NCBI GenBank assembly: GCA_964526025.1
Contig: CAZGLJ010000001.1
Coordinates: forward strand, 1 to 34,773
Direction: 5' to 3'
DNA from: an uncultured Candidatus Saccharibacteria bacterium
GTDB taxonomy: Bacteria; Patescibacteriota; Minisyncoccia; Minisyncoccales; Staskawiczbacteraceae
DNA: 34,773 nucleotides
The notes beneath the pieces were generated by a model that worked only from the letters and a program-made list of their open reading frames with translations, was not told where the DNA came from and made no database searches. Each line of letters begins with the position of its first letter. Position 1 is the first letter of the stretch. Positions 1-34,773 of this stretch are shown here, in pieces. The position numbers were made by a program, and so were the translations under genes.

Positions 1-1451
1 ATTAAATCTTTATGCAAATTTTCAATGTATTCAATAAATTTTTTCTCAACTTCCTGCATCCCTTCTGGCTTGAATTTGGCAAAATAATCATTTAGGGCTG
101 CGTACAAAACCAAAACCTGTTTTTCAAAACTCATTGGCGCCAAGTCAGACTGCTTTAAAATTTCTGTTACAATCCTCCCTTTATTTATTCTCTGTTTTGT
201 AGTTTCGTCAACGTCCGATGCAAACTGAACGAATGTCTGCAATTCTCTAAATTGCGCTAATTCCAATCTTAATTTACCGGCAACCTTTTTCATTGCTTTC
301 GTTTGCGCTGAAGAACCGACACGGGAAACCGATAAACCGACATTAACAGCCGGCCTCATCCCCCGGTAAAACAAATCTGACTCTAAATAAATCTGCCCGT
401 CTGTAATTGAAATAACATTTGTTGGGATATATGCTGTGACATCGCCAAGCTGTGTTTCAATAATTGGCAGAGCAGTTAAACTGCCGCCTCCTTTTTCTTT
501 TGAAAGTTTAGCTGCCCTTTCCAATAATCTTGAATGCAAATAAAATACGTCTCCAGGGTATGCTTCTCTTCCCGGCGGCCTGCGCAAAAGCAAAGAAATC
601 TGCCTGTATGCCCAAGCGTGTTTTGACAAGTCGTCATAAACTACAACTGCATCTTTTCCTTTGTCGCGAAAATATTCCCCAATGGCAGCTCCCGCAAACG
701 GGGCTAAATACCAAAATGCCGCAGGTGTTGAGGCAGAAGCCGAAACAACAATTGTGTAAGCAAAGGCATTGTTGTTTTTTAGTGTTTCAACAATTTTGGC
801 AACTTTTGATTCTTTTTGGCCAACTGCAACATAAATGCAAATCGGCGGATTTTTTGGATTATCCTGAATTTGGTTTATTATCATATCCAATGCAACTGCT
901 GTTTTTCCTGTCTGCCTGTCGCCAATAATCAATTCTCTCTGTCCCCTGCCAATTGGGATCATTGAATCAATTGCTTTAATTCCTGTGTGCAAAGGAGAAT
1001 TTACAGATTCTCTGTCAATTACGTTTGGCGCATCGTTTTCTAATAAATTAAATTGCGGTTTTTCTTTTTCTGAAAACAGCGGCCCTTTGCCGTCAATTGG
1101 GTTTCCCAGCGGGTCTACCACCCTGCCAAGCAATTGTTCGCCAACTGGAATGCTCAAAAGTTGTTTTGTCCTTTTAACAGTGTCTCCCGATTTTATATCG
1201 GCGAAATCGCCTAAAACCAAAGCTCCCACAGAATCTTCTTCCAAGTTCAGCGCCACCGCCCTAATTTTGGCGGAAGACGGGCTTCCGCTGGTTTCGACTT
1301 CCAAAACTTCCTGCGCCTGCACATTTAGAAGCCCTGATATTTTTAATATTCCGTCTCCAACCTCCACAACCTTTCCAATTTCCTCCCATTCTGGATTATC
1401 TTTATAGCCTTCTATGGCCTGCTTAATTTTTTCTATAATTTCTTGTGACAT
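1..1451 (-). CDS. atpA: F0F1 ATP synthase subunit alpha; the 3' end runs off the window, so it is absent from the ORF track
   Basis: I translated the minus strand from the ATG at complement 1449-1451: [16 protein letters not shown]... It contains the Walker A motif GDRQTGKTA and ...[21 protein letters not shown]. It follows atpH in canonical operon order. Confidence 0.93.
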
Positions 1452-1457
1452 TTTTGC

Positions 1458-1829
1458 TTATTTAAATATATTTTGTAATTTTTTTTGCATTGATAAATCC
1501 AATTGATCGTTGTTTATTATTATTTTTATTCCAGCTATCAAATCTTTATTGATTTTTTCGTCAACAATGTCGCCTTTTTGCATTATAGAGTCTAACAATT
1601 CTTTTTGTTTGGGTTTTATTCTTCTGGCAGTTTCAACAACAACTTTTCTTCTGCCTGTCTTTTTGATAAACAAAGCTTCGGCCAAAGCAATAATTTCTTT
1701 TGCTTTGCCAATATCCCTGTTTTTTTCCAAAAATTCCAAAAAACTATCAACAATCTTTTTGTCTTCAACTTTTTTTTCTAACATTAAATCCGACAGCGCT
1801 TCTGCATAATTTTTTGCCTTATATTTCAT
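1458..1829 (-). CDS. atpH: ATP synthase subunit delta (OSCP-like), a short 123-aa form
   Basis: It sits between atpF and atpA. The C-terminal pattern (VVVETARRIKPKQKELL...LIAGIKIIINNDQLDLS) is delta-like. It is shorter than typical ~180-aa delta subunits. Confidence 0.7.
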   Translation of the reverse strand: MKYKAKNYAEALSDLMLEKKVEDKKIVDSFLEFLEKNRDIGKAKEIIALAEALFIKKTGRRKVVVETARRIKPKQKELLDSIMQKGDIVDEKINKDLIAGIKIIINNDQLDLSMQKKLQNIFK

Positions 1830-2331
1830 CTTGTTTTATATGAAAAATAGCTTTTTTAATCAACGCTTCGTCTATTTTATCCGGCTCTAATTCAATAGTT
1901 TTTACAATTGCCTTTTTTACCAAATCTGCTGCTTTATTTAAAACTGCCTTATTAGCTTCCTCCTGCGCTTTTGCGGCATTTTTCTTAATTTGCTCCATTA
2001 AATCTTTCTGATGCTCTTCTGCTTTTTTTGTTAAATCCTGCTCTAAGGTTTTGGCTTTTTGTTCTGTAGTTTTTATTATGTTAATTGATTCCTGTTCGGC
2101 TTCTTTTATTTTTTCTTTTCCAATAACATCAATTTCTTTTAATCTTACGTCTGCCTCCTCTGCCTTGTCTAAGCCCTCTTTTATCTTTGCATTCCTGTCT
2201 TTTATAACTTTTATTAGGGGCTTGTAAACAAAAAATGTCAGCACTGTCAAAAGTATGAAAAAATTAACTGCCTGGCTTAAAAACAGCCGCCAGTCTATTC
2301 CTAATTGTCCAAGTAATCCTGTTTCTTCCAT
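1819..2331 (-). CDS. atpF: ATP synthase subunit b
   Basis: One N-terminal TM helix followed by a long charged coiled-coil (K/E/A-rich). Located between atpE and atpH, overlapping atpH by 11 nt. Confidence 0.8.
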   Translation of the reverse strand: MEETGLLGQLGIDWRLFLSQAVNFFILLTVLTFFVYKPLIKVIKDRNAKIKEGLDKAEEADVRLKEIDVIGKEKIKEAEQESINIIKTTEQKAKTLEQDLTKKAEEHQKDLMEQIKKNAAKAQEEANKAVLNKAADLVKKAIVKTIELEPDKIDEALIKKAIFHIKQDEI

Positions 2332-2340
2332 TTTTGGTTT

Positions 2341-2571
2341 TTATGCGACGAATTTTACGATCAAAGCGATAACTAAAGCGTAAATAGCGATAGCTTCGGC
2401 AAAAGCAATGGCTAAAATTGCCATTGTCTGCACTTTTGAAGCGGCTTCAGGATTCCTGCCAATTGACTTTACGGCATTTGACCCTATCCAGCCGATTGAA
2501 ATTGCCGGAAATATTGCCCCCAACGCAATGGTTCCTGCAACCGCCAATATACGAACTGATTCTGCATCCAT
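2341..2571 (-). CDS. atpE: ATP synthase subunit c
   Basis: 76-aa two-helix hairpin with polar loop GRNPEAASK and a carboxylate Glu in helix 2 (AFAEAIAIYALV). Confidence 0.9.
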   Translation of the reverse strand: MDAESVRILAVAGTIALGAIFPAISIGWIGSNAVKSIGRNPEAASKVQTMAILAIAFAEAIAIYALVIALIVKFVA

Positions 2572-2576
2572 GGTGA

Positions 2577-2604
2577 AATTTTTAATTTTTAATTTTTAAT
2601 TTTT
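2577..2604 (-). repeat. Four tandem AAAAATT heptamers (minus-strand reading) ending 5 nt upstream of the atpE ATG
   Basis: The plus strand reads aattttt x4 at 2577-2604. A three-copy version occupies the same position before dnaG (32850-32870). Confidence 0.8.
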
Positions 2605-2679
2605 AAAGAATGGCGTAAAGGCCTGATTGTTTGAAAATTAAAAAATTAAAAAATTATTTATAAAATTAATAATTAAAAA

Positions 2680-3411
2680 TTAGCGCTGGTGTTCTGCTGT
2701 ATGCAATGATATTGAAACTAATGTAATCATTGCAAAAATAAATGCCTGTATCATTCCCACAAAAAGTTCCAGCATCAAAAACGGCAAGGGAATGACATAG
2801 GGCGCCAAAAAAGAAATAATCGTAAGCAACACTTCTCCGGCAAATACGTTTCCAAATAATCGAAAAGACAAAGAAACAATTTTGGCTATTTCAGAAATCA
2901 ATTCCAATATTCCTATGAAAAAATCGAGCGGCCCTTTGAAATTTAAAAATTTTCCTATGTGCTTAAATGTTCCGACAGCAGCCATTCCAATAATATTTGT
3001 CACAATTACAGAAATTACAGCAAACGCCAGCGTAAAATTTAAATCAGCAGCCGGAGAACGAAAAAGCGGCACCTCTTGACCGCCATTTTTAAACATCAAC
3101 GAACCCACACCAGGAAATATTCCTAAAAGATTTGAAGTTAATATAAAAATAAAAATCGTTGCAATTAATGGAAAATACTTTTCTGCTTTTCCCATAGACC
3201 CTAAAGTAGACTCCATCAAACCCAAAAGGCTCTCTGCCCCCATTTCGGCAGCTCCCTGTAATTTTCCTGGAACCATTTTAATCTTGCTTCGCAAAACAAA
3301 AGAAAAAGCTATTAAAACCAATGAAACAATCAAGGTCATTAACAACCCATTGGTTACGTTAAAATTTCCTATATTAAACAATTGTTGGGCTTTAAGCGAA
3401 ATTTCTTCCAT
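2680..3411 (-). CDS. atpB: ATP synthase subunit a
   Basis: Polytopic membrane protein with the conserved Arg motif SLSFRLFGNVFAGE. First gene of the atp operon. Confidence 0.9.
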   Translation of the reverse strand: MEEISLKAQQLFNIGNFNVTNGLLMTLIVSLVLIAFSFVLRSKIKMVPGKLQGAAEMGAESLLGLMESTLGSMGKAEKYFPLIATIFIFILTSNLLGIFPGVGSLMFKNGGQEVPLFRSPAADLNFTLAFAVISVIVTNIIGMAAVGTFKHIGKFLNFKGPLDFFIGILELISEIAKIVSLSFRLFGNVFAGEVLLTIISFLAPYVIPLPFLMLELFVGMIQAFIFAMITLVSISLHTAEHQR

Positions 3412-3513
3412 TTTTTAAAACTAAATAAAAAATAAATAAAAAATCAGGTTTTATTATACACCTATTTTATAAAAATCGCAATAGAAAAAATTTTAGACAA
3501 ACAGGACAAAATT

Positions 3514-3543
3514 AAAAACTCGGGGGCGCTCCCCCGAGTTTTT
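3514..3543. terminator. Rho-independent terminator hairpin with A-run and T-run flanks, so it could act in both directions
   Basis: aaaaa-ctcggggg-cgct-cccccgag-ttttt. It lies 10 nt downstream of the stop of the 3553..4266 gene and separates it from atpB. Confidence 0.8.
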
Positions 3544-3552
3544 AATTTTATG

Positions 3553-4266
3553 TTATTGTTTTTTTTCTTCCTCCTTCTTAGCTGAGTATATCCACCAAGT
3601 AACAAGAGCGGCCACAATCAAAGCTAAAATCAGCCAGCCTATCCAGTTAGAAAATAAAGCAGCAAGCCCAGTTTGGCCTACGGCCGCCGGCTGGTTGAGC
3701 GAAGTCGTTTCAACTTCCTCTATGCCTGTCTCTTCTGATGCAGGCTCTAATGGCTGCAACTCTGCTGTCTGCTCGGCATTCTGCACCGTACTTTGCGGAC
3801 CTGAAGTTGATGAGGCAATTGCAGTTATGTTATATGTTCCGGCGCTAGCGTTAAAGGCTACAACTGAACCCGAGCTTAAAACGTTAACGTCGCTAAAAGA
3901 CAAATTTGCCTGGCCCGCATTATTCCCCTTGACCGAAACTGTTAAAATATCCTGCAAAGATGTAGTGCATTTTGGAATACCTAAAATAAAATTGGGGCTG
4001 TTGCAGGTTGGAGCAGCCTGGACTAATATTCCCGATACAATAGTGATATTTTGACAGGTTAAATTATCAAAACTTAAAGTGCCCTTCACTACGCAAATTT
4101 CATTGCCTTGCGGGTCTGCCTGCACTAAAACATCAAATATTGTGCCAACATTTTTATTACCAGAAGCCGGCATCAACCACAACGTTCCATTTTCAGCAAA
4201 GGCAAATTGGCTAATGCCAATAACGCCGGCAATAATTAATAACGATAATATAATTATTTTTTTCAT
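3553..4266 (-). CDS. Membrane-anchored surface protein with a cohesin-like beta-sandwich domain (signal peptide, C-terminal TM helix and KKEEEKK tail)
   Basis: Signal peptide MKKIIILSLLIIAGVIGISQFAFA. The segment LWLMPASGNKNVGTIFDVLVQ...LSFDNL...VSVKGNNAGQANLSFSDVNVL resembles the cohesin pattern by eye. C-terminal hydrophobic helix WIGWLILALIVAALVTWWIY. Confidence 0.35.
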   Translation of the reverse strand: MKKIIILSLLIIAGVIGISQFAFAENGTLWLMPASGNKNVGTIFDVLVQADPQGNEICVVKGTLSFDNLTCQNITIVSGILVQAAPTCNSPNFILGIPKCTTSLQDILTVSVKGNNAGQANLSFSDVNVLSSGSVVAFNASAGTYNITAIASSTSGPQSTVQNAEQTAELQPLEPASEETGIEEVETTSLNQPAAVGQTGLAALFSNWIGWLILALIVAALVTWWIYSAKKEEEKKQ

Positions 4267-4279
4267 AAATTTTATATTT

Positions 4280-6958
4280 TTACTCGCCCCAGTGGAGCAT
4301 TAAAATAGCTAGGTCATATTCGTCGACTTTTTGGTCGTTATTTAAGTCAGCGGACATGGAAGGCCCAGCTTGTCCCCATGCAGCTGACATTAAAGCAAGG
4401 TCTTGTTCGTCTACGTTGCCATCGCGATTGATATCACCAATTTTTGCCACTGAAAAGACAACTGAAATTGTATGATTGCTGCTCACATCTGTAAAATTAT
4501 AAGACGCCACTGTTCCTACAGAAGAACCGTCAACAATCACATCAGCAATTTTATAAGCAATGTCAGGACTAATAGTAAATTCTTGATCGCTTAAATAAGC
4601 TACTAGTATAAGGCCAGAAGGACTTATAGAACCGCCTTCACTAACAGAAGCATCAATTGTATAGTAAGACGATATGCCTCCGCCTCCTCCGCCTGTTCCG
4701 CCGCCTCCGCCACCAACCGCTGAAAAACTAGCTGAAATTGTATGGTTAGCAGTAACATTGCTAAAAGTGTAAGATGCCACAGCTCCTACAGAAACGCCAT
4801 CAACCAAAACATCTGCTATCTGATAGCCGGAGTTTGGAGTAATATCAAATGTTTGGCCGTTTCCCTTATCCACGGAAACATCGCCTGAGGGTGCAATAGA
4901 ACCGTTTGAGCCGGCAGAAGCAGTAATTGTAAAAATCGCGGGATCGTCTCCGCCGCCTCCGCCACCAACCGCTGAAAAACTAGCTGAAATTGTATGGTTA
5001 GCAGTAACATTGCTAAAAGTGTAAGATGCCACAGCTCCTACAGAAACGCCATCAACCAAAACATCTGCTATCTGATAGCCGGAGTTTGGAGTAATATCAA
5101 ATGTTTGGCTGCTGCCAGAAGTAACAGATACAACCCCGTCAGGGCTGATAGAGCCGTTTGCGCCAGCTGAAGCTGTAATTGTAAAAGCTACAGTACCCCC
5201 GCAGCTGTCATTTAAAGCGCCTGGGGTACCTAGGTCGCCTAAGCCGTAAGAAGTTGTTGATATGCACCAGTTAGAACCGACATTGTTGTCTAAAGAGGGG
5301 CTATTCAAAATCATTGAGGCTCCATCAGTTAAAGGAAAACTGCTATCATATTCAACTCTATCTATTCCAGTGCTATTGCACTCTAAAATAATTTCATCGT
5401 TCGTATTATTTAAAGAAAAACCTGAATAAACGTAATCCGGAGTTATTCCTCCGTTCGTGGCTAAATTCGCACTTCTAGCTAAAACAGAATAACCAAGTGC
5501 CGGTACGGGCGGCATAAGAGACGTAATTGTATGTGAATTGCTACCATCGTCTCTTATAACGCAACTTGCCAAATCAATGGAGTTATTTGTTGTATTATAT
5601 ATCTCAAACCATTCTCCGGTAGCATCAGATGCAGCTGCTTTTGGGTTTTCCATTATTTCATTAATAACAATGTCTCCGGGTTGAGGCTGAATTGGCTGGC
5701 CTGGTTCAGGCTCCCTATGGCAAGCTTGGTCATACCAGTAAAAACCTGCTTCTGCGCAGTCTTCTTCGTTGTCAAAATCTTCAGGCTGGGGTTCTTGGGT
5801 GGAAAAGTGATTTACGAAATTATAATCTATTAAATTTTCTCCTTGAGATAAAGCTATATTGTATGAACTGCTATCTGGAAAGGTTTGGACCCATCCATCT
5901 TGATTCGTTTCTGAAACAACATACTCGCCTGCCTGCAATCCAGCAAAAGTATAGCAACCATCCATAGTTAGCTGGCTTCGCGGACCATTTTGCCCGCCAG
6001 TTAAATTTATCTCCCAACCAGACAGCGTCTCTTCCTCATCCTCAATCTCTCCGTTATTATTTAAATCATTGTATTTGCATCCTGAAATAGATCCGTATTG
6101 GCACATTTCTTGGGAAATCTGATTATAAATGCCAGATAGTCCATCGCCGTTTGGCGCATGATGATAAGTAGCTCCCGTAATATTAGCTATATTCTGCAGC
6201 ATTGTTTCGTTAATATCAGAATTTGTCCCTAATCCAATTGTAAATATTTTATATCCTAAATCAGCAGCTTCCCGGGCTTTTTGTTCAGCATATGCCACGT
6301 CTAATTGGTCTTCTCCGTCACCAGAGCCATTGGGCCTGTTTGCTTTGCCATCAGTTAAAAGAATAATAGTCTTAGTTGCTTGGGGATTTCCCCTTTCTGA
6401 ACCGAGTTCTGCCACGGCTTCTGCGATTGCGTCTCCAATATTAGTGTATCCTCCTGTGATAACTGCATCAATAGCTGATTTTGTTGCCTCGTGGTCAGAA
6501 GAAAGCGGCTTTATTAACTGGGCTGTATCTGAAAAAACAACAAGCGCTGATTGGTCTTGCGATTCTAAATTATCCAAAAAAGATTTGCCAGCTGTTTTAG
6601 CTGATTCAATCTTAGAAGACACCCCTGGAGTATAGGTTGTGGGAAAAAACTGAAAATTGGGCACGGATTCATCAAAAGAGTCCCTTGTATCAGCGCACCA
6701 TTCCTCAGAAATATTGTATTTTGTATTTAAAAACCAAGTGCTGCCGTCCTCGTATTCTTTAATTTCTGACCATTCGCATTTGCTAGGACTTCCACCCTGC
6801 TCCATACTGCCTGAAACATCAAGGACCATAGCTACGTCTGCGTCAACGGCGCAAAAGTTGCCATCTTCTGCAAAAACATTTGCAGGGAATAAAAAGCCGA
6901 TTATTAACACTTGAATAATCAGCCACGCTCTTATCGCAGTATTAAAAAATACCTTCAT
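4280..6958 (-). CDS. Secreted multidomain adhesin-like protein: vWA, SdrD-B/CnaB-like domain, lamin-tail domain (LTD), three InlB-B-repeat-like domains with poly-Gly linkers, C-terminal type I dockerin
   Basis: Signal peptide ...PANVFA/ED. MIDAS motif DVSGSM plus ILLTDG. SdrD-B-like CKYNDLNNNGEIE...GEYVVSETNQDGWVQTFP. LTD IVINEIMENP...GEWFEIYNTTNNSIDLASCVIRDDG. Three ~84-aa repeats FTITASAG.NGSI.P.G..SV...QTFDITPNSGYQIADVLVDG...HTISASF. Dockerin Ca-loop pair DINRDGNVDEQD and DLNNDQKVDEYD. Confidence 0.8.
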   Translation of the reverse strand: MKVFFNTAIRAWLIIQVLIIGFLFPANVFAEDGNFCAVDADVAMVLDVSGSMEQGGSPSKCEWSEIKEYEDGSTWFLNTKYNISEEWCADTRDSFDESVPNFQFFPTTYTPGVSSKIESAKTAGKSFLDNLESQDQSALVVFSDTAQLIKPLSSDHEATKSAIDAVITGGYTNIGDAIAEAVAELGSERGNPQATKTIILLTDGKANRPNGSGDGEDQLDVAYAEQKAREAADLGYKIFTIGLGTNSDINETMLQNIANITGATYHHAPNGDGLSGIYNQISQEMCQYGSISGCKYNDLNNNGEIEDEEETLSGWEINLTGGQNGPRSQLTMDGCYTFAGLQAGEYVVSETNQDGWVQTFPDSSSYNIALSQGENLIDYNFVNHFSTQEPQPEDFDNEEDCAEAGFYWYDQACHREPEPGQPIQPQPGDIVINEIMENPKAAASDATGEWFEIYNTTNNSIDLASCVIRDDGSNSHTITSLMPPVPALGYSVLARSANLATNGGITPDYVYSGFSLNNTNDEIILECNSTGIDRVEYDSSFPLTDGASMILNSPSLDNNVGSNWCISTTSYGLGDLGTPGALNDSCGGTVAFTITASAGANGSISPDGVVSVTSGSSQTFDITPNSGYQIADVLVDGVSVGAVASYTFSNVTANHTISASFSAVGGGGGGDDPAIFTITASAGSNGSIAPSGDVSVDKGNGQTFDITPNSGYQIADVLVDGVSVGAVASYTFSNVTANHTISASFSAVGGGGGGTGGGGGGISSYYTIDASVSEGGSISPSGLILVAYLSDQEFTISPDIAYKIADVIVDGSSVGTVASYNFTDVSSNHTISVVFSVAKIGDINRDGNVDEQDLALMSAAWGQAGPSMSADLNNDQKVDEYDLAILMLHWGE
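4445..5195 (-). repeat. In-frame tandem coding repeat with a 252-bp period and three copies; two copies share a perfect 161-bp block
   Basis: 4697-4857 is identical to 4949-5109 by direct comparison. The third copy (about 4445-4690) is diverged. Linkers are GGN-codon runs (poly-Gly). Confidence 0.9.
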
Positions 6959-6987
6959 AGTTGTTTTTGGGCCCGTTATCCCTCCCC

Positions 6988-7938
6988 TTAACGAACCTTA
7001 ATTAATTTACCAAAATTAATGCCTTTTTTTCTTAAAATATCAAACAAAATCGCTATAGCTAATAATATTCCTGCTAGGACAGCCCATCCAAAAGCTAAAT
7101 TTCCGCCTCCAAGAAAAGATACAGCAGAAATCCATGAACTGCCGCTAAAATATCCTATGGTAAAGCCAAAAGATTCTGATTGTATTTCCTTGCCGTTCAA
7201 AGAAACTTTAAGTTCTGCCCTATAGCTGCCGTTTTCCTGGCCTGTTGTTTGCCATTCTATTGGAGAGATTTCTTTAATAGCATAAGCCCTTGCCGCTTCC
7301 TCCCCCTCTGGATAAGGAAAAATTGCATTGTAAACAGTAGCTCCTAATTTGGTGATTTTTAGCTGTAAATCTGGTTTTACAGCAACATTGCCCTGGTTAT
7401 CATATAAAACCCTTATTTTTAACGGCTTTCCTTTCTGCACATCATACGTTGCTGGTATAAAACTCGCTTTAAGCTGGACAGTTTCTTTATCTGTCACAGT
7501 TATTATCACATCAAGACCTATTTGCTGTGAAACACTGACTGACGATTCATCGCTCTTAATTTCTCCGCCTGGAGCCAGAAATACCAATATTTCCCCTGTA
7601 TATTCGCCGTTAGGAGCGTCTTCAGGAATTTTAAATTTTACATTAACATTTACATATTTTTTAGCGGGCATCTTAATTTCTGTAATCGGATTTTCAAAAT
7701 TTGTGTCATCTGCACTATAAAAAGCTGCCCAATCGGCAACTTGTCCTTCGGCTTTTAGGCCGTAAGTTACTTCTTTGTCTTGTGAATTAAGCAAACTAAG
7801 CGTAGCTGATGTTTCTTGGCCCCTTAAAATATCTTTAACGATAATAGGCTCGGTTATCATTCCAATAGCAAAAACTGGCTGCACTGAAATAAAACTAAAT
7901 AATAAAACAATTATTGATAATAAAATTATTTTTTTCAT
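6988..7938 (-). CDS. Secreted protein with two Ig-like (CARDB/NEW3-like) beta-sandwich domains and a C-terminal TM anchor
   Basis: Signal peptide MKKIILLSIIVLLFSFISVQPVFA. The motif KFKIPEDAPNGEYTGEILVF is typical of CARDB/NEW3-type domains. C-terminal helix FGWAVLAGILLAIAILFDIL followed by RKKG. Confidence 0.4.
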   Translation of the reverse strand: MKKIILLSIIVLLFSFISVQPVFAIGMITEPIIVKDILRGQETSATLSLLNSQDKEVTYGLKAEGQVADWAAFYSADDTNFENPITEIKMPAKKYVNVNVKFKIPEDAPNGEYTGEILVFLAPGGEIKSDESSVSVSQQIGLDVIITVTDKETVQLKASFIPATYDVQKGKPLKIRVLYDNQGNVAVKPDLQLKITKLGATVYNAIFPYPEGEEAARAYAIKEISPIEWQTTGQENGSYRAELKVSLNGKEIQSESFGFTIGYFSGSSWISAVSFLGGGNLAFGWAVLAGILLAIAILFDILRKKGINFGKLIKVR

Positions 7939-8062
7939 GTTTTTATTTTTTATCTTTTATAGTACTTATTATCACAGCCAAAAATCCAAGTCAAGCCTAT
8001 TTGCAAATTTTTTATATTTTCCCTGGACAAGTTTCAAGCAATTTCGCTTAAAACCTCTCCAA

Positions 8063-8080
8063 GGGGCCCAAAAGGGCCCC
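8063..8080 (-). promoter_or_regulatory. GC-rich intercistronic hairpin just after the stop of the 357-aa gene; possible attenuator or mRNA stabiliser
   Basis: ggggccc-aaaa-gggcccc, a 7-bp all-G:C stem, 16 nt downstream of the 8096 stop. No clean T-run follows on the minus strand. Confidence 0.35.
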
Positions 8081-8095
8081 GAGACATTCAATCAA

Positions 8096-9169
8096 TTAAT
8101 CTGTGCAAGTTAAATGAGCAACCGAGCCAGCGGTCAAAGTCATTGTTCCTGTATACGATGCCCCTACATGTGTTGGCGGAAATTTGGAAATATCAATAGA
8201 GAAATCCATTTCATCTAATTCTGACAAATCCAATGGGTCATTTAGGGTTTTTGTTACTTCTGGAGAGTAATTCGCATACGAAGCAGCGCTTCCAACTCTG
8301 GCATCATATTTTACATTCCAGTTTCCGTCGGTTTTTCCCAAGCCCATGTCATCTTGCCAGACCCTCATTGCTAATCTTGTATTGCCAACGTTCCTCACAG
8401 AAGCAGGACCTTGATTCATAGGGCTCCATGTTTTATCACCGCTAATGATTTTATGAGTATTTAATCTAACATTGCCATAAACGACTTGGTTAAAGTCTGT
8501 TTCAAAAGCAGTCAAAGGAAGATAGGTAAAATGATTTCTCAATGTACCCTGCAAGCCATTATTGTCTTGCGCTACTGCCCAAACTTCATAGTCGCCAGAC
8601 GGATCTTCGTAAGAAATATCTTTTTGTCCGCAATAAACAGCTGCTGTATCTTTTTGTAATTCGCCTGTTTCTCCGCAGATTTCATCGTAGTTGTAACCTG
8701 TGTTGAAAGTTGGCAAATTATGATTTTGATTTCTTACGCTATCGCAGAAAAGCGCTATGCCTTCTGCTTTGGTTAGCCTTCTCAAGCTGTCTTCTTGCAT
8801 AAGTCCACCGCAGCCCTCTCCGCTTTGATCTGGCAATGCCACATGGCTAGCTCCTAAATCTACGTCCACCGGATAAAAAACGTCTGCATAAACAGCATTA
8901 ATATCCGCTAATCCATCTGGATCAGTTACCACAGCGCACATAGCAATGGTTTTGTTCTGGTCTTTCACGCCTGACGGCCTAAATTGAGCGCCAGCAGAAG
9001 TGGAATCATCAGTGTATCTGTCAACGTTTGCCTCCCACTTAGCTTTTACAATTGGGTTAGCTCCTCCACTGGTGTCTTGTGTTAAGCCGGTATTTATGGT
9101 GTCAGCTACAGCTAAGTTTGGTCCAGCAACCAAAGCAATCAACGCTAATATCGCAATTATTTTTTTCAT
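8096..9169 (-). CDS. Secreted hypothetical protein (357 aa), first gene of the surface-protein cluster
   Basis: Signal peptide MKKIIAILALIALVAGPNLAVA/DT. Long uninterrupted ORF with several Cys pairs. I recognise no family. Confidence 0.6.
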   Translation of the reverse strand: MKKIIAILALIALVAGPNLAVADTINTGLTQDTSGGANPIVKAKWEANVDRYTDDSTSAGAQFRPSGVKDQNKTIAMCAVVTDPDGLADINAVYADVFYPVDVDLGASHVALPDQSGEGCGGLMQEDSLRRLTKAEGIALFCDSVRNQNHNLPTFNTGYNYDEICGETGELQKDTAAVYCGQKDISYEDPSGDYEVWAVAQDNNGLQGTLRNHFTYLPLTAFETDFNQVVYGNVRLNTHKIISGDKTWSPMNQGPASVRNVGNTRLAMRVWQDDMGLGKTDGNWNVKYDARVGSAASYANYSPEVTKTLNDPLDLSELDEMDFSIDISKFPPTHVGASYTGTMTLTAGSVAHLTCTD

Positions 9170-16102: not shown

Positions 16103-16372
16103 ATGTTTATGGCAACAATAAAGAAAAAAATCTGGCCAGAGTATTTTGAACTTGTGTCTTCGGGCAAAAAGAAGTTCGAATTACGCTTGGCAGATTTTGA
16201 TGTTAATGAAGGCGACTTCCTAATTTTGGAGGAGTGGGATCCTAAGTCCAAAGAATACACCGGCAGGACAATTGAGAAAAAGGTAAGTTTCCTGCTAAAA
16301 TTTAAGCTCGATGACTTCGGCCAAGAGCAAGAAATTAAAGAAAAGGGTTTATTTGTAATTCAACTGGATTAG
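16103..16372 (+). CDS. DUF3850 / ASCH-like (PUA-fold) small protein
   Basis: KIWPEYFELVSSGKKKFELRLADFDVNEGDFLILEEWD...YTGR matches the DUF3850 pattern (PEYFE..SGKK.FE.R..D.....GD.L.L.E). Confidence 0.7.
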   Translation: MFMATIKKKIWPEYFELVSSGKKKFELRLADFDVNEGDFLILEEWDPKSKEYTGRTIEKKVSFLLKFKLDDFGQEQEIKEKGLFVIQLD

Positions 16373-16408
16373 ATCTGAATTTAAGATTAAACATCGTTTT
16401 TAATAATT

Positions 16409-16468
16409 TACCGGGAACTTTCCTTCCAGCATATCCACGGCTGCGTCCAGCTCGTAGGATTTCCAGCC
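16409..16468 (-). repeat. Copy 1 of a 60-nt direct repeat; on the minus strand it encodes GWKSYELDAAVDMLEGKFPV plus a nearby stop (orphan gene 3' end)
   Basis: Ungapped alignment with 17283-17342 shows 54/60 identical nt. All 6 differences are synonymous in the minus-strand frame. That frame is closed 4 codons upstream by TAA. Confidence 0.85.
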
Positions 16469-16470
16469 AA

Positions 16471-16498
16471 TTGCTAAAACTTAAAAATCTGTTAGTAT
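16471..16498 (+). promoter_or_regulatory. Possible promoter of the orphan sigma gene (TTGCTA-16 nt-TAGTAT)
   Basis: Hexamers at 16471-16476 and 16493-16498. Strong SD AAGGAGA 6 nt before the ATG at 16540. Confidence 0.3.
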
Positions 16499-16539
16499 GC
16501 AGATACATGTTTTAGTGTACATTAACAAGGAGAACCACA

Positions 16540-17238
16540 ATGCCACACAAGACAGAAAAGCGAAACAAGAAGGTAAGAACCCTCGTCCAGCTTTATCTTG
16601 ACGGCGTTGGAGAAACGCCGTTATTGAGTTTTGACGAGGAAGTGGAACTTGCAAAAAGAATTGAGGATGGCGATAGCGAAGCGCGACAATACCTCATCAA
16701 AGCAAATCTTCGCCTGGTAGTCTCAATCGCAAAAAGGTATGTCGGCAAGTCATTGAACCTCACGCTGTTAGGCTTAATTCAAGAAGGAAATCTGGGGCTT
16801 ATCCGTGCAGTTGAAAGGTTTGATTGGCGGATGGGCAACCGATTTGCTACATACGCAACCTCTTGTATCGAAGGCACAATTAAGCGGGCTTTATTCTGCG
16901 ACAGGCGTGGTGCAATCGCTGATTTTTCTCTGGACGACCAAATCGGCGACGAAGATAGCGATAATATGCATGGATTCATCGGAGACGAGAAGGCCACTTG
17001 TCCCAGCGCTCAGGCAAATAAGACTTCGTTGCAAGTAATTTTTGACGAAGTCCTCTCTGAACTGGAAAAGAAAGAGCAACAAATAATAAGACTGGCCTTT
17101 GGGTTGTCGGACGGAGTTGCTCACAGTGACAAAGAGATTGCCGAGAAACTCGAAACTAAAAAGGAAAGAGTCCGCCAAATCAGAGAGAAAGCATTGAGGC
17201 GACTCAAAAATCATCAACGGCTAATAAAGCTGAAATAA
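16540..17238 (+). CDS. Sigma-70-family paralog, 232 aa: regions 1.2, 2.1-2.2 and 4 are RpoD-like; region 2.3 is degenerate; regions 2.4 to 3.1 are absent
   Basis: I aligned it by eye to the rpoD in this window. [53 protein letters not shown] aligns with [53 protein letters not shown]. After that [11 protein letters not shown] replaces [20 protein letters not shown] and about 70 aa of region 3 are missing. Region 4 ([16 protein letters not shown]) is intact. Confidence 0.8.
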
Positions 17239-17248
17239 CTTCGGCTAA

Positions 17249-17272
17249 CCTACACAATTTGTGTGGGTTTTT
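17249..17272 (+). terminator. Terminator after the sigma paralog
   Basis: cctacac-aattt-gtgtggg (one G:U pair) followed by ttttt. Confidence 0.55.
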
Positions 17273-17282
17273 ATTTGCAGTC

Positions 17283-17342
17283 AACGGGAAACTTTCCTTC
17301 CAGCATATCCACGGCGGCGTCCAATTCGTAGGATTTCCAGCC
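17283..17342 (-). repeat. Copy 2 of the 60-nt direct repeat (orphan gene 3' end; about 38 codons stay open upstream)
   Basis: The minus strand reads ...WLRAARELRTVILSGWKSYELDAAVDMLEGKFPVDCK*. There is no start codon. Confidence 0.85.
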
Positions 17343-17450
17343 GCTCAAGATTACGGTTCGAAGTTCACGCGCCGCTCGGAGCCATTAAAAACCGCCTAAA
17401 AGGCGATTTTTTGGTATAATAAAAGAGTAATTATTTATCCCAATAAATTT

Positions 17451-17969
17451 ATGAACAAAATAATTTTAATCGTCGTTATTATCCCGATTGTCTTAGCCGC
17501 TATATTTATGTGGCAGAATGAAGATATTTTAAAATTGGCAAACAGCTACTTAAATAATAACAACACAGATAACAACACAACAATATCAAAAAACAAAATT
17601 TTAAATTTAAGCAATCAAGGGCTAAAAAGTATTCCTTCTTATGTTTTTAATCAAACAAGCTTAGAAGAACTTAACGTTTCTAATAATTATCTGACTGGAG
17701 CTATTCAGGCGGAAATAAGACATTTAAGTAATTTAAAAATCCTAAATGCTAGTAATAATTTAATGACTGGGGTGCCAGCCGAGATTGGCCAGCTGCAAAA
17801 TTTAGAAATTCTTGACTTATCAAATAATCAACTTACTGGTCTGCCCAATGAATTAGGGAATCTTAAAAAATTAAAGATTTTTAATTTATCTGGCAATCAA
17901 TATTCCCAGCAAGACCTTGATTATATCAGGAATAAACTTCCTTCAACCGTAAATATAATTATAAATTAG
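17451..17969 (+). CDS. Membrane-anchored leucine-rich-repeat (LRR) protein
   Basis: N-terminal TM helix IILIVVIIPIVLAAIFMW, an N/T-rich linker, then about five 23-24-aa LRRs (L..L..L.LS.N.LTG.P.EIG.L). Confidence 0.8.
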   Translation: MNKIILIVVIIPIVLAAIFMWQNEDILKLANSYLNNNNTDNNTTISKNKILNLSNQGLKSIPSYVFNQTSLEELNVSNNYLTGAIQAEIRHLSNLKILNASNNLMTGVPAEIGQLQNLEILDLSNNQLTGLPNELGNLKKLKIFNLSGNQYSQQDLDYIRNKLPSTVNIIIN

Positions 17970-17985
17970 AATATCTTTTTTTTGC

Positions 17986-18014
17986 TTGACACGGGTCAGA
18001 TTAAATGTTATCAT
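17986..18014 (+). promoter_or_regulatory. Promoter of the cold-shock gene (TTGACA-17 nt-TATCAT), giving a ~70-nt leader
   Basis: -35 at 17986-17991 and -10 at 18009-18014. Long 5' UTRs are typical of csp genes. Confidence 0.4.
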
Positions 18015-18084
18015 TATAATACTTGTAAGAGACGGGGTCGGGTTTCTATTAAAAATTAAAGACAAGGTAAAAATAATCAAAAAA

Positions 18085-18285
18085 ATGACAGGAACTATCA
18101 AGACGCTTATGGAAAAAGGATTTGGGTTTATTGCTCGCGAGGGCGAAACAAAGGATCTTTTTTTCCATTCCAACGATTTGAATGGCGTATCATTCACTGA
18201 CCTTAAAGTTGGTGATAATGTTACTTTTGATGTAGTCGAGGGCGAGAAAGGCCCGAGCGCAAAAAACGTAACACGCGCAGAATAA
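18085..18285 (+). CDS. Cold-shock protein (CspA family)
   Basis: MTGTIKTLMEKGFGFIAREGETKDLFFHSNDL... with RNP1 KGFGFI and an RNP2-like LFFH. The ORF-track start at 17986 is an upstream in-frame artefact. Confidence 0.9.
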   Translation: MTGTIKTLMEKGFGFIAREGETKDLFFHSNDLNGVSFTDLKVGDNVTFDVVEGEKGPSAKNVTRAE

Positions 18286-18294
18286 TCGAAAAAT

Positions 18295-18331
18295 CAAAAA
18301 ACCATCCCGCTAAGCGGGATGGTTTTTTTTT
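18295..18331 (+). terminator. Rho-independent terminator of csp
   Basis: aaaaaa-accatcccgc-taa-gcgggatggt-ttttttttt. Confidence 0.85.
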
Positions 18332-18369
18332 GCGCTTGATTTTTTATGGTAATTGTTGTATCATAAATT

Positions 18370-18627
18370 ATGGCCATGATTAACAAAGAACAATTTTTAT
18401 TAGAGCATAACAAACTTTCTCCGCCAAACCTGCAAGCCACTTTAAGTTTGCTTACGCGATTCAAAGAAGAAAAAAGGCCTCTTTTAAAAGATGACGGCTG
18501 GTCTGTAGACAAACTTAGAATCCCGCTTATCTCGTGGCTTATTGCCTTGCCATTAGTAGGAAAAAGGAAAGGCAAAAAAACAGGAGGAAAACAAACATTT
18601 AAAAATTATCCCGAAACAAAATCTTAA
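18370..18627 (+). CDS. Hypothetical 85-aa protein
   Basis: ORF bracketed by two terminators. One hydrophobic segment (LISWLIALPLV) and a basic tail. No family recognised, and coding status is uncertain. Confidence 0.35.
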   Translation: MAMINKEQFLLEHNKLSPPNLQATLSLLTRFKEEKRPLLKDDGWSVDKLRIPLISWLIALPLVGKRKGKKTGGKQTFKNYPETKS

Positions 18628-18644
18628 TCCCTTAATCTTAAAAT

Positions 18645-18675
18645 TAAAAAAGTCCCGCTTAGCGGGACTTTTTTA
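18645..18675. terminator. Bidirectional terminator between convergent genes
   Basis: aaaaaa-gtcccgc-tta-gcgggac-tttttt. Confidence 0.8.
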
Positions 18676-18692
18676 ATTTTAAGATTTCATTT

Positions 18693-20339
18693 TTATCTCA
18701 AACTATAAAGCGCTTTGGCTATTACATAAAGCACTGAACCTAAAAATGATTCTGGGTTTAAAAATGAACTTGGCGGAGGCGGCGGAGGAGGATTTTCGCT
18801 TGGAGCCGGTTCTTGAGTCGGCTGCTCTTGTGGCAACTGTTGCGGTTGAAGCTGGAATTGCTCTTGAAACTGCTGGGATTGTTCTTGGAGCTGGCGCTGA
18901 TACTCTTGCTCATATTGTTGCTGGAACTGTTCTTGAAATTGTTGGTTTTCAGGCGGAGGAGGAGCAGATTGGCAGTTTTCACCTTCGCATGGCTGGCTTT
19001 GAGAAGGGCTTTGCTGTAAATTCTGGCAATCTTGAGGATTGGATTCGCAATATGCTCTACACTCATCGGGCCCCTTGCAGCCTCCTGGACCGGATTGTTC
19101 AGGCATCATTTGGTCACCTGGGTTTATAGCTCCAGGTCCTGGCTGGAAATTTTGATTCTCTTGGCCAGGCGGAGGACCCATTTTTTGAAAACATTCCTGC
19201 ATTTTATCGCCAATATCTCTTGGGGGCATAACGCCGCTCTTCATTTTTTCAACCATATCTGCTCCCACTTTTTCTTGAAGGCAATCTATTACTTCTTGGG
19301 GCGCTTGCTGCAACGATTGCTGTAATTGCTGCTTGCCCTGTTCCATTCTTTGCAAATCTTCTTCTGGTATCAACCCATGTTCTTTGGCAAAATTAAAACA
19401 GGTTTCCTGATTGTCTGGATTGTTGCAAAATGCTTCGCATTCTTCTTTGCCCTTGCAATCGCCGGGGCCCTTGCCGCCTGTTTTACGAACCATTAACGCA
19501 TCTTCTTCTGACATAAAGCCGGCGGCTACGGCAAAATTCATGCATTCTGCAAGGTGTTCTTCCTGTCCGCAATAAACATCGCAATCTTCTCTTCCTTTGC
19601 AAGGAGGCGGTTTTATTCCTTTTCTCAGCGCTTCTAACATTTTTTGAGAATCAGCCTTTTCCTCCTCTGACATAAACCCGGCTTCCATAGCAAAATTCAT
19701 ACAAACTTCCATATTGTCAGGACTTGAGCAGTATTCATCGCAAGCTTCTCTGCCTCGGCACGGAGGCGGTTTTACGCCTCTTTTAACAGCTTCCAGCATT
19801 TTTTGGGCATCTTCTGCCTCTTTGCCCTGAATAAAACCAGCTTCAATGCCAAAGGCAATGCATTCTTCCATGTGCTCAGGGGTTTCGCAATAAACATCGC
19901 AGGCCCTTTTGTTGCCGCAGGCAGGCGGATTGACGCCCCTTCTAATAGCTGACTGAACTTTTTTAGCTTCTTGGAGCTCTTCTGGCGGTATTAAATCATT
20001 CTTTTCAGCAAAAGAAATACACTCATCAATATTGCCCATATCGTTGCAGTATGTTTCGCAAGCATCTTTACCCTCGCAATTACCAGGTCCCTTGCCGCCT
20101 GCAGACAAAAATTTTCTCGCCATATCTATCTCCTCATCAGACATAAGATTATTTTCCTGGGCAAAATCCAAACAGGCGCTTAGGTTATCTGGCTTGTCGC
20201 AATAAGACCTGCAGTCTGCTTCATCTTTGCAATTGCCCAATTCTGCAACAGGGTATTGAATATCGTCAGCTCCTATAGCAGCTGAACCAATTATTAAAAA
20301 GCCTAAAAGAATACAAATAACAAAATATTTTGTTTTCAT
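18693..20339 (-). CDS. Secreted repeat protein: six full ~50-aa C-x5-C-x3-C-x8-C modules plus a seventh module with shorter last-Cys spacing (x6), then a Q/E-rich and poly-Pro tail
   Basis: Signal peptide MKTKYFVICILLGFLIIGSAAIGA. Example modules: CKDEADCRSYCDKPDNLSAC, CEGKDACETYCNDMGNIDEC, CGNKRACDVYCETPEHMEEC, CRGREACDEYCSSPDNMEVC, CKGREDCDVYCGQEEHLAEC, CKGKEECEAFCNNPDNQETC. Each is followed by an acidic helix (F/LA.E.G(F/L)...EE). The tail reads QQFQEQFQQQYEQEYQRQLQEQSQQFQEQFQ...PPPPPPP. Confidence 0.75.
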   Translation of the reverse strand: MKTKYFVICILLGFLIIGSAAIGADDIQYPVAELGNCKDEADCRSYCDKPDNLSACLDFAQENNLMSDEEIDMARKFLSAGGKGPGNCEGKDACETYCNDMGNIDECISFAEKNDLIPPEELQEAKKVQSAIRRGVNPPACGNKRACDVYCETPEHMEECIAFGIEAGFIQGKEAEDAQKMLEAVKRGVKPPPCRGREACDEYCSSPDNMEVCMNFAMEAGFMSEEEKADSQKMLEALRKGIKPPPCKGREDCDVYCGQEEHLAECMNFAVAAGFMSEEDALMVRKTGGKGPGDCKGKEECEAFCNNPDNQETCFNFAKEHGLIPEEDLQRMEQGKQQLQQSLQQAPQEVIDCLQEKVGADMVEKMKSGVMPPRDIGDKMQECFQKMGPPPGQENQNFQPGPGAINPGDQMMPEQSGPGGCKGPDECRAYCESNPQDCQNLQQSPSQSQPCEGENCQSAPPPPENQQFQEQFQQQYEQEYQRQLQEQSQQFQEQFQLQPQQLPQEQPTQEPAPSENPPPPPPPSSFLNPESFLGSVLYVIAKALYSLR

Positions 20340-20343
20340 AGTT

Positions 20344-20598
20344 TTAAAATGGGTTAGTTTTAATGTCTTTAAAAGGATTGGCTTTGTCAGCTGGGTTGAT
20401 ATCCGGCTTATCCTCTAATGGGTTTGTTTGCAAAGACGGCAGAACGCCCCTTGTTGCGCTGTTAGTTATATCTTCGGCTGTATTTTCTAAAGCGTTCCAT
20501 GATTTAGATTTTTTAAAATATAAATATCCTCCTATAACTAAAATAATCAATAGGACAGCCGCAAGCGACGATATTATTATAATTGTTTTTTTATCCAT
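20344..20598 (-). CDS. Small single-pass membrane protein (84 aa)
   Basis: N-terminal TM helix IIIISSLAAVLLIILVIGGYLYF and a C-terminal NP(F/L)-containing tail. Its stop codon is 4 nt upstream of the start of the Cys-module gene, so they are probably co-transcribed. Confidence 0.5.
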   Translation of the reverse strand: MDKKTIIIISSLAAVLLIILVIGGYLYFKKSKSWNALENTAEDITNSATRGVLPSLQTNPLEDKPDINPADKANPFKDIKTNPF

Positions 20599-20698
20599 AG
20601 CTTATTCTTTTTTAATATTTTTGCGATTATTATATATTAACAAATATCGGACAAGGTTTCGTATAGCGCGCAGTGGATAACTTAAAAAAAACAATGGG

Positions 20699-21061
20699 CT
20701 ATTTCAGCCCCATTTTTTCTTTTACTCTGGCAACAATATCGTCAATATGCAGTTCGGATTTTATAAGATAGTCAAACTCTTTATTGTTTTTATCTCCGTT
20801 TTCAACGTTAGTCAAAAACATAATGGGAGCTTGTATTTTCAATTCCCTTATTTTTTTTGCCACTGCCTGGCCATCTAATCTCGGCAACAAGATATCTGAA
20901 ATAATTAAATCCGGCTTTTCCTTCTCGGCTGCAGAAACGCCGCTTTCTCCGTCCTCGGCTATTATAACAGAAAATCCTTCAGAGCTAAAAACTTTTTCTA
21001 AAATTGAAAGGAAATTTTTATCGTCCTCTATTATTAATATTTTTTTGTTAGTCTTTTGCAT
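20699..21061 (-). CDS. Stand-alone response-regulator receiver domain (CheY-like)
   Basis: KILIIEDD, phospho-acceptor context PDLIISDILLPRLDG, and MFLT. No output domain, and no histidine kinase in the window. Confidence 0.85.
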   Translation of the reverse strand: MQKTNKKILIIEDDKNFLSILEKVFSSEGFSVIIAEDGESGVSAAEKEKPDLIISDILLPRLDGQAVAKKIRELKIQAPIMFLTNVENGDKNNKEFDYLIKSELHIDDIVARVKEKMGLK

Positions 21062-21114
21062 AAAATAATCCTACTACTTTCTTTCTAAAAAATCAACGAA
21101 GCTCAATCAATTGA

Positions 21115-21420
21115 CTAAAACGGGCTTTGATATTCTTTTTCTAGAGATTCTTGAAGCTTCCTCTCTCTTTGCTCCCACTGCTCCAAAACTTCTTGATAGA
21201 CATCTTCTTTAAATTGAAAAGAATGGTTAACGATTTCAGGCTCTTTTCTTTCGGCTAAAAATACATATCTATAGAACAAAAATCCGCCGAAAAATAATTC
21301 TAATAAAACAATAATTAAAATCGCTAAAAAGGCATGCGCGCCTAAAACCCAAAATATTTTTTTTGTTTTATCAACCTTTAAAACTATATATGTTAATAGT
21401 TTATGAAAATCTAATCTCAT
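21115..21420 (-). CDS. Small membrane protein, last gene of the pilus assembly operon
   Basis: ATGA overlap with the upstream pilO-like gene (21417-21420). One TM helix, then a charged C-terminal helix. Confidence 0.5.
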   Translation of the reverse strand: MRLDFHKLLTYIVLKVDKTKKIFWVLGAHAFLAILIIVLLELFFGGFLFYRYVFLAERKEPEIVNHSFQFKEDVYQEVLEQWEQRERKLQESLEKEYQSPF

Positions 21421-21962
21421 AATGGTTTAGCCAAAATTTTTATTAAAAAGGCAGCTGCCACCTTTCCGGTTTGTTTTTTAGAAGCTTTCTCGTCTTTATA
21501 ATTTTCGATATTCAAATTCTGTATTTCAACTAGATAAGGGCCCGCTTCCAATTCTCTTGCAAATAATAATATTTTCGAAAAATCTCCAGAAGAAAATAGC
21601 TGGAGCACAACAAAAGAAAAAGGCTCTTCTTTCAAAAACGACGGGGTTGAGATTTCTAAGCTAATTCCAAGTTCAGAGGCTGATTTTTCTAAATATTCAA
21701 TAAATTTAACTGGATTTTGCGGATCAATAAATAAATTATCTATTTTTTCTAAATCGAACTGATGGCTTTCATACCTTTTTTTAAAATTCTCTACTTTATT
21801 AAATTCTTTTTCTAAAAGAAAGGCGCTATTTTTTTGAGAAATTAACTCTTGGGATTTTTGTTGAATTTCTTTGAATGGAGAGTAAACAAAAATCAAAAAC
21901 AAAAACAGAGCTATTAAAGAGCCGCCTAAGATGATTATATAAATTTCTTTCTTAGTTTCCAT
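21417..21962 (-). CDS. pilO: PilO-like type IV pilus assembly protein
   Basis: Bitopic: N-terminal TM, coiled-coil, then a ferredoxin-like C-terminal part. It sits directly after pilN, and the assignment rests on position and architecture. Confidence 0.55.
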   Translation of the reverse strand: METKKEIYIIILGGSLIALFLFLIFVYSPFKEIQQKSQELISQKNSAFLLEKEFNKVENFKKRYESHQFDLEKIDNLFIDPQNPVKFIEYLEKSASELGISLEISTPSFLKEEPFSFVVLQLFSSGDFSKILLFARELEAGPYLVEIQNLNIENYKDEKASKKQTGKVAAAFLIKILAKPL

Positions 21963-22509
21963 TTTTAGGAAATTCTAAATTAAGACTAAAATTAGTATTT
22001 GCAGGGCTTATCCAGCTGTTGGGAGAAAAAGAAATATTTTTAAATCCCGGCTCTTGCTGCAAGTTTTTTTGGAATAAAAGAAGATTCTCCCTTGTGTCGC
22101 TGATGCCAGAAATAACGACCTTAATATTATCTTCAAGCGTTTTTCCGTCCAGGGAAATCTTAGTAAAATACAATCCTTCAGGCCTTCCTACTGCAGAAAT
22201 AATGCCTAAAATATCGCTAAAATATAAGTCTTTTTTATAAAAAGACAATATGTGGGGCAATATCACATTATATTTTTGGATGGCATCTTTAAAGCCGGCG
22301 AGGCCAGGAGATTGATATTTCTTTTCAGCTTCTTGAAAAAGAAATTTTTGGTAACTGAAATCCGACAGAATATAAAATTTTATTGATAACAAAATAAGAG
22401 ACAGACATACCAAAGAAATTATAACTATGCATCCTAATACTGCAACCAGATTTTTAACCTGTTCTGAATATAAGACCTCTTTTTCTTTTGGCGGTAAAAG
22501 ATTAATCAT
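21952..22509 (-). CDS. pilN: PilN-like type IV pilus assembly protein
   Basis: N-terminal MINLLPPKEK motif (INLLP) followed by a TM helix. Directly follows pilM. Confidence 0.7.
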   Translation of the reverse strand: MINLLPPKEKEVLYSEQVKNLVAVLGCIVIISLVCLSLILLSIKFYILSDFSYQKFLFQEAEKKYQSPGLAGFKDAIQKYNVILPHILSFYKKDLYFSDILGIISAVGRPEGLYFTKISLDGKTLEDNIKVVISGISDTRENLLLFQKNLQQEPGFKNISFSPNSWISPANTNFSLNLEFPKNGN

Positions 22510-22512
22510 TAA

Positions 22513-23619
22513 TTACATATTTTCTTTTTTATTATCAGTGCCTCTGGCAGCTAAGCCCAGAGCTGCAGTAAAAGGCAAAAAATCAATAGAGCCGGCTTTA
22601 TCTTTTTTTGCTCTTGGCAAATTTATAAATGGGTCGCCAATTTCTACTTGGAGAGCTAATCTTTTTGCTAAAAATTCTGGCAATCCATTTAAATTAGCGC
22701 CGCCGCCGCAAAGAAGAATTTTCTTTATTCCAGTAGAGCATAAAAGATGCTCATGGGAAGCGTGCTCTTCATAAAAATTTATGTACTTTTTAATTTGTGA
22801 TGCCATTTCTTCTAAAACCGGGGCTGCAGCCTGTGAAACTTTTTTTGAACCGGCGCCTATTTTTCCCCTTTCACCTGCAATCCCGTATCGTATTTTCATT
22901 TTTTTAGCTTTATCGAGATCAACCTTCAGCAATTGGGAAATGGATGAATCTAATTGCCTTTGAGAAATTGGAATTGAATGAGTGAAACGTATTGAGCGGC
23001 CTGCAAAAACTATAAAATCAGTCTTATTCTCACCTAAGTCAAGCGCAACCAAGGGGCACTCGCTTGTTTCATCCTTCACTAAAGCTCTTATGGTGGACTG
23101 CGATTCTGACTCAAGAATTAAAGGAATAAGCCCGGCTGACTTCAAACAAGAAACATACGAGTTAACCACGTGTTTGGGCGTTGCGACAACCAATACATCT
23201 ATGTGGTCTAAGCCATCTTTAATAGGCGCTATAGCCTGAAAATCCAAATAAACTTGGTCTATCGGCAGAGGGATATAATTTTCTACTTCAAAAATGACTG
23301 CTGATTTTAACTCTTCTGGGCTCATTCTGGGCATTTGAATAACCTGTAAAAAAGATTCTTCTTCAGGCAAAGAAGCAACCACATATTTTGTTTGAATTTT
23401 TTTTCCTTTTGCTTTTTCATATGCAGATTTAATAATCTTTGCCAATGTTTTTTCATCTTTAATTATCCCTATTTCCACCACTCCGCGTTTTATTTCCATG
23501 CTATTAAAAGAACTTACAGAGAAACCTCTCCTTTCTTTTTCAAGTTTGATAATTTTAAGAGACGAGTCGCTTATATCTAAACCGAACGCTTCTAATTTTA
23601 GACTTAAAAAATTTAACAT
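22513..23619 (-). CDS. pilM: Type IV pilus assembly protein PilM (actin-like ATPase fold)
   Basis: FGLDISDSSLKIIKL..., 368 aa, C-terminal LLCGGGANLNGLPEFLAKRL typical of PilM/FtsA-like proteins. Confidence 0.85.
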   Translation of the reverse strand: MLNFLSLKLEAFGLDISDSSLKIIKLEKERRGFSVSSFNSMEIKRGVVEIGIIKDEKTLAKIIKSAYEKAKGKKIQTKYVVASLPEEESFLQVIQMPRMSPEELKSAVIFEVENYIPLPIDQVYLDFQAIAPIKDGLDHIDVLVVATPKHVVNSYVSCLKSAGLIPLILESESQSTIRALVKDETSECPLVALDLGENKTDFIVFAGRSIRFTHSIPISQRQLDSSISQLLKVDLDKAKKMKIRYGIAGERGKIGAGSKKVSQAAAPVLEEMASQIKKYINFYEEHASHEHLLCSTGIKKILLCGGGANLNGLPEFLAKRLALQVEIGDPFINLPRAKKDKAGSIDFLPFTAALGLAARGTDNKKENM

Positions 23620-23639
23620 TATTTTATTGTATCACCAAA

Positions 23640-24884
23640 CTACTCTTCCTTCCAGTTTGTAATTTTCCATCCGCCGCCCGGACCCGAAGAAAAGAAAGTG
23701 TTTTCAAGTCCGCTGTCATATTGGACTACCGCGTTATTGTTTAAAATCACTTTATATCCTGTAACTTCTCTGACACTTACATTATTGCTGAGTAAAATTC
23801 CGCCGGAAGTTGTATAAAAAATGGCGCCTGCGGCGTTATTGTTCACAGAAATCGCATAGCCTGAAGAATTAGTGGATAAAACTAAAAGATAACTGCCAGA
23901 TTGGCCAGAACCTGTAAATACAGAGTTATTCCCAACTGAAATCTGCCCGTCAGATAGAATAACTCCGCTGAACGATCCATAAGAGCTATCGAGCCTTATA
24001 GTCGAACCATTGCTTACAAAAATATTTCCTGTCACATAAATGGTGCCTGTAAGCTTAACAATAGCATTATTGGCAACAGTCAAGGAGCCAACTATTTTAA
24101 CAGGGCCCATAGAGCTCGTTTGCCCGTTTAAAATTGAAACGTTTCCTGTTATAATCTCGACAGAAGCATCGTCTTTCCATTCTTGAATTTGGCTTTCAGA
24201 TATAGGCATGGGTTGAATAGGAATTGGGTCGTCCTGAGTTGAAGTTTCGCCGGAAACACTGCAATTTTGGACACCACCTCCGATCACATATATTAAATTT
24301 CCTTCAATCGTTGAATCTTCACACCTGTAAACGAGCGCATCTCCGCCCACCGTTAATCCATCAATCCTATTATTTCCAGCGACAATAACATTGTCATCAA
24401 TAATGCCGGAGCCAGTAATGTTTCCGTCTGAAAAAACATTACCTATTACCCTGCTGTTATTTGACATTTGCATTCCTCCCTCTCCAACCTGCACCCCATA
24501 ATGGAAGGAAGTTCCAGACGCTGTAATAGTATAAACAGCTCTCACTTTTTTAATCCTATTATCATAATTCCCTTGAGAAATAATAGTTCTGGACCCGCCA
24601 ACAATTTCGGAAATCTCTATATTGGCAGCAGAATCGCCGACATTTAAGCTATAAGAAGACGCGACAGTTTGGGGACTGCGTTTTAAGTGCGATATAGAAT
24701 CTTCTATGCCTGCTTCAGCAGTATAATAAGCTTGAGTTGATTTAATAACATTTTCAGCTATTTTATGCCTGTTGATAATTATGCCCGTCATACTCGTAGC
24801 CAGACTCAGCATAGACAACAAAACTAAAAATGTGACTAAAGAAGCGACAAATCCTTTTTGGTTATTTTTTATGAAATCCAGCAT
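23640..24884 (-). CDS. Large PilX/GspK-like minor pseudopilin with a beta-helix-like repeat body (414 aa)
   Basis: N-terminus NQKGFVASLVTFLVLLSML (a prepilin-like hydrophobic helix lacking Glu+5), then AYYTAEAGIE (PilX_N-like). The body has Gly/Asn/Val/Ile-rich repeats (GNVFSDGNITGSGIIDDNVIVAGNNRIDG...). Confidence 0.55.
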   Translation of the reverse strand: MLDFIKNNQKGFVASLVTFLVLLSMLSLATSMTGIIINRHKIAENVIKSTQAYYTAEAGIEDSISHLKRSPQTVASSYSLNVGDSAANIEISEIVGGSRTIISQGNYDNRIKKVRAVYTITASGTSFHYGVQVGEGGMQMSNNSRVIGNVFSDGNITGSGIIDDNVIVAGNNRIDGLTVGGDALVYRCEDSTIEGNLIYVIGGGVQNCSVSGETSTQDDPIPIQPMPISESQIQEWKDDASVEIITGNVSILNGQTSSMGPVKIVGSLTVANNAIVKLTGTIYVTGNIFVSNGSTIRLDSSYGSFSGVILSDGQISVGNNSVFTGSGQSGSYLLVLSTNSSGYAISVNNNAAGAIFYTTSGGILLSNNVSVREVTGYKVILNNNAVVQYDSGLENTFFSSGPGGGWKITNWKEE

Positions 24885-24888
24885 AATT

Positions 24889-25440
24889 TTAATAGCTCCT
24901 TAAAGAAGCTGTTGAAGTTAAGGTAGCTGAAGCTGACCGGCCGGGGTCGCTTGAATTTAGGTAGTCAGCAGTCAAGTTAATCTTTACAGACGGCATTCCA
25001 TTTATTACAATTTGTGTAAATTCCAGCTGAGATATTCCGACAGTATCAGGGGTTAAAAATATCGTGTCTTGAGATTCTTTTTTTAAACAAAGGCGCAAAT
25101 CACAAAGAAAAAAATCAATAAAAGTTGACGATTCGTCATCTGGCAAATAATTTGCGGTCTCTAAAGACAATTGATTCTGAGTGGTTGTCGGCGTATAAAT
25201 GCTTTTGGCTGATTTTATTTCATATAGCATCGCCTCCATAGCGTTTCTTGCGTTTTCTGATGCCTCCCTATCAGCTTTTGATTTGGTATTGGAATAACTA
25301 AGCCAAAAAACAAAGGAGGCTATGATTGATAAAATAAGGGAAAGAAGAAAAGTGTAAATCAAAATCTCTACGAGGGTAAAGCCCCTGTAATTTTTTTTTT
25401 CCAAAAAAATATTATTTTTTTTCATTAGACTTATTCCCAA
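24889..25440 (-). CDS. Type IV minor pilin (prepilin N-terminal cleavage/methylation motif)
   Basis: YRG/FTLVEILIYTFLLSLIL is the canonical G/FTLxE motif. The likely true start is the MKKNN... ATG at complement 25423-25425. Confidence 0.75.
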   Translation of the reverse strand: MGISLMKKNNIFLEKKNYRGFTLVEILIYTFLLSLILSIIASFVFWLSYSNTKSKADREASENARNAMEAMLYEIKSAKSIYTPTTTQNQLSLETANYLPDDESSTFIDFFLCDLRLCLKKESQDTIFLTPDTVGISQLEFTQIVINGMPSVKINLTADYLNSSDPGRSASATLTSTASLRSY

Positions 25441-25985
25441 TTAGTAAAATAGGTTATTAATTGCAATGTGCGGTCTCTCCAGCTGATAATTGCTGTAACT
25501 TTTCTTGTGTTAGGGTCATCGCGAGAACTGTTGTAAACAGCCTCAATATTATATGTAGAAGGGTCTCGCGAAACTCTGTCAAAAATAATCTGATTTGTAA
25601 AAATTCCGCTGGTTTCAATCCCTGAAACTAAATTCCATTCTGCGGGACTAGAGCTTGTGTTTAAAAATAAATGATACGGATTGTCCGCTCCCGTCGCCAG
25701 CAAACCTAAACCGTCTGTCGCCCAGTCCTTTCCGTCGCGGAAATTCCTTACAGCCTCAATTACTTCTTTAAGCTGAGAGTTTGCTTGCGTGGCCTCTCTC
25801 AGCGAAGTTGAAATTTTTATTGACCAAGTGCCGATATTTAAAAGCACAGCAAAAGCAAGACTTATTACTGCAATTGATATTACAGCGTCTATAAGAACAG
25901 CACCCGCCTCCTTGCTGCACTTTAAAATATTATTGCCATAAAAGGTCTTGAACATAAATAGATTTGTAGTTAGTTGTTTGGCCAT
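25431..25985 (-). CDS. Pseudopilin-like protein with a non-canonical N-terminus
   Basis: EAG/AVLIDAVISIAVISLAFAVLL has Asp in place of Glu at +5. The ORF start overlaps the upstream pilin by 56 nt, so the true start is uncertain. Confidence 0.5.
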   Translation of the reverse strand: MAKQLTTNLFMFKTFYGNNILKCSKEAGAVLIDAVISIAVISLAFAVLLNIGTWSIKISTSLREATQANSQLKEVIEAVRNFRDGKDWATDGLGLLATGADNPYHLFLNTSSSPAEWNLVSGIETSGIFTNQIIFDRVSRDPSTYNIEAVYNSSRDDPNTRKVTAIISWRDRTLQLITYFTNWE

Positions 25986-26799
25986 CGGCAGAATATCCTG
26001 CGATGTTGCCAGTGATATCTCCGGAAATTGAAATTTTGAGACTTGCGTTATTAAGTCTCATATCTCTATGGATAGAAAATTGGGCATCAGTATTATTTAA
26101 TCTGTGAGTATGAATCTTTATTGTTTGATCAAATCCCCCAACGCTAACCTTTCCTTCCCAATAAAACTGCGAGCCGATTAAATTCTCGCTAATGGGTATT
26201 TGCTGGACAAGCGTATCGTTAAAAGTTAAAATTATATTTTCGTTATAAATATCAATATTTCTATTATAGTCAACATGTATGTGCCTGGAATCCTTTAATC
26301 TTGTATCAGGGGCAGCTGGAGGTAAAGCAAAACCAACCGCTCCAGAATTAGCTATATAAATAATTTTATTCTGGCTAATATCGTTTTTTAACCTTAAAGA
26401 AATATTCCCCCAATTATCTGTGCTGCCTATAAGCTTGTTAAATATTATTTCACTGCCGCCATTTAAATTAACATCATAAAATTCAACAGCATCAGGCAGT
26501 AAATAGACCTTATCAGAGCTGACATCTCTTGAGGCAAAATCAGCTCCTTTAAATAATACATATCTATTGGGCCAAACCGCGTTATCAAAATAAACTCCAT
26601 ATTGGCTGTCGCCCTGAGAAGCTAAAGTTTGGCTTTGGGCGACTTTTAGAATGCTTATAACTTCTTCTGTATTATCATTTAAATCAACATTTTTTTGCAG
26701 AAGAAAAAAAGTTGCAATAGCTACAGCTCCCAAAGCAAATAATATTGCTATAACTACAATTAATTCAACTAATGAAAATCCAAAATTATATTTTTTCAT
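25930..26799 (-). CDS. Type IV pilin-like protein, unusually large (289 aa)
   Basis: MKKYNFG/FSLVELIVVIAILFALGAV is a canonical class III signal peptide with Gly-1, Phe+1 and Glu+5. First pilin gene after pilC. Confidence 0.8.
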   Translation of the reverse strand: MKKYNFGFSLVELIVVIAILFALGAVAIATFFLLQKNVDLNDNTEEVISILKVAQSQTLASQGDSQYGVYFDNAVWPNRYVLFKGADFASRDVSSDKVYLLPDAVEFYDVNLNGGSEIIFNKLIGSTDNWGNISLRLKNDISQNKIIYIANSGAVGFALPPAAPDTRLKDSRHIHVDYNRNIDIYNENIILTFNDTLVQQIPISENLIGSQFYWEGKVSVGGFDQTIKIHTHRLNNTDAQFSIHRDMRLNNASLKISISGDITGNIAGYSADGQTTNYKSIYVQDLLWQ

Positions 26800-26804
26800 A
26801 TTGA

Positions 26805-28019
26805 TTAACGTATGGCCTGCAACGATGAGTACATAGGCTCAATAACCGAAAAAGCGAATAAAGCCACACCCAATCCCAAAATTATCAATAAAACAGGCTC
26901 GATTGCAGTTGACAGCTTAGTAGTTGTTCTGATGAGCTCCTCTTCGTAAAAATCCGCCAGCGTTTTTAATACAGTTGAAGTTTTTCCCGTCTCCTCGCCC
27001 ACTTCCATCATTTCAATGGCGCCGAAAGGAAAAATATTTTTATAAGTAAGCAAAGCTTCTGATAATTTTTCTCCTTTTTTAATTTTTTCCAACGCTTCAT
27101 TAATGGCTTTCTTAAAGTATAAATTACCCACAGTTCCAGATATCACCTCTAAAGACCTTGCTAAGGGAACGCCGGAACTCAAAAGAGAGCTTAAAGAGCG
27201 TATTAAGATTGCGCAATTGCTCTTCTTAACGAGAGATGAAATAATCGGGAGTTCTAAAAATAGAGTATCTTTAGACCATTTACCGTTTTTAGTCCTTAGC
27301 CACAGCCCGATTGAAAGGATAAAGACAAACGGAATGGCAATCAAGAGGGGCCACCGCTCTGTTGAAAACTGACCGAAGTTAATTAAAATTTGAGTGTAAA
27401 AAGGAATTTTGGCATTCATGCTCAAGAAAAAAGCGCTCAGGCGGGGCAGAACCACTATTGCAATAATAATTCCAACAACAAGCATCAGCGCTAAAACGAT
27501 ACAGGGATAAATCATAGCGCCGTGTATTTCAGATTTCAATCTGTGCTCTTTTTCTAGGTGCAAAGACAGAATTTTTAATACCTCTTCTAATGTGCCTGAC
27601 TCCTCGCCGACTTTTATCATGCTTAAAAAAAACTCTGAAAAAATATCTGGATAAAAAGACAACGCCGAAGACAAACTTTCTCCTTTATTGACCCGCTCCT
27701 TAACATTTATGAGGGCATTTTTTAGTTTTTTATTTCTTGCCTGCAAAGACAATACTTCAAAACTATTTACCAAAGAAAGGCCGGTGGCCACCATAACCGA
27801 TAGGTTCCTTGTCATAATTATCTTTTCATATACGGGAACCCTTAAAGAAAAAGAAAAAAGAAGCGATTTTTTATTCTTCTTGCCTTCTAAAACAGCGTCA
27901 ATCAAAATTAGCCCTTCCTCTTTTAAGTTTTGGGCGAGCTCGTGAGTATCCTTAGCAACCGATGTTGATTTTACTGTTTTCCCGCTGATAGATTTAGCGG
28001 TGTAAAAATAATTTGGCAT
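26805..28019 (-). CDS. pilC: Type IV pilus platform protein PilC (GspF family)
   Basis: 404 aa with two T2SS-F repeats (e.g. LSSALSFYPDIFSEFFLSMIKVGEESGTL and LSEALLTYKNIFPFGAIEMMEVGEETGK) and three TM segments. Confidence 0.9.
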   Translation of the reverse strand: MPNYFYTAKSISGKTVKSTSVAKDTHELAQNLKEEGLILIDAVLEGKKNKKSLLFSFSLRVPVYEKIIMTRNLSVMVATGLSLVNSFEVLSLQARNKKLKNALINVKERVNKGESLSSALSFYPDIFSEFFLSMIKVGEESGTLEEVLKILSLHLEKEHRLKSEIHGAMIYPCIVLALMLVVGIIIAIVVLPRLSAFFLSMNAKIPFYTQILINFGQFSTERWPLLIAIPFVFILSIGLWLRTKNGKWSKDTLFLELPIISSLVKKSNCAILIRSLSSLLSSGVPLARSLEVISGTVGNLYFKKAINEALEKIKKGEKLSEALLTYKNIFPFGAIEMMEVGEETGKTSTVLKTLADFYEEELIRTTTKLSTAIEPVLLIILGLGVALFAFSVIEPMYSSLQAIR

Positions 28020-28023
28020 ATCA

Positions 28024-29784
28024 TTATTCTACGATGACCCTCAAAACTTCCTCTATTGAGGTTATCCCTTGGGCTGCTTTTATAAATCCGTCTTCTATCA
28101 TTGTCCTCATGCCGTCAGCTACCGCCTGTTGGGCGATTTCATTTGTCGCAGATTTTTTAACAATCAAAGTTTTTATTTTTTCAGTCACCGGCAGAACTTC
28201 AAAAATTCCTATTCGTCCTTTATACCCGTCGGGGCAGTCCTTTGAAGGCTTGGCTCTGAAAAAATCTACATCATCCATTTTATCTTTTGCTTTTGCCAGG
28301 CCTTCATGTTTTAAAATTTCTAAAATTCTGTCTAAATCGCAATACTTTGCCAGATTTTTTAAATCAGCTTGTTTCAATTTATATGGCTCTTTTTCTTCAT
28401 AAATTTTTCTGACTAATCTCTGGGCTATAATTAAATTTAAAGTGGATGAAATTAAAAAAGGCTCGGCTTTCATGTCTATAAGCCTTGGAATAGTGCCGGC
28501 GGCATCAGTAGTGTGCAGAGTAGATAAAACCAAGTGGCCGGTTAAAGCTGCGTTAATGGCTAAACCAGCTGTTTCGTCGTCCCTGATTTCTCCGACCATA
28601 ATAATGTCTGGGTCCTGCCTGACTAAAACTCTCAAACCAGCAGCAAAAGTAAGCCCTATTTTAGGATTGACCTGAGTCTGATTGATTCTGGGCATTCTAT
28701 ACTCAATAGGGTCTTCCACTGTAGAGATATTAACATCGGGTGTGTTTAATGTTTCCATCATGGTATACAAACTAGTTGTCTTGCCGCAGCCTGTCGGCCC
28801 TACTACCAATATCATGCCTGAAGGCCTTTGCAGATTGTCGCGCACGTATTCTAGGGCACCACCCCCCAACCCTAATCCGTCTAAAGTAGAGGCCTTTACA
28901 TCCTCAGCCAGCAATCTCATCACAATTTTTTCGCCGTTATAAACTGGCAAAACAGAAACTCTCACAGAGTATTTGAAATCTTCAGTTTCAATTTTAAACC
29001 TTCCATCTTGGGGCAGCCTATGTTCGTCAAGCTTTAAATTAGAAAGAACTTTTATTCTTGCCACAATTCCCTGAGCCACTGACGCCGGGAGAATCATAAC
29101 AACATGCAAAATTCCATCAACCCTATAGCGCACAATAACTTCTTTTTCTAAGGGCTCAATATGCACATCAGACGCTCTTTGTAAAATAGCGTGTTTTAAT
29201 AAAGTGTCAACAACTTTTATAATAGGCATTTCTTCGGCGGCTTTCTGCAATTTTTCCTTGCCGCCAAGGACCTCGAAAAAATCTTCCTCTTTGATGTGTT
29301 TTACATTTTTTGTTTCCTCTTTGATAATATCTCCAAATTCTATTTCTAGAGTTTTTTGGTATTGGGCCAAAGCATTTTTTATGCTTGTCGTGGTTGTTAA
29401 ACGAGAAAGAATTTTTAAAGAAGGATCTGTTTTCTCTATAAATTCAATGGTTCTTAAATCTTCGGGGTCTAACATCGCCACCTCAAGCTTATTTCCCTTC
29501 TTGCTGAATGCAATAATATTATGGACTCTGGCGATTGGTTCTGGGATTATTTTTAAAATCTCCGGAGGTATTATTTCTTTTTCTAAATTTATAAAGGGAA
29601 TCCCTAAAAGATGGGCTTTAATCTTAATTAATTCGTCTTCTGGCAAAAGGCCTGATGAAACCAAAATATCGCCGGCTTCGCGTCCGCTTCCTTTGCTTTC
29701 TGACAAAGCTTTTTCAAACTGCTTGTCTGAAACTAATCCAGCATCCAAAAGAAATTTTTTTAAACGTTGCGGGTCAACCTTCAT
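28024..29784 (-). CDS. pilB: Type IV pilus assembly ATPase PilB (GspE family)
   Basis: N-terminal MshEN-like domain (LLDAGLVSDKQFEKAL), Walker A GPTGCGKTT, Asp/His boxes and a Walker B region (IIMVGEIRD). I moved the start to MKVDPQRL (29784), because the first 20 codons of the track ORF lie upstream of the predicted promoter. Confidence 0.9.
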   Translation of the reverse strand: MKVDPQRLKKFLLDAGLVSDKQFEKALSESKGSGREAGDILVSSGLLPEDELIKIKAHLLGIPFINLEKEIIPPEILKIIPEPIARVHNIIAFSKKGNKLEVAMLDPEDLRTIEFIEKTDPSLKILSRLTTTTSIKNALAQYQKTLEIEFGDIIKEETKNVKHIKEEDFFEVLGGKEKLQKAAEEMPIIKVVDTLLKHAILQRASDVHIEPLEKEVIVRYRVDGILHVVMILPASVAQGIVARIKVLSNLKLDEHRLPQDGRFKIETEDFKYSVRVSVLPVYNGEKIVMRLLAEDVKASTLDGLGLGGGALEYVRDNLQRPSGMILVVGPTGCGKTTSLYTMMETLNTPDVNISTVEDPIEYRMPRINQTQVNPKIGLTFAAGLRVLVRQDPDIIMVGEIRDDETAGLAINAALTGHLVLSTLHTTDAAGTIPRLIDMKAEPFLISSTLNLIIAQRLVRKIYEEKEPYKLKQADLKNLAKYCDLDRILEILKHEGLAKAKDKMDDVDFFRAKPSKDCPDGYKGRIGIFEVLPVTEKIKTLIVKKSATNEIAQQAVADGMRTMIEDGFIKAAQGITSIEEVLRVIVE

Positions 29785-29802
29785 AAAAGAAAATATTAAT
29801 AT

Positions 29803-29811
29803 ATTATAACA
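29803..29811 (-). promoter_or_regulatory. Extended -10 element TGTTATAAT (minus strand) for the pilus operon
   Basis: The complement of 29803-29811 reads TGTTATAAT. It lies 18 nt upstream of the ATG at 29784. No SD. Confidence 0.4.
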
Positions 29812-29864
29812 TTTTAAAAGCAAGAGAGGAAAAAACTTTTTCACAAGTATGAAATATAGAAATC

Positions 29865-29894
29865 AAAAAGCCCCCGCCTAGGCGGGGGCTTTTT
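29865..29894. terminator. Strong terminator hairpin after rpoD
   Basis: aaaaa-gcccccgcc-ta-ggcgggggc-ttttt. Confidence 0.85.
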
Positions 29895-29896
29895 GA

Positions 29897-31084
29897 TTAG
29901 TAGTAGTCTTTTATTTTTTTTAGCTCTCTGTGCTTTCGTAATTTTTCAAGGGCTTTGGCCTGAATTTGGCGGATTCTTTCTCTTGTTACGCCGAACTCCT
30001 CGCCGGTTTCTTCTAATGTGTGCATTACCCCATCGTCTAAGCCGAATCTCATTCCTAAAATTTTTAATTCTCTGGGAGTTAATTCGCTCGATAATTCTTT
30101 TAACCTGTCTTTTAAAAGTTTTCTTGCAGCCTCTGTGTTCGGCGCTATTGTTTTGTCGTCTTTAATGAATTCGGCTAAAACGCTGTCCTGCTTGTCTTTG
30201 TCTTCTCCAACCGGAGTCTCCAATGAAACTGCTTTTTGAGCAATTTTTCTTATATGATGGACTTTATCAACCTCCAAGCCCATCTCAGCTGCAATTTCTT
30301 CAGCTAACGGCTCGCGGCCTAATTCCTGCAAAAGGTTTTTCCTGATTTTTGTGTACTTGGAAATAGTTTCTATCATATGGACCGGGATTCTAATGGTCCT
30401 TGCCTGGTCAGCTAAAGCCCTGGTAATTGACTGGCGAATCCACCATGTAGCGTAAGTTGAAAATTTATATCCCTTTCTCCAATCAAATTTTTTAACTGCC
30501 TTAAAAAGCCCCAAGTTTCCTTCCTGTATTAAATCTAATAAAGTCAGGTTAGGAGAGCGTCCAACATATTTTTTAGCAATAGAAACGACCAATCTCAAGT
30601 TTGCTAAAGCTAATTTATTTTTTGCCTCTTCGTCTCCAGCTTCAATTCTTTTTGCCAATTCTTTTTCTTCTTTTGCTGACAGAAAACTGGACTTGCCAAT
30701 CTCCTTTAAATACATCTGTATAGGGTCGATTTTGCCTATCAAAGCTTTTCTGCCTCTCTTTTCTTTTTTAGGTTTTGTTTCTAGAAATTCCTGCATTTCC
30801 TTAATTTGTATGCCTTTATCCTTGAAATTGTCATAAATTTTTTCTAGCCCTTCAATGTCTCTCTCTATATTCGGAAAAGCATACAAAATTTCTGAGGCTG
30901 TAATAAAGCCCCTCTCTTCGCCCTTCTTTAAAAGAGCTTGCATCTGCCCTTCATCTATAAAAGATTTTTTCGCCCTTCTTTTGTTCTTCGCTTTCGAAGC
31001 TTTTTTCCTTCGCCTCGCCGAAGCCAAATGGCGAAGGCGGGTTTGTCCTCTTTTTTTTGCCTTTTTTGTTTTTTTCTTTTTCAT
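29897..31084 (-). CDS. rpoD: Primary RNA polymerase sigma factor RpoD, with a Lys/Arg-rich N-terminal tail
   Basis: Regions 1.1, 1.2, 2 ([13 protein letters not shown]), 3 (RTIRIPVHM...) and 4 ([24 protein letters not shown]) are all present. It follows dnaG, as in the classic dnaG-rpoD operon. Confidence 0.95.
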
Positions 31085-31088
31085 TAGA

Positions 31089-32843
31089 TTAATTTATCAA
31101 ATTAAACTCTTTTATCAAATTGCTTACTTTTTCAAAATCTTGCGATTGTTCTGCTCTTTTAATTTCTTCTGAAAGTTTACAGCGCCTTTCTCTTACGTTT
31201 ATGTCTTTTAACTGCAAAAGGCAAAGTTTAATTTCCTGCCTGCCGGCAGGCAGACCTGGCTCTTCGTCTTCTTCATATTCCACCTCGGCCCGAAGAGAAA
31301 GCGTGTTTAAAAAATCTTTATATTCTTCTTTTTCCTCTTCTGGATTGATTTTTTTGATATTATCTATAAAACTTTTTGTTTTTTCGCAAAATAAATTATG
31401 GTGCTCTTGTTCAATTAAATTTAAATTTTCCGGATCTTTAAGCACTAATGAAATAATTTTATCTTCCAAAAGTTTTTTTCTGCCTTCAGATGTAAGATTT
31501 TTATTTTCAGATTCTAAAACGCGCTCTTGTGTCGCATATTGGGGCGAATAGGCATTGTCAGATTTTACTTTTTTTAATTCCTCTAAAATCGCTTCCTCCC
31601 TTACGTCTAATTTTTGCGATAATTTTTGCGCCCAGTATGATTGCTCAATTTTGTTTGGCAATCTTTTTATTGCGGGCAAAATTATTTTTGAAATTTCTTT
31701 TTTGCCGCCAGGAGTGCTTTTATCAAAGGAAGCTAAAGAAGAATCAAAATAATAATCCATAATAGACCTGGCTTCTTGCACATATTTCTGCCAGCTAAGA
31801 GGATCTTTTGAAACTATATCTGCCGGATCTTCTCCTTTTGAATAAGTGTCTACAACTTTAATATTAAATCCCTGAGATTCTGCTAAATTAATTCCCCTTT
31901 TTGTGGCTGTGTCTCCAGCTATATCCATATCAAAAGCCAAAAGCAGATTATCAGAATATCTTTTTAAAATATTCAAATGATTTGCTGTCAAAGCGGTGCC
32001 AGACGCAGCTACCGTGTTTTCAAAGCCTGCCTGATGACACATTATAGCGTCTGTGTATCCCTCAGTTAAAACGCATTGGTTATTTTTCCTTACAGACAGC
32101 TTAGCATTATTCATTCCATAAAGAATACTGCTTTTATCATAAAGCAAAGTCTGGGGAGTATTTATATATTTTGCAATCTCCTTTTGGTTCTGCTCTTTAA
32201 AAACTCTTGCCCCAAAACCAATGACCTGCGAATTTAAATCAAAAATAGGAAATATAATTCTTCCCCTGAATCTGTCGTACGGATTTTGGCTTTTTTCAGA
32301 TTCGACAGCAAGCCCTGCTTTTACAATTTCTTCTCTTTTATAACCCCGGCCGACTAAAAAATCAGACAAGCTTTGCCAGGTATCAGGCGAATATCCTAAT
32401 CTCCACTTTTTTATGCTGTCTTGGTTGATGCCTCTTTTCAAAAGATAATCTTTCGCCTCCTTTCCCCACGAACTGTTTCCCAGCTGTTTTTCAAAAAAAG
32501 AGCAGGCCAAGTCGCAAATTTCATACAATCTTTGCCTCTCAGTCCTTAATTTTGGATTCTCTCTTTTTAATTCAACGCCGGCTTTAGCTGCTAAAATCTT
32601 TAAAGCGTCTCCAAATTCAACGCCCTCAATTTTCATCACAAAATCAAAAATAGAACTGCCGGCTCCGCATCCAAAACAATGCCACATTTGGCGGGCCGGA
32701 CTCACAAAAAAAGACGGCTTTTTTTCTGAATGAAAAGGGCAGACGCCCCTGTAATTAGCGCCTGTCTTTGTAAGCTTTACATAACTGCCAACAACGTCAA
32801 CAACATTCAGCCGATTTTTTATTTCCTCAACTTGAGAATCCAC
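31089..32843 (-). CDS. dnaG: DNA primase DnaG (GTG start)
   Basis: Zinc-ribbon [15 protein letters not shown]...WHCFGCG and TOPRIM motif LTEGYTDAI...DMDIAGD. Confidence 0.95.
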
Positions 32844-32849
32844 AGCGAA

Positions 32850-32870
32850 AATTTTTAATTTTTAATTTTT
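32850..32870 (-). repeat. Three tandem AAAAATT heptamers (minus-strand reading) ending 6 nt upstream of the dnaG GTG
   Basis: The plus strand reads aattttt x3 at 32850-32870, filling almost all of the 25-nt HIT-dnaG spacer. Confidence 0.8.
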
Positions 32871-33198
32871 AATCAATTTTAGACGCATCGCTGCTTAACA
32901 GGTGCAGATGCAAGTGGTCCACAATCTGGCCGCCTTCCCTGCCAACATTGATAACCAATTTATAGCCATGCAGATTTTTTTCTTCTGCTATGGCCTTGGC
33001 AGCCAAAACTAAATCTCCAATTAATTCTTTATCGGTGTTTTGCAAATGTTTTACAGATTCAATATGTTTTTTGGGAACTATCAAAATATGGACCTTGGCT
33101 TTAGGATTAATGTCTAAAAAAGCAACCAGTTTTTCATCTTCAAAAACCTTTGCAGAAGGTATTTCTCCTTTTATAATTTTGCAAAATATGCAATCCAT
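32869..33198 (-). CDS. HIT-family (histidine triad) nucleotide hydrolase/transferase
   Basis: CIFCKII.GEIP at the N-terminus and the triad HLHLHLL at the C-terminus. Confidence 0.9.
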   Translation of the reverse strand: MDCIFCKIIKGEIPSAKVFEDEKLVAFLDINPKAKVHILIVPKKHIESVKHLQNTDKELIGDLVLAAKAIAEEKNLHGYKLVINVGREGGQIVDHLHLHLLSSDASKID

Positions 33199-33201
33199 AA
33201 A

Positions 33202-33957
33202 TTACTTAACTCGGTATGTCAAATAAACCGTCACATTTATTTCCTGCTGGCCAGGCTGGATGTCTGGAGCTATACTGCTGTCTGATTTTTCTAAAACCGC
33301 TCCGCCCATTCCGTACAGCGGCATAGGATAGCCTCCGTAGCTTTCAGAAACATTAACAAGCTTTAAAAGCTTTAATCCAGAGCTTTTGGCAATATTTTCT
33401 GCTTTTTCTTTTGCCTGCTTGATTGCGTTTTGCCTGGCTTCAGCTCTGGCCGTTTCTGGATTATCAAGGGTAAATTGCAAGTCGCCCACGGTATTTGCTC
33501 CGCTGGAAGTTGCCTTGTCCAAAACACTGCTAATTTTATCAAAATTTCTTACCTTTACAGTAACTTGCTGGTCTAAAACATATCCTGCAAAAACCCTTCC
33601 CCTTGCTTCAGTATAATCATATTGGGGATAGAGGTTGTAACCGGTTGTTTTAATGTCTTTTTCGTCTACGCCCTCGTTTTTTATTGCTTCTATTATGGCA
33701 TTCATTTTTCTGTTGTTTTCTGAAACAACATCAGCGCTTTTAAAGCCCTCTGTCCTCACGCCCAAGCTAAACACTGCCACATCCGGCTTAATATACGCTT
33801 TTGCCTCCCCAGATACCGAAAAATCCTGCGGCGCATTTTCAGGCAGGCTGGAAAATTGATAAAACATATTTCCCAAAAGATAAATGGCTATCACAATAAT
33901 TAAAGCCATTGCCAGCGTAAAAGCCTTGTTTAAAAATTTTATTATTTCTTGCTCCAT
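33202..33957 (-). CDS. SIMPL/DUF541 (BP26-like) domain protein with an N-terminal TM anchor
   Basis: ...AKAYIKPDVAVFSLGV...GYNLYPQYDY...QQVTVKVRNFDKISSVLD...ARQNAIKQAKEKAE... matches the SIMPL-domain pattern by eye. Confidence 0.65.
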   Translation of the reverse strand: MEQEIIKFLNKAFTLAMALIIVIAIYLLGNMFYQFSSLPENAPQDFSVSGEAKAYIKPDVAVFSLGVRTEGFKSADVVSENNRKMNAIIEAIKNEGVDEKDIKTTGYNLYPQYDYTEARGRVFAGYVLDQQVTVKVRNFDKISSVLDKATSSGANTVGDLQFTLDNPETARAEARQNAIKQAKEKAENIAKSSGLKLLKLVNVSESYGGYPMPLYGMGGAVLEKSDSSIAPDIQPGQQEINVTVYLTYRVK

Positions 33958-34000
33958 ATTTTTTATTTAATTAATAGTATTTTATATTTTATTTTTCTAT

Positions 34001-34756
34001 CTAAATAAATTGTCTTCCCCGCCAAAAAGTTGCAATAAAAATAATTGGCAAAGCAATAACGCTAAAATACCATGCCAGCTTGCCAAGCTTTGGATTTAAA
34101 AATTCAGCCAAGCGCACAAAAACCACAAAAAACATAAACCAGCCGACAAGAAGCCCGGCGCCGGGCCATTCCGGATGCGCAAGCTCTTTGCCTCCGCCAA
34201 CTTTATACCATTTCACCCATCCGGCCCACTTCATAACAAAAACGTGCAGAAGAATAAGAGCAAAAGCAATGCGCATGCCCCAGTATTGGAAGCGCCACCA
34301 TTTTTCTCTGCCGATGGCAGCCATAGCGCGGTCATTAGAGATAAAAAAAATCGCAATGAGAATAATGGTTGCCGTAATGCCAAATATAAACGGCCAATTC
34401 AAAGTTTCTAAAAACCCCGACAAAGAAAATTTCGACCCTAGAAAGAAAAGAGAGACAATCCCATGTAGAATAGCAAGGAAAAAAGCAACTATGCCCAATT
34501 CTTTTCTATACTGGACATATCTGTCAGGAAAAGAAAAGAAGCGGCTCAAAGGGCCAATCAGAAGAACAATACCAAAAAGCACTGTGGCCACGCCGGCAAA
34601 AACTTTGTTAGCGATGTAAAGATCAAAATATCCGCGGCGATAAAAAAGATATACTGACAAAACTACATATAGGGGTATTGCCGCCGCCAACGCCGCGCCG
34701 TATTGCAAAAATTGATATTTCCAGTCTATTTTTGATTTAGAAACAATAATTTCCAT
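34001..34756 (-). CDS. Ferric-reductase-like (MsrQ/YedZ-type) heme-b transmembrane protein
   Basis: Six predicted TM helices with conserved-looking His residues in YRKELGIVAFFLAILHG and WGMRIAFALILLHVFV. Confidence 0.45.
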   Translation of the reverse strand: MEIIVSKSKIDWKYQFLQYGAALAAAIPLYVVLSVYLFYRRGYFDLYIANKVFAGVATVLFGIVLLIGPLSRFFSFPDRYVQYRKELGIVAFFLAILHGIVSLFFLGSKFSLSGFLETLNWPFIFGITATIILIAIFFISNDRAMAAIGREKWWRFQYWGMRIAFALILLHVFVMKWAGWVKWYKVGGGKELAHPEWPGAGLLVGWFMFFVVFVRLAEFLNPKLGKLAWYFSVIALPIIFIATFWRGRQFI

Positions 34757-34773
34757 AAATTTTTTATATTAAT

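Follow-up and report, generated by a model that had tools for sequence, protein, structure and literature searches.

A short RpoD-derived sigma factor without the sigma-3 domain and tryptophan dyad, carried on an inserted cassette in a Candidatus Saccharibacteria genome

SigE and SigK of B. subtilis are working sigma factors, and conventional tables assign them to group 3, with sigma-2, sigma-3 and sigma-4. The two sequences used here were validated: both score above their NCBIfam equivalog cut-offs, and residues 17-239 of SigE equal the printed sequence (PMC10141391). Searched against Pfam, SigE and SigK themselves yielded r2 and r4 only, with neither r3 nor region 1.2. The residues involved in promoter melting were described by Li et al. 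(10.1101/534826). In group 1 and group 2 sigma factors, a tryptophan dyad wedges the -12/-11 junction, and substitutions of this dyad in a primary sigma factor severely cut activity; in group 3, the residues for melting are not conserved (10.1101/534826). ECF sigma factors are without both the dyad and sigma-3. Their sigma-2/sigma-4 linker runs along the region 3.2 path; activity depends on it, although it has no sequence similarity to the SigA linker (10.1101/534826).

The stretch of DNA analyzed here, referred to as the window, comprises 34,773 nucleotides from the assembly of an uncultured Candidatus Saccharibacteria bacterium (GCA_964526025.1, contig CAZGLJ010000001.1). The host is a tiny groundwater bacterium. 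An earlier note, made from the letters of the window, had drawn attention to an intact open reading frame for a short sigma factor, and this frame was confirmed at full length on the forward strand (Table 1). A 742-nt gene range in identical contigs proved to be merely another gene call, the DNA being identical. When the domain boundaries were checked against Pfam, regions 1.2, 2 and 4 were found above their cut-offs and Sigma70_r3 was absent; PF04539 reaches no more than 12 bits, and at an unrelated position. Region 1.1 (PF03979) gave no Pfam match, and the N-terminus begins 15 residues before region 1.2. The core-binding stretch LIQEGNLGL and the CPR-type insertion KSLNLTLL are both located inside region 2. 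The r4_2 model gives region 4 just 12.9 bits, its cut-off being 25.7. The AF2 model, built on the family alignment, has confident helical domains at residues 15-122 and 158-223, the second of which, together with the Sigma70_r4 match, bears out the helix-turn-helix that had been read by eye in region 4. The linker (residues 122-164) is disordered in the model, as expected for a free sigma factor. Fold-search matches of the model are SigA and SigS chains.

Table 1. Coordinates in the window of the sigma cassette, its surroundings and the comparator rpoD
Feature	Position	Strand	Basis
Left copy of the 59-nt direct repeat, directly abutting the cassette	16410..16468	.	92% identity to 17284-17342
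Inserted sigma cassette, 815 nt: promoter, SD, CDS, terminator	16469..17283	+	absent from empty-site contig L125
-35-like hexamer TTGCTA	16471..16476	+	TTGCTA, TTGACA or TTTACT in homologous loci
Extended -10 TGTTAGTAT (TGn + TAGTAT), 16-nt spacer	16490..16498	+	conserved in loci
Shine-Dalgarno AAGGAGAA, 5 nt before ATG	16527..16534	+	sequence reading, conservation
CDS of the sigma-3-less sigma factor, 232 aa	16540..17238	+	domains, alignment, dN/dS 0.03-0.09
Region 1.2, aa 16-46	16585..16677	+	Pfam PF00140 (Sigma70_r1_2), 48 bits vs cut-off 22
Region 2, aa 52-120	16693..16899	+	Pfam PF04542 (Sigma70_r2), 57 bits vs cut-off 24
Codons S108-C109 at the W433/W434 dyad position	16861..16866	+	alignments
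Junction in place of the sigma-3 domain, aa 120-128, CDRRGAIAD	16897..16923	+	alignment
Region 3.2-like acidic linker / sigma finger, aa 129-165	16924..17034	+	alignment with window RpoD and solved SigA chains
Region 4, aa 171-223, recognition helix KKERVRQI	17050..17208	+	Pfam PF04545 (Sigma70_r4), 39 bits vs cut-off 24.1
Intrinsic terminator of the cassette (stem 17247-17269 + T-run)	17247..17279	+	terminator scan
Right, complete copy of the dispersed element; first 59 nt = direct repeat	17284..17392	.	repeats, L125 comparison
Second terminator, of the element and of the ASCH gene's original 3' end	17393..17411	+	terminator scan
Housekeeping rpoD, comparator, 395 aa	29897..31084	-	Pfam r1.1, r1.2, r2, r3, r4 all present

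Compared by BLASTP with the housekeeping RpoD of the window, the short sigma factor is 39% identical (E = 4e-56), with a gap at region 3. Near-identity in places, noticed earlier by eye, was confirmed, LIQEGNLGL being the same in both proteins. In the multiple alignment, 62 residues lie between RAL and SLE in RpoD and 11 in the short sigma factor, a net loss of 51 residues rather than the roughly 70 that had first been estimated. The earlier note had regarded all of region 3 as lost. The sigma-3 domain (regions 3.0-3.1) is indeed absent, whereas region 3.2 is kept: the two proteins realign at the acidic finger, where the alignment had already been seen to resume, and solved SigA chains align likewise. 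WWIRQ of RpoD corresponds to SCIEG, so that the promoter-melting dyad, as had been claimed, is lost and reads S-C, with R436 replaced by E and Q437 by G. The tyrosine equivalent to E. coli Y430 and the neighboring pocket residues are kept, as are the residues that read the -35 element (E-R-V-R-Q, compared with E-R-I-R-Q in RpoD). The E. coli residue numbers (Y430 and others) are those that we take to apply, anchored on W433/W434 as in 10.1101/534826.

SigE and SigK are similar to the short sigma factor in length and in their r2-r4 spacer (48 aa, compared with 50 aa), and they align colinearly with it, ATYASRCIENEI facing its dyad segment. The W434-I-R436 positions are occupied by C-I-E in both cases (CIENEI in SigE/SigK, CIEGTI in the short sigma factor), and in both, region 2.4 runs directly into a 3.2 segment of the V-S-x-D-x-P/I-x-G type. 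Unlike SigE and SigK, to which it is only about 25% identical, the short sigma factor has no pro-sequence and does not have their LISIGTIGL core-binding variant, and its region 1.2 is detected by Pfam. Membership in either family was rejected, with scores of 104.6 for TIGR02846 (cut-off 298.65) and 92.7 for TIGR02835 (cut-off 348.6) and with separation in the tree. Given the low identity and the separate position in the tree, the resemblance is taken to be a convergence of architecture.

The ECF sigma factors, such as M. tuberculosis SigH and E. coli SigE, are likewise composed of sigma-2 and sigma-4 joined by a linker and have no dyad, and stringent promoter recognition would be expected of the short sigma factor as it is of them (10.1101/534826). 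Unlike in ECF sigma factors, its finger is clearly homologous to that of RpoD, region 1.2 is present (48 bits), region 4 belongs to Sigma70_r4 rather than r4_2, no anti-sigma gene is adjacent, and the protein groups with RpoD. The ECF model TIGR02937 is passed by RpoD too and hence does not discriminate. With the group 1 factors (CPR RpoD/SigA) it shares region 1.2, LIQEGNLGL, the S-x-NLTLL insertion and a homologous 3.2 finger. It differs from them in having no region 1.1, sigma-3 or WW dyad, in the replacement of R436 and Q437, and in being a dispensable protein on a long stem rather than the housekeeping copy. Of the three domains that are all present in group 3 (sigma-2, sigma-3 and sigma-4), it is without sigma-3.

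The earlier note had concluded from the lost dyad and region 3 that the protein cannot melt DNA. On present knowledge, loss of the dyad and of sigma-3 would not imply such a failure, because SigE, SigK and the ECF sigma factors work without sigma-3 and the dyad; SigE and SigK have the same build and the same C-I-E, and the Y430 equivalent is kept. The wedge residues are absent, so melting may be weak.

Among the NCBIfam models, RpoD ranked highest (199 bits), ahead of RpoS and actinobacterial SigB, with RpoH, SigK, SigE and the ECF model at roughly 93-110 bits. The RpoD equivalog cut-off was missed (NF006666, 199 bits vs 572). Solved SigA chains in the PDB were the best structure matches (E = 1e-46). 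The loop between regions 2.1 and 2.2 carries an insertion of two residues (G-K/R-S-x-N-L-T-L-L) that is common to the family and the CPR-type RpoDs; in the Firmicute RpoDs and in every solved SigA chain, the loop has the shorter form GRGMLFL. When a tree was built with 76 RpoDs, the sigma-3-less family came out with full support as a clade on a long stem, separate from the RpoD clade of the host order, which ruled out a recent copy of the host rpoD. A second tree, calculated with the region 3 columns removed and rooted on SigE/SigK, placed every sigma-3-less protein in one clade (SH-aLRT 97), including the divergent L104, whose genome belongs to the same family as that of the window. This clade is sister to the CPR RpoDs within a 99-supported group, and the Firmicute RpoDs fall outside. 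Both phylogenies are quick trees with long branches.

By these sequence comparisons, the short sigma factor was shown to descend from an RpoD of the Patescibacteria, with region 1.1 and the sigma-3 domain lost on the way. The derivation from RpoD put forward in the earlier note thus holds, and the shared insertion and the tree add that the RpoD was of the Patescibacterial type; a phylogeny, proposed at the same time as a check, groups the clade with the CPR RpoDs and apart from SigE and SigK. One member of the clade, P0137, keeps the dyad (WWIRQSISRAL). Since the sigma-3-less proteins form a single clade that includes P0137, the simplest history would be that a Patescibacterial paralog of RpoD lost sigma-3 once and the dyad afterwards.

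A search for homologs with the same deletion had been suggested as a check, and about 16 close and about 10 distant sigma-3-less relatives were found. The homology search returned ten relatives at 65-93% identity, nine of full length (229-242 aa) and one a 173-aa fragment. None of these close homologs has r3, and the next matches, about 43% identical, were RpoDs of full length. From 1.84 billion representatives, a profile search brought in a cluster of 6 members at 64% identity, extending the range of the close relatives to 64-93%, and the distant proteins, which are single-stretch and 207-263 aa long, at 44-50% identity. When GTDB species genomes were scanned with peptide patterns, only Planctomycete sigma factors of 278 aa came up; as these possess region 3 and a YW dyad, they were set aside as irrelevant.

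The reading frame is intact in all homologs. Pairwise dN/dS among the six members with DNA is 0.03-0.09, with synonymous sites mostly saturated, and constraint is strongest in regions 1.2-2 (about 0.04). A unique decaying pseudogene with no conserved homologs, which the earlier note had named as the outcome that would speak against its reading, is at odds with this conservation and purifying selection. Invariant positions in the close family include the core-binding stretch, residue 105-A-T (the Y430 equivalent), C109 and, in the 4.2 helix, R212, E216 and L219-L222. At the dyad, the first position varies among S, P, W, H and Y, whereas C is invariable at the second. The equivalent of the core-binding residue D403 is G across the whole family, unlike in RpoD. 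The 4.2 recognition helix is fixed within subfamilies and different between them, the pattern expected of specificity determinants.

Five homologous loci have in common a unit made up of the -35, the 16-nt spacer with the extended -10, the SD AAGGAGA with the CDS, and the terminator, and homology among them ends outside this unit. In four further loci, the extended -10 reads TGTTAGTAT, TGTTAGTGT or TGTTAATAT. The promoter matches TTGACA/TATAAT at only 8 of 12 positions and hence was not listed by the consensus scan. The plausible promoter of the earlier note is therefore supported by its conservation in five loci and by its conserved TG-type extended -10 rather than by its match to the consensus. 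The strong SD (AAGGAGAA) and the terminator that had been described with it were both recovered, and stem pairing in the terminator is maintained by compensatory changes across five loci. With promoter, SD and terminator conserved as a unit, the gene stands alone with its own signals, as had been proposed.

The TG of an extended -10 is read by region 3.0. The PVHMIET motif for TG reading is present in the window RpoD, and the short sigma factor has none. The conserved TG and the restriction of PVHMIET to RpoD suggest that the gene is probably transcribed by the RpoD holoenzyme rather than by the short sigma factor itself. No short-sigma sequence was found in the only RNA runs of the study, which are tiny (2-3 million letters), and in a search for a regulon, the genomic counts of TGnTAGTRT or TGnTATAAT did not exceed what would roughly be expected.

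Contig L125 is colinear with the window over positions 12008-16468 (85.5% identity) and then passes straight into the equivalent of 17284-17411; it shows the empty site. Relative to L125, the window has an insertion of 874 nt, composed of the 815-nt cassette and a 59-nt duplication of the first part of the resident element, and the left repeat is colinear with the single complete element in L125. A single crossover of the Campbell type would leave such a structure. Homology with contig L024 spans exactly 16471-17279 (90.7% identity). Flanking genes differ in every homologous locus, the cassette being at a different place in each related contig, and the same-genus genome G001 has yet another arrangement at the insertion site. 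Nucleotide identities of the cassette are 75-91%, compared with 80-87% for other DNA shared with the window's genome; the latter values indicate that the contigs with close homologs come from related organisms. The gene is absent from 60 relatives, including G001, and from 400 genomes sampled across the phylum. Its GC3 is 0.47 (host 0.335 ± 0.053, 95th percentile 0.41), and all family members have 44-48% GC. Across the genome, which measures 0.6 Mb and is about 90% complete, rpoD and the short sigma gene are the only two sigma genes found. Across six loci, neither an anti-sigma gene nor any other conserved neighbor was detected. We conclude that the short-sigma gene is an accessory cassette exchanged or rearranged within one host lineage.

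We consider it likely that the short sigma factor is a functional two-domain alternative sigma factor, consisting of region 1.2 with sigma-2, a 3.2 linker and sigma-4. Points that count against such a function are the changed D403 equivalent, the loss of the wedge residues, the rarity and dispensability of the gene and its atypical GC3. Region 2.2 would bind the beta-prime clamp helices and region 4 the beta flap, while the retained acidic 3.2 finger would thread the active-site cleft, as in RpoD and ECF sigma factors. Region 4.2, with ERVRQ kept, is predicted to read a TTGACA-like -35, and the remodelled regions 2.3-2.4 (dyad x-C, R436E, Q437G) a -10 different from that of RpoD; R436E and Q437G are the substitutions from which the changed -10 readout is predicted. 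Less ready opening of that -10 would lead to stringent promoter choice, and without sigma-3 the protein could not use extended -10 TG contacts. The RpoD holoenzyme would switch on the gene via the conserved TG extended -10, and the gene would travel as the 815-nt promoter-to-terminator cassette, present or absent among close relatives. Among the three roles imagined in the earlier note, the evidence favors an ECF-like factor that has a -10 logic of its own. A second of them, a decoy or competitor, would bind core RNAP and perhaps the -35 but be unable to open DNA, acting as a brake on RpoD, for example in dormancy. The missing tryptophan dyad with its variable first position could be understood in this way, as dyad substitutions in a primary sigma factor severely lower activity (10.1101/534826), and the kept core-binding region 2.2 and finger and the apparently RpoD-type promoter of the gene are also in its favor. 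However, constraint on the 2.3 pocket (equivalents of Y430, T429, F427 and F419) and on the 4.2 helix matches that on the core-binding surfaces, the recognition helices diversify between subfamilies while fixed within them, and SigE, SigK and the ECF sigma factors are active with the same substitutions and no sigma-3. With its DNA-contacting helices strongly conserved, the protein is unlikely to be a decoy, and we know of no precedent for a sigma-shaped one, which counts against this role as well.

The third suggestion, a host-takeover factor encoded by a mobile element, can be upheld as far as the inserted cassette with its empty site is concerned; no link to a phage or plasmid was found in the neighborhoods or in the phage and viral-contig collections. 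Under such an explanation, the cassette would be what is left, or a module, of a phage, plasmid or integrative element, its sigma factor redirecting host RNAP to the genes of that element, and the insertion with its 59-nt flanking duplication, the different position in each related genome, the GC3 above the host 95th percentile and the patchy distribution are all compatible with it. Nevertheless, no mobility, phage or plasmid genes adjoin the cassette in the six loci. The phage collection and IMG/VR contained no close relative, only ordinary, longer, r3-bearing sigma factors with no more than 50% identity overall, and a phage origin was rejected on these grounds. There are no co-transferred target genes, and the cassette has diverged in step with its flanks, which fits long residence in one host lineage; we regard a mobile-element regulator as quite improbable. 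It is very unlikely that the protein is one half of a split sigma factor, in which a separate partner would supply sigma-3-like contacts, as in SigO-RsoA: sigma-3 is missing while the rest is RpoD-like, and small unannotated ORFs lie nearby in some loci, but no neighbor gene is conserved across the six loci, and SigE, SigK and the ECF sigma factors manage without sigma-3. That the gene is dispensable in close relatives might suggest a decaying, functionless paralog, a reading that is scarcely credible in view of the frame kept intact in all homologs, the low dN/dS with saturated dS, and the conserved promoter and terminator.

The genomes of CPR/Patescibacteria are very small and encode few regulators; a literature search found no paper describing their sigma factors. 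The sigma-3-less, RpoD-derived clade of Patescibacteria is rare and undescribed. It shows that a primary sigma factor can be pared to region 1.2, sigma-2, finger and sigma-4 and yet stay under strong selection, by a route independent of that taken to the two-domain design of ECF sigma factors and SigE/SigK. With its one dyad-bearing member, the clade offers a natural series for the roles of sigma-3 and the dyad in promoter opening. As the only alternative sigma factor found in a 0.6 Mb genome, the protein probably has as its regulon the one global switch of the organism. The cassette and its identifiable empty site represent a clean single-gene gain in a lineage without obvious mobile-element machinery. 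A wider reading, which we put forward as rather doubtful, is that these proteins form a Patescibacteria-specific minimal sigma class of single RpoD origin, spreading as cassettes into the ~110-nt element in the manner of Campbell. If that were true, the cassette would be a plug-in regulatory switch gained by DNA uptake, the class would spread among related ultra-small bacteria and converge on the SigE/K and ECF architecture, and the integration target would be a widespread conserved element located between stop codons and terminators.

The dispersed element itself is about 110-130 nt long and follows an ASCH gene in the window. Copies were found in the window's genome (two), in G001 (two), in L024 (one) and in 16 JGI metagenome loci. 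Nearly always it sits between a gene's stop codon and an intrinsic terminator, and 15 metagenome loci show this arrangement. That the element is a known or structured RNA was rejected, as there was no Rfam match and almost no covariation. Inspection showed that differences between copies are not adenine-specific, which argues against a template/variable repeat pair of a DGR; by eye, the element has no obvious palindromic character, as an integron attC would; and no tRNA or tmRNA genes are present at the sites, which dismisses a tRNA/tmRNA att site. A full gene was likewise rejected, with no full-length copy of the peptide in the genome and no Pfam match, and four long ORFs in which the DNA pattern of the element occurs encode unrelated proteins. 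If a CPR gene ending in ...GWKSYELDAAVDMLEGKFPV exists, the element would be a displaced 3' gene end, an att-type site. On the antisense strand of the element there is an open frame of 33-36 codons, LRAVRELRTILMNGWKSYELDAAVDMLDGKMPLNY followed by a stop; in this frame a start codon is never present, and it never extends into a longer ORF. The pN/pS of the antisense frame is 0.23, compared with 0.4-4.1 in the other five frames.

The sigma cassette is inserted at a dispersed element. This element of about 110-130 nt lies between the stop codons of unrelated genes and their intrinsic terminators, and was found in many groundwater Patescibacteria (CPR) contigs. It contains no long ORF, matched nothing in Pfam or Rfam, and showed little RNA covariation. 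Its antisense strand carries a frame of 33-36 codons without a start (..LRAVRELRT..GWKSYELDAAVDML..), for which pN/pS was 0.23.

Copies of the dispersed element
Sequence	Positions
Window	16410-16468 and 17284-17411
L075 (stretch of the same-genus genome G001)	2219-2300 and 8570-8621
L024 (related contig with a close sigma homolog)	2635-2771
Further contigs, L109-L128	

The empty site for the cassette is represented by the related contig L125 (Ga0247841_10007006), which was compared with window 12008-17411. The two sequences are colinear at 85% identity from a DUF523 fragment through the radical SAM, B3_4, methyltransferase, CYTH and ASCH genes. After ASCH, L125 has a single complete dispersed element and a terminator, and the sigma gene is absent.

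Arrangements of the site that lack ASCH were also observed. Comparison of L075 (G001:C6:160500-175500) with window 15536-20700 showed that in G001 the CYTH gene is followed by a 52-nt fragment of the dispersed element and then by a gene for a Cys-rich repeat protein, with nothing else between; the ASCH, sigma, LRR and cold-shock genes are all absent from the corresponding site. Run X1 is one of several runs containing the full window sequence, and one X1 contig links 16097 to 16414; an ASCH-less variant therefore co-occurs in this run.

Downstream of the cassette, a perfect extended -10 (TGGTATAAT) precedes the LRR protein gene (17451-17969). It lies within window 17411-17450, immediately 3' of the terminator of the dispersed element. 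The string TTTTTTGGTATAA is identical in L024, where it is located 3' of the cassette terminator.

The window stretch 12015-15461 holds a 5'-truncated DUF523 (2-thiouracil desulfurase) gene and, after it, radical SAM, B3/4-domain and methyltransferase genes that form a module richer in GC, with GC3 of 0.40-0.47 compared with a genome mean of 0.335. Because L024 has a full-length DUF523 gene (87% DNA identity) directly downstream of the sigma cassette, the DUF523 and sigma genes were probably neighbors before a rearrangement.

L104 (G002:C8:14500-16000), from a genome in the same family as that of the window, encodes a sigma that belongs to the sigma-3-less clade but is very divergent. This protein of 268 aa shows 31% identity and reads W-C where the dyad would be; about 35 aa are inserted between its regions 1.2 and 2.1. 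The second sigma factors of other relatives differ, being group-2-like with region 3 in L103 and L106 and short and ECF-like in L107 and L108. Among the RpoD sequences, P0065 is labeled 'Campylobacterales bacterium'; it possesses the CPR-type S-x-H-L-S-F-L insertion and is nested among CPR RpoDs in the tree. The contig that encodes it was probably mis-binned.

The related contig L064 (1423-1549) and contig C2 of the window's genome (21435-21573) share a conserved intergenic element that resembles a leader, is about 130 nt long and 82% identical, and has no match in Rfam. The gene downstream of it is ferric-reductase-like in L064 and encodes 177 aa in the window's genome.
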